The notes: generated by a model not told the origin, from the letters alone. A stretch of 64,000 nt of DNA from Nitrososphaeraceae archaeon (GCA_035297365.1 DATGZA010000014.1:1-64000), one strand, 5' to 3'. Positions 1-64,000 are shown, counted from the stretch's first letter. Numbers and translations: made by a program.

Positions 1-110
1 GGACCACTTGTGCTATTATTATTATTATTATCGTTATTGTTATTACCACCTGTACTGCCAGTACCGGAACCACCACTACTAACACTACTACCCGGCAAAT
101 TACTATTCAC
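1..110 (-). CDS. 5' end of a gene running off the left edge; Gly/Ser/Asn-rich low-complexity N-terminus
   Basis: Minus frame open from GTG at 110 to the window edge: VNSNLPGSSVSSGGSGTGSTGGNNNNDNNNNNSTSG; not in the ORF track; divergent from the GT2 gene. Confidence 0.45.
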   Translation of the reverse strand, partial: MNSNLPGSSVSSGGSGTGSTGGNNNNDNNNNNSTSG

Positions 111-253
111 GTCAAGTATTTTGAAACGACTACATATACACTTTTTTCTTTTTATAGTTAATTAAAAAAACAGATATGAATTTTAATTGAAATCCGTATT
201 AAAATAATAAACTGAGTGAAAATTTTATTATAGAGTAATTTACAGGATTTGTA

Positions 254-1669
254 TTGGAGATACTAAATTATACATTATATATTATGCTGTTAACATTTTG
301 GTTTTCTACTATACCAGTAGCATTTTTAACCCTAAGTAGATTTGTAAGAAATAGAAAAACTCTAATTGAAAAAGATCTTCGTAGAATATATAACGATCCA
401 ATAATAATATTTCAGATCACTACAAGATCCGCTACCAAAACAAAGGTCGTAGAGAGAGGGATAAACTCTATTATTAGAGCTTCTAATGAGATCAACTATA
501 GTAATTATAAAATTTCAGTAGTTACAGAAGATGAAAACGATAGAAAAAATGTGGTCAAATTAAAAAATTCTGAGATAATAGTTGTAAAAAGAGGATATAA
601 AACAAATGCCATAAAGAAAGCCAGAGCACTGCAATATGCAGTAGAGTATAGAAAAAATACTAGTGAGAATACTAAAAATTTTTGGATATTTCATATGGAT
701 GATGAGAGTTACGTTACAAACCAAACATTATTGTCATTACTAAAGTATATACGAGAAGGAAAAGGTGTTGCCTCTGAAGGCCCTATAGTATATCCCCTAA
801 AATTTGAAAGTGCCAATCCCATAACTGCCCTTGCTGAATCTGTTAGACCATTTGGCTGTTATGATTGCGTTTCTCAAATGACAAATCCTCCTCCTCTTCA
901 TTTGCATGGAAGTAATTTACTCGTAAGGTCAGATATAGAAGACACCATAGGATGGAATTTTGGTGAAACTCTTGCAGAAGATCAAGTCTTTGGATACAAG
1001 ATTTATGAAAGATATGGGGCAAATGCTCTGGGATGGCATGGAGGTATTCTTTTAGAACAACCTCCGTTAAATATTAAAGACCACTTTATGCAGAGAAGGA
1101 GATGGATATTGGGAACCTTACAAAATATGGATAAATTTCCATTTTGGCATAAATTCAAAATTGGATTCAAGTTAGCTAGTTATTTTATGGGCTTTGTGTC
1201 AGGAATAGTCTCAACAATTCTATATATAATTACAGTTGTTCCCTTATTCATAGCATCAATACAAATATTGATTGACAAACTTGAATATAATCCATTAACA
1301 TGGATACAATATATTATTTCTTCTTTTTTTCCAACAGTTTTTCCAGAAATTACTAATCAAATAAATTCTATTACCAGTAACAATATTTATAATCCCGTTG
1401 ATTTAGGATCTTTGTCATTATTATTATTATTTCCTTATATTATGTGGTTGTTATCATATCAAATAGGATTAACCTTAAATTTACGGTACAATAATTTTAC
1501 CTTATTAAAGAAAATAACTTTCCACTCCTATGCATTGATTCTCTCACTGATATTAGGATTAATTGAAACATTTCCAGCATTTATTGCAATATTAGAATAT
1601 CAATTAAGAAAAAGAATTAAATCTATGGAAGGAATCCCAAATTATGACTTCTATGTAGTTAACAAATGA
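254..1669 (+). CDS. Membrane-bound family 2 glycosyltransferase, egghead/BRE-3-like
   Basis: KARALQY, HMDDES (DxD-like), AED catalytic base and QRRRW motifs; N-terminal and multiple C-terminal TM helices. Confidence 0.85.
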   Translation: MEILNYTLYIMLLTFWFSTIPVAFLTLSRFVRNRKTLIEKDLRRIYNDPIIIFQITTRSATKTKVVERGINSIIRASNEINYSNYKISVVTEDENDRKNVVKLKNSEIIVVKRGYKTNAIKKARALQYAVEYRKNTSENTKNFWIFHMDDESYVTNQTLLSLLKYIREGKGVASEGPIVYPLKFESANPITALAESVRPFGCYDCVSQMTNPPPLHLHGSNLLVRSDIEDTIGWNFGETLAEDQVFGYKIYERYGANALGWHGGILLEQPPLNIKDHFMQRRRWILGTLQNMDKFPFWHKFKIGFKLASYFMGFVSGIVSTILYIITVVPLFIASIQILIDKLEYNPLTWIQYIISSFFPTVFPEITNQINSITSNNIYNPVDLGSLSLLLLFPYIMWLLSYQIGLTLNLRYNNFTLLKKITFHSYALILSLILGLIETFPAFIAILEYQLRKRIKSMEGIPNYDFYVVNK

Positions 1670-1714
1670 AGAGCAAACAAACAATATCAATCAATACAAT
1701 TTTCAAAATGCAAC

Positions 1715-2263
1715 ATGATAAGAATTAATAAAAAATTAATTCAATCAAAAAAACTTGTAATAACATGCTTTTATCTTAGCGTAATCATAATGCTAATAAT
1801 TTCGGGGTATGGTTTGTCTATGAGTGCGGATAATTACAAAAAGAACCAAAAAATAATTATTGGAGATGTTTTAGTCAATACCGAATTTCCATTTAAAGGT
1901 TCTATTAATTTGGTGACTTATTTAATGATATTCTCACTGGTATCATGGTTTACTGCAATCAAAATTTTTGAAGATAACATCACCAATATACCGACACATA
2001 TAAAAACAATATTACAAATCATAAGTTTAGTCTCTATAGTTATTTGCGCTTACGAGTTATTTTATAATTTTACAGTTTGGAATTCGATAATAACTGATAA
2101 GCTGATAAGCGGTTATTTTGAACCTAATAAGGAATTGATCAATTATCCCAAACCAGATACTCCATGGAATTTGTCATTTGCAACTCAAATGTTTTTGGCT
2201 GCTCTTATAATTACAAGTCACAGTTTTTACACCATGACTAAATCAAAAAATACGGAATTATAA
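1715..2263 (+). CDS. Hypothetical integral membrane protein (about 4 TM)
   Basis: 182-aa ORF with hydrophobic segments, 45 bp after and co-oriented with the GT2 gene. Confidence 0.7.
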   Translation: MIRINKKLIQSKKLVITCFYLSVIIMLIISGYGLSMSADNYKKNQKIIIGDVLVNTEFPFKGSINLVTYLMIFSLVSWFTAIKIFEDNITNIPTHIKTILQIISLVSIVICAYELFYNFTVWNSIITDKLISGYFEPNKELINYPKPDTPWNLSFATQMFLAALIITSHSFYTMTKSKNTEL

Positions 2264-2362
2264 ATTTTAGTTTAAAAATAAGGATATCAAATTAGAATTA
2301 AAGAAAATTCTTTATAAATTTACAATTACATTTATAACATTTAAGACGTAAGATAATTATAA

Positions 2363-2968
2363 ATGAATAGTTATATTGATCTAAGGAATAAGAAAACAGA
2401 AAAAGTATTATTCATAAAATGCAAAATTTTCACTTTTTCGATTGCATTGTTAGTTGGAATGGTTTTGATTTTTGGTAATGTCTTTTCCTTGAATGAAGTA
2501 ATAGCACAATCTACAAATACAGACAATAAAAATAATAAGCCTCTAAAAAATTTTGAAAAAGAGGTTCCATCTCTAAAAGTGTCATTTGAAGAAAAAGATC
2601 TTGATTTACATCCGTATATACATAAAGACAATGAAATTATTACACAAATAGGAATACCAAAATTCTTTGAAACTCAAACCAACGACAAACCAGAATTAAC
2701 TGTAAAACAAGGTGACAAGTTAACTTTAGAATATGGAAAACAGCCTCTAGAAATGAAAGCTTATATTATTGATTACGATTCAGATGTAAATGAAATATAT
2801 CCAGTCAAACAATTAGATTTCTCGACCATAATGATTCCAGAAGATGCACCACAAGGGTTAAAAAATCTGGAAATAAGATGTACATATGATAATAACGAAC
2901 AAGTTTCATATACAACATCTATGTTTATTGGAACGACGGAAGATAATGATGATGAGAGCAAGAAGTAA
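2363..2968 (+). CDS. Hypothetical secreted or membrane-anchored protein
   Basis: N-terminal hydrophobic signal-like segment followed by an acidic beta-rich domain. Confidence 0.65.
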   Translation: MNSYIDLRNKKTEKVLFIKCKIFTFSIALLVGMVLIFGNVFSLNEVIAQSTNTDNKNNKPLKNFEKEVPSLKVSFEEKDLDLHPYIHKDNEIITQIGIPKFFETQTNDKPELTVKQGDKLTLEYGKQPLEMKAYIIDYDSDVNEIYPVKQLDFSTIMIPEDAPQGLKNLEIRCTYDNNEQVSYTTSMFIGTTEDNDDESKK

Positions 2969-3499
2969 CAATCTTTAGACAGTAGAGAAACCAAATAGGT
3001 TTGAAATTTAGAAATATGTTCCGGTGATAAATATACCGAAGGGTAGTTTTGATTTTTTTACCAAATTTTGTAAGGTTCTACAATGCAATTTCAGCTTGAT
3101 GTTAATTCTACCTACTCAGAAAGTTAATCTAATTCTATTTAGGAATAGATCGTTCAATACAATTATTCATCATCCAAAAATCTACAAACACAATGAAAAT
3201 TTACCGTGTGATAAGGATGTCAAAGAATAGTTTTGGCGAACCTGAATATGACGAAGTTTTTTTATAAAAACAAGTGGATGCTTTAATAAAATTCATTAGA
3301 TAATAGAGATACAACTCTTTAAAGGCACATACATAAAAAGAATAGTAGCTATAAAAAAATCAGAATTCTAACTGGCTGATAGTTCTATTTTATTAATAAA
3401 TATGCTAAACCCTCTCGAAATAATTTCATATAAGCGATATTAACATGATCAACGAAGAATAATGGAATTTTCTATTCAAAAGAATATAAAATAAAAAGA

Positions 3500-3724
3500 T
3501 CAGGAGGTGCGGTTAGCCCAAGCAATAACGGTGATTGTACTTAAAAATGAACCAATTATTCCTGCAATTAACGCACCGAGTATTGACTCATCAAGAAATT
3601 GCGGTACCATCGTTTCAAACCAAGATGTAATATTCGGAAAAGAGATATAACTTGCGAATCCGATAGTGAATCCTACAAGCCAAAACATGAATATTGCTAA
3701 TTTCCTGGACATTTTAATCACCAT
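3500..3724 (-). CDS. Small 2-TM membrane protein
   Basis: Two clear hydrophobic helices with GxxxG-like motifs; start may be the internal Met (MSRKL). Confidence 0.6.
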   Translation of the reverse strand: MVIKMSRKLAIFMFWLVGFTIGFASYISFPNITSWFETMVPQFLDESILGALIAGIIGSFLSTITVIAWANRTS

Positions 3725-3972
3725 AGGATGAAATCAATTTTTTTTCTATATCAGAAAGAAAAACGTTATTTATCATTTTAAGGTTATTAATGAAGAGGAT
3801 ATTAAGATAGTTTGTTAATATTCATATAATCTAAGGTATAATAATATTGTACTAGACCGGCTTCCCTAGATTAAATCATGACTGTCTAGCATATAATAAA
3901 AAAATAAAGAATCGTAAAATTAAGCATTAGAAAGTAATAATATTTATAGTAACAATAACTATATGTTCTTGT

Positions 3973-4206
3973 ATGTCTTTAATTTCATCTAAAGAAAAGA
4001 TAAACGGGGAAACAATCACTGGAATAGCGCTTGTAGTCTTGTCACTTCTTTTCATATTTGCGGGATCGGTGAACCAGGTTTGGGCGATAATACTTCCAGG
4101 CGACTATCTCATTTTAATGCTAGGTTTAGCGTTTATAGCATTAGGAGTTGTAACAATCATAAGGCATAAAAATCTTCCAGAAGAAACTAGCCTTCATCAT
4201 CACTAA
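3973..4206 (+). CDS. Small 2-TM membrane protein
   Basis: Two hydrophobic helices, C-terminal HHH. Confidence 0.6.
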   Translation: MSLISSKEKINGETITGIALVVLSLLFIFAGSVNQVWAIILPGDYLILMLGLAFIALGVVTIIRHKNLPEETSLHHH

Positions 4207-4289
4207 CTTTCAGCAAAATAACAATTCCATTTTATTTTACCATTTTCAGAAGTTTTATTAATAGTAATAGTAAATTTCTTATTCATATT

Positions 4290-4997
4290 TTGAGTCTCTA
4301 TTTTCTATTAATAATTCTGGCAACTTCGTCTATCGGAATGATAAATAACATTCTTGATTCTATTTCAAACCTAATATATGAATTTGGGTATTTGGGAATT
4401 TTTATTGCAGCGCTAGTAGAGACACTGTTTCCTATAATACCGAGTGAACTAATTTTTCCTCTAGCAGGTTACGTTGCACAGAGCCAGAATCTTGGAATAA
4501 TTAGTGCAATTACGTTTGGTTTAATTGGATCAATTGGCTCGACAGTTGGAGCTTTAATTATTTATACTGCAGCATTGAAAGTCGGGAGAAAAGTATTATT
4601 AAAAATAGGGAGATACTTTTTGATTAATGAGAAAAAGCTCGAGAAATCAGAATTATGGTTCAAAAATCATGGCAAACTTGCAGTATTTTTAGGAAGACTC
4701 GCACCTGGAGTAAGAGAATTGATCTCAATTCCTGCTGGGCTTTCCAGAATGAATATTATTGAATTTACTTTTTTTACCTTCATAGGGTCTTTTATTTGGA
4801 GCCTTTCCCTTACTTTGGTAGGTTATTATCTTGGAGAAGCATGGAATAAATTTTCGAAAGAATCTTCACCCATATTTAACATTCTTGCAGTCATAATTAT
4901 TTTCATACTATCTGGTATTATAGTTTATAGATATTTTAGAAAAAGAAAAAATAAAGGTGGGAAAATAGGTGACCCTACAGATTATTCTACAAAATAA
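4290..4997 (+). CDS. dedA: DedA family membrane protein
   Basis: ETLFPIIPSELIFPLAG and FLGRLAPGVRELISIPAG DedA motifs. Confidence 0.9.
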   Translation: MSLYFLLIILATSSIGMINNILDSISNLIYEFGYLGIFIAALVETLFPIIPSELIFPLAGYVAQSQNLGIISAITFGLIGSIGSTVGALIIYTAALKVGRKVLLKIGRYFLINEKKLEKSELWFKNHGKLAVFLGRLAPGVRELISIPAGLSRMNIIEFTFFTFIGSFIWSLSLTLVGYYLGEAWNKFSKESSPIFNILAVIIIFILSGIIVYRYFRKRKNKGGKIGDPTDYSTK

Positions 4998-5011
4998 TTT
5001 TAATAAATCTT

Positions 5012-6040
5012 TTAGATGTGACTGACAATTTTTTTTGCTTGTAATTCTCTACGTAATACTCTGTAATCCCTATACATTACATCTACTTCCATTGCGGATT
5101 GTAAGATTTTACTTTTCATTTTTGGGGAAGAATTCAAGAACATTCTTGTGTCTTTTGGCAAACAATGTCCACCTATTCCATCTCTTGGTTCCAGAATTTC
5201 GACATTCCATTTAGTATTTAATGCATCTCGTAATTCAGAAAAATGGACACCAGTTGCTTGACAATATAAATAAAGTTCTTCAGCAAATGCTATCTGAAGA
5301 TACCTATGAGAATTTTCTATAATTTTTGTCAATTCGGCAATTTCTATTGAAGAAACAGGATGCATTTTTATGGACAAGCCAGCTTTTGAATATATCAATT
5401 TATCTGCAGCGTTTTCATCATATTCACTAGATTCTGAATCTAGGAGGTCTGGTCCTAGGGAAAAATCCATCTTATTATAAATCTCATATCCCGAAGAGAG
5501 GGATTTCTTTTCTTGAGATGGTGGATTATTGTCCACAGCTCCGGTGTAAAAATCTAAACCAGCTTTTAAACAGCAGGGATTAACTCCTCCGATTACGCGT
5601 AATTGATTTACACCATATTTTTCTTCATCAAGTGAGTACCATCGATGAGGGGCATGAACTACATGAAACCGATGACCTAACAACTCGAATATTCTCCTAG
5701 AGGTACCTTTAGGAACAGTACTCTCAATTGAGACCAAGGCGCCAATCTTACCTTCTACGGACATTCTGCTGACTATTGAAAACAGGCTATCTATTTGCGG
5801 AGAATAAATATCGTCTGGTTTGTGAGTGGATATACATATGATATATATATCAAATTCTTTGAAACTATCTGTTATCTCGATACCATGAATTTGTTCAGCC
5901 ATAACCATCGCTTCTTTTTTTATATCATAACCATACACATCAAAACCATTAGCTTTCACAAATTTAGCAACAGGTAAACCCAATTGACCTAATCCAATAA
6001 CTAGAACCTTATTTTTTTGTATAAGAGACATATCAGACAT
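5012..6040 (-). CDS. UDP-glucose/GDP-mannose dehydrogenase family protein, lacking the C-terminal domain
   Basis: GLGQLG Rossmann motif, IESTVPKGT, AELTKIIENSHR, catalytic GGHCLPKD. Confidence 0.85.
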   Translation of the reverse strand: MSDMSLIQKNKVLVIGLGQLGLPVAKFVKANGFDVYGYDIKKEAMVMAEQIHGIEITDSFKEFDIYIICISTHKPDDIYSPQIDSLFSIVSRMSVEGKIGALVSIESTVPKGTSRRIFELLGHRFHVVHAPHRWYSLDEEKYGVNQLRVIGGVNPCCLKAGLDFYTGAVDNNPPSQEKKSLSSGYEIYNKMDFSLGPDLLDSESSEYDENAADKLIYSKAGLSIKMHPVSSIEIAELTKIIENSHRYLQIAFAEELYLYCQATGVHFSELRDALNTKWNVEILEPRDGIGGHCLPKDTRMFLNSSPKMKSKILQSAMEVDVMYRDYRVLRRELQAKKIVSHI

Positions 6041-6292
6041 TCGAAAGAAAATTCAATTTTTTTATTATATATATTGGCGAAAAGAGATACTATGAATTTG
6101 TATTATAATTTTAAACTATATTTTTATGTAGAGCTTTTTTTTATAAATTTTGACATATCAATTATTAAGAATACATGTGTTTTACAAAATCAGAGTGAAA
6201 AATTTATGGATAAATCTCATGTAAAGAAAATCAATTTTGGTATTTAATATAACAAATATAAAAGAAAATAATTTGATTAGAATCTATATCTA

Positions 6293-7093
6293 TTGACATT
6301 ATTAATTTCTACACAAAAATTAGATGAATTAATTCAAAAAAAAGATAAAAAGCTAAGGATAATCGATACTAGGTCTTTTGGCGAATATGTTTTGGGACAT
6401 ATTCCAGGGTCTATAAACACAGAATTAATGCAATTTCATTGGAGTGATACAACAAAAAATGGTATAAAACAGTTCAATAAACAGAATATTAAGTTATTTT
6501 CTAATTTTGGGATAAAAAAGAATACTTTCCTTGTTTTTTATGAAAACAGTTCTGGGCCTTCAGCTGCAAGAGGAGTCTGGCTTTCATTATATTTTTCACA
6601 TAAGAAAGTCGCCATGTTAGACGGAGGATTTGATAAATGGAGAGTTGAAAATAGAGTAATCGCCACAGAAAGTGAGAAATTCCAACATAGACGATTTGAA
6701 GGTAAACCTAATTTGTCTATACTGGCGGATTTAAATTTTATGAAGAAAGTGATTAAAAGGAAGAAAGATTTTCAGATTATTGATGTACGTACTTCTGATG
6801 AATTTTCAGGACAACAGGTTAGAGCATGCAGGAGAGGACATATACCTTTGTCTAAGAATATTGACTGGAATACAAATGTTAAGGATGGAAGATTTAAGTC
6901 ATTAAATGAACTAAAAAAAATATACTCAGAGATTTCACCTGACAAAGAAACAGTTACATATTGTCAGGGCGGGTATAGAGCAGCAAATACATTTGTTATA
7001 TTGAGCGAACTTGGGTTTAAAAAGGCGAAATTATATCTTGGATCATGGAATGAATGGGGCAACAATATGAGTCTACCAATTGAGAATAGTTGA
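6293..7093 (+). CDS. Tandem-domain sulfurtransferase (rhodanese)
   Basis: GHIPGS, LDGGFDKW, active-site YCQGGYRA, YLGSWNEW. Confidence 0.92.
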   Translation: MTLLISTQKLDELIQKKDKKLRIIDTRSFGEYVLGHIPGSINTELMQFHWSDTTKNGIKQFNKQNIKLFSNFGIKKNTFLVFYENSSGPSAARGVWLSLYFSHKKVAMLDGGFDKWRVENRVIATESEKFQHRRFEGKPNLSILADLNFMKKVIKRKKDFQIIDVRTSDEFSGQQVRACRRGHIPLSKNIDWNTNVKDGRFKSLNELKKIYSEISPDKETVTYCQGGYRAANTFVILSELGFKKAKLYLGSWNEWGNNMSLPIENS

Positions 7094-7147
7094 AGTGGTT
7101 TATAATAGAATTAATGAATTTTCTTTGCTTTTATTCTTGAACGGCGT

Positions 7148-7171
7148 CTATATCTGATACCGTAGATATAG
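7148..7171. promoter_or_regulatory. Palindrome upstream of pstB-phoU (possible operator or hairpin)
   Basis: CTATATCT-N8-AGATATAG perfect 8-bp inverted repeat in the intergenic region. Confidence 0.3.
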
Positions 7172-7242
7172 GCCTATTTATTACTATGAAAACTATAGAG
7201 AAATTGTTTATTTATAGTTATGTGACATTAATAGGTTGATCT

Positions 7243-7298
7243 GAAACGACAACGAAGCTTGATACAAATAATAACTTCGAAACAACAACGAAGCTTGA
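7243..7298 (+). repeat. Direct repeat with 36-bp period in the pstB 5' region
   Basis: GAAACGACAACGAAGCTTGA (7243-7262) vs GAAACAACAACGAAGCTTGA (7279-7298), 19/20 identical; both encode ETTTKL in the pstB frame. Confidence 0.8.
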
Positions 7299-7413
7299 GA
7301 GACCTAATGGCATTAATAAAATCAGGCTTCCTGAAACTAATGGAAAATTAACCGTAAGAGACTTAAATGCAGGATTTCATAAAAAACAAATTTTAAAAAA
7401 AATCAATCTAGAT

Positions 7414-8094
7414 ATGACAGAAAAAAAGGTAACGGCATTTATTGGTCCTTCCGGATGTGGTAAAACGACGTTAATAAGATGTCTTAATAGAATGCATGAA
7501 ATGACGCACGGGGCTTATGTAAATGGTGAAGTAAATCTAGAAAATGTTAATATTTACGACCCAAAAGTCAATCCGGTTATTATAAAGAGAAGAATAGGAA
7601 TGGTATTTCAAAAACCAAATCCTTTCCCTACGATGAGTATTTTTGACAATGTTGCTGCAGGCTTAAAACTAAACGGGGTAAGAGATAAGAAGTTGATAGC
7701 ACAAATAGTAAAAGAAAGTCTTGAGAATGCTGCATTATGGGATGAGGTAAAGAATGAGTTAAGTAAACCCGGAATGAGTTTGTCAGGAGGTCAACAACAA
7801 AGACTTTGTATTGCACGAGCTTTAGCCATGCATCCCGAAGTATTATTAATGGACGAACCTACTTCAGCATTGGATCCAATAGCATCATCTAAGATAGAAG
7901 ATTTGGTTCATGATCTAAAACAATATTTGACTATAATAATAGTTACACATAATATGCAACAGGCTGCGAGGGTGTCAGATTACACGGCTTTTATGTATTT
8001 GGGAGAATTGATTGAATTTGGAGAAACAAAACAAATTTTCGAAAACCCCAGGGAGGAATTCACTGAAAGATATATCTCTGGAAAATTCGGATAA
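7414..8094 (+). CDS. pstB: Phosphate ABC transporter ATP-binding protein PstB; true start lies upstream of the ATG
   Basis: [46 protein letters not shown]; frame is open upstream to 7240. Confidence 0.93.
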
Positions 8095-8219
8095 TAAGCT
8101 AAGTGTTATTATTTACAACAACAGAACAGTATGATTTGCATTATTAATTCCACATATTACGTGTATTAATTATTTTATACTTACGACAAAACATCTAGAG
8201 AATTAAAGTCTGAAAAAAA

Positions 8220-8882
8220 ATGACAAGGCTCTTAGATTTAGGCATTGATAGGATAAATAAGATATTAAAAGACATGGTACGTCTAGCCGAAATATCTTTT
8301 ATAGATGCCATTGATTCTTATAAGAACGGTATTAGCGCACCGAAAAATAGTTACAGGATTTCAGAAAAATTAAGAATATTGCAAGATGAGATTTCTGAAA
8401 TAGCAATAGAGCTTATTGCAAGATACCAGCCAGTAGCTACAGATTTGAGATTCATCAAATCATCTCTTGAAATTTCATACAATGTATCAAGATTTGGTCG
8501 ATATTCTTTTGATATTGTTGATTTAATACAAGAAAGTGGTCCATTAGAAGATTGCGACAAGTCTAGAGTATTAGAAATCTCAAAAACTGTAAGAGAGATG
8601 ATCATGATTTGTTCAGATGCAATACATACGAGGGATACAGGAAAAGTTAAAGAACTATACGGGCTAGAAAACAATATTGACAGAGAATATAAAAAATATC
8701 TGAGAGAAATAATTCAGTCTAGTGAATTTTCATTAAACAAGACCGAAAAGAGACAGAGCTTTAATTGTTATCTTACCAGTTTGCTTATTCTACGATACCT
8801 TGAAAGAATTTCCGATCACGCATGTGGTATTGGTGATTCTATTAATTTTATAAAATCTGGAAAATCTAGTCCTAGACTCTAA
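8220..8882 (+). CDS. phoU: Phosphate uptake regulator PhoU
   Basis: LIARYQPVATDLR and RYLERISDHA PhoU repeats; follows pstB. Confidence 0.9.
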   Translation: MTRLLDLGIDRINKILKDMVRLAEISFIDAIDSYKNGISAPKNSYRISEKLRILQDEISEIAIELIARYQPVATDLRFIKSSLEISYNVSRFGRYSFDIVDLIQESGPLEDCDKSRVLEISKTVREMIMICSDAIHTRDTGKVKELYGLENNIDREYKKYLREIIQSSEFSLNKTEKRQSFNCYLTSLLILRYLERISDHACGIGDSINFIKSGKSSPRL

Positions 8883-8961
8883 CAAATAAAATTATATAAT
8901 TATGACATGACATTACTAAATCAAATATTAAATATTTAGAATAATTGATTAAAAATAATAA

Positions 8962-9426
8962 ATGGAAAATGGTAGTAATAAAGTAGTGATAAGCGAGTTA
9001 GAGGAAACTCACCTTGGAAAAGAATTCCTAGACACTCTTTCAAATTTGGGGGATATTAGAAAATTAAAAAACGATCAAAAACTTATCTTGAAAATTTTTA
9101 AAAATATAAAAGAAAAATCAAATTCAAGAATTTTTGTAGCTTTAATTGATAATAAAATAGTAGGCTCAATTACGACAATTATTGAATACAAGTTTATTCA
9201 TAATGGTGGAAAAGTCTGCCACATTGAAGATGTTGTGACAAGAAAAGGATATGAAAAATTAGGTATTGGGTCCAGTCTTATCAGAAAGGCTATAGATTTT
9301 TCCACCAAAGAAGATTGTTATAAGGTAGTACTAAACTGCTCCAAGAAAAATATCCTATTTTATGAAAAAAATGGATTTCATAAACATGAGATCGAAATGA
9401 GATTTGATATCAACAAGAAAAGTTAA
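8962..9426 (+). CDS. GNAT acetyltransferase, glucosamine-6-phosphate N-acetyltransferase (GNA1)-like
   Basis: KFIHNGGKVCHIEDVV, CYKVVLNC and FYEKNGF motifs typical of GNA1. Confidence 0.8.
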   Translation: MENGSNKVVISELEETHLGKEFLDTLSNLGDIRKLKNDQKLILKIFKNIKEKSNSRIFVALIDNKIVGSITTIIEYKFIHNGGKVCHIEDVVTRKGYEKLGIGSSLIRKAIDFSTKEDCYKVVLNCSKKNILFYEKNGFHKHEIEMRFDINKKS

Positions 9427-10236
9427 TTGTTGGATTTTTTTAATCAAACCAGAGTTTGAAATAACTAAAAGGATAACATTTTTGTTTATGATTTACCATA
9501 TACTGAGATTAGAAATTTTAATAAATCACCGTATCTAGGATACCACATTTGAGAATTTCCAAAGATATATCTTTCCAATTTTGCTGTATGGATATTGTAC
9601 CAATTGACTAGAAGATAATTACTATGATTTTTGTGTTTCTTTAATTTACCAATAATAACAATATACAAGTTGTTACACATAATTCTAAAGATAATTTGTT
9701 CAAATTAAAACAGCCTATTTCTGAACTATGTAGATTCCTCTGTTTATAGACACATTGACTAATAGTATTAAATTCACAGATCATATCAAATTCAATATGA
9801 TCATACTTTATAAATTGAATAGATAAAAATCAAAAAACATAATAGAACAACCTACTTTGTGATTAATTTAATAAGTCTAATCAAGAAATTAATGAATGAA
9901 GAATTTTGTCCTTAAAAGAACGAAAGGGATTTCTTTCAAAATAGTATGAATTAATAAAAATGAAAGGTTATCTGAGTTTTATTGAATTTAGTTTCTATTA
10001 TGAAGAACAGGTTCTTTTAAGGGCCGCAACTATTTCTTCTTTGACAAAGATATTGTAGACTGTTTCGATTTAAAAAAATATAAACATATTTTTCATTGAA
10101 TCTATATAAACAAATTGCAAAAGTTAATTTAATAAAATTATTTATTGGTGCTTACACCAATACCGACTATTTCAAGCAAAATATCAGACTACTGAGGAAG
10201 TAATATTAATACGTCCTTTGTTTATTTTTTTATAAG

Positions 10237-11028
10237 ATGTCAAATACACCTCTCATGGTTTTTGATTCTGGAATAGGTTCCATCTCTATAATCAAGGAAC
10301 TAAGAAAGGAACTACCAAATGAAAATATATTATATTTCGCAGATAGGGCAAATTTTCCATATGGAAACAAGTCACATAAAAGACTTTTAGAAATTATGAA
10401 GAATACTATTAAATACCTGGAGAGATTCAAACCAAAGATAATAATAATAGCTTCCAATACGCCTTCGCTTCAGATTTTAGATGAAATTAAAGATAAAGTG
10501 AATGTTCCTTTACTAGGTGTGAGGCCTCCTCTAAGAGAATCAGTAAAGCTAACAAAAAATAATCACATCGGAATAATGGCAACAGAATCAGCTATTAATA
10601 GTAAGGAGATAGATAAACAAATAAACGATGAAATTCCTCAAAAGATATTTGTTAATAAGTATAACGCATCGCCATTAATAGCCTTGATTGAAAATGGAGA
10701 TTTTATGAAAAGCAGGAAGAAGATCAGGAAACAAATTCATAGAATTCTAGGAGACATTGAAGATATAGATGTTATAACATTATCAAGTACGCATCTTCCT
10801 TTTATCGTGGATCAATTATCTGAAGAGTTCCCATCTGTTAAATTTATCGATTCGGCAAAAACGACAGCAAAAAATGTAAAACAAATTTTGACAGACAACG
10901 GATTACGTAACAAAAATAACACTGGAAGGATGAGAATTCTTGTATCGGATGGAAAAGATGAATTTCAGGAAATGTTAAGATATTTGGGTATAAAGGAAAA
11001 TGTACAAGAAGTTTTTTGGTCAATTTAG
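10237..11028 (+). CDS. Glutamate racemase (MurI)-like protein with both catalytic Cys replaced by Ser
   Basis: FDSGIG, PYGNKS, IASNT (canonical IACNT), LSSTHLP (canonical LGCTHYP), FIDSA. Confidence 0.85.
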   Translation: MSNTPLMVFDSGIGSISIIKELRKELPNENILYFADRANFPYGNKSHKRLLEIMKNTIKYLERFKPKIIIIASNTPSLQILDEIKDKVNVPLLGVRPPLRESVKLTKNNHIGIMATESAINSKEIDKQINDEIPQKIFVNKYNASPLIALIENGDFMKSRKKIRKQIHRILGDIEDIDVITLSSTHLPFIVDQLSEEFPSVKFIDSAKTTAKNVKQILTDNGLRNKNNTGRMRILVSDGKDEFQEMLRYLGIKENVQEVFWSI

Positions 11029-11098
11029 ATAATAGCCAACGAACAAAATATATATTATAAAATTAATCAAATTAGGCAAACCTAATGTGTATTAATTA

Positions 11099-13219
11099 AT
11101 GATTAGGAAAATAAGACTGGGTATAGACGTTGGAGGAACTTTTACTAAAGCTGTTGCTATTGATATTTCAACGGGAGAGTTATTGGGTAAAATGACAGTT
11201 CCTACCACACACAATGCTGATAATGGGGTAGCCGAGGGTATAGTACTAGCACTTAAAAAATTAATGGAAACGTACAGCATACAAAGATCTGAAATAGAAT
11301 TAATTTCACATAGTACTACTCAGGCAGTTAATGCGCTTCTTGAAGGAGACACTGCAAAAGTTGGGATTATTGGGATGGGAGTAGGACTAGAAAAGTCTAA
11401 CGTTGTCAAAAGAACCAATATAAAAAATATTGAATTATCTTCAAATAAATATCTACATACATGTTTTAGATTTTTAGATACATCAAAATATTTGGAAAAA
11501 GAAGAAGTTCAAGAAACAATATCATCGCTAAAAGACGAAGGTGCGGAGGTTTTGGTAGTCAGCGAAGCGTATGGTGTGGATGATCCTAGCAACGAACAAT
11601 ACGTGATGTCGTATTCGGATCTTCCTATAACTGGAGGTCATGAGCTTACTGGAATTTATGGTCTGGAGATTAGAACTTTGACTGCTGCAATAAATGCAGG
11701 TATAATGCCAAAGTCAATAAGTACGGCTAGATATGTTGAGTCTGCCGTAAGGAACGAGAATATAATTTGTCCTATAATGATAATGAAGGGGGACGGAGGA
11801 GTGACAGATATCGAAACTTTTAAAAACAAACCTATTTTGACAATACTATCAGGACCTGCGGCAAGTGTAGCTGGAGCATTATTACATTCTCATATTTTGC
11901 AGGGAGTATTCATTGAAGTTGGAGGAACCTCAACCAATATCTCTATTATAAAAAATGGCAAACCTGAAATTCGGTATGTTACCATAATGGATCATCCGAC
12001 TTGTATTCGTTCAGTGGATGTCAGAGTTGCAGGAGTAGCTGGAGGTTCATTAATAAGAATTTCAGGTAAAAAAATTATTGATGTAGGTCCTAGGTCAGCT
12101 CATATTGCTGGTTTGAAGTATTCCTGTTTTGTCGATCCCACAGAACTGGATAACTCAAAATTAATAACTTTTAAACCTAGTGAAAATGATCCAGATAACT
12201 ATATTTGTATAGAAACAGAGTCAAAAAAATTTATAGCAATAACCAATACCTGTGCAGCAAATGCCCTAGGATTGATAAAGAAAGGAGATTATGCATCAGG
12301 AAATAAAGAGGCAGCTAAAATAGCACTAAACCTTTTGGCAGAAAGAATAGGAGTGAGTAACTACAAGGAAGCTGCAGAAATAATATTAGATTTTTCTATT
12401 AAAAAAATTCTACGGATAATTGAACCGATGATTAGGGAATATCAGATAGAAACAGATCAGATGTTCCTAATCGGGGGAGGCGGCGGAGCCTCTGTTTTGG
12501 TACCGTATATGGCAAATAAGCTAGAATATCAGTTCGAATTAGCTCAAAATGCGGAGGTAATATCATCTATAGGAGTGGCTGCAGCAATGATATATGAGGA
12601 AATAGAAAAAACCATAAGCCAACCAAAACCTGAAGACGTTTCATTATTAATTGACGAAATTAAAAAAAGAACCCTCGAAAGAGGAGCGGCACCAGAATCA
12701 ATTTCAATCCAAACTGAATATATCAATGAGCGTTCATTATTAAGAGCAATAGCATCAGGAAACGTCGAGTTAGATATCGGAAAAAATAACAAAAGAGAAC
12801 TGAATTTTGCAGAAGTAGAGAATATTGCAATAAAAGTTCTAGGAAGTAACAAAGTGAAACAAATTCTCAATATGAAAAATTATTATGGATTTACCTGCGA
12901 AATAATAAAGAAGAATTTTTTTGTCAAAGTAAGGAGGACCCCGATTGTAATATTAGATAAACTAGGCAGAATAAGATTAATGCTAGAAAATGCAGAAATA
13001 ATTAATGGCACAAGAGATTTAAAAACCAATATAGAATCATTAGTATATGAATTTAGTAACAAAAATAAAGATGACCTAGCCCCACAAGTGCATATTTTGG
13101 ATGATGTAAAGATCATTGATTTTTCAAGTTTAAGCTCTCCAGAACATCTAATCGAAGCCATAAAAAAAGAATTCGATAAATTAACTGTCGAAGCCGTAAC
13201 TATCATTATAAAAAAATAG
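11099..13219 (+). CDS. Hydantoinase A / 5-oxoprolinase family ATPase
   Basis: GIDVGGTFT, HSTTQAVNALLE, MKGDGG, TILSGPAASVAG, EVGGTSTNI, GVAGGS, GGGGG. Confidence 0.88.
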   Translation: MIRKIRLGIDVGGTFTKAVAIDISTGELLGKMTVPTTHNADNGVAEGIVLALKKLMETYSIQRSEIELISHSTTQAVNALLEGDTAKVGIIGMGVGLEKSNVVKRTNIKNIELSSNKYLHTCFRFLDTSKYLEKEEVQETISSLKDEGAEVLVVSEAYGVDDPSNEQYVMSYSDLPITGGHELTGIYGLEIRTLTAAINAGIMPKSISTARYVESAVRNENIICPIMIMKGDGGVTDIETFKNKPILTILSGPAASVAGALLHSHILQGVFIEVGGTSTNISIIKNGKPEIRYVTIMDHPTCIRSVDVRVAGVAGGSLIRISGKKIIDVGPRSAHIAGLKYSCFVDPTELDNSKLITFKPSENDPDNYICIETESKKFIAITNTCAANALGLIKKGDYASGNKEAAKIALNLLAERIGVSNYKEAAEIILDFSIKKILRIIEPMIREYQIETDQMFLIGGGGGASVLVPYMANKLEYQFELAQNAEVISSIGVAAAMIYEEIEKTISQPKPEDVSLLIDEIKKRTLERGAAPESISIQTEYINERSLLRAIASGNVELDIGKNNKRELNFAEVENIAIKVLGSNKVKQILNMKNYYGFTCEIIKKNFFVKVRRTPIVILDKLGRIRLMLENAEIINGTRDLKTNIESLVYEFSNKNKDDLAPQVHILDDVKIIDFSSLSSPEHLIEAIKKEFDKLTVEAVTIIIKK

Positions 13220-13523
13220 CAGGGTAGAACAGAATATCATCGTAGGAGAGATTTCTTAAATCAAAATATTCCAATTTTTAATTTCTATAAGTATTTCATT
13301 AATTGATAATTGTTCTACAAAAATGGACAATGACTAGTACGTATAACCTCAATCAGATATAGTCTTATTTATTTATAATTTCAAAAACTATTTTTAACAA
13401 ATTCCTGCTCTTCTGTTCAATAAAAAAAATTGCAGATGGAAAAAAATAAATAAAATAATCATTAACCAGAATATAACGGGCCTCATAAGGTTTTTATGAT
13501 TCGATTAGTTTTATTGCTATTAT

Positions 13524-14417
13524 TTGTTAAAAGATAGTGTGGTTATCGCAGGGCCAGCATCAGAGCAGTTAGCATCTAATATTGCAAAAAGATTAAACAT
13601 AAGAATCATAAACCCTGAGGTAAGGATATTTGCAGATGGGGAAAGTAAAATAAAGATAGAATCTGTAGAGAATAAGCAATGCATAATTATTCAATCCCTT
13701 TATCCTCCTATCGACAGACACATACTACAATTATTAATGATGATTCAAAAGTGTAGGAAAGACAAAGCACTAAAAACTATTGTAGTGATTCCATACATGG
13801 CTTACGCAAGACAGGATAAAGCATTTCTCGAGGGTGAAGTTATTAGCATATCAATTTTGGCAGAAATTATAGAATATTTTGGAGTTAGTAGAGTAATTAC
13901 GATCGATATCCATAGCGAATCATCGTTATCTTATTTTGGAAATATTATCAAAAATATTTCGGCAATTCCAATATTAGCGGAATATGCTTTGCAGAACATA
14001 TTTCTTAATAATGTTATAATTATTTCTCCGGATTTTGGTGGATTGAAAAGAGCACAAAAATTTGGGGAAATAATTCAAAGAGAAGTAACTTTTCTAAAGA
14101 AAACTCGTGACAGACTAACAGGAATGGTTTCTATTGAGGATGTATTGGATTTTAAAGTAAAAGATAAAGACGTAATTTTGGTTGATGATATGATTAGCAC
14201 AGGTAATAGCATAATAAAGGCTTGTGAAGTGCTAAGAAAAAATAAAGCTCAAAGAATTTATGTAATTTGTTCTCATGCATTACTGCTCGATAAAGCGTTA
14301 GACAAAATAATACGAGCTGGCGCAACGGATATAATCTCTACAAATTCCATTCCCAACAGTTGTTCCAAGGTCGATCTGTCGAAAATTATATCTGAAGTAA
14401 TTAGTGAGATTAGCTGA
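13524..14417 (+). CDS. prs: Ribose-phosphate pyrophosphokinase
   Basis: FADGESKI, PYMAYARQDK, SPDFGG, VDDMISTG. Confidence 0.95.
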   Translation: MLKDSVVIAGPASEQLASNIAKRLNIRIINPEVRIFADGESKIKIESVENKQCIIIQSLYPPIDRHILQLLMMIQKCRKDKALKTIVVIPYMAYARQDKAFLEGEVISISILAEIIEYFGVSRVITIDIHSESSLSYFGNIIKNISAIPILAEYALQNIFLNNVIIISPDFGGLKRAQKFGEIIQREVTFLKKTRDRLTGMVSIEDVLDFKVKDKDVILVDDMISTGNSIIKACEVLRKNKAQRIYVICSHALLLDKALDKIIRAGATDIISTNSIPNSCSKVDLSKIISEVISEIS

Positions 14418-14449
14418 TTGGATTATTGTTATAATTGGAAATGATATAA

Positions 14450-15370
14450 ATGACTGACATGAAACTTGTTTTTTTAGGTACGTCTGCCGCGATCCCTACA
14501 TGGCAACGTGGTCTATCATCCCTAGCTATCGTTAGAGGAAACGAGATTTTAATTTTCGATGTCGGAGAAGGAATGCAAACAAGATTTATTGAATCAAAGA
14601 TTGGGATGAATAAAAAAATGAAGATTTTCATAACTCATATGCATAGTGATCATTGTGTGGGGTTGTTAGGTTTACTGCAAACTCTTTCTTTAATGGGAAG
14701 GAATAAGCCTATAGAAATTTTTGGAGAACCAATGATCGGAGAATTTATAAATCAGAATATAAGAATAATTAATTTCAAATTAAGTTATGATATTACTATT
14801 CATAAAATATCTGGGGAGGGAATAGTAATCAGTGAAAAAGATTATAAAATTACCAGTTGTTTTGCGGATCATTCGAAGTTAGCTTATTCTTTTTGTCTGG
14901 AAGAATTTGACAGGCCTGGAATTTTTCATTTAGACTCAGTAAAACGTTTGGGGATTCCAGAGGGAAAGATTTATAGTGATTTACAACACGGAAAAGATAT
15001 AACTTTTAAAGGTGAGAAAATATCTTCAAAAGGTATCACAGGGCCACCGCGACCTGGAAGAAAAATAGGAATATCAGGAGATACGAGACCTACATTAAAA
15101 TTAACCAATTTCTTCAAGAATTCAGATGTTTTAATATTTGAAGCGACTTTTATACACAAGGATATTGAGAAGGCAAAAGAAAGTTTTCACTCAACTGCTT
15201 TCGAAGCTGCTTTGCTAGCGAAGAATTCGAATATTAAAAAACTAATATTAACACATTTTAGCGCAAGATACAGTGATATGGCTCCTATAGAAAGCGAAGC
15301 TAGAAGGATCTTTGAAAATGTATATATTGCAAACGATTTGGATGTTTTTATAGTTCCGTATACTAAATAG
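14450..15370 (+). CDS. rnz: Ribonuclease Z
   Basis: LGTSAAIPT, THMHSDH, SGDTRP, THFSARY. Confidence 0.95.
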   Translation: MTDMKLVFLGTSAAIPTWQRGLSSLAIVRGNEILIFDVGEGMQTRFIESKIGMNKKMKIFITHMHSDHCVGLLGLLQTLSLMGRNKPIEIFGEPMIGEFINQNIRIINFKLSYDITIHKISGEGIVISEKDYKITSCFADHSKLAYSFCLEEFDRPGIFHLDSVKRLGIPEGKIYSDLQHGKDITFKGEKISSKGITGPPRPGRKIGISGDTRPTLKLTNFFKNSDVLIFEATFIHKDIEKAKESFHSTAFEAALLAKNSNIKKLILTHFSARYSDMAPIESEARRIFENVYIANDLDVFIVPYTK

Positions 15371-15426
15371 GGATAAAAATAATAAAATAGCAATCAGATA
15401 AAAATCGATAAAAAGAAAAAATAATG

Positions 15427-15825
15427 TTATTCGATCTGATTATTTTGTAAAACGCTGGCTTTTGTTGCGTTAAGAACGTATTCTGCCACAATACTCGTAG
15501 CATTTGTATTCTTCAACGTTTCGATTAATAGTGGGATTCTTTCCTGTGCTATTTGTTGCAATATTGAACTATCTACTACACTACTATTTACCTCATCGAT
15601 AACGAAATCGATAACTGTATCTGTAGCATTAGAATTCTTTGTAATATTTATTACCAATGGCAAATTAGCTAGAACATTTTCAATAGAACTAGAAGTATTT
15701 TTAATAGATTTCGTTGTAGTATTATTTGGAATTTCTGCAAATACATCATTTAATAGAGTCAAATTTGCGAGAAGAGACCATATTGCAACCATGACAATTA
15801 ATTTATGTATTATTCTCATGTTCAT
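15427..15825 (-). CDS. Hypothetical secreted protein rich in N-x-S/T sequons
   Basis: Signal peptide ending VFA; many NxT/S sites. Confidence 0.6.
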   Translation of the reverse strand: MNMRIIHKLIVMVAIWSLLANLTLLNDVFAEIPNNTTTKSIKNTSSSIENVLANLPLVINITKNSNATDTVIDFVIDEVNSSVVDSSILQQIAQERIPLLIETLKNTNATSIVAEYVLNATKASVLQNNQIE

Positions 15826-16787
15826 TAAGGTATTACTAATTTAGAAATTTATTAATTTTACTAATTTATTTTTTGACTATGTGGTAACATAATTTTAACA
15901 CTTCTCAACGCTAAGAACAATATTAATATAAGGTTTAACTTTCTATACATTTAGAAATGCTAGTCTAACGCAGAATTTTATAAATTCTTTTCTAATCCAA
16001 ATAAAATTCACATTAGTATAAGAAATGTGAAAAATAAGATGAATTATTCAACTAAAAATATAGTTTTATAATTAATTAGGAATTATTGTTGAAAGGAAGA
16101 GAAGTTGTTATCTTATCATCATTTCAAGATCAAACTCACTGTTAACAATCAAAAATGGTAGCATATCTCAGGTAATAAGACACAATACACCAGAAAAATC
16201 CTGTGGAATTAGGTCAGAGAACTTGTCTGAGTCAAGTTATTCTACTGCCTTGCATTGAAATTGCGAACAATTTTTATCGGAATTTTTTTATGAGTATCGA
16301 GAATTTATCATTTTTGGTTGATATACACCATTCGATAAAAATTCCTAAATTCAGATTGTCCATTACTGAATTTGTTTATCAAAGCAGCGATAGAAGAACC
16401 ACATTCTGAAATACAATGTTCGGAAATAAAATTCCTAAAAACAGTTCTGACACTTCACTAACGTCCTGATCAATAAGCTGTGATCCAGGGAACTTTGTAA
16501 TTGGCAGAAAAATAGTATATTGAAAGTACTAAAAGATGAAACAGGTAATCGTATACATCTCTTTCAAAATTGGCAGATAATATTGATTGAACAAGGCCAT
16601 CAATTAAAAAGGTGTTTATTTTTGGCATCATGTTCTAAGAAAGAAGCAATTAGTAAAAAGAATTAAACTGAAAGAATAATCAAGTAGTGGTATTGTAATA
16701 GACCGACTACAATTATAGAAAATGCAAAAAACTAAGTTCTAGATACAGTGCAAAAATATAATTATTAGGATTTAGTGCCTCTTTTAT

Positions 16788-17204
16788 TCATGGATAGGTT
16801 CCTTTTTTGTCTCGTTCGTCGAATACATTTTTCATAACTTCCAATCCATTTAAAGCAGCAGGAAATCCAGAATACAAAGATATCTGGATCATTATTTCCA
16901 GAATTTCTTCACGCGAGCATCCTACATTTAAAGCACCATGAATATGTGACTTTAATTGCGGTTTTGCATTACCCATGGTTAAAAGAGAAGATATTGTAAC
17001 AATTTCTCTTGCTCTGAGATCCAAACCTTTTCTATTATATATTTCTCCAAAAGCGAACTCGATGATATATCGAGACATGTCTGGTGAAATATGATTTAAA
17101 TTCTCTAATACTTTAGTCCCAATTTCTCCATAAATTTCTTTAAAATGTTTAAGCCCTAGCTCGTATCTAGATTCATTCATAGAATAAAGTAGTTTTACAA
17201 TCAT
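16788..17204 (-). CDS. Carboxymuconolactone decarboxylase (CMD/AhpD-like) family protein
   Basis: FAFGEIYNRKGLDLRAREIVTI, HIHGALNVGC, YSGFPAALN. Confidence 0.9.
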   Translation of the reverse strand: MIVKLLYSMNESRYELGLKHFKEIYGEIGTKVLENLNHISPDMSRYIIEFAFGEIYNRKGLDLRAREIVTISSLLTMGNAKPQLKSHIHGALNVGCSREEILEIMIQISLYSGFPAALNGLEVMKNVFDERDKKGTYP

Positions 17205-17295
17205 ATATTAATTATAATAAATCATATCATAATTCAATAACAAATATTAATAACTATAATAACAACCAAGTTTAATAAGATATACAAAAATTACA

Positions 17296-17484
17296 TTATG
17301 TTCTAGTTTGCGCAGAAGTAAGATCAGGGTGTTCTTTTCTTAAATGAATCTTGAGATCTTTCTTATTATAACATATTCTATTACAAATTTGACAGGTTAT
17401 TTTTTCATAGGCTTCGTCGGATCTATTATTGGTCATCTTGATTTGATCAATTATTTTTGAGAAATAATCTTTTAGACCAAACAT
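17296..17484 (-). CDS. Small C2H2 zinc-finger protein
   Basis: CQICNRICYNKKDLKIHLRKEH = Cx2Cx12Hx4H. Confidence 0.7.
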   Translation of the reverse strand: MFGLKDYFSKIIDQIKMTNNRSDEAYEKITCQICNRICYNKKDLKIHLRKEHPDLTSAQTRT

Positions 17485-17663
17485 ATTTCTAATATTATTT
17501 TTTCACTTTATAAAGTTATTCATACGAAACGAATTCTTAGAACAAGTTAAAAATACAATCAACATTGATTATTTCCCGGGGTGTAAACAACGAAAACAAT
17601 AAAAAAAATCCCAGTTTATACCATCACAATAAGTAATATACCAGATATTTTCTAGTAATCTAG

Positions 17664-18425
17664 TTGAAGATTGAAGAATTTCTTTCCACACTTCCCGCTG
17701 AAATAATTTCTGGAAAGGAAATAAATATTTCTGACAATGTATTTAGAAATATTTTCAGGTTTGCAGATCTTTCTTCTAGAGATATTTTTTTTTATCTAGG
17801 ATTTGGAAATAATTTAAATGCATTGAATATTGCTAAGAATGAATTTAATACAAAAGAGGTTTTTGGAATTGATAATAGGAGGAAATTTACTGATAAGGCA
17901 AAAATAGAATCACAAAGTGTTGAAATAAATATATTCAACAGAAATATTGATGAAGTGGATTTATCCAAGGCCACAATAATTTTTTTTTGGTTTAGTAATA
18001 TCAAAGAGATCGACCATCTAGTAACAAAATTTGAAAATGAATTGAAGAAAAATACAAGGATAATAACAGTATTATCACCTCCGGGGTTATTGCTTCCTTC
18101 GAAAGTTGAGTTTCCATTCATATTGTGTAAAAAACCATTCAAGTATGCAAATAACATAAAAGAACAAATTAAGGCGATTTATGGAAATGAATGTTTAGAT
18201 TTTACCGCCTGCTGGTTATTATCAGAACAATATATTAAAAAAATGGAAATAAAAGGAGAATATTCAAGGTTTACAAATGTGTTGATGAGTATTATAATAT
18301 GGATCAATGCATGGAATATGAAAGCGACGTGTGAAGAAGAGATTCCCCCACCAGTACAAAGTTATCTAGGAATTCTACGTACATTCTTCAACATAGATCT
18401 TAAAGAAATGATTGTTAGGAAATAG
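17664..18425 (+). CDS. Class I SAM-dependent methyltransferase-like protein with a C-terminal extension
   Basis: Degenerate motif I (FFYLGFG), GID, DLSKATIIFFW. Confidence 0.6.
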   Translation: MKIEEFLSTLPAEIISGKEINISDNVFRNIFRFADLSSRDIFFYLGFGNNLNALNIAKNEFNTKEVFGIDNRRKFTDKAKIESQSVEINIFNRNIDEVDLSKATIIFFWFSNIKEIDHLVTKFENELKKNTRIITVLSPPGLLLPSKVEFPFILCKKPFKYANNIKEQIKAIYGNECLDFTACWLLSEQYIKKMEIKGEYSRFTNVLMSIIIWINAWNMKATCEEEIPPPVQSYLGILRTFFNIDLKEMIVRK

Positions 18426-18559
18426 CACAATAATCAAGGATAAAAACTTTTTACTGAAAGTTCTGTCTTATAGACGAGGAATATTAAAATGAATTACACT
18501 AAATTGGTTCAAAGGAAATCAATTAAATATTGCTAACAATTATTCGTTAAGTTATCATC

Positions 18560-20167
18560 ATGGCCAAGGATCCAGAGAAGACAAATTTGAGAAGTTTAGC
18601 TGTGATAAAGAAGATGGGATTTGAACCTAAAAAAATTTATGCCAATCTGTCGGTGCCAGAATTGGTAGAATTTTCAGTTATTCGGAAAGAAGCTAATATG
18701 TCCGCAACAGGAGCCTTGTCTGTTTTCACTGGAAAATTTACTGGGAGATCCCCTGATGATCGATATATTGTTGAAGATAATATAACTAAAAAAAATATTA
18801 ATTGGGGAAAAGTAAATCATCCAATTTCAGAACAAAATTTTGATATAATATTTGAACGAATGAAAAAGTTTGTAAGAAACAAGGAATTATTCTTATTTAA
18901 TGGATACGTAGGAGCAGATGAGGAAGCAAGATTTCCTGTAAGTGTAATTACAGATAAAGCTTGGCAATCCCTTTTTGCTAATCAAATTTTGATAAAACCA
19001 AAAGAAAATGAATTAAAAAATTTTTCTCCAAAATTGGTTCTCTTTTCTTTAAATGATTTTAAAGCGATGCCAAAAAAAGAGAAAACGGAGTCAGAAACAT
19101 TCATTATTATTAATTTAAAAAAGAAGATTGTTTTAATAGGATCCACTTCCTATGCCGGAGAAATAAAAAAATCAATATTTTCTGTTATGAATTATTTCTT
19201 GCCTGCAAAAGGCATTTTTCCTATGCATTGCTCTGCAAATGTTGGTAAAAATGGAGACACTGCACTATTCTTCGGATTATCAGGAACTGGCAAAACAACG
19301 TTATCTGCTGATTCTAATAGATTTTTGATTGGAGATGACGAACATGGATGGTCCACAGACGGAATATTCAATTTTGAGGGAGGATGTTATGCAAAATGTA
19401 TAAACTTGAAAAAGGAAACAGAACCACAGATCTGGAATGCAATAAAATTTGGATCGGTTATGGAAAATGTCGTTATTTCAAATAATAAAAGGGTAGCCGA
19501 CTTTAGTGACAATTCATTAACGGAAAATACTCGTGCTGTATACCCTTTAGAATTCATACCACGGGCAGTAATACCTAGTGTAGGTAGTCATCCATATGTG
19601 ATAATTTTTCTTACTGCTGATGCTTTTGGGGTATTGCCACCAATCGCAAAATTGACAAAAGAAGGAGCAATGTATCATTTTATGTCTGGGTATACTAGTA
19701 AGTTAGCCGGTACTGAAAGAGGAATTACAAAACCCAAAGAAACCTTTTCTCAATGCTTTGGTGCACCATTCATGCCCCTGCATGCTATGAGTTACGCCGA
19801 AATGTTAGGACGAAAAATGACGGAACACAATTCAAGAGTATATTTGATTAATACTGGATGGCATGGAGGTCCCTATGGAATAGGCAAGAGAATTGATCTT
19901 AGACATACCAGAGTAATGGTGACTAATGCTATAAGTGGAGAAATAGATAAATGTTCATTTAAATTGCATCAAATTTTCAATTTGCAGATTCCAACATCAT
20001 GTCCTGGTGTACCTAACGAGCTACTTGATCCCAGTCAAACATGGAAAGATAAAAAAGACTACAATATTGCAGCTAGGAAATTAGCAAGATTATTCACGCA
20101 AAATTTTGAGAAATTCGGGCAAGTATCTAAAGAAATTATTGATGCTGGTCCAAAACCAGATGTATAA
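18560..20167 (+). CDS. pckA: Phosphoenolpyruvate carboxykinase (ATP)
   Basis: GLSGTGKTTLS, LIGDDEHGW, NFEGGCYAK, ENTRAVYP. Confidence 0.97.
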   Translation: MAKDPEKTNLRSLAVIKKMGFEPKKIYANLSVPELVEFSVIRKEANMSATGALSVFTGKFTGRSPDDRYIVEDNITKKNINWGKVNHPISEQNFDIIFERMKKFVRNKELFLFNGYVGADEEARFPVSVITDKAWQSLFANQILIKPKENELKNFSPKLVLFSLNDFKAMPKKEKTESETFIIINLKKKIVLIGSTSYAGEIKKSIFSVMNYFLPAKGIFPMHCSANVGKNGDTALFFGLSGTGKTTLSADSNRFLIGDDEHGWSTDGIFNFEGGCYAKCINLKKETEPQIWNAIKFGSVMENVVISNNKRVADFSDNSLTENTRAVYPLEFIPRAVIPSVGSHPYVIIFLTADAFGVLPPIAKLTKEGAMYHFMSGYTSKLAGTERGITKPKETFSQCFGAPFMPLHAMSYAEMLGRKMTEHNSRVYLINTGWHGGPYGIGKRIDLRHTRVMVTNAISGEIDKCSFKLHQIFNLQIPTSCPGVPNELLDPSQTWKDKKDYNIAARKLARLFTQNFEKFGQVSKEIIDAGPKPDV

Positions 20168-20170
20168 AAG

Positions 20171-20303
20171 TAGCCCGGAGCAGATTCGAACTGCTGTCTC
20201 CAGGTTTCTTTTCTGAGATCCAGAGCCTGAAATCCTTAGCCCTACCATGGAGTTTAGCCGCTAGATTCGGCATCAGTCACGAAACAACTGATTCGACCGG
20301 GCT
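20171..20303 (-). tRNA. tRNA-Gln(CUG) with three introns (10/11: 20266-20293; 21/22: 20236-20253; 37/38: 20206-20219)
   Basis: Removing 28+18+14 nt gives a 73-nt cloverleaf AGCCCGG TC GTCT AGCGGCTAA GGAT T TCAGG CTCTGGA CCTGG AGAC AGCAG TTCGAAT CTGCT CCGGGCT A; A1-U72 typical of archaeal tRNA-Gln; BHB-type motif at each intron. Confidence 0.9.
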
Positions 20304-20573
20304 CCTCGAGCTACATTTTTACTTGTTTTATACAGATATTTATTTTATCTGACGAGTCTTTTGTACCAGTCTTTCAAAATATCTTATATTGCCATTTTTG
20401 TTAATGCGATAAATTATCCAAGTTAACTTAAAATATACACTAATCATTTAATATCTAAATTTTGACGAATGTACAATGAGTTTGCTTAATTTTGAAACAA
20501 AATTTTAATTGGAGAGAAATTAATTCAATCAGAACGGCTTGTATATCGAATAACGATTATTGAATTTCGACTT

Positions 20574-22472
20574 TTACCCGTATCTGAAGAAAATTCCCTT
20601 TTCACCTTTTGGATGTTTCCATTCAGTTTCTTTTGAGCAAGTTCCGCATTCAATACATCCTTCATGTTGAAGGACTACCTTGTTATCCTCTACACTATAA
20701 CATTTTGTTGGGCACAGGATTGTCATCTTTTTCATGAATTCAATTTGCGGTTTTGTTACTATGATATGAGGCGAACTATCTTCATAATATTTCAATTTAG
20801 AAATACGTTCGTCGATTTCAGGAATATTTAATTCATATTCAGAGGAAATCATTTTGCCAAGTTTTTCTGCTAGCAATATAGGTATATCAGTATAAGTATT
20901 TTTTGACTCCAAAAAGGATAAAAATCGATTGTAACCAAGTCTATTGATCAAACTTATTCCTAAATTTCGCAGAAATTCATTGGACATGCAATCGAGAACC
21001 AAATTATTTTTAAAACCCAAATCGTGTAAAGGCGTTTGTCTGATTGTATTCACTAGTGTTTTGACATAGTTCTTATCGATTTTTTTCATATCTCTCGTAT
21101 AAGGACTTTCACCCAAAGAGTTGGTATAAATTTTTCCCATGTAGTCCGATTCAGAATTATTTCTGTCAATAGATCTCGCAACAGCTTGTGCTGCCCTCGC
21201 AGCATCATCTATACCGACATTCAAACCTTCAATTCTTGGACCTATAAAAACTCCTCTCCCAGCGGCATCTCCTATAAACAAAATATTCTTGTAATACGGT
21301 TTTGTCATCATACATCTCTTACCATCTGGTACCAACTTCGCACCATATTCTAATTCCACGTAGTTAGTAACAAATTGGGTATTATATTCGTCAATCAATT
21401 TGTTTTTAGTTGAAGTCATCTTTTCTTCTATATCTTCAATAGACTTGAATTTCCCGTCTGTTATATATTTTTGTCTATTTTTTGGTGAATAATAAATATA
21501 CCTTAACTCATTCCAAGTGTTTATTAGTTTACTTATCGCAAACGATCTCTTGGTTTGTTCTTCTTTAGGTAAATCCCTTGCTATATTTTTTATCGGAACC
21601 TCATCTTTTATGAGTTCCTTTATCATTGGATTATTAAGTAAAGCGTTAATAAGACCATATGGTTCTACAGGATTTTTTAGCAAAGAATCAAGATGATATA
21701 CCCCTCCAATTGACAGAGATTCTCTGTTAGTATAAAGAAAACCTCCTCCAATTTGGTTTAGCGAAATATCCCCACTAAAAAGATGGGCTATACCTTCTTC
21801 TGGGCTTATATTAAACCTCTTTTCGATTATTTCTTCTGGTAACTTTATTACAACTTTTACTCCCTGATAAAGCTGTTCCGTGGAAAATTTGTCTCTTGCA
21901 CCTACCATTGATGCAACTTCTGAATTAACTCCATCTGCAGCTATTATTGCATCAGTCTCAAATTCCTCAAGTTCGTCAGTTTCGACAATCATGGAAGAAG
22001 TAGACTTTGAAGAATTTGTTACCTCTTTATCTTTCCATGAAATACCGTTGACGTGAACACCTGATATTATACCGCCGCCCTGTTTTTCTGCCTCTTCGCT
22101 AGCCTCTTTTGCAAACCAAGAATTTAATTTGTTTAAAAGAACAGAATATCCAAAATTAGATTTATAATCATGAACAGGAGTAAGATCAATAGAAAAAACC
22201 TTATTTTTTGAAGTTGCGTTTAAAATATATTTAGTTATGCGACGCTCAAAAGGTGTTTCTTTGAGGAAGCTTTCTCCATAGATATCCTCAACATTATATA
22301 CTTTACCATATGTAGAATTTTTAGAATACAAAATTCCACCAGATATATTTTTTGATCCTATCTGTTTTCCTGACTCTATTAAGATAGCCTGCTTTCCCAA
22401 AGTCGAAATATGTTTAAGTGCAGATAACCCTGCAGAGCCGCCACCAATAATTATAACATCAAAACGATCCAT
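20574..22472 (-). CDS. fixC: FixC-like ETF:quinone oxidoreductase fused to a C-terminal FixX-like ferredoxin
   Basis: GGGSAG FAD motif, GSKNISGG, IAADGVNS, IGDAAG; C-terminal CPTKCY and GCIECGTC...WKHPKGEKG. Confidence 0.85.
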   Translation of the reverse strand: MDRFDVIIIGGGSAGLSALKHISTLGKQAILIESGKQIGSKNISGGILYSKNSTYGKVYNVEDIYGESFLKETPFERRITKYILNATSKNKVFSIDLTPVHDYKSNFGYSVLLNKLNSWFAKEASEEAEKQGGGIISGVHVNGISWKDKEVTNSSKSTSSMIVETDELEEFETDAIIAADGVNSEVASMVGARDKFSTEQLYQGVKVVIKLPEEIIEKRFNISPEEGIAHLFSGDISLNQIGGGFLYTNRESLSIGGVYHLDSLLKNPVEPYGLINALLNNPMIKELIKDEVPIKNIARDLPKEEQTKRSFAISKLINTWNELRYIYYSPKNRQKYITDGKFKSIEDIEEKMTSTKNKLIDEYNTQFVTNYVELEYGAKLVPDGKRCMMTKPYYKNILFIGDAAGRGVFIGPRIEGLNVGIDDAARAAQAVARSIDRNNSESDYMGKIYTNSLGESPYTRDMKKIDKNYVKTLVNTIRQTPLHDLGFKNNLVLDCMSNEFLRNLGISLINRLGYNRFLSFLESKNTYTDIPILLAEKLGKMISSEYELNIPEIDERISKLKYYEDSSPHIIVTKPQIEFMKKMTILCPTKCYSVEDNKVVLQHEGCIECGTCSKETEWKHPKGEKGIFFRYG

Positions 22473-22514
22473 CTATATCAACCTACCAAACAATATTAAC
22501 AAATACATCGGTTG

Positions 22515-23798
22515 TCATTTTTTTGAAGCCTGAACTTCTAGAGGAGATACTATTCTTTTGATCTCGTCGATAAGAACTGGAATAACCTCTTCCATTTTAC
22601 CTCTGATTAATAAATCGCATTCATTTATAATAGGAGCGTTTTCATCAGGATTTATTGCTATAACAAATTCTGATTCTTTCATTCCTTCAAGATGTTGTAT
22701 TGCACCACTTATTCCAATTGATATGTAAATTTTAGGCGTTATTTTCCTTCCACTTGTTCCGATTACCCTACTAGGGATAATATATGTTGAGTTTATTCTT
22801 TCATTTAGGGGAAATATTTTCTTAGATATTGGTAAGGATATACCGATTTCTGCTTTGAGAAGTTTAGCCAACGATTCAATTAATTTTATATTTTCTTCTG
22901 GATTTTCCTTTATTCCTCTTCCGAAACTAATTACTATTTTATGAGAATCAAAATCAATTTTGTCCTTGATTATAGTTCTGTTCAAAATCTTTATCCTAAG
23001 ATCTTGTTCGTTAAATTTAGGAGTATATTCAACAATTATTCCCTTTCTATTTGCTTCGCGCTTGATTGGATTAAAAGCTCCTGGAATTATACTACACGCT
23101 TGTGGGTGATAATCTTTTTTAATTTCTGGACTTTTATTATCAAGACACAAAATAGTAGTCCATAAAAAACCCGAGAAATCTGGTCTATACATTTCTAAAA
23201 TCTTCTCATATCTAACTGTTTGACCGTTTGTTTTGTATTGGTGTTTAATATCCAGATCATCAATAGAGAGCTTGTTTACATCGGAAGCTAGACCCGAGTC
23301 AAGTTCAGCGAGGACTGTTGCAGATAAGTGTCTACCAATACTATCTGCAGCGAAAAACATGTATCGTGGTTTTTCAAATTCAGAAGCATATTCTGGTGAG
23401 ATAGCTGCAATCATTTTCTTATCAACCACCATCTGTGAAATAACTTTTGTACAAGTCTGGTTCAATAGATATTTCAAGTTAGTATTATCTGCATACATAA
23501 CCGCATCAGCACCATGATAAATAAATTCATTGCACATTTCTTTTACATTTTCTCCCAGCACCAAGGCTATGACTTTTTCATTAGAATTGTATCTTGTGTT
23601 AAAACTATCCATCAAACGTCGTGCTTCGCCTAACATTTCATAATTCACAGGAATCGCCATTCCATCAACTATTTCTATAACAACATACAAGTTACGGTAC
23701 TTGCTTGTATTAATATAATGACCTGACTTTTCGTTGGAACCGATATTATCCAAACCATGTACGTTGCCTAAACCATTATCAACAGTCATGTCTATCAC
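22515..23798 (-). CDS. etfA: Electron transfer flavoprotein alpha subunit (FixB)
   Basis: SFGRGI, IGTSGRKITPKIYISIGISGAIQHLEGM, AINPDENAPI. Confidence 0.92.
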   Translation of the reverse strand: MIDMTVDNGLGNVHGLDNIGSNEKSGHYINTSKYRNLYVVIEIVDGMAIPVNYEMLGEARRLMDSFNTRYNSNEKVIALVLGENVKEMCNEFIYHGADAVMYADNTNLKYLLNQTCTKVISQMVVDKKMIAAISPEYASEFEKPRYMFFAADSIGRHLSATVLAELDSGLASDVNKLSIDDLDIKHQYKTNGQTVRYEKILEMYRPDFSGFLWTTILCLDNKSPEIKKDYHPQACSIIPGAFNPIKREANRKGIIVEYTPKFNEQDLRIKILNRTIIKDKIDFDSHKIVISFGRGIKENPEENIKLIESLAKLLKAEIGISLPISKKIFPLNERINSTYIIPSRVIGTSGRKITPKIYISIGISGAIQHLEGMKESEFVIAINPDENAPIINECDLLIRGKMEEVIPVLIDEIKRIVSPLEVQASKK

Positions 23799-23802
23799 CC
23801 GT

Positions 23803-24696
23803 TTAAGAGGAATAATGATTTCCAGTCAATAGTAATATTTTCTTCGCGACATTTTTAATTTGTTCCTTATTATCTCCATCAATAATTTCTGCCTTTCTAT
23901 TCGATTGACCCTTAGGAATTCTCTCAACTTTATATACAATAGTTGGAGAACCAGATAAACCGACTGTTTTTGGATCCAATCCTAAATCATCGTGATTAAA
24001 GATTTTAAGATAAGATTTATAATTGTCCACCCTAGATTTAGCTTCCTTTTGATACCTTGTAGAAATCAATCTTGATGATAATGTATTAAATGATGGTTTG
24101 TACGAGGGATCGACTGAAATAAACACTGGAAGAGGTGCTTCAATTTCTTCAACAATATTATATGTTCCATTCAAAGAAATAAGACGTTGAAGAATTATTA
24201 GTCTTTCCTTTAGATTTATACTATAATTTATTACATTTCCAAAAAACGGATAATTAAGCTTCCAGGCTGTTTGAGGTCCAGTTTGACCAGTTTCCCCATC
24301 TGAGGCGCGATGACCTGAAAAAATTATGTCAATTCCGCGATTATTATCATTGTTCATACCCATTTTTTTTATTCCTGCTTTTAATACCTCGGCCGTAGCT
24401 AAAGTATCTGCACTAGCAAATATTCTATCAGTATAAAGATGAAGTGAATCTGCATCACATAACTGTTGAGCTTCTCTTAGCGCTATGTCCGACATTGGAG
24501 GTCCCATGGTAGCAACTGAGATGTGTGCCCCATAATTAACCTTGGCATAAAAGGCTGCTAACGATGCTATTACACTATGAGCACCTAATTTGCTCTTGGT
24601 CTCAGCTCGATTAAGAGTACCGTCAGGATTATAGCTAATACTACCTTCAGAAAAATCTGGTTCAAGTTTTATAATTACCGCAATATTAAGGGTCAA
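23803..24696 (-). CDS. etfB: Electron transfer flavoprotein beta subunit (FixA)
   Basis: TMGPP, ADTLATA, DGETGQTGP, GLSGSPT. Confidence 0.92.
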   Translation of the reverse strand: MTLNIAVIIKLEPDFSEGSISYNPDGTLNRAETKSKLGAHSVIASLAAFYAKVNYGAHISVATMGPPMSDIALREAQQLCDADSLHLYTDRIFASADTLATAEVLKAGIKKMGMNNDNNRGIDIIFSGHRASDGETGQTGPQTAWKLNYPFFGNVINYSINLKERLIILQRLISLNGTYNIVEEIEAPLPVFISVDPSYKPSFNTLSSRLISTRYQKEAKSRVDNYKSYLKIFNHDDLGLDPKTVGLSGSPTIVYKVERIPKGQSNRKAEIIDGDNKEQIKNVAKKILLLTGNHYSS

Positions 24697-25502
24697 GAGT
24701 TAATATCTTATTTTTAAGGTTTAAAATAATTTGTCAAGCTAGATGAGTATATTTAATATTATCTATTACTAGTTTGCGGTTTAGATGGATATGATTTTAG
24801 TTGGACGAAGTCATAATCATCAAGAAGATGAAAGATATAACTAAAAAGAATATGAATTGAAGAAGAGATTCTAGCATTAACTAGCGGTACCTAACAATAT
24901 TTAGTGCTAATTATGTTTCAATCAAATAATTACCAGCATAAATCTATTTTCAAAATATATTCACAGGTATAAAATATTAAAGTGAATATATTGGTGATCC
25001 TGAATCAATTGGCATTAACTTTTTATCTCGCTATTTGTCAAAGATATGTTTATATCTATTCATCCTTTGCCCTAAAAACATGATTTAAATTTGACGATCA
25101 TTCCTTTTTTTTCAGAATTGTTATTCAGAATTGTTAATTTTCCCATTTTACCCGGCTATCCTATTGAAATCAATATACTGTCCATGCAAAAAATTTATGT
25201 GATTAGGAAATTTATTTACTTATTTGGCGCTATTTTTTTATGATCCAGATTTTTAGAGAATTTATTTAAAAAGTATAGTCCCTCGAGATTCAAAAAATCG
25301 TTTCCTTATTTAATTAAGCAATTTATCATAAATAAAACATAAAGCAATAATCTAATCAAAAGAGAAACTAAAAATCATATTAGCCTATATTTTAATTGGA
25401 AAAAAAGTACTTTAATTTTCAGAACAAGTGTAGAACTGTCATCATTTTGTTCTAAAATAGAGAAATTTTCACCATATTCAACAAAAAAATGTGATTATCA
25501 GA

Positions 25503-25925
25503 TCATTTTTGTTGTTCGCGATCAGAAAATCTTAATTGTATATCTTTATGTGGACATACATGAATTATTTCTTTCGCTAATTTATAACTTCCTTCATTCA
25601 GGTTTTCCTCTTGTGAAAATTCAAATACCGTTTTTGTATCGGGTAAATATACTTTTTTGATATTTAGATCACCTTCTCCTTCTTCTCCCTTTTTAAAAAC
25701 ATATCTTTCTCCTCTTTTGGTTATTGGATTCCAACTCCTTAGTAATATCCCTTGATTTTCGATGTTTTGATTTGTTTTTTTATCATAGATTTTTGTATTT
25801 ATGAAAAGATGGAAAAAAATGTCACTTGAATTATAGAGGTACTTCAATGTGTATTTGTTATAATCTGAAGATCTTTCTGCTTCATGATTTTGTTTTAATC
25901 CATTTTCCAATTTATTAAAAAACAT
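25503..25925 (-). CDS. Hypothetical protein
   Basis: 140-aa ORF with plausible composition; no recognised motif. Confidence 0.5.
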   Translation of the reverse strand: MFFNKLENGLKQNHEAERSSDYNKYTLKYLYNSSDIFFHLFINTKIYDKKTNQNIENQGILLRSWNPITKRGERYVFKKGEEGEGDLNIKKVYLPDTKTVFEFSQEENLNEGSYKLAKEIIHVCPHKDIQLRFSDREQQK

Positions 25926-26081
25926 TCTTTACTAATGTTATTCTCCTTTAATATATTATTACATGCATTTTATTTAGATTTTACTAAAGCGTCAAAAAAA
26001 TCGAAGTCATTGCGAGTATGTTGGAAATGAATGATACAGATATGATTTCTTCATCATGAGATGTGCTGTATCCTTAAAGGA

Positions 26082-26594
26082 CTATTTTATTACTAAAACC
26101 GGACAATGAGAATGCGTAATCACCCCAGAAGCAACACTTCCCAATAGTAACTTCTTGATACCAGATCTTCCGCGTGTTCCCATCACTATCAAATCAATTT
26201 TTTCCTTCTCCGAAAAATTAATGATTGCAGGTACTATTGAAGAAGCTACTATCACTTGCGACTTGAATTTAATAATTTTTGTTTGATCTACAGAACTTGA
26301 CTCTTGTTTAACTTTTTCAAACCATCCTTCAGCCTTTTGTTTTTCCATCTCAAGTAGTTTATTGATTGAATCATCAGGAACTAACCCCATAGATGAATAG
26401 GTAAATCCAGTTTCTGAAACTACCACATATAGAGCGATTACTTGACTATCGAACTTGATAGATAAAGAGATAGCATATCCCGCTGCTTCAAATGATTTTT
26501 CTGACCCATCGATAGCTACTAAGATTCTTGACATTTTTTCCTCCATATAATAGATAAAATATAAAATATAAAATATAAAAAACATATCTAACAT
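26082..26594 (-). CDS. Universal stress protein (UspA family); start probably at an internal Met
   Basis: ILVAIDGSE, DLIVMGTRGRSGIKKLLLGSVASGVI, CPVLVIK. Confidence 0.92.
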   Translation of the reverse strand: MLDMFFIFYILYFIYYMEEKMSRILVAIDGSEKSFEAAGYAISLSIKFDSQVIALYVVVSETGFTYSSMGLVPDDSINKLLEMEKQKAEGWFEKVKQESSSVDQTKIIKFKSQVIVASSIVPAIINFSEKEKIDLIVMGTRGRSGIKKLLLGSVASGVITHSHCPVLVIK

Positions 26595-26789
26595 GTAAGA
26601 GGATCATTTCCATCAAATTTAATACCACGATTGGAATTTGTAAACCAGTATACAGAATGGGATGTATTTAGAATGCCAAAAGAAAGTAAAATATCAACGA
26701 TTAGTCAGCCAATTGCTGACTGTGTTTGATCTGTTTCGGAACTCGTTTATACAATCTTTTTATACATCCAATCAACAAATATGTTACAA

Positions 26790-27320
26790 TTATACCCTCA
26801 AACCAATTATACAATGATACTTTTAGCATAATCTCTTTTGCCATGTTCTCAAATCATCATCCTAATCATATTCTCTGATCTGATAGCAATAACATATTCT
26901 CCATACATTCTCTTGATAATGGAAAAAATACTTTCTGCAAAAATCCCCTACCATAGCATTTGCTACCTTTCCATTTATTAGCGTCAGTTTCCTGCTTCTT
27001 TACAGTCTTATTTGTTAGATAATGATTGTTACTTTTAAATCTGTAATCCGACTTTACCTTTGTTATTCCTGGTTGTATGCCTTTATATTATAGAAACTGA
27101 AAAATCTTTGCACTGTCGTTAGGAATCATCGCCAATTCGAATGTTTACTCTTTTATTCCGTTTTATTGTTATATCATCTAACAGGTCAGGAAGCACTCTT
27201 ATCATGTACTTCTTCATTAGTTACTTTTAATGATAAAATTCTCTTTCGTTTCATATCAACTGCTGAATGTATTTAGATAACCTCTTTTGACATTGCATAT
27301 CATTTTTTTGACATTTTAAT
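26790..27320 (-). mobile_element. Degenerate IS5-family (IS903-like) transposase remnant
   Basis: Fragments across frames: KRGYL..AVDMKRKRILSLKVTNEEVHD, AESIFSIIKRMYGEYVIAIRSENM, KEIMLKVSLYNWF; stops and frameshifts; boundaries approximate. Confidence 0.75.
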
Positions 27321-27369
27321 ACTGTTATTAGGTTTCTAAATGTAGTAGCAATACAGTCTATATTAAAGT

Positions 27370-27990
27370 CTATTCTATTGTTTTTATCAGATCTGTTAAT
27401 GACCTTTTTGGTTTTGGATGTAAAATCTTCAAAGGATATCCAATACACAAAATTGAGGATGGAGTCAGATCTGTATTTATTGCCTCCTTCACCTTCGTCT
27501 CATCTATCATGCCTATCCAAACTGAACTTAGTCCCAACGAATGTGCAGCTAATTGAGCATATGATGCTGCTAAGGTTGCATCTTGAAGAGAAAATTTTTT
27601 AATAATTTCTACCGGGAATTTCATTTTTACTCTTTCTGGGTTCATACAAAATACTAAAACAATGGGGGAATTGACATATGGCTGATTATTTGAGGCTTCA
27701 ACCAATTTTTCCTTAGTGTTTCTGTTCTTCACATAAAAGATTTCAAAGCCCTGGAAACCCCCTGCGGTTGGAGCTGTATCTGCGGCTGCAAATATTATAT
27801 CCATCTTCCAATCTTCTACTTGTTTTTCTTCAAATTTTCTCTGTGATCTTCTATTTAACATTACATTGTATATGTTAGTTTGCAAAATATCCTCAAAATT
27901 AACTTCACTTATTTCCGGTTTTGGAAAAACCTTTCCAGTACTTCCTGATTCGTCATACATCCTTTTTAAAATTTCTTCTGGGTCTGACAA
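27370..27990 (-). CDS. Nitroreductase family protein
   Basis: RRSQRKF, APTAGGFQ, LAAHSLGLSSVWIG, LCIGYP. Confidence 0.9.
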   Translation of the reverse strand: MSDPEEILKRMYDESGSTGKVFPKPEISEVNFEDILQTNIYNVMLNRRSQRKFEEKQVEDWKMDIIFAAADTAPTAGGFQGFEIFYVKNRNTKEKLVEASNNQPYVNSPIVLVFCMNPERVKMKFPVEIIKKFSLQDATLAASYAQLAAHSLGLSSVWIGMIDETKVKEAINTDLTPSSILCIGYPLKILHPKPKRSLTDLIKTIE

Positions 27991-28080
27991 TACCTTGTAA
28001 ATGAATCACTAATAAAAAAATATTATTGAATAAATTGTAAAGAGATTTTATTTTATATTTTAATAAAATTTATCATTTTA

Positions 28081-29649
28081 TCAATTAATCATGAAAATCT
28101 TAAGGATTTTTTTTCCATCCTCAAAATTGTTCAATTGTTCTTTTATGTCTTCAGTCTTTAATACATATTCTTTTCTTGGTTGACCATCCATTTCATATCT
28201 TAATATTAATTCGCCAACAACAGGACTTTTTTCTTTTATTTTTTCTATCTGGGGTATTAGGTATTCTGCGATTATTTCTAGAAACCGTGATATCAAAGTT
28301 TTATCATAATAAATCCTTTCATCGCTTCCATCTTTATCTATATAATGATCGATTGCCTTTTTACCATATAATTCAACATATTCTAGTCTAAACCCATTTT
28401 GGAGGTTTAGAGGATCTATTGTTTTTTCGATATTTTTTATAATATATTTACAGAGGTTAAAAATCTGTTTAAAATCCACAGTATCAAAAAAATCTATTAT
28501 CACAGGTATAATGTTCTTTTTTTCGTTGTTTACAATATAATCAATAGTTAATAGATCGCTTTTCTTGATCCATGTTTTTAATTCTTGGTTGTCAAATGTC
28601 TCATTAAAACATTTTTCAATTTCGTTACTCATTAAATTCAGATTAATTTCAATGATTTTATCAGTTTTGGAATTTGAAATTTCATTTGCTATCCCTAAAA
28701 TAATATTTTTATTCTTTTCTAGTTTAATATGTGACAAGAAATAATTATCCAGAATTATCTTTTCTGGTTCTTTATTTGAATTCTCTTTATCATCTTCAAT
28801 ACTAGAAACCAATTTGAAAGATCTTTTTAGTTTTTTAGATATTGAGACTTTATATCCTATCGGGAAAACCAAGTTATGAATATTGAAATCTGACAGTTTT
28901 TGTTTCTGATAAAAAAAATTACCCGGTGATTCATCCATCGAGAAAGAATATGTTAAAACCTTAGAACCATCTTCATGCTTGTCTCTGTTATCAATTATAA
29001 TTGAATTTGTGTTTGTTATTTTATAGTAAATCTTTCCATCATCATTTATTAAATTCATTTCAAAACTGTTTTTTAAGTTCACAAAAAAAGAATAAGGAAA
29101 GGTTACCAATCCTTTTGCTAACCAGGTTTGAATTAATTTAATCGAGTTTCTATAATAGTCATTTGTTTTTATTTTGATATTTTCTTGATAGTTCTTTAGA
29201 TTTCTGGAGTATTCCTTTTCCATTACTTGAAATGAATTCATCAGATAATCTTTTGTGTCGAAAAAAATTTTACCTTCATTAGATTTCTCATTTAATGTTT
29301 GTAATACTTTCAAATGATGTGTGGAATAGAAATTATAAATAGATGATTCCATGGTCTTAGTAAAATCTGTAAATCTATTGTGTAAATCTTTCTGAAAGTT
29401 ATATGTTTCTTCAATATGCTGATCTAATTTTATAATTTTATCATGAATAACAAATATGTTATTAGAGATAGATATATAATCATTTAAAATGTTAATAAAA
29501 TTTCTGTTTTCTTCAAATTCAGAATAATCACCATACAAATATCTACCTGTTGAGGATTCAGTCAAATCTGCATTAATGTTAGTAATATTAGTTTCTAGAA
29601 TATTAGTATTTCCTTCTTTTTCAGAAATATTTTCTTGATTAATATTCAT
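28081..29649 (-). CDS. Large hypothetical protein with a helical/coiled-coil N-terminal region
   Basis: 522-aa uninterrupted ORF in very AT-rich DNA; no catalytic motif recognised. Confidence 0.75.
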   Translation of the reverse strand: MNINQENISEKEGNTNILETNITNINADLTESSTGRYLYGDYSEFEENRNFINILNDYISISNNIFVIHDKIIKLDQHIEETYNFQKDLHNRFTDFTKTMESSIYNFYSTHHLKVLQTLNEKSNEGKIFFDTKDYLMNSFQVMEKEYSRNLKNYQENIKIKTNDYYRNSIKLIQTWLAKGLVTFPYSFFVNLKNSFEMNLINDDGKIYYKITNTNSIIIDNRDKHEDGSKVLTYSFSMDESPGNFFYQKQKLSDFNIHNLVFPIGYKVSISKKLKRSFKLVSSIEDDKENSNKEPEKIILDNYFLSHIKLEKNKNIILGIANEISNSKTDKIIEINLNLMSNEIEKCFNETFDNQELKTWIKKSDLLTIDYIVNNEKKNIIPVIIDFFDTVDFKQIFNLCKYIIKNIEKTIDPLNLQNGFRLEYVELYGKKAIDHYIDKDGSDERIYYDKTLISRFLEIIAEYLIPQIEKIKEKSPVVGELILRYEMDGQPRKEYVLKTEDIKEQLNNFEDGKKILKIFMIN

Positions 29650-29864
29650 ATTGTGTATTAGTTATATGAGGTTTAAATTGCTTGTTAGTAAATTTATTTC
29701 AACAAATAATTAATGCAAATTAATACTTTTATATTAATCATTTTCTTTTTTTATAGAAATCACTAGGTTTATCATTTTTTGCAAATCGATTTATTGAATT
29801 TCATAACTGTTAGATTGTGTTCCCACAATAAATTCAAATTGAGATGTATTAATTTTTAATTCAA

Positions 29865-29955
29865 GGGCTCGTAGCGCAGACTTTCATAGGCGCAAAATGG
29901 ATAGCGCGGACGCCTCCTAAGCGTCAGGTCGAGGGTTCAAATCCCTCCGGGCCCG
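29865..29955 (+). tRNA. tRNA-Arg(CCU) with a 16-nt D-loop intron at 15/16 (29880-29895)
   Basis: GGGCTCG/CGGGCCC acceptor, GACGC-CTCCTAA-GCGTC anticodon arm, GAGGG-TTCAAAT-CCCTC T arm; BHB GCGC-AG^A ... GCGC-AA^A. Confidence 0.92.
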
Positions 29956-30322
29956 ATTGTATCAGTCTTCAAATAAAAGTTATTTAATAGGAAAGATGTT
30001 TATTACTCTAGCGATATTGCTAGTTTAACGTCGTTGCCATACCCAATAGTCACGAAGAAAGCGAAACCTTATTTTCCCACCTATCTTCTAATCAGCAGAC
30101 TTTAGATTAAGGGCAGACTATGGATATATTGCAATACCTAGCGGAATTGTGATTATTTTCATTCCCACTAATAGACTAAAATTTTTTTTATTTTTAAGAC
30201 ATTTAGACTAATTAATATTCTTATAGTCTTGCTATCATGCCAGATTGTGCAGATTTTTATCTCTCTCAAATTAATGATGAATCAAGTGATAAAGATTGAT
30301 AGAACTAGAAAATAATAAATAT

Positions 30323-30751
30323 TTATTCAGGACAAAGCCAACCGATAACATTTAATATATTTTCACTTTTAATTGATATTTTAATTGGTCCCAATGGCGA
30401 TTCTTCCTCATTATCAACTAAGACTATTATCCCTTGGGTGGCTGCCTGTTTATTAATATAAAACCAAGTCACATTTTCTTGTAGATGAGATAACAATAGT
30501 CTCCGAAGTACCGATGTAACCAATCTATTTCTGACTTGTTCGTATATGGATTTTAGAACTTTATAGTTATTGGATTTTCCTATTACCAAATTGTTTCCAT
30601 ATTTCCTATACTCAATGCCAACTTCACCAGTTATTAAATTAATGACATCCAACACTTTAGAAGGATCTTCTGATGCATTTATTGAAGATGAAATCTGTAT
30701 TTCTAATTTGAGATTGGATGGAAATTTGCTTATCTTTTCAAATGATGGCAT
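30323..30751 (-). CDS. Archaeal RNA-binding domain protein (UPF0201/DUF54-like)
   Basis: INASEDPSKV, INKQAA, ESPLGPIKI. Confidence 0.8.
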   Translation of the reverse strand: MPSFEKISKFPSNLKLEIQISSSINASEDPSKVLDVINLITGEVGIEYRKYGNNLVIGKSNNYKVLKSIYEQVRNRLVTSVLRRLLLSHLQENVTWFYINKQAATQGIIVLVDNEEESPLGPIKISIKSENILNVIGWLCPE

Positions 30752-30753
30752 TT

Positions 30754-31329
30754 TTAAAATCTAAGTGATAGTAACCAATTTCGCGATATTTGTTTTGCTT
30801 GTTCTTTTAATTGATGTAAGGAAATTTCATTATTTGAGATAATTTCATCTGCAAACGCTATTGCCTCACTCAGTCCAACAGATAGCTCCCGTTTGTCTCT
30901 TATTAAACATTCTTTTAGAGTAGAGGGAGCATCACTCCTAGAACGATCTTTTAAGTGTCTAATTCTCGTGTCAATAGATCCATGAATTGATAGGATCTTC
31001 ACTACACCTATTTTTTTTAACAAATCTATTTCATGAACGCTTCTTATACCATCTATTACAAATTTGTAATGCAGTTCATCATTGTATTTTTCGGATATCT
31101 GACTAATAATTAGAGTAGCAATAGCTCCCGGACCTAATTCCTTTCTTAATTTTAGCATAAGGTAGCCCAAATTTTTATCGGTAGGTTCCAATTTTCTTTT
31201 TTTTGCTTCCATTCTAACACAATCGCCCATATTTAGGAGAGTAAAATCTTCTTCCTCCAATGCTTTTGCTACTGTAGTTTTTCCGGCTCCTGGCATTCCA
31301 GTTAAGCAAATGATAAATTTCCTTTTAAT
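30754..31329 (-). CDS. UPF0200 / archaeal dephospho-CoA-kinase-like P-loop kinase; probable ATT start at 31329
   Basis: IICLTGMPGAGKTT, MGDCVR, VIDGIRS, RDKRELSVG; frame open upstream of the ATG at 31296. Confidence 0.8.
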   Translation of the reverse strand: MKRKFIICLTGMPGAGKTTVAKALEEEDFTLLNMGDCVRMEAKKRKLEPTDKNLGYLMLKLRKELGPGAIATLIISQISEKYNDELHYKFVIDGIRSVHEIDLLKKIGVVKILSIHGSIDTRIRHLKDRSRSDAPSTLKECLIRDKRELSVGLSEAIAFADEIISNNEISLHQLKEQAKQISRNWLLSLRF

Positions 31330-31799
31330 TTGATAATCACCACAATTGATTAGAATAAAACCAGATCTGTTATCAACGTTATGCTATAAATGGAAGAAAT
31401 GTTTTCGAAAATCCATCGTCCAGATGATTTGTAGAGGTATTAAATACTGATAACATCGAGTCCTAGATAATAAGATTAAAGAAGAGATAGACATTCTAGA
31501 ATCCTATTTATTTTTATGAAATCAGTTATGTCATATTTGGTTATGCCGCGATAGATATAAATGGTGTCGAATATTCAAATGGTCCTTTGAAAATAATTTT
31601 TATCCCAAAAAAATGTGTGGTACAAATTCGCTACTAAATGTCATGAGATAGTACTATTATACTCTAATGCCAGATAGTGATACAAGAAAACTGAAATCAT
31701 TGAATGATTGATTTAATATTATTCTTTAGGTTATTTCTTGAATATTATCTAGAAATAAAAGAAAAATACAAATACTCAAACCTTCAATGTCTTTACATC

Positions 31800-31967
31800 A
31801 TGCCAATAACCGATGCCATTAAAAAGCAAATAGCCCAACAAAGAAGATTATTTTATAAAATATGTTTTAAATGCGGTGGTAGAAATCCTATTTCATCCGG
31901 CAGATGTCGAAAATGCCATAGCCAACATATGAGATTAAAGAATAGAAATGTAGGAGCTAAAAAATAA
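31800..31967 (+). CDS. rpl40e: 50S ribosomal protein L40e
   Basis: MPITD...KICFKCGGRNPISSGRCRKC...LKNR; start refined to ATG 31800. Confidence 0.93.
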   Translation: MPITDAIKKQIAQQRRLFYKICFKCGGRNPISSGRCRKCHSQHMRLKNRNVGAKK

Positions 31968-32061
31968 GAATAAGATTTCCTAGCCACATTACTATGGAAT
32001 ACTAGATGGAAATTAAACTAGAGTTATACAGATCGAATGTAATGAGGAAAAAAAGAAAAAA

Positions 32062-33786
32062 CTACCAGTAATTCGCTTTTATTTTTTCTATTGCTCTTTC
32101 GTGTTCTGGACCTTGTTTTCTTGCAAACTTTTCCATAGATGACAAAGGAATACCTCCTAATGATTTAGCTAATCCCGAGAAGAAGGTGTTTTTAATTGGA
32201 TTCTCACGTCCTACCTTTGACATGAACTTTTGAATTCCATGACTGAAATTATGTTGCCATGTTTTGTACATAACTCCAAGTTTCCCGGCATCCATTGTAT
32301 TTCCAATATCAAAAAAATCTGATTTTTCAAGTAACCCAATAGGAACAAAAGTTAATGGCGTAACAGTAAACTTTGAGTCGGGTTGCTCTTGCTCTAGTTC
32401 GTGAATTAATCGAATGGTCTCCCAACTGTCATCCATAGTTTCATTATTATCTAGTCCCATTATGAGTGTAAAAGCAGGAATCCAATAATGCTCATTCAGA
32501 GTTTTTACCCCTTCTTTAACTACCCAATGCCATTCTGATGGTTTGAAAGGAGCTAATTTTCTATCGGCATATTTTCCAATTAACCTAATACTGCCAGTTT
32601 CAAATCCACATTGAATTCCGATAAAGTTATCTGGACCTGACTTTATTATTCTGGAAATATTCGGGATCAGTCTCTCATCTGCAATCGCACCTGCCAAAGT
32701 TCCATGAGTTGGATTCGTGTGTTCAATTCCTGTATCCATAATCCCTTTGAATAATTCCTCTATAGCTTCTCTATTTGGTTGCATGTTCTTTGTGGTTCTT
32801 GGATTTAATCCATAGACGAAAATATCATCGCTTTGTATCCAAGCATTCTTCAAACCTCCATATTTCATATTAATTTCGATTTCTTGTTGTACTTTTTCCA
32901 CAGGATAATATCGAAGAGGACGTAAAGTAACATCACAAAATTTGCATCCCCTACCACAGCCTCTCATCACTTCAATCATCCCATGCATACTAGGATGAAC
33001 AATGTTAGGAATTTCATCAACAGAAGGTTCATCAGAATAATGAATAAATCTACCATGATATTTTCTATCATTTTTTGAAAATTCTTTTATTTCAACCTTA
33101 AACTTGTTCTTTTTAAATGGGTTTGCTGTTTCTAGGTCTCCATTTATCAAAGCATCAAAAAAACTGCCACCTGCCCCATCTATTTCGGGTCCAATACCAC
33201 CCAAATCGCCCTCTACTATTCCATATATCCCATATTCTTCGATCTTCGCTGGATCATAATTATATTGCCAGGTTCCAGAAGCACCAACAACCACCTTGGC
33301 TTTACTGCCGTTCTTAGCCTTGGCAGAATTTATTTTCATATGTAAATCTCTATTATATAATTCGTCATAAGACATTGTTTTTCGACCAAATGTAAATGTC
33401 ATCGTTACAGGCCCCATTCCAAGAGGATCCATTTCATAAGTACCTACTACTTCTGTTTCTGGTCCAATAAATTTATCAATATGATCAGGATGTGCAACTA
33501 CCACATCTTCAGGTTTGTATCCATCTCGAAGAAGAGACGCTTCAACTTTACGTAACCCATAAGGAGCATAGTTTGCGATTCCATTATTATGTCCTATTGG
33601 ATTGCAGATGAAATCAAATAATACTCTTGGAGTCACCTGATTTTTAAGAATATAATACCAGAAAGAATCCTTCGTTCTACTATTATCTATAGCTGGGGCA
33701 CAACCAAAAAATGAAGCTAAAGAGATTCCTCTATAAGGGGACATTAGCGTACGGTCCGCAGATAAAACTACTTTCGGATATTTCAT
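32062..33786 (-). CDS. Radical SAM protein with an N-terminal B12-binding-like domain
   Basis: EVMRGCGRGCKFC (CxxxCxxC), APYGLRKVEA, MDPLGMGP, CGFETGS. Confidence 0.88.
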   Translation of the reverse strand: MKYPKVVLSADRTLMSPYRGISLASFFGCAPAIDNSRTKDSFWYYILKNQVTPRVLFDFICNPIGHNNGIANYAPYGLRKVEASLLRDGYKPEDVVVAHPDHIDKFIGPETEVVGTYEMDPLGMGPVTMTFTFGRKTMSYDELYNRDLHMKINSAKAKNGSKAKVVVGASGTWQYNYDPAKIEEYGIYGIVEGDLGGIGPEIDGAGGSFFDALINGDLETANPFKKNKFKVEIKEFSKNDRKYHGRFIHYSDEPSVDEIPNIVHPSMHGMIEVMRGCGRGCKFCDVTLRPLRYYPVEKVQQEIEINMKYGGLKNAWIQSDDIFVYGLNPRTTKNMQPNREAIEELFKGIMDTGIEHTNPTHGTLAGAIADERLIPNISRIIKSGPDNFIGIQCGFETGSIRLIGKYADRKLAPFKPSEWHWVVKEGVKTLNEHYWIPAFTLIMGLDNNETMDDSWETIRLIHELEQEQPDSKFTVTPLTFVPIGLLEKSDFFDIGNTMDAGKLGVMYKTWQHNFSHGIQKFMSKVGRENPIKNTFFSGLAKSLGGIPLSSMEKFARKQGPEHERAIEKIKANYW

Positions 33787-33942
33787 TCTAAATCTTGATC
33801 CTAATTATAAAAGGTGAAAATTGCGTAGATTTTAACTTTTCCCAACGTTACCGGTGATTTCTTAATGGAATTTTTATTTTGAGCAATTAATAATGTAAAA
33901 AGTTGAAGCAGGTATTAAATAGGATTAAAATAAGTCTAGTTT

Positions 33943-34119
33943 ATGGAAAATAAAGTTGATTGTAATATTTGCAATAAATTAATTGTAGAAAACAATTTAG
34001 AAGAACATGTTTCTTCTGAAGAACACATTAATAATAAAAATACTCTAATAAAAGAACTAAATTTTAACAAAGATAATCAAGATTTTTTAGAATCAGTAGT
34101 ATCTAAATGGCAAAATTAA
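33943..34119 (+). CDS. 58-aa C2H2 (matrin/U1-like) zinc-finger microprotein, absent from the ORF track
   Basis: MENKVDCNICNKLIVENNLEEHVSSEEHINNK...WQN*; Cx2C...Hx5H. Confidence 0.65.
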   Translation: MENKVDCNICNKLIVENNLEEHVSSEEHINNKNTLIKELNFNKDNQDFLESVVSKWQN

Positions 34120-34129
34120 GTATGTATGT

Positions 34130-34894
34130 TCATACAAGCGATAACACTAAACTACTAGCAACAACTATCAATGCTATTGAGAAAATTTTTCTCAGCAAGT
34201 CTTCTTTGAAGGAATGAAGGTACTTTGACCCAATCTGCGCCCCCAAAAAAGATCCCGATGCCAATGCAATCCCCAAAAAATATTCGGGGTGCTCCAAGAT
34301 AATATGAGTTCCAAGTCCGGTAGCTGAGCTTAACAATAATGTAAATTGAGAAGTAGGACTAGCATTTATCATTTTCATCTCAAAAATAATTACCAAAATT
34401 GGTACAAAAATTATACCACCTCCTACACCAAAAAAACTTGAAATAATGCCAGCGGTAAATGTTCCGATTACAAATAGTGGGTAAAACATGTATTTAGGAA
34501 TATGAAAATTAGCAGTATTGATCATTCTATCTTTAAATAGTAAATAGATTCCAACTATTATCAGTAGAACCGCAAAATAGATCTTGAATGAATCTAATGA
34601 CGCATCTTTTGATAAGAAGCTGCCTATTATTGATCCAGGGATCGCCGGCAGAGCTAATTTCAATCCCAAAGAATAGTTAATATATTTTTTTTTAATGTAG
34701 GTTAGGGTTGATGATAAACTGGTTGCTGTCACCGCTAAGAGACTGGAACTAGCAATAATATAAGGAGGAAATCCTAGAAACGCAAGAGCAGGGGTCATAA
34801 TGATACCTCCTCCTACACCTATTAGCGCTCCTAAAAGACCAGCCCCAAATCCAATGGTAATTAATATAATAAAAATAAACTCCACCAAATTCAT
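34130..34894 (-). CDS. Sulfite exporter TauE/SafE family protein
   Basis: Two GVGGG repeats, about 8 TM helices. Confidence 0.9.
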   Translation of the reverse strand: MNLVEFIFIILITIGFGAGLLGALIGVGGGIIMTPALAFLGFPPYIIASSSLLAVTATSLSSTLTYIKKKYINYSLGLKLALPAIPGSIIGSFLSKDASLDSFKIYFAVLLIIVGIYLLFKDRMINTANFHIPKYMFYPLFVIGTFTAGIISSFFGVGGGIIFVPILVIIFEMKMINASPTSQFTLLLSSATGLGTHIILEHPEYFLGIALASGSFLGAQIGSKYLHSFKEDLLRKIFSIALIVVASSLVLSLV

Positions 34895-35125
34895 ACACTA
34901 ATCCATAATATTTTTCAGTTTAGAAAGCATTGATAATAAAATATTAGTCAATTCCAAAATATTAAAATCATGTATGTTATTTAATTTTGTTGAAGGAAAA
35001 AATAAAGCTTTCATTAACTAAACTCATGAAATAAATTTATGGTTAATATCATTTAGAATATTGTTAGATGATCGCATTATTATAAAATATAAGTATATTA
35101 TAATTTAGGATAATACTATTCAGCA

Positions 35126-36139
35126 ATGAGAATTATATTAATCGGATATGGACTTATAGGTCAAAGTTTTACAAAGCTCCTTCTTTCTAAATCAGTCGAT
35201 TTATACAATCTATACGGAATGAAACCAAGGATAGTTGCTTGCGTGGATAGTAAAGGATCCGCAGTAGACCAATCTGGACTCGATCTTCAGAGATTGTTAG
35301 AAGTTAAGAAAAATACCGGAACTGTAGGGGGATTTGATAACAAGTTAAAGGCCGTCGATCCTTTACAAATTATAGAATCTGTTGATGCAGAAGTAATCTT
35401 AGAATTGACTCCTACAAATCTAAACAATGGAGAACCAGGCTTATCTCACATAATATCTGCGATGAAATGTGGAAAAAATGTAATAACAGTAAATAAAGGT
35501 CCATTATCAGTGGCTTTCCCTTCTTTGATAGAATTGGCAAATTTTAATGGAATATTGTTTAGATTTAGCGGAACCGTCGGAGGAGGCACACCAATACTAG
35601 AATTTGCAAAAAGGTGTCTAAAAGGAGATAGAATTGTATCTTTTAAGGGGATATTAAATGGAACAACAAATTATATTTTAACCAAAATGGAAGAAAGGTT
35701 GACATTTACTGAAGCATTAAATGACGCACAAATAAAAGGATATGCAGAAACTGTGCCCTCGTTAGATGTCGATGGTTTTGATGCTGCTGCAAAATTGGTA
35801 ATTATGTCGAATTGGTTGATGGATATGAAAGTAACCTTAGATAATGTAGAGAGAACTGGTATTACTAAAGTGCTAACAGATCAAGTAATAGAAGCAGAAA
35901 AAAGGGGGAATTCCATAAAATTGATAGCTAGTTGTGAGAAAAAAAAATTATCCGTAAAACCATTGGAGGTATCAAAATTGGATCCCATATGTGTAAGTGG
36001 AACATTAAATGCTGTTACGTTTACACTAGAATATGCTGGCGATCAAACAATAATTGGCAGAGGGGCTGGAGGAATAGAAACAGCCAGTGCAGTATTAAGG
36101 GACATTATAGAAATACGGGATAACATAATAAATGTATAA
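35126..36139 (+). CDS. hom: Homoserine dehydrogenase
   Basis: GYGLIG, NKGP, GTVGGGTP, GILNGTTNYIL, DVDGFDAAAK, GRGAGGIETA. Confidence 0.95.
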   Translation: MRIILIGYGLIGQSFTKLLLSKSVDLYNLYGMKPRIVACVDSKGSAVDQSGLDLQRLLEVKKNTGTVGGFDNKLKAVDPLQIIESVDAEVILELTPTNLNNGEPGLSHIISAMKCGKNVITVNKGPLSVAFPSLIELANFNGILFRFSGTVGGGTPILEFAKRCLKGDRIVSFKGILNGTTNYILTKMEERLTFTEALNDAQIKGYAETVPSLDVDGFDAAAKLVIMSNWLMDMKVTLDNVERTGITKVLTDQVIEAEKRGNSIKLIASCEKKKLSVKPLEVSKLDPICVSGTLNAVTFTLEYAGDQTIIGRGAGGIETASAVLRDIIEIRDNIINV

Positions 36140-36231
36140 AACTTTAAATTAAATACATTAAAGGTATACAAAATTGTTTTTTGGTGTGAATGTCAAAAGG
36201 ATTATTAGCCAGAATTAGACTCCTTAAATAA

Positions 36232-36882
36232 ATGTACAGCGTAGAAATGGAAATTCAAGCCAAGAGAAAAGTACTGGTAGTTTTACATGATGAAATTAAC
36301 AAAATATTAAATTCTGTCAGGGAGTTATCGAATTTGACTGCATCATTGATTAACGAAGAAAATGATGATATCAAAACAAGTTTAGAGAGAATTAGAGCTA
36401 CAGAGGATGAAGTAGAAAATATGAGAAAAAAAATTATCCAAGTAGCTGAAATTGATAGCTTGATGGGGAACAGAGAGGATGTTCTTAGTCCAGCCTACAT
36501 AATAAATGATATTGCGGGCTATATTAGTGGAATTGCTTTTAGATTGTCTAATATGAACATATCTGTTCTTAAAAAATCAAACTTTGATAAAGACATTAAA
36601 ACATTAATAGATAAAGTAGTTGAGTCTATTTTTAAACTGAATGAAATGGCGCGTGCATTGAGCATCAATCCTGTAAATACCATTGAATTAGCTCAAGAAG
36701 TACAAAAACTAGAGAGAGAAGTAAATGCAAAATATAGAAATACAATCATAAAAGCATTTAACGAAACAGAACATACAAAAGAATTATTACTTTTGAAAGA
36801 CACCGTAGAGGACATAGAAGGAATGGCTGATAAATGTCAGGAAGCGTCTGATTCCTTTACAATATTAGCATTAAGCCTATAA
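36232..36882 (+). CDS. DUF47 (PhoU-like) phosphate transport regulator
   Basis: All-helical duplicated pattern: EDEVENMRKKI...REDVL, EDIEGMADKCQEASD. Confidence 0.8.
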   Translation: MYSVEMEIQAKRKVLVVLHDEINKILNSVRELSNLTASLINEENDDIKTSLERIRATEDEVENMRKKIIQVAEIDSLMGNREDVLSPAYIINDIAGYISGIAFRLSNMNISVLKKSNFDKDIKTLIDKVVESIFKLNEMARALSINPVNTIELAQEVQKLEREVNAKYRNTIIKAFNETEHTKELLLLKDTVEDIEGMADKCQEASDSFTILALSL

Positions 36883-36886
36883 GGTA

Positions 36887-37441
36887 ATGAAAGATAAAAA
36901 AATTATAGGAGAATTAATCGAAAACAGAGTTATAGTTTGGAACATTTTAGAATCAAGGCATCTGTTTGGTAATGGGTATTTTGGAAAACCTCTGGGAGTT
37001 CCCAAACCAAAAGGAATTAATTTTGACTCTCCATTGATACTTGATTTAGTAGAAAGTTACTATCTGATCCAGAAAGGAAAACTTAAAGTTATTTCAAAAG
37101 ACAAGTTATTATCTTTACGAGATATGAAGGAAATATGTAGAAAGCAATACGATAAATTCGATTTAAAATATACAGTATTTCAGAATTTGAGAGACAGAGG
37201 ATATGTGGTATCACCTGGAATAAAGTTCGGATGTGATTTTGCAGTATATGAACATGGTCCGGGAATAGATCATGCACCATTTTTAGTACAGGTATTAAAT
37301 GCGGAGGAAGTAATTACGGCTACAAATATTATTTTATCAGGAAGACTTGCTACTACAGTTAAAAAACAATTCATAATTGCAATTCCTAAAATGAAGGATA
37401 AGAGTGTACAGTTTATAGCGTTTGATTGGTGGAGGGCCTGA
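36887..37441 (+). CDS. endA: tRNA-intron endonuclease catalytic (alpha) subunit
   Basis: GIKFGCDFAVYEHGPGIDHAP (catalytic Tyr, His), GRLATTVKK (Lys), GKPLGVPKPK loop. Confidence 0.95.
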   Translation: MKDKKIIGELIENRVIVWNILESRHLFGNGYFGKPLGVPKPKGINFDSPLILDLVESYYLIQKGKLKVISKDKLLSLRDMKEICRKQYDKFDLKYTVFQNLRDRGYVVSPGIKFGCDFAVYEHGPGIDHAPFLVQVLNAEEVITATNIILSGRLATTVKKQFIIAIPKMKDKSVQFIAFDWWRA

Positions 37442-37943
37442 TATAGCGGTATACTAACATCACGATGTTAGTTTATTCTTTAAAAAAATTTTCTTCCAAT
37501 AAAATTTAATAAATTTCTGACCATTTCTTTGAAATAATTTTCACCAAAGAATGAGATTGGAATTCTGTCATGTCAAATAAAGAATAACGAAACTAATTGA
37601 TAAATAACAATTATTATTTTTATGTTATTTTAACTGTATCATTATTCAAGTTTAAACCAGTCATTTACGGTTGTAGCATTATTGTGCGAGTATTAATAAA
37701 TAGAAATAGCTTCGAACTTAATTAGATTCATCTACGAAAATGTTTTTTCTAGACATCTAGATTCTTTACTAATCATCTCGGATAGTTTTTTATAAATATT
37801 ATTAACAACAAAATTTATAACACAATTAAAAAGAGGAAAATATCAGAGTAATAAGATCGTATAGAGTCTAATTTTGACTGAAGAAACCTTATCGTCTTAA
37901 TCACAAAGATAAAATAAGTCAAATTTCGCATAATACTAAATAC

Positions 37944-38162
37944 ATGAACCGGATAAAGAGATTATCTAATGAACTTTTACAGAGGTATCATGACAAATTT
38001 ACTATTAACTTTGATGAAAATAAAAAAAGTATTTCTAATTTAGCTACAATTCGATCCAAGATTTTGAGGAACCAGATAGCTGGATACATTACGTCAAAAT
38101 TAAAAAGGGATGCGGATCAGGAAAAGACTGAATATACTGAAGATGAAACAGAAGGGAACTAA
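37944..38162 (+). CDS. rps17e: 30S ribosomal protein S17e
   Basis: FTINFDENKK, SKILRNQIAGYIT. Confidence 0.95.
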   Translation: MNRIKRLSNELLQRYHDKFTINFDENKKSISNLATIRSKILRNQIAGYITSKLKRDADQEKTEYTEDETEGN

Positions 38163-38170
38163 ATCATAGC

Positions 38171-38422
38171 TTGATTACCTTGAATCTTATGGGAGGATTG
38201 ATATATGCTATTGGTCAGAATACATTAACTATAGATAAATCACAATCTTCTATAAAAGAGATTTTAGACATTTTAAAAAACAAATCAAAAGATAAAAAAA
38301 TCGTCGATAATAATATCATGATATCTATTAATGGTATAGATTCTAATGTATTGGGTGGTAGCAATGCCTCAGTTACTGAGCAAGATAAGATTGTGGCAGT
38401 AACAATTGTACATGGGGGTTAA
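38171..38422 (+). CDS. MoaD/ThiS/SAMP ubiquitin-like protein
   Basis: Beta-grasp size, ISINGID, C-terminal VHGG. Confidence 0.88.
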   Translation: MITLNLMGGLIYAIGQNTLTIDKSQSSIKEILDILKNKSKDKKIVDNNIMISINGIDSNVLGGSNASVTEQDKIVAVTIVHGG

Positions 38423-38969
38423 AAACAGCCTTCACACGAGTTTGATCCTAAAAAAAATTAATGAAAAATATATTTATTGTCATACTTCTTTCGTAAAAAA
38501 AGATAGCGATTATCTAAAAATAATAGAAGGATTAAAAGAGGAATTTCCTAAATCAAATATCCAAATCATTAACACAAACTTGATTTATAATTTCGAACAC
38601 ATTTCCGAGGTTTTAAAAATCTCTCTTTCTGCCAAAGAGAGAGACATTTTGGTTGCTAGGAAAATTGAAGTGGATTTTTTAATGCGGATTATAGGAACCA
38701 GTCAAATTTCTTATGCAATAAAAATTGGAGGAATAAAATATGATCAATACAATACCCTTGTTGCTCTAAGTGATGATAATTTGGAAGCAAAAAAAATAAG
38801 AGAAAAATTATATTTATTGTTTGGTCATTCATATGATAAATTATTATTAGACAGCAAAGAACAGGCAATAAAATTAAATTATTTTAAAAAAGAATTTCAG
38901 AATCATCTTCTTAATGAAAAAATAATAATAGATGTCTTAAGAGAAAAAGCTATTTTGGTTACCTTATAA
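38412..38969 (+). CDS. cgi121: KEOPS complex subunit Cgi121
   Basis: ARKIEVDFLMRIIGTSQISYAIKIGGIK; ATG 38412 overlaps the end of the Ubl gene. Confidence 0.8.
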   Translation: MGVKNSLHTSLILKKINEKYIYCHTSFVKKDSDYLKIIEGLKEEFPKSNIQIINTNLIYNFEHISEVLKISLSAKERDILVARKIEVDFLMRIIGTSQISYAIKIGGIKYDQYNTLVALSDDNLEAKKIREKLYLLFGHSYDKLLLDSKEQAIKLNYFKKEFQNHLLNEKIIIDVLREKAILVTL

Positions 38970-39028
38970 TAATTGCAATATTTATTTTTGGATGAATAAA
39001 TTCATCACTGCTCTTTCGGATTCTCCAT

Positions 39029-39495
39029 TTATTTTATCAATAATAATTGAAGCATTTTTAGAAAGAGATTTATTAAAAGTATATACTTATATGCAAAACC
39101 CCCAAATAGAGATTTTAGTTTTTCTGTATGAATGATTTTATTTTCATCAGTTATTACAAAATCAAAACTAGAATGCCTTAACAGATCTCCATTAGTAGGA
39201 TCTTGTAGATTCATTACGAAGTTAATTGGAGTCAGAGGAGCGATTATGGGAGGATTCCAAGAAATTTGAAACAAATATTTTTCATTAGTGGTCAAAATCT
39301 CCAAAGGAAATTTTGGCTTTTCCATAGCAAAAATTTTGAATGGTATCAGTGTTTGATTATTATCCTTATTAATTATATCCTTTAAGTATATTTGCCTTGA
39401 TAATTGATCTAATTGGTCTATTGAGAACCATATGAAAAAGATGTGAATTTAGATCAGTGAAATCATCCACAACTATCGACCTTGTTGGAAGATTC
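39029..39495 (-). pseudogene. Fragment of a thaumarchaeal secreted (PEFG-CTERM-type) protein, truncated next to an IS5 remnant
   Basis: ORF KPKFPLEILTTNEKYLFQISWNPP...FDFVI plus upstream decayed coding sequence (PTRSIVVDDFTD...HMVLN) with stops; family assignment from recall. Confidence 0.45.
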
Positions 39496-39499
39496 TTAT

Positions 39500-39918
39500 C
39501 GAATTCCATTTTTATCCGTTAAAATATGTTTTTGTTCCTAAGTGGTATCTATCGGTACTATTTTGACATGTATTCGTCTTCCCAAAGAATATTTTATAGA
39601 TATACTGACAAGTGACTGCCATTTCCATTTAAGTCCTCTCTCGTCATCGTATATTTCTAGTAATCTTGTTCATAATTTGACAAATGTACCTAATTGTATA
39701 TACTCTTGAAATCTTCTATGCCATGTAGAACATAAACCACATTTTCTTGGTAACATTTTCCACTGACATCAAGTTCTCAAGACAAACATTATTCAATATA
39801 GTACTTTTCTATAGGGAACAATGGAACGACTGATTTTGTTCTCTAGCTTTTCATCTGGTAAAATATTTTTAATTCCATTTCACAGATAATCTAGATTACG
39901 TACAATTGTTCTAACATA
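39500..39918 (-). mobile_element. Degenerate IS5-family (IS427/IS1031-like) transposase remnant, N-terminal half
   Basis: IKNILPDEK, VPYRKVL, VLRT*CQWKMLP, WHRRFQE, KWKWQSL, ILTDKNGI fragments with premature stops; boundaries approximate. Confidence 0.85.
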
Positions 39919-40052
39919 GCATTTTGTCTTATTGATGTTATTCAATTATTGCTATTATGATAATGAAACCAAATTAGCTGGATTCCTATCTATTTATTGG
40001 GTTACTCGAGTTTGAAGCTTTAAGAATATAACGGGGAGAATATAGAGGAATA

Positions 40053-40718
40053 GTGACAATGAAAAGCTTACTTATTATTTTAATAATCCTATGTTTTTGT
40101 TATTTTAATTTAGAATCTGTTTTTGCTCATGAAGAAATTAAATTGGGAAATATTACTGTGGGAGCAGGATGGACGAAGGAACCTCCGTTGTTAAACACCT
40201 TGAATCAAATTGTAATATCAATTTCTGAGAACGATAATCCGGTGAGAAATGCTTTGAAGGACATGATGATATCTATTCAATATGGAGGAATTTCGAAGCA
40301 ACTGAGTTTCCTGCCTTCTGAAGAATCCCCAGGAATTTACGTGGCAGAAATAATCCCTTCAAAAACAGGTACTTATTATATTTATATGGACGGTCAATTA
40401 AAAGATCAAAAAATTAAAACAGAATTACAAATTGAGGATGTGGAAGATACAAAACAAATTTCTTTTCCTCCAGCTATCCAAGATACTGCTGAATCTACAG
40501 CAATCATTGGCAAGCAAATCAAACCAATAATAAGTGATGTGATTAATCAAATAGATAATTCAAAGAAGGAATTAAATTTTACAAATTCATTGTTGCAGGA
40601 AGCTTTGAATAAATACGAATCAATTCAGCAAAACATGGATAAAATTAATTTCATTAGCTATATAGCAGTTGGTTTAGGAACAGTTGGAATTTTGCTCTTT
40701 ATTTTAAGGAAGAAATAA
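40053..40718 (+). CDS. Secreted, C-terminally anchored hypothetical protein
   Basis: Signal peptide VFA-HEE, GWTKEPP, coiled coil, C-terminal TM plus basic tail. Confidence 0.75.
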   Translation: MTMKSLLIILIILCFCYFNLESVFAHEEIKLGNITVGAGWTKEPPLLNTLNQIVISISENDNPVRNALKDMMISIQYGGISKQLSFLPSEESPGIYVAEIIPSKTGTYYIYMDGQLKDQKIKTELQIEDVEDTKQISFPPAIQDTAESTAIIGKQIKPIISDVINQIDNSKKELNFTNSLLQEALNKYESIQQNMDKINFISYIAVGLGTVGILLFILRKK

Positions 40719-40738
40719 TTTATACCGTATAGTTAATA

Positions 40739-41611
40739 TCATTTTTTGTTGTTTAATATATTCATAAATTTATACATTTTCTCATATGAATCTTTGAGAT
40801 CATGACATTTTTGGAGAGAAGATTTAATATTTGTTATATTTCGAAATAACTTGAATTCATTTTTGTCATTGATTAATTCGTTATATTTTTGGTTAATTTT
40901 GAAATAATTCAATAATTCTTTTTTAAAGAAATGATTATCAAAAAAAAGTGAATTAATTAAGTCAGGTTCATCATTCAAAATGCTCTCAGAAAGAATACAC
41001 TGAATTTTAAAGGTAGTTCCTCCAAAAGTCAATAAATCATAATAATTCTTCTCGTGTAAAACATCAGCAAATAAAATATTTACATAATGAGTAAGGCCCA
41101 ATACAACTGCCATCATCTGATCATGCAGACTTACATTTTTAACCTCTAAAATATTTGATTTAGGAAACATATTCTTAACTACTTTAATTTCATTTTCCCG
41201 ATTTCTTATTGGAATAAATAAAACCTTTAAAGCCTTCTCTCTAGACGCTCCTGGACCAAACATTGGATGTATACAAATAGGAACAATAAAATCTGAGATA
41301 ATTCTTAACTCTCTAAAGGATTTATTTTTTAAAGATGAAATCTCGACAAGCTTAGATGAAGGTTTCATTAATTTAGAACATGTTTTTATCATTTTGGGGA
41401 TGACTCTCAAAGGAACGCAAAGAATCACAACATCAGAAGTTTCAACACATTGTTGAAGACTATTTTCAATTATAATGTTCGGAAAATTTCCTAACGAATT
41501 AGTTCTTATATCATATGCTTTTAGTATTACATCTTTTCTATGAAGAAAATATTTTATGAACCAAGATCCCATCTTTCCGCTAGCGCCGATTATGGATATC
41601 TCTGTTTTCAT
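40739..41611 (-). CDS. tyrA: Prephenate/arogenate dehydrogenase
   Basis: GASGKMG, EISSLK, IHPMFGP, HDQMMAVVLGLTH. Confidence 0.92.
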   Translation of the reverse strand: MKTEISIIGASGKMGSWFIKYFLHRKDVILKAYDIRTNSLGNFPNIIIENSLQQCVETSDVVILCVPLRVIPKMIKTCSKLMKPSSKLVEISSLKNKSFRELRIISDFIVPICIHPMFGPGASREKALKVLFIPIRNRENEIKVVKNMFPKSNILEVKNVSLHDQMMAVVLGLTHYVNILFADVLHEKNYYDLLTFGGTTFKIQCILSESILNDEPDLINSLFFDNHFFKKELLNYFKINQKYNELINDKNEFKLFRNITNIKSSLQKCHDLKDSYEKMYKFMNILNNKK

Positions 41612-41617
41612 TAAATG

Positions 41618-43003
41618 TTAACCTTGAGTAAGAATTCTTTCCATTATATCTAATCCCTCATTTAATACAGTTTCTGGTTGACATGCGGATATTCGTATAA
41701 AGTGCTTATAAAAGCTACCAAATCCACTTCCGGGAGCAATAGCAACTCCGTTTTCTAATAATTTTTCTACCAAAGCCATATCGGATTTATAGACATCTGA
41801 GAGAATTTTGGGATATACGTACATTGCACCATCAGGATATACAAATTCCGTCCTCATTTTTCTTATTCGTTTGGTGATCAAATCGATACGGGATTTAACT
41901 AAATCTACATTATCTTGGATACTGCTTTCTAAAGCGCTCAACGCACAATATTGCATTGGTTCTGCCACCGAAGTAATAGAAGTAGCTTGTACTCCACTCA
42001 TCTTTCTAATTATTTCTTTATCAGATATCGCGTATCCCACTCTGAATCCAGTCATACCAAAAGTTTTGGAAAAAGATGAGATTGTTATTTTTTTGCTACA
42101 TTCATACTCTAACAGACTAGTAAAATCTATGAAAGAATAAGCCGAATAGACTTCGTCACTAAGTAAAAATAAGTTATAATCTTTTGAAATAGATACAATC
42201 TTGTCAAGAATGTGTTTTGGAAGTATTTTTCCCGTTGGATTGTTCGGATAATTTAATATTATCATTTTTGTGTTAGCATTAAGCAGATTTTCAAGTTTTG
42301 AAACATTTGGAATCCATTTATCTTCTAATGATGTTTTTAATGATCTTATTTTTACCCCAATAAAGTCTGCACATTCTTTATACGCAGGCCAAGATGGTTC
42401 AATATTTATCAATTCGTCGCCTGGTTTTAAAAGAGAAGTAATAGCGCAAAATACTGCAAATCTACCACCAGGAGTAACCAATACTTGTTCAGAATTCGTA
42501 CCAAATCCTATTCTTTCTGCTATCGCATTTCGAAGTCTTGGTATTCCAGAAATTTCTGTATAATGATATTTTTTATCATCATATATTTTTAATAGTTCGT
42601 TTCTCACGGATAACGGAGGAGCATAATCAGGTTCGCCTACTTCCAAATGGAAAATATTCTGACCAAGATTTTCCATTTCCTTAGCTTTCATGAAAACTGC
42701 CATATGTGGAGATATTTTGTGACTATCAGATTTGCGATTTTGAACTTTCACTGACTCTAGTAATAGAATATTCAATAACTTACCGGAAAATTCTAAATCC
42801 ATCCCAAGTTCTTTAGCAAGTTTAATTATTGATTCCTTTATATCATTCTCTACTTGTTCATCTTCCACATCAATAGAGAGCTCTTGTTTTACATTACCAA
42901 TTCTTTTTGCAATCTCCATTCTATTATGAACTAATCTAATTATTTCGTTAGTAACTTCCTTAATTTGATTCCGCAAATCACTTAGTTCTTCTGAATTACT
43001 CAT
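41618..43003 (-). CDS. Chorismate mutase (AroQ) fused to a class I/II aminotransferase
   Basis: N-terminal LSDLRNQIKEV...RMEIAKRIGNVK; GEPD, NYPNNPTG, SDEVY, SFSKTFGMTGFRVGY. Confidence 0.9.
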   Translation of the reverse strand: MSNSEELSDLRNQIKEVTNEIIRLVHNRMEIAKRIGNVKQELSIDVEDEQVENDIKESIIKLAKELGMDLEFSGKLLNILLLESVKVQNRKSDSHKISPHMAVFMKAKEMENLGQNIFHLEVGEPDYAPPLSVRNELLKIYDDKKYHYTEISGIPRLRNAIAERIGFGTNSEQVLVTPGGRFAVFCAITSLLKPGDELINIEPSWPAYKECADFIGVKIRSLKTSLEDKWIPNVSKLENLLNANTKMIILNYPNNPTGKILPKHILDKIVSISKDYNLFLLSDEVYSAYSFIDFTSLLEYECSKKITISSFSKTFGMTGFRVGYAISDKEIIRKMSGVQATSITSVAEPMQYCALSALESSIQDNVDLVKSRIDLITKRIRKMRTEFVYPDGAMYVYPKILSDVYKSDMALVEKLLENGVAIAPGSGFGSFYKHFIRISACQPETVLNEGLDIMERILTQG

Positions 43004-44107
43004 TTAAACACCTCGTAACACGTTTGGAATAAATCCACATTTAATACCATGATCTCCCAATGTAAGTGATACTATACTCTCAACAACAGGTGGAGCTCTC
43101 GGAACAACACAAGGATCGTGTCTTCCCGGTACCTGCAAATCCACAAGAGATTTTGTAGCAAAATCAAATGTTTTCTGTATCTTTGCTATAGAAGCTGCAG
43201 GCTTAAATCCTATCCTTATAATTAATGGCATTCCAGTAGATAAACCTCCCAAAATACCTCCAGAATTGTTAGTGAGGGTGATTATTTTACCTTTCTCGCT
43301 AACGAATAAATCATTATTTTCTGAACCTAATTTTCTAGTCGCTCCGAAACCAGAGCCAAATTCGACTGCCTTAACAGCAGGTATACTGAATAACGCTTTG
43401 CTTAAATCAGATTCCAACGACGAAAAGACTGGTTCTCCCAGACCCACAGGGATACTCGTGCTAACACATTCTATAATCCCCCCAATTGAATTTCCTGATT
43501 GTCTTGAAGTAAGAATAGCTTGTTTCATTTTTTCGGCTGTTTTCTGATCTGGACAACGAACTTCATTCGTATATCTATTCTTTTTAGCCAATTCAAAAGA
43601 AACGTCAGGAGATTTTATACCACCTATTTCAATAGTATAAGCTATGGTTTCTATTCCTAAAGTTTTTTTTAGCAATTTTTTAGCTATAGCCCCTGCCATA
43701 ACATAACTGGCGGTAAGTCTTCCTGAAAATCTTCCACTCCCCCTATAGTCACCATACCCCCCGTATTTTACCATAGCAGGAAAATCCGAATGACCTGGTC
43801 TCGGTATATTTTTTATTATATCATAAGGACGAGAATCGGAATCCTTATTCCAAATAATCATACATACAGGAGCACCGGTAGTATACCCATTAAAAGTTCC
43901 TGAAAGAATCTCTACTTTGTCATCTTCTTTTCTCTGAGTTGTGATTGCTGATTGTCCAGGCTTTCTTAGATCTAGATCTGGCTGGATATCAGATTCAGAT
44001 AATTCTAGTCCTGCAGGACATCCATCGAGTATCGCTCCGACACATTTTCCATGACTCTCACCAAAACTAGTAACAACAAGTCTTTCTCCTAGACTATTTC
44101 CTACCAT
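43004..44107 (-). CDS. aroC: Chorismate synthase
   Basis: FGESHG, PRPGHSD, SGRLTA, NNSGGILGG, GRHDPC. Confidence 0.97.
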   Translation of the reverse strand: MVGNSLGERLVVTSFGESHGKCVGAILDGCPAGLELSESDIQPDLDLRKPGQSAITTQRKEDDKVEILSGTFNGYTTGAPVCMIIWNKDSDSRPYDIIKNIPRPGHSDFPAMVKYGGYGDYRGSGRFSGRLTASYVMAGAIAKKLLKKTLGIETIAYTIEIGGIKSPDVSFELAKKNRYTNEVRCPDQKTAEKMKQAILTSRQSGNSIGGIIECVSTSIPVGLGEPVFSSLESDLSKALFSIPAVKAVEFGSGFGATRKLGSENNDLFVSEKGKIITLTNNSGGILGGLSTGMPLIIRIGFKPAASIAKIQKTFDFATKSLVDLQVPGRHDPCVVPRAPPVVESIVSLTLGDHGIKCGFIPNVLRGV

Positions 44108-44199
44108 GATATCAAATCATAAATTACTAAACACCTTATATAATGACTTTTAATAGATTGAAATCCGGATTTGAATCGTGACTGGATAATTATGAATAA

Positions 44200-45498
44200 T
44201 CAATCAAGGGTATTCACATTGGCTCCTAACTTTTTTAACTCGCTAATGAAAGAAGGATAGGACACATCAACAGATTCAGCGTCTGTTACGATAGATTTTT
44301 CGGTAAGAAGAGAGGCAATGGTAAACGCCATGAATAACCTATGATCATTATGAGAATCGAGTTTAGCATTTTTTATTTTTTTTGTGGGTTGAATTGTTAT
44401 TTCAGTCTGTTTTTCAGAGACATTTACTCCCAACTTTCTTAATTCAGAAACAATGTTAGATACTCTATCTGTCTCTTTTAATCTAGCGTGAGATATACCA
44501 TATATCCTCATACGTGATTTTGCTTTTAGAGAAAGGATAGAAACAACCGGCAAGAGATCCGGTGTGTTTGTTAAATCATATTCGATTCCATCCAATTCAT
44601 TTGAACCACAGACCACCAAGTTTCCCTTTTCTTTATCTACTATAATATTTCCACCCATTTTATCAACTACATCAATAATTTTTTCATCGCCCTGAGTCAA
44701 TCCAAAATTTAAACCCTGAATGATAATTTTTTTTCCACACAATATTCCTGCCGCGATTAGAAGGGATGCTGAAGAAAAATCTCCAGGTACTGTAAAACTA
44801 GTACTTCTGTAATTACTTTTGGGTATTATATATTTTGAATAGCTAGAGTCATATTCTATTTTAACTCCAAATTTTCTCATTGTTTCTATAGTTGAGTCAA
44901 TATAAGGGGCAGAGACCTGTTTGCCCTCAATTTTTAACGTTACTTCGGATTTAGCATAAATACATGAAATTAATAATGAGGAGATAAATTGACTAGAAAT
45001 TTTACCATTGACAATTACAGTCCCTCCCTGTATGCCTCCACCTTTGATGACTAGAGGCGGAGTTCCGAGATTATTAGTTGCAAAACATTCAACTCCAAGT
45101 TGATTCAAGGCAGAAATTAATGGTCTCATAGGTCTTTTTCTTAGGCTCTCATCTCCCGTTAATACTGTATAGCCATTTTTTACTAGCGCACACATAGAAG
45201 CTAATATTCTAATAGTTGTTCCTGAATTTTCTGTATTGATTACATCCTTTGGTACTTCGAATTCATGTCGTCCACGAATAGATATTGAATCAATTTTGTC
45301 GGACTGTTCAATTTCCACTCCAAGCATTTTGCAACCATGAATAGTTGCTAGTGTATCTCTACTTACTAAAGGATTTTTTATAACAGATTTGTTATCTGTT
45401 AATGAAGCTATCGCAATGGCTCTATGAGTATAACTTTTACTAGATGGGCATTTTATTTTACCATTAAGAATTGATCTTTCTATTTTAATATTAACCAA
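44200..45498 (-). CDS. aroA: 3-phosphoshikimate 1-carboxyvinyltransferase (EPSP synthase)
   Basis: SKSYTHRA, ENSGTTIR, SSQFISSLL, KETDR, HNDHR. Confidence 0.97.
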   Translation of the reverse strand: MVNIKIERSILNGKIKCPSSKSYTHRAIAIASLTDNKSVIKNPLVSRDTLATIHGCKMLGVEIEQSDKIDSISIRGRHEFEVPKDVINTENSGTTIRILASMCALVKNGYTVLTGDESLRKRPMRPLISALNQLGVECFATNNLGTPPLVIKGGGIQGGTVIVNGKISSQFISSLLISCIYAKSEVTLKIEGKQVSAPYIDSTIETMRKFGVKIEYDSSYSKYIIPKSNYRSTSFTVPGDFSSASLLIAAGILCGKKIIIQGLNFGLTQGDEKIIDVVDKMGGNIIVDKEKGNLVVCGSNELDGIEYDLTNTPDLLPVVSILSLKAKSRMRIYGISHARLKETDRVSNIVSELRKLGVNVSEKQTEITIQPTKKIKNAKLDSHNDHRLFMAFTIASLLTEKSIVTDAESVDVSYPSFISELKKLGANVNTLD

Positions 45499-46345
45499 AT
45501 ATTTTTTCTACCGTTGCTTTTCTATTATTAACTTTACAAATGAAAGTTCTTCCATATCTTTCTAGATTGACTTTCACATTATCAATATTTTTTTCTTTAA
45601 CAATGACGGCGACAGAGGGACCATTCCCTGAAATAGAAGCAGATAAAGCCCCACTTTCAATAGATGTAATTATCGGTTCATAATCATATGACATGATTGA
45701 GGATACTAATGCTCCATTTAACTTCATTGCTGTCCAATAGTCAAGTTGCTCTGCTAACTCAAATGCTTTGTTGAAAAGATCTGGGAAAGATTTTAATTTT
45801 AAAATATTTTTTCTGTAAGTGTTATTTGGAATCAATATAATAACTGAAAGTTCCTCCGGACCATTTTCCCTACGTATTAAAGTATTAGAATAATTATCAG
45901 TCAAAACAATCCCTCCAAAGTAACAAGCAGTAGAATCATCGAAAGCCCCGGTCATTGTTACCTTCGCCAAACGACATGACTCAATAGCGGTATTTAGTAT
46001 ATTAAGATCATTTAACTCATCATTTAAAAGTCCATAACACGCTAAGGATACTGCGGAAGAAACAGCACTAGAACTTTTAAGACCGAATCCTATAGGTATT
46101 TCAGAATAAATTGACAAGTGTATATCATTGTCTTTTCTAATTTGTTTTGGTATTACTTTATCAATAATGTAAGTAAAAAGGTCGTTATTTCTTCTCTGGA
46201 ATATTATTTTTCCTTCTCCTTTCATCAAACTAATTTTTGCAGTAGTTTTGAGGGAAATTCCTAAAGCCGAACCTTTTCCCGTTGCGACCGCATTTACGAT
46301 GGAAACTGCGCCGTGAACTGTGGCCTGACAAGATAAAGGAATCAA
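45491..46345 (-). CDS. aroK: Archaeal (GHMP-type) shikimate kinase
   Basis: HGAVSIVNA, GLKSSSA, TGAFDD, SGNGPS; start refined to TTG 46345, overlapping the aroE stop (TTGA). Confidence 0.92.
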   Translation of the reverse strand: MIPLSCQATVHGAVSIVNAVATGKGSALGISLKTTAKISLMKGEGKIIFQRRNNDLFTYIIDKVIPKQIRKDNDIHLSIYSEIPIGFGLKSSSAVSSAVSLACYGLLNDELNDLNILNTAIESCRLAKVTMTGAFDDSTACYFGGIVLTDNYSNTLIRRENGPEELSVIILIPNNTYRKNILKLKSFPDLFNKAFELAEQLDYWTAMKLNGALVSSIMSYDYEPIITSIESGALSASISGNGPSVAVIVKEKNIDNVKVNLERYGRTFICKVNNRKATVEKIFG

Positions 46346-47217
46346 AGTGGTTCTCCAAAAACTCCTAGTAAGGATTTTTTCATGACATCCAGGGGAGCAT
46401 CTAAACCAGTCCATATCTTAAATGCTTGGGCGCCTTGTTCCAAGAGCATTTCATAGCCATATATTACAGTCGCACCGGCTTTTCTTGCATTTTTTATTAA
46501 ACTAGTGTAAATAGGGCTGTAAACGATGTCATAAACAATGGTATTTTTACCAATATATTTTGAAGAGACAGGACTTTCCTCATAATTTAATCCCAAGGAC
46601 GTAGCATTAATTATAAGATTAGAACCAGATGTTACATTTTGTAAGCTATTAAGTTCCTGAAAATTACAATTCAACCCCAATTTAGAAGCATGTTTTAAAA
46701 GTTTTAAGGCATTTATTTTTGAGCGGTTAATAACAGTCACCTTCAATATACCACTTTCTCGTGACAAAGCTGTAATGATGGCATAGGCTGCTCCCCCTGC
46801 TCCCAAGATTAACACTTTCATACCATTAAATTTGATATTACGGTTATGAAGAGGTCTTACAAAACCGTATACATCTGTGTTGTATCCTATGAATTTACCA
46901 TGAGTATTTTTAACTGTGTTTACAGCACCAGATTGAGAGGAGGATTCATCCAGCTCATCCATGTATTTTATTATATCAATTTTATGTGGAATTGTGACAT
47001 TAAATCCAGATATATCAATTGATCTTAAAGATTCGACAGCGCTTTTTAATTCAAATTTGGGAACTCGATAAGAGATATAGGAACTATTGATCCCAAGCGC
47101 TTTAAAGGCTGAATTATGCATAATAGGAGATAGAGAGTGATCAATTGGATCACCTATTACACAATACATTTTAAATTTAGAGGACATGACATGAGAAATG
47201 TCTTTCGATCCTTTCAT
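46342..47217 (-). CDS. aroE: Shikimate dehydrogenase; start probably at a downstream Met
   Basis: GDPIDHSLSP, NVTIPHK, GYNTD, GAGGAA, MLLEQG. Confidence 0.95.
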   Translation of the reverse strand: MKGSKDISHVMSSKFKMYCVIGDPIDHSLSPIMHNSAFKALGINSSYISYRVPKFELKSAVESLRSIDISGFNVTIPHKIDIIKYMDELDESSSQSGAVNTVKNTHGKFIGYNTDVYGFVRPLHNRNIKFNGMKVLILGAGGAAYAIITALSRESGILKVTVINRSKINALKLLKHASKLGLNCNFQELNSLQNVTSGSNLIINATSLGLNYEESPVSSKYIGKNTIVYDIVYSPIYTSLIKNARKAGATVIYGYEMLLEQGAQAFKIWTGLDAPLDVMKKSLLGVFGEPL

Positions 47218-47872
47218 AAATTTGTCGCATCTCTTTTACTGAAAGTTGACCAGGGGCTATGGGTTTTTGCAATGAAGCATAAGAAAAAGGAGAATTTCCT
47301 ACCAATGTGCATAAAATTCGAGATATTATTCCCAAATCACCCATTGCAAAGGAAATTAATTTGATATCAGGATATTTATTATAAAGATCCAATAAACGAA
47401 GTGCATCACGTGCGCTCTTGGCCATTGTTACAAGCTTGAGAATGTTACTATACGATTTCATTTTTTCAATTTTTGCTTCAAGTTCAGAGTCAGGAGGTGT
47501 GCATTCAAAATTGTGCCATGACACCAACAAACTACTTGAATTATTATGTAAATAATCGTAAAGAGATGGATTGCTATCCAATGTAGAAATCTCAACATCT
47601 ATAAATAAAGGATGAGAATCAGAAAGAAACTTCAATAGATCAATTCTTTCCTTTTCGTTACCAGAAAATTTTCCTTGTTCTGCATTTGAACGAATGGTAA
47701 ATACCGATTTGGATTTAAAAGGATAAACTATTTTTATAGCTTTCGCAATTTCTGATTTATCTAAAAAATCAAAACGGATTTCAAAAAAATCAGCCAAGTA
47801 TAATGCTTTTTCAAGAAGATGTTTTAATTGCTGTAACGAAGTTGCTGCTATAGAAACACATATTTTTGTCAA
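47177..47872 (-). CDS. aroD: Type I 3-dehydroquinate dehydratase
   Basis: EIRFD, SWHNF, LKLVTMA, FAMGDLGIISR, APGQ. Confidence 0.93.
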   Translation of the reverse strand: MTKICVSIAATSLQQLKHLLEKALYLADFFEIRFDFLDKSEIAKAIKIVYPFKSKSVFTIRSNAEQGKFSGNEKERIDLLKFLSDSHPLFIDVEISTLDSNPSLYDYLHNNSSSLLVSWHNFECTPPDSELEAKIEKMKSYSNILKLVTMAKSARDALRLLDLYNKYPDIKLISFAMGDLGIISRILCTLVGNSPFSYASLQKPIAPGQLSVKEMRQIYERIERHFSCHVL

Positions 47873-48055
47873 CGATGATTTTCAATCATATTTCTTATTT
47901 AGAGATTTACAAGTTTTTGAAAATATTTCACTTTATCCAAGAAAGAATATTGCTAGAGACAGTAAAACCAATGATTTCGTTCAAATATGTTGGATTATTA
48001 GAATCGGAAAACTAAAAAAATTGGCTTTTGGGATTCACAAATAATATAAATAAAA

Positions 48056-48946
48056 TTATATGCTATGGTGTGAACGAACCTTTTTCCAGTTGGCTATCAA
48101 TGCTTCTGATCTAATATGTATAGGTTCACTCAAGCGTGAGCGAGCTAACTTTACGTAGTCATTTATAATATCTACTCCAATAAAGTGACGTTGTAGATGA
48201 AAGGCTATTTTTGTGGTCTGACCGCTTCCGTTAAATGGATCCAAAATTAGATCCCCTTCATAAGAATATAATTTCATGAGCCTATAGGGAATTTCTTCTG
48301 GAAAAGGACATGGGTGGTCTATATATCCTGGGGGGATAGGTGCGATATGCCATACAGAATTAGCTATCTCCTTTGTCCATTCTTCATGAGTTGCAGGTAG
48401 AGTTTCCTTCCTTTCTGTTCTTCCACTATTCACGTTACCCTTACGAAGGACTAAAATAAATTCATGCATTATGTTTGCCCTATAATATTTTGGATAAGGA
48501 TTGATTACAAACGATCCATAACGGTTAGTACCTCCAGTAACTTTATGCCAAATAATTTCTTCATGGAGATTCCACTTACCAAATGGCTCAACTAGCTGGG
48601 ACAAAACCATATGAGGAAGGGCTAACAGAGTACCATTTACTACTTCATTAGCTATTACTATACAACAATAACCACCTTCTTTAGTGGCATTGAAAATTTT
48701 ATCATTAAAAAGAGATATCATTTCATTTAGATATTCTTGAGTATCTATGTTGCTTTTTCCTCTATAGTATGAACCATTTTTTGAAACATGGGCGTTATAA
48801 TCTATGGCATTCCTATACGGTGGCGAAGTAATAGTTAATTGTACTGAATTACAAGGAAGTTTAGATATAATTTCCTTACAATCTCCTGATAAAATTTTAT
48901 CGACATAATTCTTAATGCGCATAATAAAAAATGTAATTACCCTCAA
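48056..48946 (-). CDS. Orphan beta-class DNA amino-methyltransferase (m4C/m6A)
   Basis: Motif IV TSPPY precedes motif I LDPFNGSGQT; HPCPFP; no restriction endonuclease nearby. Confidence 0.9.
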   Translation of the reverse strand: MRVITFFIMRIKNYVDKILSGDCKEIISKLPCNSVQLTITSPPYRNAIDYNAHVSKNGSYYRGKSNIDTQEYLNEMISLFNDKIFNATKEGGYCCIVIANEVVNGTLLALPHMVLSQLVEPFGKWNLHEEIIWHKVTGGTNRYGSFVINPYPKYYRANIMHEFILVLRKGNVNSGRTERKETLPATHEEWTKEIANSVWHIAPIPPGYIDHPCPFPEEIPYRLMKLYSYEGDLILDPFNGSGQTTKIAFHLQRHFIGVDIINDYVKLARSRLSEPIHIRSEALIANWKKVRSHHSI

Positions 48947-49087
48947 TATTCAGAATACTTTAAAATTATCGACCAGAAGATTAATAATTTTTATCTTTAA
49001 ATCCAGTTGTACTTATATTATAAATGAAATGATTAGTATTATCATCACTATTCAATAAAAAGATAATTTTGTTAAACAATAAATAAA

Positions 49088-50158
49088 CTACTTTTCTAAA
49101 ATGAATTCACCCACTTCCATGCCGAAATGCCTACCAGTTGCTTGTTTTAAGATACCCAATACTTTGTCACCTTTCTTAATAGAAGTAACTGGAAGCAGAT
49201 CTCCATTTTCACGTATAAATTGAATAGTTTCTGCATTTTGTACAATAACATTACCTTCTATACCATCAGCAATAGCTTTAATTAATTTTAATGGTCTTGT
49301 TTCTATTTTACATCTACCCACAGATACTACCCTCGAATTACCTTCTCTATTAACTATAAGAATTTCCGTGCCCGATTCTAATTCAGAGAGATATTTAGTT
49401 GTGCCGTTTGGAAGAGCCGTATAACAATAGACTGCGCCGGCATTTACTCTGAAAGGTCGTGGTGATGTAAATGATGATCCCGAGGATTCATTATGTAATA
49501 GGAACATAAAGTTTGACTTACTACCAACTAACATTCCTTCTCCCTTTTCTAGTATAGAAACAGTATCGACACAAACCCTCTCTCCAACTCCAACATCCTT
49601 AACTTCAATGATTTCACATGACTTCATAATGACGTTCTTCTTTTCCAGGTATCTTTTAGATTCCTTTATTTCCTCCAAATTTCCAGTTGAGAGTATAACC
49701 CCATCTACCCCCAATTCCAATACAGAAAACATTGTCCTTACTTCATCAGAATTTTTTGCCATAGTGATTATCTTGGTGTTTGTATTTTGAAGATTTGCTA
49801 TAATATTTTCTAATGGAATTATCTTCCAATCAGCTGTGTCAATAATAACATAATTCGCACCCAATGATTCTGCAGTCTGAATATCTACAATATCATTATT
49901 GGAAAGAACTTTCTTATAGTATGCTAGAAATTTACCTGACTCTTTATTCTTTTGCAAGAGAGCATGCGTTTGACATATTATAACATCAGCAGCATTGGAT
50001 TCATAAATCGTCTTAAAATTTTGACTTCGATTTAATAATGGATCGATATAGAATAAGTTTATACCATTCATACTAATTATAGCATCTAGGAACTTCTTAA
50101 GATCTGAATCATTTACTGTAGGTTTGATAATCAGTTCTTTACCTTTTGTTTTTTCCAA
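49088..50158 (-). CDS. aroB': 3-dehydroquinate synthase II
   Basis: DWKIIPLENIIA, GERVCVDT, RPFRVNAG, VQNAETI, GRHFG. Confidence 0.95.
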   Translation of the reverse strand: MEKTKGKELIIKPTVNDSDLKKFLDAIISMNGINLFYIDPLLNRSQNFKTIYESNAADVIICQTHALLQKNKESGKFLAYYKKVLSNNDIVDIQTAESLGANYVIIDTADWKIIPLENIIANLQNTNTKIITMAKNSDEVRTMFSVLELGVDGVILSTGNLEEIKESKRYLEKKNVIMKSCEIIEVKDVGVGERVCVDTVSILEKGEGMLVGSKSNFMFLLHNESSGSSFTSPRPFRVNAGAVYCYTALPNGTTKYLSELESGTEILIVNREGNSRVVSVGRCKIETRPLKLIKAIADGIEGNVIVQNAETIQFIRENGDLLPVTSIKKGDKVLGILKQATGRHFGMEVGEFILEK

Positions 50159-50948
50159 GATTTCTTAATACCTCTGTAGGATTTTTCTCTTTAATAATAA
50201 TTTCATATAATGCTCTAACTATTGATGGGGGATCTCTGTGCTGAAAAATATTTCTGCCAAAAGTTACACCCATTGCACCTGCTTTAATTGCACTTGAACA
50301 CATTTCAAGAATGTCTAAATCAGTTTTTGCTTTTGGACCACCAGCAATCACCACAGGTACTGGACAACTTTTTATGACAGATTTAAATGAATCGAGGTCT
50401 CCTGTGTATACGGACTTGACTATATCAGCGCCTGCTTCTGCTCCTATTCTAGTAACGTGAGCAACGACGTTTGGATCATAAGGGTTTTTTACGTTTTCAC
50501 CTCTTGGGTACATCATAGCTAACAATGGAACACTCCACAATTGGCACTCATCTGAAATCATTCCAAGGATTTCCAGCATTTCTGGTTCCTCCTTTGCACC
50601 TATGTTTATATGAATAGAGACCGCATCAGAACCTAAACGTATCGCCTCTTCAACACTTCCCATCAAAACTTTCTTATTTGGATAGGGACCTAAAGAAGTA
50701 CTAGCTGAAAGATGGGTAATTAAACCGATATTTACAGGTCTTGCCATGGATTTGAGGATTCCTTTATTAATAATTACTGAAGTCAATCCAGAATTCTCAC
50801 ATTGGTAAATCATACGATGAGCATCTTCCAAACCCTTTATGGGGCCATCAGTTATTCCATGATCCATAGGAATACATAACATTTTTCCATCTTTTGTAAT
50901 TCGGTTTATGCGAATGTCTCTTCCAGAGACCATAGGATTGAAGGACAT
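50139..50948 (-). CDS. aroA': 2-amino-3,7-dideoxy-D-threo-hept-6-ulosonate synthase (DhnA-type aldolase)
   Basis: PMDHG, MYPRG, GADIVK, VIAGGPK, GRNIFQ; adjacent to DHQ synthase II. Confidence 0.9.
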   Translation of the reverse strand: MSFNPMVSGRDIRINRITKDGKMLCIPMDHGITDGPIKGLEDAHRMIYQCENSGLTSVIINKGILKSMARPVNIGLITHLSASTSLGPYPNKKVLMGSVEEAIRLGSDAVSIHINIGAKEEPEMLEILGMISDECQLWSVPLLAMMYPRGENVKNPYDPNVVAHVTRIGAEAGADIVKSVYTGDLDSFKSVIKSCPVPVVIAGGPKAKTDLDILEMCSSAIKAGAMGVTFGRNIFQHRDPPSIVRALYEIIIKEKNPTEVLRNLGKNKR

Positions 50949-51044
50949 AATTGAGCTACTTAAAGTAATCTACTAATTTCTTAAATTAGAAAATCTTCAA
51001 CATTAAGTATCTTTTAATATATTATAAAATAATTTAATGAACCT

Positions 51045-51827
51045 TTATTTTAAGAAACAGATTTTTGGTAGATTTCTCTTATGATGTGTTTTTGAAATTA
51101 AATTCTGAATAAATAACAAATCCTCAATATTGAATCCTATTCCTGGTGGAAGATCATGATTATACTTGTTTCTAGATATGTCCATCATGTTTTCTTTTTC
51201 AAGGAATTTCAAAATCTTATCCATTTTAGAATATTTCATTCCAATCTCTTCCTCTGCTAACTGACCTTGCCACAAAGAGGGACTACTTTTTTTATTTAGA
51301 ATAGAAGAAGGGATATTTAAATATCTTCCCAATTCACGCACTTCAGTTTTATAAAGATCGCCTAATGGAAATATATCAGCTGCACCGTCACCAAACTTAG
51401 TAAAATATCCTATCCCTAGCTCACTTTTATCAGCGGGACCGATTACTAGTAAGTTATTCAGATTTGCATAATAATAAATTATATTCATACGAATTCGTGC
51501 GGTTAGATTTCCAATCGATAGTTGATTTTCTGGTAAAAGTTTAATATAATTTTGTTTGAGATCATTTATATCTATTAAATGGTAACGTATATTTAGTATT
51601 CTTGATATAGATAAAGCATCCTCAATATCTTTTTGAGATGTAACATCTGTATCCGGAATAATTAAGCCTAGAATATCTTTAGTGTCTATTGATCTAGCCG
51701 CTAAATAAACAGCAACACTGGAATCAATTCCGCCACTTAATCCTAAAACAATGCCCTTAGTATCGGAGCTTTTTACTTCTTCTTTTATAAATTGAGAAAT
51801 TCTAATAACAATATCTTCAAAGTCCAA
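51045..51827 (-). CDS. nadE: NH3-dependent NAD+ synthetase
   Basis: GLSGGIDSS, NLTARIRM, GYFTKFGDG, DLYKTEV. Confidence 0.95.
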   Translation of the reverse strand: MDFEDIVIRISQFIKEEVKSSDTKGIVLGLSGGIDSSVAVYLAARSIDTKDILGLIIPDTDVTSQKDIEDALSISRILNIRYHLIDINDLKQNYIKLLPENQLSIGNLTARIRMNIIYYYANLNNLLVIGPADKSELGIGYFTKFGDGAADIFPLGDLYKTEVRELGRYLNIPSSILNKKSSPSLWQGQLAEEEIGMKYSKMDKILKFLEKENMMDISRNKYNHDLPPGIGFNIEDLLFIQNLISKTHHKRNLPKICFLK

Positions 51828-52030
51828 CGTATTGAAATAGGAATAATGACGTGATTATTAAATAGATCTAATTTTACATAAATCTGTTTAAATGTAATAA
51901 AAAGAATTCTCTAACCAGAAATAAAGTATAATCAAACTCTCAGTAAGGTGAAATTAATAATTGAACTTCTTATCAATCGAAGGTAAAGATAAAAAATTTT
52001 AATTAGTGATAGAAAATAAGTATAATACCA

Positions 52031-53095
52031 TTGGCCAAAGCATTTATTAATTCGTATACTAAGGCAGGTGTGAACGTAAAAAAAATACGTTCGGCACAAG
52101 AAAACATAGGAAAAATGATTACAGAATCAAATTCTTACCAAAATATTGGGAAAATATTAAGTGGATTTGGTCATTATTCTGGATTAATTAAACTTGGAAA
52201 TAATGTAATAGCGCTCCATACTGATGGAGTGGGTACCAAAGTACTCATATGCCAAAAAATGAATTGTTTTGACACAATAGGAATAGATTGTATTGCAATG
52301 AATGTTAATGATATTATTTGTACAGGAGCTGAACCATTTGCATTTGTTGACTACATTGCACTAAAATCTGCAAACGAAAAATTACTCAAAAAACTACTAA
52401 AAGGATTAGTTAGTGGAGCTAAGGTTTCAAGAGTTGCGATCGTGGGGGGTGAAACTGCAGTAGTTCCAGAGTTATTATCTGGAGAATCAAATGATGCATT
52501 TGACCTTGCTGGAACTGCCATAGGATTAACTGCTCCAGATAGATTAATTTTAGGCAATAAGATACGAACTGGAGATGTGATATTAGGGATAGAAAGCAAT
52601 GGATTACATTCAAATGGTTTTACACTGGCAAGGAAAGTATTATCAAAATATTCGATAGATGACATTCCAAGATTCTTAACAAAACCAATTGGAGAAGAAT
52701 TACTGTCTCCAACTAGAATTTATGTTAGACCTATAATGGAATTGATAAAAGATAAAAAGATATCTGTCCATGGTCTTGCACACATAACAGGAGGATCCTT
52801 TACAAAATTAAAAAGATTAAATAACAAAGTAAGATTTAACCTTTCAAAACTTCCCAAGATTGAGGGAATTTTTAAACAGATTCAAAGTGATGGAAAAATT
52901 GATGTGAAAGAAATGTATAGAACTTTCAATATGGGGATAGGATTCTGTTTGATTATGTCCAAGAATTCTGTAGATAAGACTACAAGCATAGTTGAAAAAC
53001 ACAAGATGAGGATATTTGATATTGGAGAAATCGATTCTAGTGTAATAGGTAATGTAGTTGGAAAGATAAATGGAAAGAAATATATCTTTGCATAG
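52031..53095 (+). CDS. purM: Phosphoribosylformylglycinamidine cyclo-ligase
   Basis: TDGVGTK, GGETA, SNGLHSNG, AHITGG, TFNMGIG. Confidence 0.97.
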   Translation: MAKAFINSYTKAGVNVKKIRSAQENIGKMITESNSYQNIGKILSGFGHYSGLIKLGNNVIALHTDGVGTKVLICQKMNCFDTIGIDCIAMNVNDIICTGAEPFAFVDYIALKSANEKLLKKLLKGLVSGAKVSRVAIVGGETAVVPELLSGESNDAFDLAGTAIGLTAPDRLILGNKIRTGDVILGIESNGLHSNGFTLARKVLSKYSIDDIPRFLTKPIGEELLSPTRIYVRPIMELIKDKKISVHGLAHITGGSFTKLKRLNNKVRFNLSKLPKIEGIFKQIQSDGKIDVKEMYRTFNMGIGFCLIMSKNSVDKTTSIVEKHKMRIFDIGEIDSSVIGNVVGKINGKKYIFA

Positions 53096-53212
53096 CTTTA
53101 CGTTCCTAATGATTCGACACATTACATTAATCAACCACACCAATTTATTCTTAAAAATCATTAAGATATAACTAAAAATATATAGATATATTATAACGGG
53201 TATTTGACAATA

Positions 53213-54820
53213 TCAAATATATTTTTCTATAATTTCACACGTCCTATCCAATCCCAAATCAACAAGATAATTTCCTAGTTTGGGACCTCGATCGGAATTT
53301 ATCAACATCCGATAGAGTAACTTGAAGAAAACACGTGGTTCAATCTCATGCTTTTTTGATATCTCAAAAATGATGGTTTGTATGTCGTTTGACAGATTTT
53401 CGCTTTCTTTTCCGATTAGATTCTTAAATCTGTTAACTAATTCCATCACAGCATTCTTTTCTTTTTGTTCGATGGAAATTTCGAAAGCATTTTCTGAAAT
53501 CAAGTCATCAGCCCAATTTGAGGCAAGACTTATTTTATTTATTAAATCATCTGTTTTTTCTTCTACTAGTCCATATTTTTTAAGCCTTGAAAAGATATTA
53601 TCAGATCGTCCTTCATCGGTAAAAAGAGATGCCTGCTGCACTAATATCCTGTACGGAATATGTTTAAGACTATTATAAGGAGGATTAAGCTTATTAACAT
53701 ATTCATAAATTCCTTTTAATTTAATCTTTTTAGAATTATTATTTTCCTTAATTTTGTCAAAATAAATATCCTCATAATAATCATATTCGTCCATAAGTGT
53801 TGGAATGTCATCTAATCCGATATGTCTAGTTCCTGAAATCCTCTTAAATAATAATAATAGAATAGACGCCGGCGTACCATATTTCAACCACATTTGAGGA
53901 GTTAAAACATTACCAGTTGATTTACTAATTTTTTTACCTCCCTTATCCAAAAACATCTCATATTTTACGTGCAGTGGATGTGGAAAATTCAATAGCGAAG
54001 TAGATACCCAGTCATTTACCCGTACCGAATCCATAATATCCTTACCGTACGCCTCAAACCGTATATCCAATGCTTTCCATCTTGCTGCAAATTCAACTTT
54101 CCAAGCTAGTTTTCCTTCGCCTTTGGAAATATCAGATTCTCCTTTATGCCCACATCCCAATATTTCTTTTGTTCCAATTTTACTACCAGAACAAGAATAA
54201 AGTACTCTGTGTTCATTGGACAAATATTTTTCAGCACGTGCAACATACAATCTCCCACAATTATTACATACTGGAAAATAAGGTAACACGTCAATATATT
54301 TATCTTGACCTACAAGATCGGATATTTTTTTTCCCAGTAGTTCATTGTTACTGAGAATACAATCAATTTCTCTCGAAAGAATACCACTTTTATACACATC
54401 TGAGGCGCTTTTATAATTAAATTTGATACCTACTTTATCTAGACTGTCTAAAAGAAGACTACTCATGTGTTCACCATATGACTTGTGGCAATTCCCAAAC
54501 GGATCAGGAATTGTTGAAACAGGCTTTGCAATATAATCATCAAGCCAAAGTGGGAAACCGGTTGGAATCTTTCTTAATCCATCCATATCATCTGAATATG
54601 TTATTAATTCAGATTTAAAACCAAGATTGTTTAATGCCAAACCGATCCCGTAGGCACGTACTGCGTCACCCATACTTCCAATATGGGGGGTTCCGGATGC
54701 CCCAAGTCCACTTTCTACTTTTATTAGATCTAAACTCCTTCCCAATTTTTTTTCTCTAATAATTAGCGATTTAGCTACCTTGTCTAACCACGTTCCTTTT
54801 CCTATAACTTTATCTTTCAT
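53213..54820 (-). CDS. lysS: Class I lysyl-tRNA synthetase
   Basis: SGTPHIGS (HIGH-like), KLAWKVEFAARW, KISKS, GPKLG. Confidence 0.95.
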   Translation of the reverse strand: MKDKVIGKGTWLDKVAKSLIIREKKLGRSLDLIKVESGLGASGTPHIGSMGDAVRAYGIGLALNNLGFKSELITYSDDMDGLRKIPTGFPLWLDDYIAKPVSTIPDPFGNCHKSYGEHMSSLLLDSLDKVGIKFNYKSASDVYKSGILSREIDCILSNNELLGKKISDLVGQDKYIDVLPYFPVCNNCGRLYVARAEKYLSNEHRVLYSCSGSKIGTKEILGCGHKGESDISKGEGKLAWKVEFAARWKALDIRFEAYGKDIMDSVRVNDWVSTSLLNFPHPLHVKYEMFLDKGGKKISKSTGNVLTPQMWLKYGTPASILLLLFKRISGTRHIGLDDIPTLMDEYDYYEDIYFDKIKENNNSKKIKLKGIYEYVNKLNPPYNSLKHIPYRILVQQASLFTDEGRSDNIFSRLKKYGLVEEKTDDLINKISLASNWADDLISENAFEISIEQKEKNAVMELVNRFKNLIGKESENLSNDIQTIIFEISKKHEIEPRVFFKLLYRMLINSDRGPKLGNYLVDLGLDRTCEIIEKYI

Positions 54821-55202
54821 TTATAACGCCTCCATAAAGTCTATACGATATAGAACCTGCAAATAATTTTTATATTAACACTATAGTAATTATTTGATTT
54901 CTTCATTAATTTCATAGTGTAGTAGAGAGTATAAAGTTGTTATTCAAACGGATAGCAGATTGTTAAGTTATATTAAGAAAGATCTATTGCTATGTATGTT
55001 CTATTCTAATTTATGGTAATAATTACTTTTAAAAGAACCAGAAGCTTCACCATCGTCTAAATGAATCCTACGTGTTTATATTTTATCATATTTATACCAA
55101 AAATTCGATGAGTATATAAGAATACATCGTTTAATTAACAAGTACTATAAAAAATGTGATTAGAATCTGTTTATTAACTCTAGTATAACAAATAGAAATA
55201 GT

Positions 55203-56801
55203 TTACATTAAAATTTTAGTAACATATGGACCATTTTGAATATAGCCTATTTTTTTATAATATTCTCTTGTTCCTACTGCACTTATAACTGAGATTTTAT
55301 TTACGCAAAATTCTTCTTTTGATATTTTTTCAGCTTCTTGCATTAATCTCAAACCTAAACCTTTGTGTTGATAATATCCATTTTCATTTCTCTGACCAAT
55401 ATCTATTAACTTCCCATAAACATGTAATTCTCTTACTACAGCAGTGGCTTTCAATGGAAGAGAATTATCCTGCAATTCTTTCCTTCTAGGATTAAGTATA
55501 TTTCTTAGTCGCAAAAAACCAAAAATTATTTTATTATCTTTACTTTCCATAGATAAGAATACTTCTTTTCCTCCTGAAGCAAAAAAGTCTATTCTACTCA
55601 ATTTAATATCTTGACAAGATTCGAACATATTTCTTGTCATCATTGGTTCTCTACATCTTATACATTTACAAAACATACCCTCGTCTTTTAATTTTTTAAG
55701 AACAATTTGACGAATATTTCCCCTTCTATTATCATTTACAATATCTGCAGGTTCTATTTCTCTTTGAATTCTCATAATTCGAACCCATGGAGGAATATTC
55801 TTCTTGACTTCCATCAAGATATTTACAATATCATTTTCAGAATAAGGAGAATATTTTCCGCTTTTATATAACTTATATAATCCGGTTCCTTGAAGAACAA
55901 GAGTGGGATAAATTTTTAACATGTCGGGTTTAAAATCAGGATTCTCAAATAGCATCTTAATATTATCTATATCTTTTTCAGGCGTTGAACCAGGTAATCC
56001 TGGCATCATATGACCTACGATTTTATATCCAGCGTCTCTCGATAATTTAAAAGATTCTCTGACATCTAAAAGAGTATGGCCTCTATTTACTAATCGATAG
56101 ACATTATCATCTAAAGCCTGAATTCCTATTTCAACTCTAGTTACTCCCAGTTCTAACATTAAATCTATTTGTTTCTCTTTGCAATAATCAGGTTTAGTTT
56201 CAACAGTAAAGCCTACACATCGATTTTTGGCATGTTCATTAGTTTTTAATGCATTTTCTAATGTAGATGATGGGCAATCGTTTAGAGCATCGTAACATGA
56301 TTTAACAAAATCCTTTTGATATATTTCTGGCATAAATGGAAATGTTCCACCAACTATAACCAATTCAATTTTGCTAATATTGTGACCACGTCTATAAAGT
56401 TGTTCTAATTTTGATTTGACCTGCAAATAGGGATCAAAATCTACGGATTGTGCTATTCGTGTTGCTGGTTCTGTCCCAACATAACTCATGGGAGTATTAT
56501 AATCTACTCCACCAGGACAATATATACATCTGCCATGTGGACAATCATACGGTTTAGGCATCACTGTAATTACTGCGATACCTGATGCAGTTTTAGTAGG
56601 TTTAACAAGTAGAATATCCCTATAACGGTCGTTTGTAGGTAAATAAGATAGTATATCTTCATTCTTCGGAATGATAGAAAGCTTAAATTTAGACGATGCT
56701 GATTTTATTATTTTAAAAATATCTTTTGTAGATAGATCTTTTCTAAGTTGCAATTCTCGTGCTATATACTCACAAGCTTCAAAATAATTATCATATTTCA
56801 A
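55203..56801 (-). CDS. elp3: tRNA uridine(34) acetyltransferase Elp3
   Basis: CPHGRCIYCPGG radical SAM motif, ETKPD, VRELHVYG, QHKGLG GNAT domain. Confidence 0.96.
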   Translation of the reverse strand: MKYDNYFEACEYIARELQLRKDLSTKDIFKIIKSASSKFKLSIIPKNEDILSYLPTNDRYRDILLVKPTKTASGIAVITVMPKPYDCPHGRCIYCPGGVDYNTPMSYVGTEPATRIAQSVDFDPYLQVKSKLEQLYRRGHNISKIELVIVGGTFPFMPEIYQKDFVKSCYDALNDCPSSTLENALKTNEHAKNRCVGFTVETKPDYCKEKQIDLMLELGVTRVEIGIQALDDNVYRLVNRGHTLLDVRESFKLSRDAGYKIVGHMMPGLPGSTPEKDIDNIKMLFENPDFKPDMLKIYPTLVLQGTGLYKLYKSGKYSPYSENDIVNILMEVKKNIPPWVRIMRIQREIEPADIVNDNRRGNIRQIVLKKLKDEGMFCKCIRCREPMMTRNMFESCQDIKLSRIDFFASGGKEVFLSMESKDNKIIFGFLRLRNILNPRRKELQDNSLPLKATAVVRELHVYGKLIDIGQRNENGYYQHKGLGLRLMQEAEKISKEEFCVNKISVISAVGTREYYKKIGYIQNGPYVTKILM

Positions 56802-57027
56802 TATTCATCACATACTCCAAATCGATAATAAGCTGCTTATATTGCCCGCATAAAATAAACATTAGAAAACAAGTAATATAAAGAGGAAACAACAGTTATT
56901 ATATTATTCATATCATAATAAAAATAGTAATAACATATATTTTAAACGTAATAAAGTGTGTTTAGAGTTTTATTAAAAAGATTCTTTGAAATGAATACTT
57001 ATAAGAAATACGATAGCAGAAGGTATT

Positions 57028-57978
57028 ATGAAGGTTACCATATTTTCTCATGAATCCGATCTGGATGGAATAATCTCCGCATCAATTGGAATGATCCGCT
57101 ATCCACAGGCAAAAATCGTCTTTATGGATTATACCAGAGAAAGTTTCATGAAAATGATCAAGGTAATCGATTTTTCAAATAACTCAAGTGAAAACAATTT
57201 ATATATTATTTCGGATCTTGGTCTTAATGATAATTTAATCAATTCATTAAGGGATATTTTTGACCGGGTTAGAACTAGAGAAAATAAAATAATATGGGTT
57301 GATCATCATCCTTGGTCAGCAAATGCCATAAATGAACTGAAAGAAATAATTGAACTGGTTTTGAACAGTTCGGGTAACAGATGTGCTGCTGAATTAATGT
57401 ATGAACGATTTTTACAAGGAAATGAGAATGCAGAGAAATTGGCAAGTATAGCACATACCATGGATTTCTTTACGAAAGACCAATATCTTACTCCAATATC
57501 AGAACTAATTAAATATTATCTAAGTTTTAATGACTCACACACAAGATTAGGTGAATTGAGTATTAAAATCTCGAAGGGAATATTGTGGGATCTAGATATG
57601 GATAAAGATTACAAAAAATACGTACCTCTATATGAGAAGGAAAAAGAATATGCATTAACAGAACTAATAAGAAAAGATATTATGGATTTAGATGTAGTAT
57701 TTGTAAAATCATCACCTTATTTACAAACCAGCCTATTTGCTCAAGAAATTTTTGATATTACTAGAGCTGATCTAGCTATATTTTACGATAAAAATGGAAA
57801 AATAAGTATTAGACGAAGTAATGAAAAAATTGCATGTAATGAAATAGCAGAAAATCTAATTGATGGTGGTGGACATAAATTTGCTGCAGGTGGAAATATT
57901 AAATCCGGACTATCAAATACGGAAGATCTGATTTCTGAGGTAGAAAAATCTATAATAAAAACATTGGTTAAACAGTAA
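57028..57978 (+). CDS. DHH/DHHA1 phosphoesterase
   Basis: HESDLDG, SDLG, VDHH, GGGHKFAAG. Confidence 0.9.
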   Translation: MKVTIFSHESDLDGIISASIGMIRYPQAKIVFMDYTRESFMKMIKVIDFSNNSSENNLYIISDLGLNDNLINSLRDIFDRVRTRENKIIWVDHHPWSANAINELKEIIELVLNSSGNRCAAELMYERFLQGNENAEKLASIAHTMDFFTKDQYLTPISELIKYYLSFNDSHTRLGELSIKISKGILWDLDMDKDYKKYVPLYEKEKEYALTELIRKDIMDLDVVFVKSSPYLQTSLFAQEIFDITRADLAIFYDKNGKISIRRSNEKIACNEIAENLIDGGGHKFAAGGNIKSGLSNTEDLISEVEKSIIKTLVKQ

Positions 57979-58013
57979 TAGCAATAACCGAAAAATGGTG
58001 TAAATTTTAAAAT

Positions 58014-58646
58014 TTGTTGATATTAGAGTGTAATAATAAAAAAGATATAACTACATGTATTTCAATCATCAAACAAGGCGCGGTAGTGGTTTTTCCCACC
58101 GATACAGTTTATGGAATTGGATGTGATCCATATAACGAAGAGGCAATTGAAAGGATATTTAGGATTAAGAGAAGAAGTAAAACCAAACCCCTTCCTATAT
58201 TGACTCATAATATAAAATCAGTAAAAAAAATAATCAAACTGGATAAAATTGGGAGTAAGTTGGCTAAAGCATTCTGGCCAGGACAATTAACCATTATAGG
58301 ACATTTAATAGATGATAATATTCCAAAAACTGTTACTGGTGGAAAGAAATCTTTGGGAGTAAGAATTCCAAACAATTCATGTACTCTGGAACTTCTCAAA
58401 GGTTGTAATTTTCTTTTAGGAACTAGTGCAAATATGTCTAACAAAGTTTCGAACGTTTCTGCTCAACAAATCTTGGAATCTGACCTGAAAGGATATGATG
58501 CGATTCTAATTGGAGACAATAATATATTGAAAAGGAATGTTTTAAGCTCTACAATAGTCGATATTACTGAAAATTCCCTTCAAATCATAAGAGAAGGACC
58601 AGTTAAATCGGAAGATATTTACGAAATCATATCTAGTCCAAAGTAG
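58014..58646 (+). CDS. L-threonylcarbamoyladenylate synthase (single-domain TsaC/YrdC type)
   Basis: PTDTVYG, IKRR...KPL, FWPGQLT, GVRIP, TSANMS, SSTIVD, REG. Confidence 0.93.
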   Translation: MLILECNNKKDITTCISIIKQGAVVVFPTDTVYGIGCDPYNEEAIERIFRIKRRSKTKPLPILTHNIKSVKKIIKLDKIGSKLAKAFWPGQLTIIGHLIDDNIPKTVTGGKKSLGVRIPNNSCTLELLKGCNFLLGTSANMSNKVSNVSAQQILESDLKGYDAILIGDNNILKRNVLSSTIVDITENSLQIIREGPVKSEDIYEIISSPK

Positions 58647-59185
58647 TGGATTTCAACCTAATCATCACAACATATAGACATAAAGAAGAAGAAGCTATTG
58701 AAGAAGCGATAACATTATTTGAAATGGCTGGTGATAGGAATGTTGATTTTGTTATAAGTAAAATCTCTGGGATTGTTTTAGGGTATACAAATCTTGATCA
58801 ATTTGAAATTATGTCTAAATTTAGGAAGATATTGATAGATGAGCCCTGGCAATTCAGATATATTCTAAGAATTATACCAATAGAAAGATCTATTAAAACA
58901 GATCTAAAAACAATTCAAAGAGAAATTGAAAATTTAGTCCAGAAAAAAATATCGTTTAATGATACGTACAGAATTACAGTGGAAAAAAGACACACGGAGT
59001 TAAGTACGAATCAAATAATAAATTATATTGCGAAGGAATTGCAGTTTAAGGTTTCCCTGGATAATCCTGATTGGATTATTTTAATACAAGTGATTGGTAA
59101 TTTAACAGGTATTTCAATAATCAAAAAAAATCAAATTTTTAATTCAGTGATAGAAAAAAGGAATATAGGATTGGAATTTGAATAA
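58646..59185 (+). CDS. THUMP domain protein
   Basis: LRIIPI, YRITVEKRH, VSLDNPD; 1-bp overlap with the upstream stop. Confidence 0.85.
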   Translation: MDFNLIITTYRHKEEEAIEEAITLFEMAGDRNVDFVISKISGIVLGYTNLDQFEIMSKFRKILIDEPWQFRYILRIIPIERSIKTDLKTIQREIENLVQKKISFNDTYRITVEKRHTELSTNQIINYIAKELQFKVSLDNPDWIILIQVIGNLTGISIIKKNQIFNSVIEKRNIGLEFE

Positions 59186-59497
59186 TACAATTTTTCTTGT
59201 GTTTTTTAAACGTTGATGAATATTTTTAACAAATTGCGAGTAAAAACATAATTATAGATCTTTGATAATTTGTTTATCAATTCATTTATAATTTTATTTC
59301 ATCATTTTTATTCTTTATTATCTGGAAAGATATGCGAGTTGATTTTGCCAATCATGCAGATTTAAAAGTATATCGAATCTATTCCATTTGAATTATTGTA
59401 TTTTTAAAATGCTGCGGACAGCATATATAAAAATCTGTTAATAAAGTAATGAAATACATATTTATTGAATTGTCTATTTATTTTGTATTATCAATTT

Positions 59498-60436
59498 ATG
59501 ACTAGGAAAAATCATTTTTTTGCAAAAGATATTGTATCAATCAAAGATTTTTCTAGGGAAGATCTGGAATTTATTTTTCAAGCGACTGACGTAATTAATA
59601 AATCAGGTCCTGATGAAAAAAGCGAATTAGGTAAAGGTAGAACTTTAGGTTATATTTTTTATGAACCTAGTACTAGAACAAGGATGAGTTTTGAAGCAGC
59701 GATGGCATCCCTTGGCGGTAGCTCGATTGGGATTTTTGATTCTAAATTTTCATCGATTGAAAAAGGTGAAAGTCTTGCTGATACTGTAAGAATAATGGAT
59801 TTATATTCAGATATAATAGTTTTAAGACATCCTAGAGACGGTTCAAGCAGATATGCAGCAGAGCTTTCTAATAATCCCATAATCAATGCGGGAAGTGGAA
59901 GCGAAGAACATCCAACACAGGCAATGCTTGATTTATACACCATAAAAAAAGAAAAAGGAAAGATAGATGGTCTAACTATTGGAATAGTAGGTGACTTGAA
60001 ATACGGAAGAACAGTATACTCGTTGTTATATGGATTACAAAATTATAGAGTTAATATTTACCTGATCTCTCCTCCAACACTGAACATAAGAAATGAATCA
60101 ATTTATGAAATTCAGAACAAGATAAAAATAAAACAAGAAAATAATTTAAATGACGTGATTAATAATCTGGATGTTTTATATGTTACCAGAATACAGAAAG
60201 AAAGGTTTCCAGATGTTCAAGAATATGAAAAAGTTAAGGGGACTTATAGAATCGATGAAAAAATCTTGAATAACACAAAGGCAGATTTGTCCATAATGCA
60301 TCCATTGCCAAGATTCGATGAAATATCTCATTCGATTGATGTGTCTCCAAAAGCAATCTATTTCAAACAGGCTGCATATGGTAAAGAGTTGAGAGCGGCG
60401 TTGTTAGCAGTCATATTAAATGAAAATCCGTTTTAG
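59498..60436 (+). CDS. pyrB: Aspartate carbamoyltransferase catalytic subunit
   Basis: FYEPSTRTRMSF, HPTQAMLD, GDLKYGRT, YVTRIQKER, MHPLPR; start refined to ATG 59498. Confidence 0.97.
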   Translation: MTRKNHFFAKDIVSIKDFSREDLEFIFQATDVINKSGPDEKSELGKGRTLGYIFYEPSTRTRMSFEAAMASLGGSSIGIFDSKFSSIEKGESLADTVRIMDLYSDIIVLRHPRDGSSRYAAELSNNPIINAGSGSEEHPTQAMLDLYTIKKEKGKIDGLTIGIVGDLKYGRTVYSLLYGLQNYRVNIYLISPPTLNIRNESIYEIQNKIKIKQENNLNDVINNLDVLYVTRIQKERFPDVQEYEKVKGTYRIDEKILNNTKADLSIMHPLPRFDEISHSIDVSPKAIYFKQAAYGKELRAALLAVILNENPF

Positions 60437-60529
60437 ATTTAGATTATACCAATTACTGTAAGTAATCTGACAATATTTTACTGTCAGGTAATACATTTAG
60501 TCACAATAGCTATTAGATGATATAATTAA

Positions 60530-61615
60530 CATGATGCATCACATTGGCTACTATTTGCACAATATCAAAAACACAATTTGAAAAAATATACAGATTTGAA
60601 CACTATACTAATGTATCTGAAAGAACTCCACTTGTTGTAGGATATGATAAACAGGTTCCTGCAGAGGGGGTAAGAGGTCTTCACAGAAATATAACATGGT
60701 TCTTATTGTTTGAAAAGATACCATGAAGAAGGTATAGAAGAAGCAATTCAGGTACAAGTCGGGCAATCTAGCAGAATTACGTGAAATGATTACCAGAGTA
60801 AAAATTGAAAATCCTCTAGTCAACATCTTACAGATCTAATTGTCAAAACGAGTGAAATTAGATATCCTCGCATATACCGTTTGTTTCACGATTTGGGATT
60901 CGAACAGAAGTACGAAAAAAAGTACTTTAATCACTGCATCTAAAAAAGAGAATGAATGTTTTATAAAATAACATAAAGATATACAACAATAATAACCAAA
61001 ACTGAATCACATTAGTATATACTGATAAATCGATAATCCTCATAGACTTTCTTGTAAGAAGAAAATGATAAAATAAGATAAACGACTAATTGTAAGAGTT
61101 AATCGGTCCCATCAAGATTCAGTCTTATCGTCTACCAGCAGTTTGAAAGGAGACCAGCTGTTTAGACAGTACAACTAATCTGATGCCAACACTTTTTCAG
61201 ATTATCTAAAACAGATTCAGGGGAAATTTCCAAAATGTTATCCCTTCTTGCATATGACAAAAGAACTTCCTTACAGATCAAAAAAGTACTGAAATATTTT
61301 GATAAAGATTCAAAGATTTTGATTCATGTAAGTCAGGCGTCATGATGAATATCAATACACCATCTTTCCAAACTTCATGTCTAGATATTCAAACATTTAG
61401 TTATTTTAGTTGAATGGTCCGACATCAACAAGAGATCTGACTTATATGCCAACAACATCTCTTGAATTCATGATAGTTGAGGTAACGCGAAAACCATACA
61501 AAATGATCTTCCCGTTTTAAATTATTACTAATTCTTTACAGATTTTAGAAGTAAAATATCCAAACATATTAGAACAAAATATTTAACCTGAATATGAGAA
61601 ACTACCCGTTTCAAG
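60530..61615 (+). mobile_element. Degenerate IS630-family transposase remnant
   Basis: N-terminal KRYHEEGIE HTH-like fragment; DDE-region fragments LKGDQLFRQY, TFSDYLKQIQGKFPKCY, LIHV/YMPTTSLEFMIVE, FRSKISKHIRTK, NMRNY; many stops; boundaries approximate. Confidence 0.75.
61331..61442. mobile_element. 112-bp MITE-like insertion inside the IS630 remnant
   Basis: Termini TA-AGTCAG...CTGACT-TA (8-bp perfect, 15/20 imperfect IR including the TA flanks); excision rejoins GTA|TAT ATG CCA ACA in frame. Confidence 0.65.
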
Positions 61616-61716
61616 GTCCAGAAAACACATACTAAGCGGCAAAGTTTATAGAATGAAACAATTTTATGATTTTTTAAATATAATACATAAAAATTTGGAA
61701 AATGATTAATTGTGTG

Positions 61717-64000
61717 TTATCCAGATACACAACTGCTAAATCCACATTCTATGCACACATTACATCCCTCAGTGATAATGAGTTTTGATTTACAAGATGG
61801 ACAGAGATCACTTTCGTCTATTTCCATCATTGTTTTTTGAATTAATTCAACATTCTTGTTAAAATTTGAAGTTATCAAAACATCGCGTTCTTCTTTTTTC
61901 ACGTTATCAAATATTTTACTTAGATATTGAACTATATATGGCTCTTTTATATGGGTATGAATATAATTAGTAACATAATCACTTGGTTTTACAATGAAAG
62001 ATTTTTCAAATGTATTTGTTCCTGGAATATGTAAAACCTGTTCATTTCGTGAGCCATCTCTATATACAGTAACACCCTTTAATCCCAATTCATGAGAAAG
62101 TAGATATGAAGATTTTACATCTTCTACTGTGACGTCTCCAGGCATATTTATTGTCTTTGCAATAGCATTACTTATCCATTTTTGCCATATTGACTGTGCC
62201 ATGACATGATCTGTCCAATGAATATCTATTGCTGTTGTAAATATGGATTGTATCCATTTAGGAATTTCATCAAGACCTCTAACAGAGCCATAATTATTTG
62301 CTATTTTTGTTAATATTTCATCATTATAAAGACCATTTTCTTTTAATATATTTTCAAATATTTTATTAGTATAGAAAAATCTCCCAACAGTGACACGTTT
62401 TTCAAAAACCAATGCAAAAACAGGTTCAACACCGTTAGAACAATCTGCTATCATGGATAATGTACCGGTTGGAGCGATTGTAGTAGTCCAAGAATTACGT
62501 ATTCCAAATTTTCGGATTTTCTCGGTTAAAGATTCCCAATCATAAGCGTGCTGGTCTTTCGGTATTTCATAACACCCAGATACAGGTATTTTTCCATTCA
62601 CATAATCAGTTTCTTTAAACAATGGAAAAGGTCCTCTAGATTTAGCAACAGCAACACTTTCTTCCATGCTATAATAGGTTAATGTTTCAGATAGTTTATT
62701 CATAAATTCATAACCTTCTGTCGATGTGTAGGGAATACGTAACAAAAACAATAGATCTGCTATTCCCATTATTCCCAATCCTATTCTTCTAGTAAGTTTA
62801 GTATTATAATCGATTTCTTCTATTGGATATTTGTTCACATCTATAACATTATCAAGAAATCTCGATGACAAACGTATGGCTTGCTCATATCTATGCCAAT
62901 CAAATTCATACATACCATCTGCCTTTCTTTTAACAAAATTTGCGAGATTTATAGATCCTAAATTACAGGATTCATAAGGATATAACGATTGTTCGCCACA
63001 CGGATTGGTAGCCCTCAATGGACCATTTTTAGCTTTGAGGCATGGATTGTATTTATTAATATTGTCAAAAAATATTACACCGGGTTCGGCACTTTTCCAT
63101 GCACTTAAAGATATAAGGTCTATCAATTGATGCGAATCTATCTGTTTTACGGGTTCGTGAGTCCTTGGATTTTTGAGTGTAAATTTATTGTTGTTTTTAT
63201 TTATCAAAGAATTCCAGAAATCATCCCATAGTCCTACACTTACATTAAAGTTTTCAAATACACCTGATTTCGTCTTTGCAGTAATGAATTTTTCAATATC
63301 AGGATGCCAAGCTTCCAATATCCCCATGTTTGCACCCCGTCTTTTACCTCCCTGCTTTACAACATCAGTAATGGTATCAATGATTCTCATAAATGATGCA
63401 GGTCCTGAAGCAACTCCCGATGTAGATGCAACAATGTCACCTTCAGGCCTAAGATCCGAATAATTTATTCCCACTCCACCTCCAGATTTAAAAATCATGG
63501 CTGCATCAGAAGATGTTTTCATGATCAGACCCATATCATCAGGTATATCCAGGACAAAGCATGCTGAAAGTTGACCTAATCTTGCCCCAGCATTCATTAA
63601 TGTAGGTGTGTTTGGAAGAAAATCTTTTGACACCATTAATTCAAAATATTCTTTGATTTTGTCTTCAAAACATGTAAATTTCCCCTGTACAATTAATTTT
63701 AATATTTCCTTAAATGATAATTTCATTTGCCCTCTGGAGGATAATTGAACAAACAATCGTATCAGAGATTCAAAATGATATTTATTAAGATAATATTCAC
63801 CTATTTTCAATTTCAGATCGAACTCGTTTATTTTATCATAGTAATTAGTTGCTTCTTCAATATCCTGATTGTATCCTCCAGCCAAATTGAAAATAAGAGG
63901 ATCATGTAATATATCAGCAATAGAGACAAGAATCGCAACTCTTTCGAACATCTCCTTGGGTCCTTCAATAATCTCATTATTATCATCACGCAAGAGATAA
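61717..64000 (-). CDS. nrdJ: Class II (adenosylcobalamin-dependent) ribonucleotide reductase; 5' part lies outside the window
   Basis: PNTPTLMNAG, LSACF, QGGKRRGANM, ATNPCGEQ, CNLGSINL, TIAPTGT, C-terminal CPSC...CIECGFSSC; frame open to the edge (YLLRD). Confidence 0.93.
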   Translation of the reverse strand, partial: YLLRDDNNEIIEGPKEMFERVAILVSIADILHDPLIFNLAGGYNQDIEEATNYYDKINEFDLKLKIGEYYLNKYHFESLIRLFVQLSSRGQMKLSFKEILKLIVQGKFTCFEDKIKEYFELMVSKDFLPNTPTLMNAGARLGQLSACFVLDIPDDMGLIMKTSSDAAMIFKSGGGVGINYSDLRPEGDIVASTSGVASGPASFMRIIDTITDVVKQGGKRRGANMGILEAWHPDIEKFITAKTKSGVFENFNVSVGLWDDFWNSLINKNNNKFTLKNPRTHEPVKQIDSHQLIDLISLSAWKSAEPGVIFFDNINKYNPCLKAKNGPLRATNPCGEQSLYPYESCNLGSINLANFVKRKADGMYEFDWHRYEQAIRLSSRFLDNVIDVNKYPIEEIDYNTKLTRRIGLGIMGIADLLFLLRIPYTSTEGYEFMNKLSETLTYYSMEESVAVAKSRGPFPLFKETDYVNGKIPVSGCYEIPKDQHAYDWESLTEKIRKFGIRNSWTTTIAPTGTLSMIADCSNGVEPVFALVFEKRVTVGRFFYTNKIFENILKENGLYNDEILTKIANNYGSVRGLDEIPKWIQSIFTTAIDIHWTDHVMAQSIWQKWISNAIAKTINMPGDVTVEDVKSSYLLSHELGLKGVTVYRDGSRNEQVLHIPGTNTFEKSFIVKPSDYVTNYIHTHIKEPYIVQYLSKIFDNVKKEERDVLITSNFNKNVELIQKTMMEIDESDLCPSCKSKLIITEGCNVCIECGFSSCVSG

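Follow-up and report, generated by a model that had tools for sequence, protein, structure and literature searches.

Multiple non-canonical tRNA introns, up to three per gene, have been described in Crenarchaeota and Thaumarchaeota, and in the available text of the papers concerned the multi-intron tRNAs come mostly from Pyrobaculum and Thermofilum (PMC8450103, PMC3218864, PMC4033280). With tRNAscan-SE 2.0 the number of thaumarchaeal non-canonical introns rose from 58 to 107, and because multi-intron tRNAs are already documented in Thaumarchaeota, a three-intron gene is, on the part of that account available, ordinary for the phylum (PMC8450103). We analysed a gene of this kind, a tRNA-Gln(CUG) locus, in a window of 64,000 nucleotides (the whole stretch of DNA under study, i.e. 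contig C14 of a 2.52-Mb genome in 110 contigs, 97% complete, with a GC content of 30.5%). The host belongs to the Nitrososphaeraceae, ammonia-oxidising Thaumarchaeota of soil. The locus is like the multi-intron tRNAs described from the same phylum in having short introns outside the anticodon loop, of the type removed by the splicing endonuclease EndA; it also carries a leader containing a copy of one acceptor strand, a feature absent from their description in the accessible portion of the paper (PMC8450103). Neither this gene nor its genus is among the entries listed in the supplement, which in the part available gives program-version differences only (PMC8450103).

The multi-intron tRNAs of the Thermoproteales, as represented in the accessible text of three papers, also carry two or three bulge-helix-bulge (BHB) introns, include the relaxed hBH and HBh' forms and occur in hosts with an (alpha-beta)2 EndA (PMC4033280, PMC3218864, PMC8450103). 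In contrast to these, the locus studied here belongs to a different phylum and to a mesophilic, AT-rich host, and its three-intron state is a stable, family-wide trait of one tRNA and not a genome-wide burst. The pre-tRNA-Glu(UUC) of Methanopyrus kandleri combines a relaxed HBh' D-loop intron at position 20b/21 with a canonical intron and needs a broad-specificity EndA; its D-loop intron is one position away from intron 2 of our locus and it shares the 37/38 intron, but the available account gives it two introns, none of which lies beside the acceptor stem (PMC5829648). In the split and permuted tRNAs of Nanoarchaeum equitans and Cyanidioschyzon merolae sequence from outside the tRNA presents a BHB to EndA, as we propose for the leader described below; however, according to the text available, in those systems EndA cuts the flanks, which themselves make up the BHB (PMC4090602, PMC4033280), whereas the leader here would bind the 3' acceptor strand at a distance from the cuts and be lost later through 5' trimming. 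The four exons of our locus are moreover collinear and lie on a single strand within 133 nt, which is not the arrangement of a split or permuted tRNA. A search of full-text literature other than subscription papers turned up no account of a tRNA leader that copies the acceptor strand.

The locus occupies window positions 20303..20171 on the minus strand. The initial annotation had read these 133 nt as a tRNA-Gln(CUG) that collapses to 73 nt when three introns are taken out; the sequence is as quoted there, and splicing in silico by the pattern 10-28-12-18-16-14-35 nt (exons alternating with introns, the exons summing to 73 nt) gave a product that ARAGORN calls as tRNA-Gln(ctg), with a full cloverleaf and all four arms. 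In Sprinzl numbering the introns are at 10/11, 21/22 and 37/38, the D loop having 9 nt. All of the following elements are on the minus strand. Exon 1 (20294..20303, tRNA positions 1-10) provides the 5' acceptor strand, U8, C9 and G10, and is invariant in 24 same-genus rows. Intron 1 (20266..20293, 28 nt, at 10/11) contains the hairpin AUCAGU/ACUGAU, then GCCG, which pairs with tRNA nucleotides 5-8, and then the bulge AA^U (^ being the cut). Exon 2 (20254..20265, tRNA 11-21) comprises 3 nt of D stem and the D loop, and is followed by intron 2 (20236..20253, 18 nt, at 21/22), where GGCU of the D loop pairs with GGCU of the intron between the bulges AA^A and AA^G. Exon 3 (20220..20235, tRNA 22-37) extends through the 3' strand of the D stem, position 26 and the 5' strand of the anticodon stem into the loop as far as G37. 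Intron 3 (20206..20219, 14 nt) is at the canonical 37/38 site, and exon 4 (20171..20205, tRNA 38-73) supplies the 3' strand of the anticodon stem, a variable region of 4 nt, the T arm, the 3' acceptor strand and the discriminator A; CCA is not encoded.

In the spliced product the anticodon loop is C-U-CUG-G-A i.e. 7 nt with U33 present and the anticodon CUG. The assignment to glutamine is supported by the exons, which align with tRNA-Gln(CUG) genes throughout the order and are similar to the UUG paralogue. Shifting the cuts of intron 3 by one base on both sides still yields a tRNA-Gln(CUG), with A37 replacing G37, so the exact cut of this intron is set by the BHB geometry alone. The neighbouring gene is pckA (ATP-dependent PEP carboxykinase, 18560..20167, plus strand; Pfam PEPCK_ATP, 725.7 bits), which is convergent with the tRNA, tail to tail, with 3 nt between its stop codon and the tRNA 3' end.

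We scored each junction for a 4-bp central helix (H) with a 3-nt bulge on each side and a cut after the second bulge base. The strings quoted earlier for three BHB-type junctions were all present, and scored as relaxed, near-canonical and canonical forms respectively. Intron 1 has a relaxed HBh' motif, with H 4/4, an h' of 6 Watson-Crick bp (9 if G-U pairs are counted) and an h of 0; intron 2 has H 4/4 (two pairs being G-U), h' 2 and h 1; and intron 3 has an hBHBh' motif with H 3/4 (a C34.A mismatch), h' 2 and an h of 7 provided by the anticodon stem. All three motifs are local and fit into a single nested structure, so the structure itself imposes no splicing order. BHB geometry by itself is not above chance: the locus contains 8 site pairs that combine H 4/4 with an h' of at least 2, compared with 12.2 +/- 5.2 in 300 shuffles. 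It is the restored tRNA, together with the evidence from relatives, that carries the case for the gene.

Relatives were reached via pckA and comprised named Nitrososphaeraceae, Nitrososphaera, Nitrosocosmicus and Nitrosopolaris. Of 80 related pckA loci, 64 retain the arrangement of pckA with tRNA-Gln(CUG); the comparison of this locus across relatives that the initial annotation had called for yielded a complete tRNA gene at all 64, with intron 1 in 62 of them. The record of Candidatus Nitrosocosmicus agrestis (L148) has the same three-intron gene with the same leader. Within the genus the locus was present in 24 of 24 genomes, 23 of them having the full 133 nt at 85-100% identity and the remaining one being cut by a contig end. 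Exon changes within the genus were confined to the D-loop positions 16, 20 and 20a, and the loop of intron 1 differed in length and sequence in almost every genome.

Comparison with orthologues lacking one or other intron supports the proposed joints. Intron 1 is often missing from orthologues in other families of the order, and is absent exactly at the joint GGTCG/TCTAG in 28 tRNA-Gln(CUG) genes of relatives. Intron 2 is absent exactly at 21/22 in two Nitrosopumilaceae-like genomes (L085 and L086), both of which are also without intron 1. No CUG orthologue without intron 3 was found among 62 distinct parsed genes, in which this intron is 14-26 nt long; UUG paralogues with no intron do exist (L046 and L088). 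This pattern of presence and absence amounts to dated intron gains or losses inside one genus, and such events are useful for studying the spread of tRNA introns in archaea.

The splice helices are also conserved across the order. For these counts 75 genes were parsed and 11 were left out, in which intron 2 was elsewhere or there were extra inserts. Among 39 distinct genes the intron-1 H is complete (4/4) in 36, and the other 3 have C5.A; the intron-2 H is 4/4 in all 61 distinct orthologues, with its third pair being C-G, U-G or U-A; and of the 62 intron-3 helices, 8 are complete (4/4) and 54 have three of the four pairs (3/4). In an alignment of 27 rows 93.2% of cells pair, compared with 84.7% in shuffled alignments and 33-47% when the partners are slid. 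Eleven pairs have changed on both sides, and none of 500 shuffles of the 27 rows reached any of five measures, although the relatedness of the rows means that such counts cannot be read as probabilities. In the intron-1 hairpin, each of the four pairs counted shows compensatory change. Splicing in silico, the orthologues without intron 1 or 2 and the covariation all agree on the identity of the gene, on its three introns and on their sites, as first annotated.

The window also encodes a catalytic (alpha-type) subunit of EndA (36887..37441, plus strand; 184 aa; Pfam tRNA_int_endo 101 bits, tRNA_int_endo_N 61 bits). Its best solved relatives are the crenarchaeal chains 2cv8_A, 3p1z_B, 3ajv_B and 2zyz_B (E 4e-44 to 8e-33), and it aligns with crenarchaeal catalytic subunits from end to end, placing PKPKG opposite EKPRG of 3p1z_B. 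This PKPKG stretch may be the 'specific loop' of EndA with its lysine. A second EndA paralogue, on contig C75, is beta-like, with its N and C domains in two frames flanking an A11 run. In the accessible literature the thaumarchaeal EndA is (alpha-beta)2, a type that cuts relaxed HBh' and hBH motifs (PMC4090602, PMC5829648). The presence of two paralogues is as expected for an enzyme of broad specificity, and the enzyme here is most likely a heterotetramer of the window-encoded alpha subunit and the beta-like paralogue. The primary transcript would thus carry three short introns with a BHB motif at each junction; EndA would cut the three motifs and an RNA ligase would join the four exons into the 73-nt tRNA.

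Intron 1 occupies a site that the initial annotation had called unusual, but it is found in 53 of 82 tRNA-Gln genes of the order examined. Its central helix is formed by C5 G6 G7 U8 with GCCG of the intron, and since H uses tRNA bases 5-8 it competes with the acceptor stem. That this helix borrows acceptor-stem bases, as had been suggested, is upheld by three rows of family f15, in which the H pair G6:C is replaced by C6:G i.e. the change of G6 to C in the tRNA is matched by a change of C to G in the intron. The initial annotation had gone on to suppose that splicing probably needs alternative folds and may be ordered; the conflict between the intron-1 H and the acceptor stem is real, and is the sole conflict of this sort, but an obligatory order is unneeded. 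Two other pairings were considered and rejected. An outer helix for intron 1 drawn from the leader or from nucleotides 1-4 has no pairing with the bases directly past the 3' bulge, and a pairing of nucleotides 1-4 with the D-loop GGCU was dropped as many intron-1 genes carry GGUC there.

Immediately upstream of the tRNA is a leader element, UAGCUCG (20307..20313, minus strand, positions -10 to -4), which is a near-copy of the 5' acceptor strand. It is complementary to tRNA nucleotides 67-73, forming 7 bp of which one is G-U, and is invariant in the 24 same-genus rows. We examined 82 tRNA-Gln genes from across the order, including both isoacceptors, for pairing between leader positions -16 to -1 and the 3' strand. 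All 53 genes with intron 1 (21 genus-by-isoacceptor groups) had at least 6 contiguous bp, whereas 27 of the 29 genes without it (25 groups) had at most 5 bp, although these raw counts overstate the association because related genomes are not independent. The two exceptions, L030 and L035, have runs of 6-7 bp rich in G-U, and the run in L030 (AGUCUGG) looks like a decayed leader copy. Three other genes without intron 1, in family f19, have a copy 18-21 nt further upstream.

Contrasts between close relatives show the same pattern. In one genus a single genome (G124) has both intron 1 and the copy and five others have neither; family f9 is split likewise, intron 1 and the copy being present together or both absent; and two genomes (G029 and G037) each contain a UUG gene with intron 1 and the copy alongside a CUG gene without either. 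The acceptor pair 6:67 is C:G in family f15, and there the matching base is found in the leader copy as well as in the intron. Among the 80 named pckA loci, which overlap the 82-gene sample so that the two sets of counts are not additive, a pairing of 7 bp or more lies within 16 nt in 56 of the 62 intron-1 genes; in three others the copies are farther upstream (starting at -18 to -20), and two have a copy with a one-base bulge. In the intron-1 gene L151 no leader copy was found within 55 nt upstream.

An AT-rich motif farther upstream, GATAAAATAAATATC (20335..20349, minus strand), is conserved in the genus and the family and is a candidate BRE/TATA promoter. Its role as promoter and the transcription start are predictions. 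We determined spacing in a Nitrososphaeraceae set of 89 distinct upstream-plus-gene sequences, in 4 of which the motif was unmatched by the pattern. Of the 78 intron-1 genes with both the AT-rich motif and a copy, 75 have the copy starting 18-20 nt past the motif, whatever its distance to the tRNA, which in this set ranges from 2 to 13 nt. In 7 genes without intron 1 it is the mature 5' end that lies 22-24 nt past the motif. If the AT-rich motif is the promoter, the copy is at the very start of the transcript. The promoter-motif analysis was confined to orthologues; promoter positions sought by eye at 36 tRNA genes of this AT-rich genome gave nothing usable.

The best overall explanation of these observations, to which we assign a probability of roughly 0.9, is that the locus is a functional tRNA-Gln(CUG) gene, the only one found in the genome, with three protein-spliced BHB introns. 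We further propose that the leader UAGCUCG substitutes for the 5' acceptor strand in the precursor: it would pair with the 3' acceptor strand and so leave bases 5-8 free for the splice motif of intron 1; once intron 1 is out the real acceptor stem would form and the leader would be trimmed. That the leader frees bases 5-8 for the intron-1 H in this way we hold with moderate confidence. Our belief is evenly divided on the broader proposal that, in Nitrososphaerales tRNA-Gln, the 10/11 intron and a leader stand-in at the transcript 5' end, capturing the 3' acceptor strand, make up one functional unit. Were that proposal true, the acceptor stem would form only after removal of intron 1, so splicing would be forced to precede 5' trimming, and the leader would assist RNA folding in cis for tRNA introns close to the acceptor stem. 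What makes the case of wider interest is the position of an intron whose splice helix is in competition with the acceptor stem, a problem to which the leader copy offers a testable answer. The coming and going of the leader copy with the 10/11 intron is the part of the system worth experiment.

We calculated explicit-structure energies for the tRNA-Gln(CUG) precursor with a 13-nt leader. The structure with the acceptor stem formed had an energy of -23.6 kcal/mol and that with the leader helix and the intron-1 BHB -23.4 kcal/mol, compared with -14.2 kcal/mol for the intron-1 BHB without the leader helix; the predicted minimum-energy fold (-46.3 kcal/mol) was neither of the modelled structures. 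The intron-1 BHB did not emerge from minimum-energy folding, P(H) being 0.00-0.01 whether or not the leader was included. When H was forced in ten genes, the ensemble cost was 3.6-8.4 kcal/mol without the leader and 0.0-5.9 kcal/mol with the native leader. At the tRNA-Gln(CUG) locus the cost fell from 5.7 to 2.7 kcal/mol with the leader, a reduction equalled by 14 of 40 shuffled leaders. The drop was clear relative to shuffled leaders in G000-UUG, L027, L044, L045 and L047 (0-3 of 40 shuffles equal), and unclear in L024 (18 of 40) and L028 (25 of 40, with no gain at all). When seven genes were folded at equilibrium before and after splicing, none showed a splicing-dependent switch: pairing between the leader and the 3' strand was high throughout in 3 of the 7 and the acceptor stem won throughout in the other 4. 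As predictions for a role of the leader the energy calculations are equivocal, and a kinetic, co-transcriptional role would escape equilibrium calculations of this type.

These results bear directly on the alternative that the gene is real and its leader copy has no role in splicing at the RNA level, being instead a relic of a duplication that accompanied intron gain, a promoter-proximal or initiator element acting as DNA, or a device that holds back 5' trimming or use of the 3' end until splicing is complete. We consider this possible but rather unlikely. It would explain why equilibrium folding gives no clean switch and why shuffled leaders match the native one at the tRNA-Gln(CUG) locus, it accommodates the intron-1 gene L151, which has no copy, and the position of the copy near the expected transcription start is one from which it could act as DNA. 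However, an element unconnected with splicing would not be expected to occur in 21 of 21 intron-1 groups from at least 8 families, despite a spacer to the tRNA that ranges over 1-13 nt, to be missing from 23 of the 25 groups without intron 1, or to follow the acceptor change in family f15. The relic variant has the further difficulty that the Nitrososphaeraceae copy is no plain duplicate: it has U for C, which still pairs with G69, and it is long enough to pair with the discriminator A73 as well.

It is very unlikely that the upstream copy is instead the true first exon, with a very short fourth intron between the two copies. Families f4 and f15 have two almost identical copies, and such a removal would give the same product there, but the sequence to be removed is only 8-11 nt in most lineages, which is too short for a 4-bp helix and two bulges, and use of the upstream AGCUCG in this gene would give a weaker acceptor stem lacking G7. 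Even in family f19, where the copies are 24-28 nt apart, no cut reaches H 4/4 with h' of at least 2.

A BLAST search with the spliced sequence found no second tRNA-Gln(CUG) in the 2.52-Mb genome (97% complete), the matches being limited to fragments of the tRNA-Gln(CUG) locus itself and, on contig C62, to the 3' end of the tRNA-Gln(UUG) gene. In metatranscriptome contigs from four RNA-library runs (X1, X3, X4 and X5) the unspliced locus was covered and no joints were seen; these contigs may be DNA, their length suggesting DNA or read-through, and contig-level data are neutral on splicing because contigs cannot show that a product is absent. The least likely alternative is that the locus is a decaying pseudogene, CAG codons being read by the tRNA-Gln(UUG) of C62 and the RNA contigs lending no support to a spliced product, since the exons are near-invariant and the introns variable across the whole family, the splice helices covary, synteny with pckA is kept in most relatives and the genome yielded no other CUG gene.

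A functional three-intron tRNA-Gln(CUG) gene is easily missed in annotation. It had been suggested that standard tRNA finders may overlook or miscall it, and this proved true for ARAGORN and for the Rfam tRNA model. On the unspliced sequence ARAGORN finds zero tRNAs in the whole 64-kb window, and with relaxed settings it miscalls the locus as a tRNA-Ile(gat) with a 45-nt intron; the Rfam model matches only exon 4 (the 3' part), with 18.9 bits where the cut-off is 29. For other RNA families, a permissive Rfam search near the locus returned only chance-level C/D-box and tmRNA-like matches (E 0.29-9.9). Two common finders therefore overlook the sole tRNA-Gln(CUG) found in the genome, and one of them also miscalls the UUG paralogue. 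Because such genes are overlooked, tRNA counts for soil ammonia oxidisers obtained with ARAGORN or Rfam are too low. According to its description in the text available, tRNAscan-SE 2.0 looks for as many as three introns in repeated rounds, using a BHB model specific to Thaumarchaeota, the reason for the repetition being that adjacent introns can hide one another (PMC8450103).

Finally, we made a rough census of the genome, in which anchors in the T arm and the acceptor strand gave 33 tRNA candidates. For 21 loci that were long or problematic, 17 of which came from the candidate list, up to three BHB-like removals were tried and the products scored by ARAGORN. For the tRNA-Gln(CUG) locus the census accepted 7 different combinations, false tRNA-Pro calls included, and because it is so permissive the introns per gene are not countable from it. 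Many tRNA genes in the genome are interrupted. At 133 nt the tRNA-Gln(CUG) locus was the second-longest candidate in this rough census, the longest being a 159-nt locus at C62:11847-12005.

In one tRNA-Gln(CUG) orthologue, L042 (an extracted locus on contig C77 of genome G030, family f7), the gene was 219 nt long and four removals, of 38, 19, 45 and 44 nt, were required before ARAGORN returned a 73-nt tRNA-Gln. The extra removal lay at approximately 25/26 and retained three of the four base pairs of the central helix of the bulge-helix-bulge (BHB) motif, together with an intron-side helix of 4. PMC8450103 states a maximum of three introns per tRNA gene, which the L042 gene exceeds by one.

In eight orthologous loci from families f4 and f9 (L028, L069, L071, L074, L077, L079, L038 and L087) the D-arm intron was not at 21/22 and appeared to lie about two bases downstream, i.e. 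inside the 3' strand of the D stem; the counts for intron 2 do not include these eight loci. This displacement suggests intron sliding. Besides introns 2 and 3, the tRNA-Gln(CUG) orthologue L080 (genome G059, contig C28) carried an insert of ∼16 nt in the D loop after TCTAG, possibly a further intron position.

Sequences resembling the leader copy, i.e. the near-copy of the 5' acceptor strand that lies just upstream of the gene and co-occurs with intron 1 (the 10/11 intron), were also seen in some genes lacking that intron. Three such genes from family f19 (L070, L073 and L076) had a direct repeat of 6-12 nt that included the 5' acceptor strand and lay 24-28 nt upstream. When all cut positions were scored for these repeats, none gave a BHB intron; the repeat is possibly a distal or hairpin-sequestered copy. 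In L030 (genome G035, contig C12), where intron 1 was absent, the leader read AGUCUGG, which resembles an acceptor-strand copy decayed by C-to-U change and might be a remnant after intron loss.

Elsewhere in the genome (G000), the gene for tRNA-Gln(UUG) (contig C62:40744-40842, minus strand, 99 nt) contained a 26-nt intron at 10/11 plus the leader copy GCCCGG; ARAGORN miscalled it, placing a 72-nt gene with no intron at 40745-40816. The window itself held a second interrupted tRNA gene, tRNA-Arg(CCU) (29865..29955, plus strand, 91 nt), whose D arm is interrupted by a 16-nt intron (cut site after linear nt 15). ARAGORN made no call on the unspliced gene and recovered a 75-nt tRNA once the intron was removed; the Rfam match was confined to model positions 9-63.

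The beta-like paralogue of EndA, the archaeal tRNA splicing endonuclease (L032 1205..1812, plus strand; G000 contig C75:77205-77812), contained an A11 run flanked by two ORFs of 81 and 113 aa that differed in frame. The frame difference could come from an error in sequencing the homopolymer, from a genuine frameshift or from slippage.
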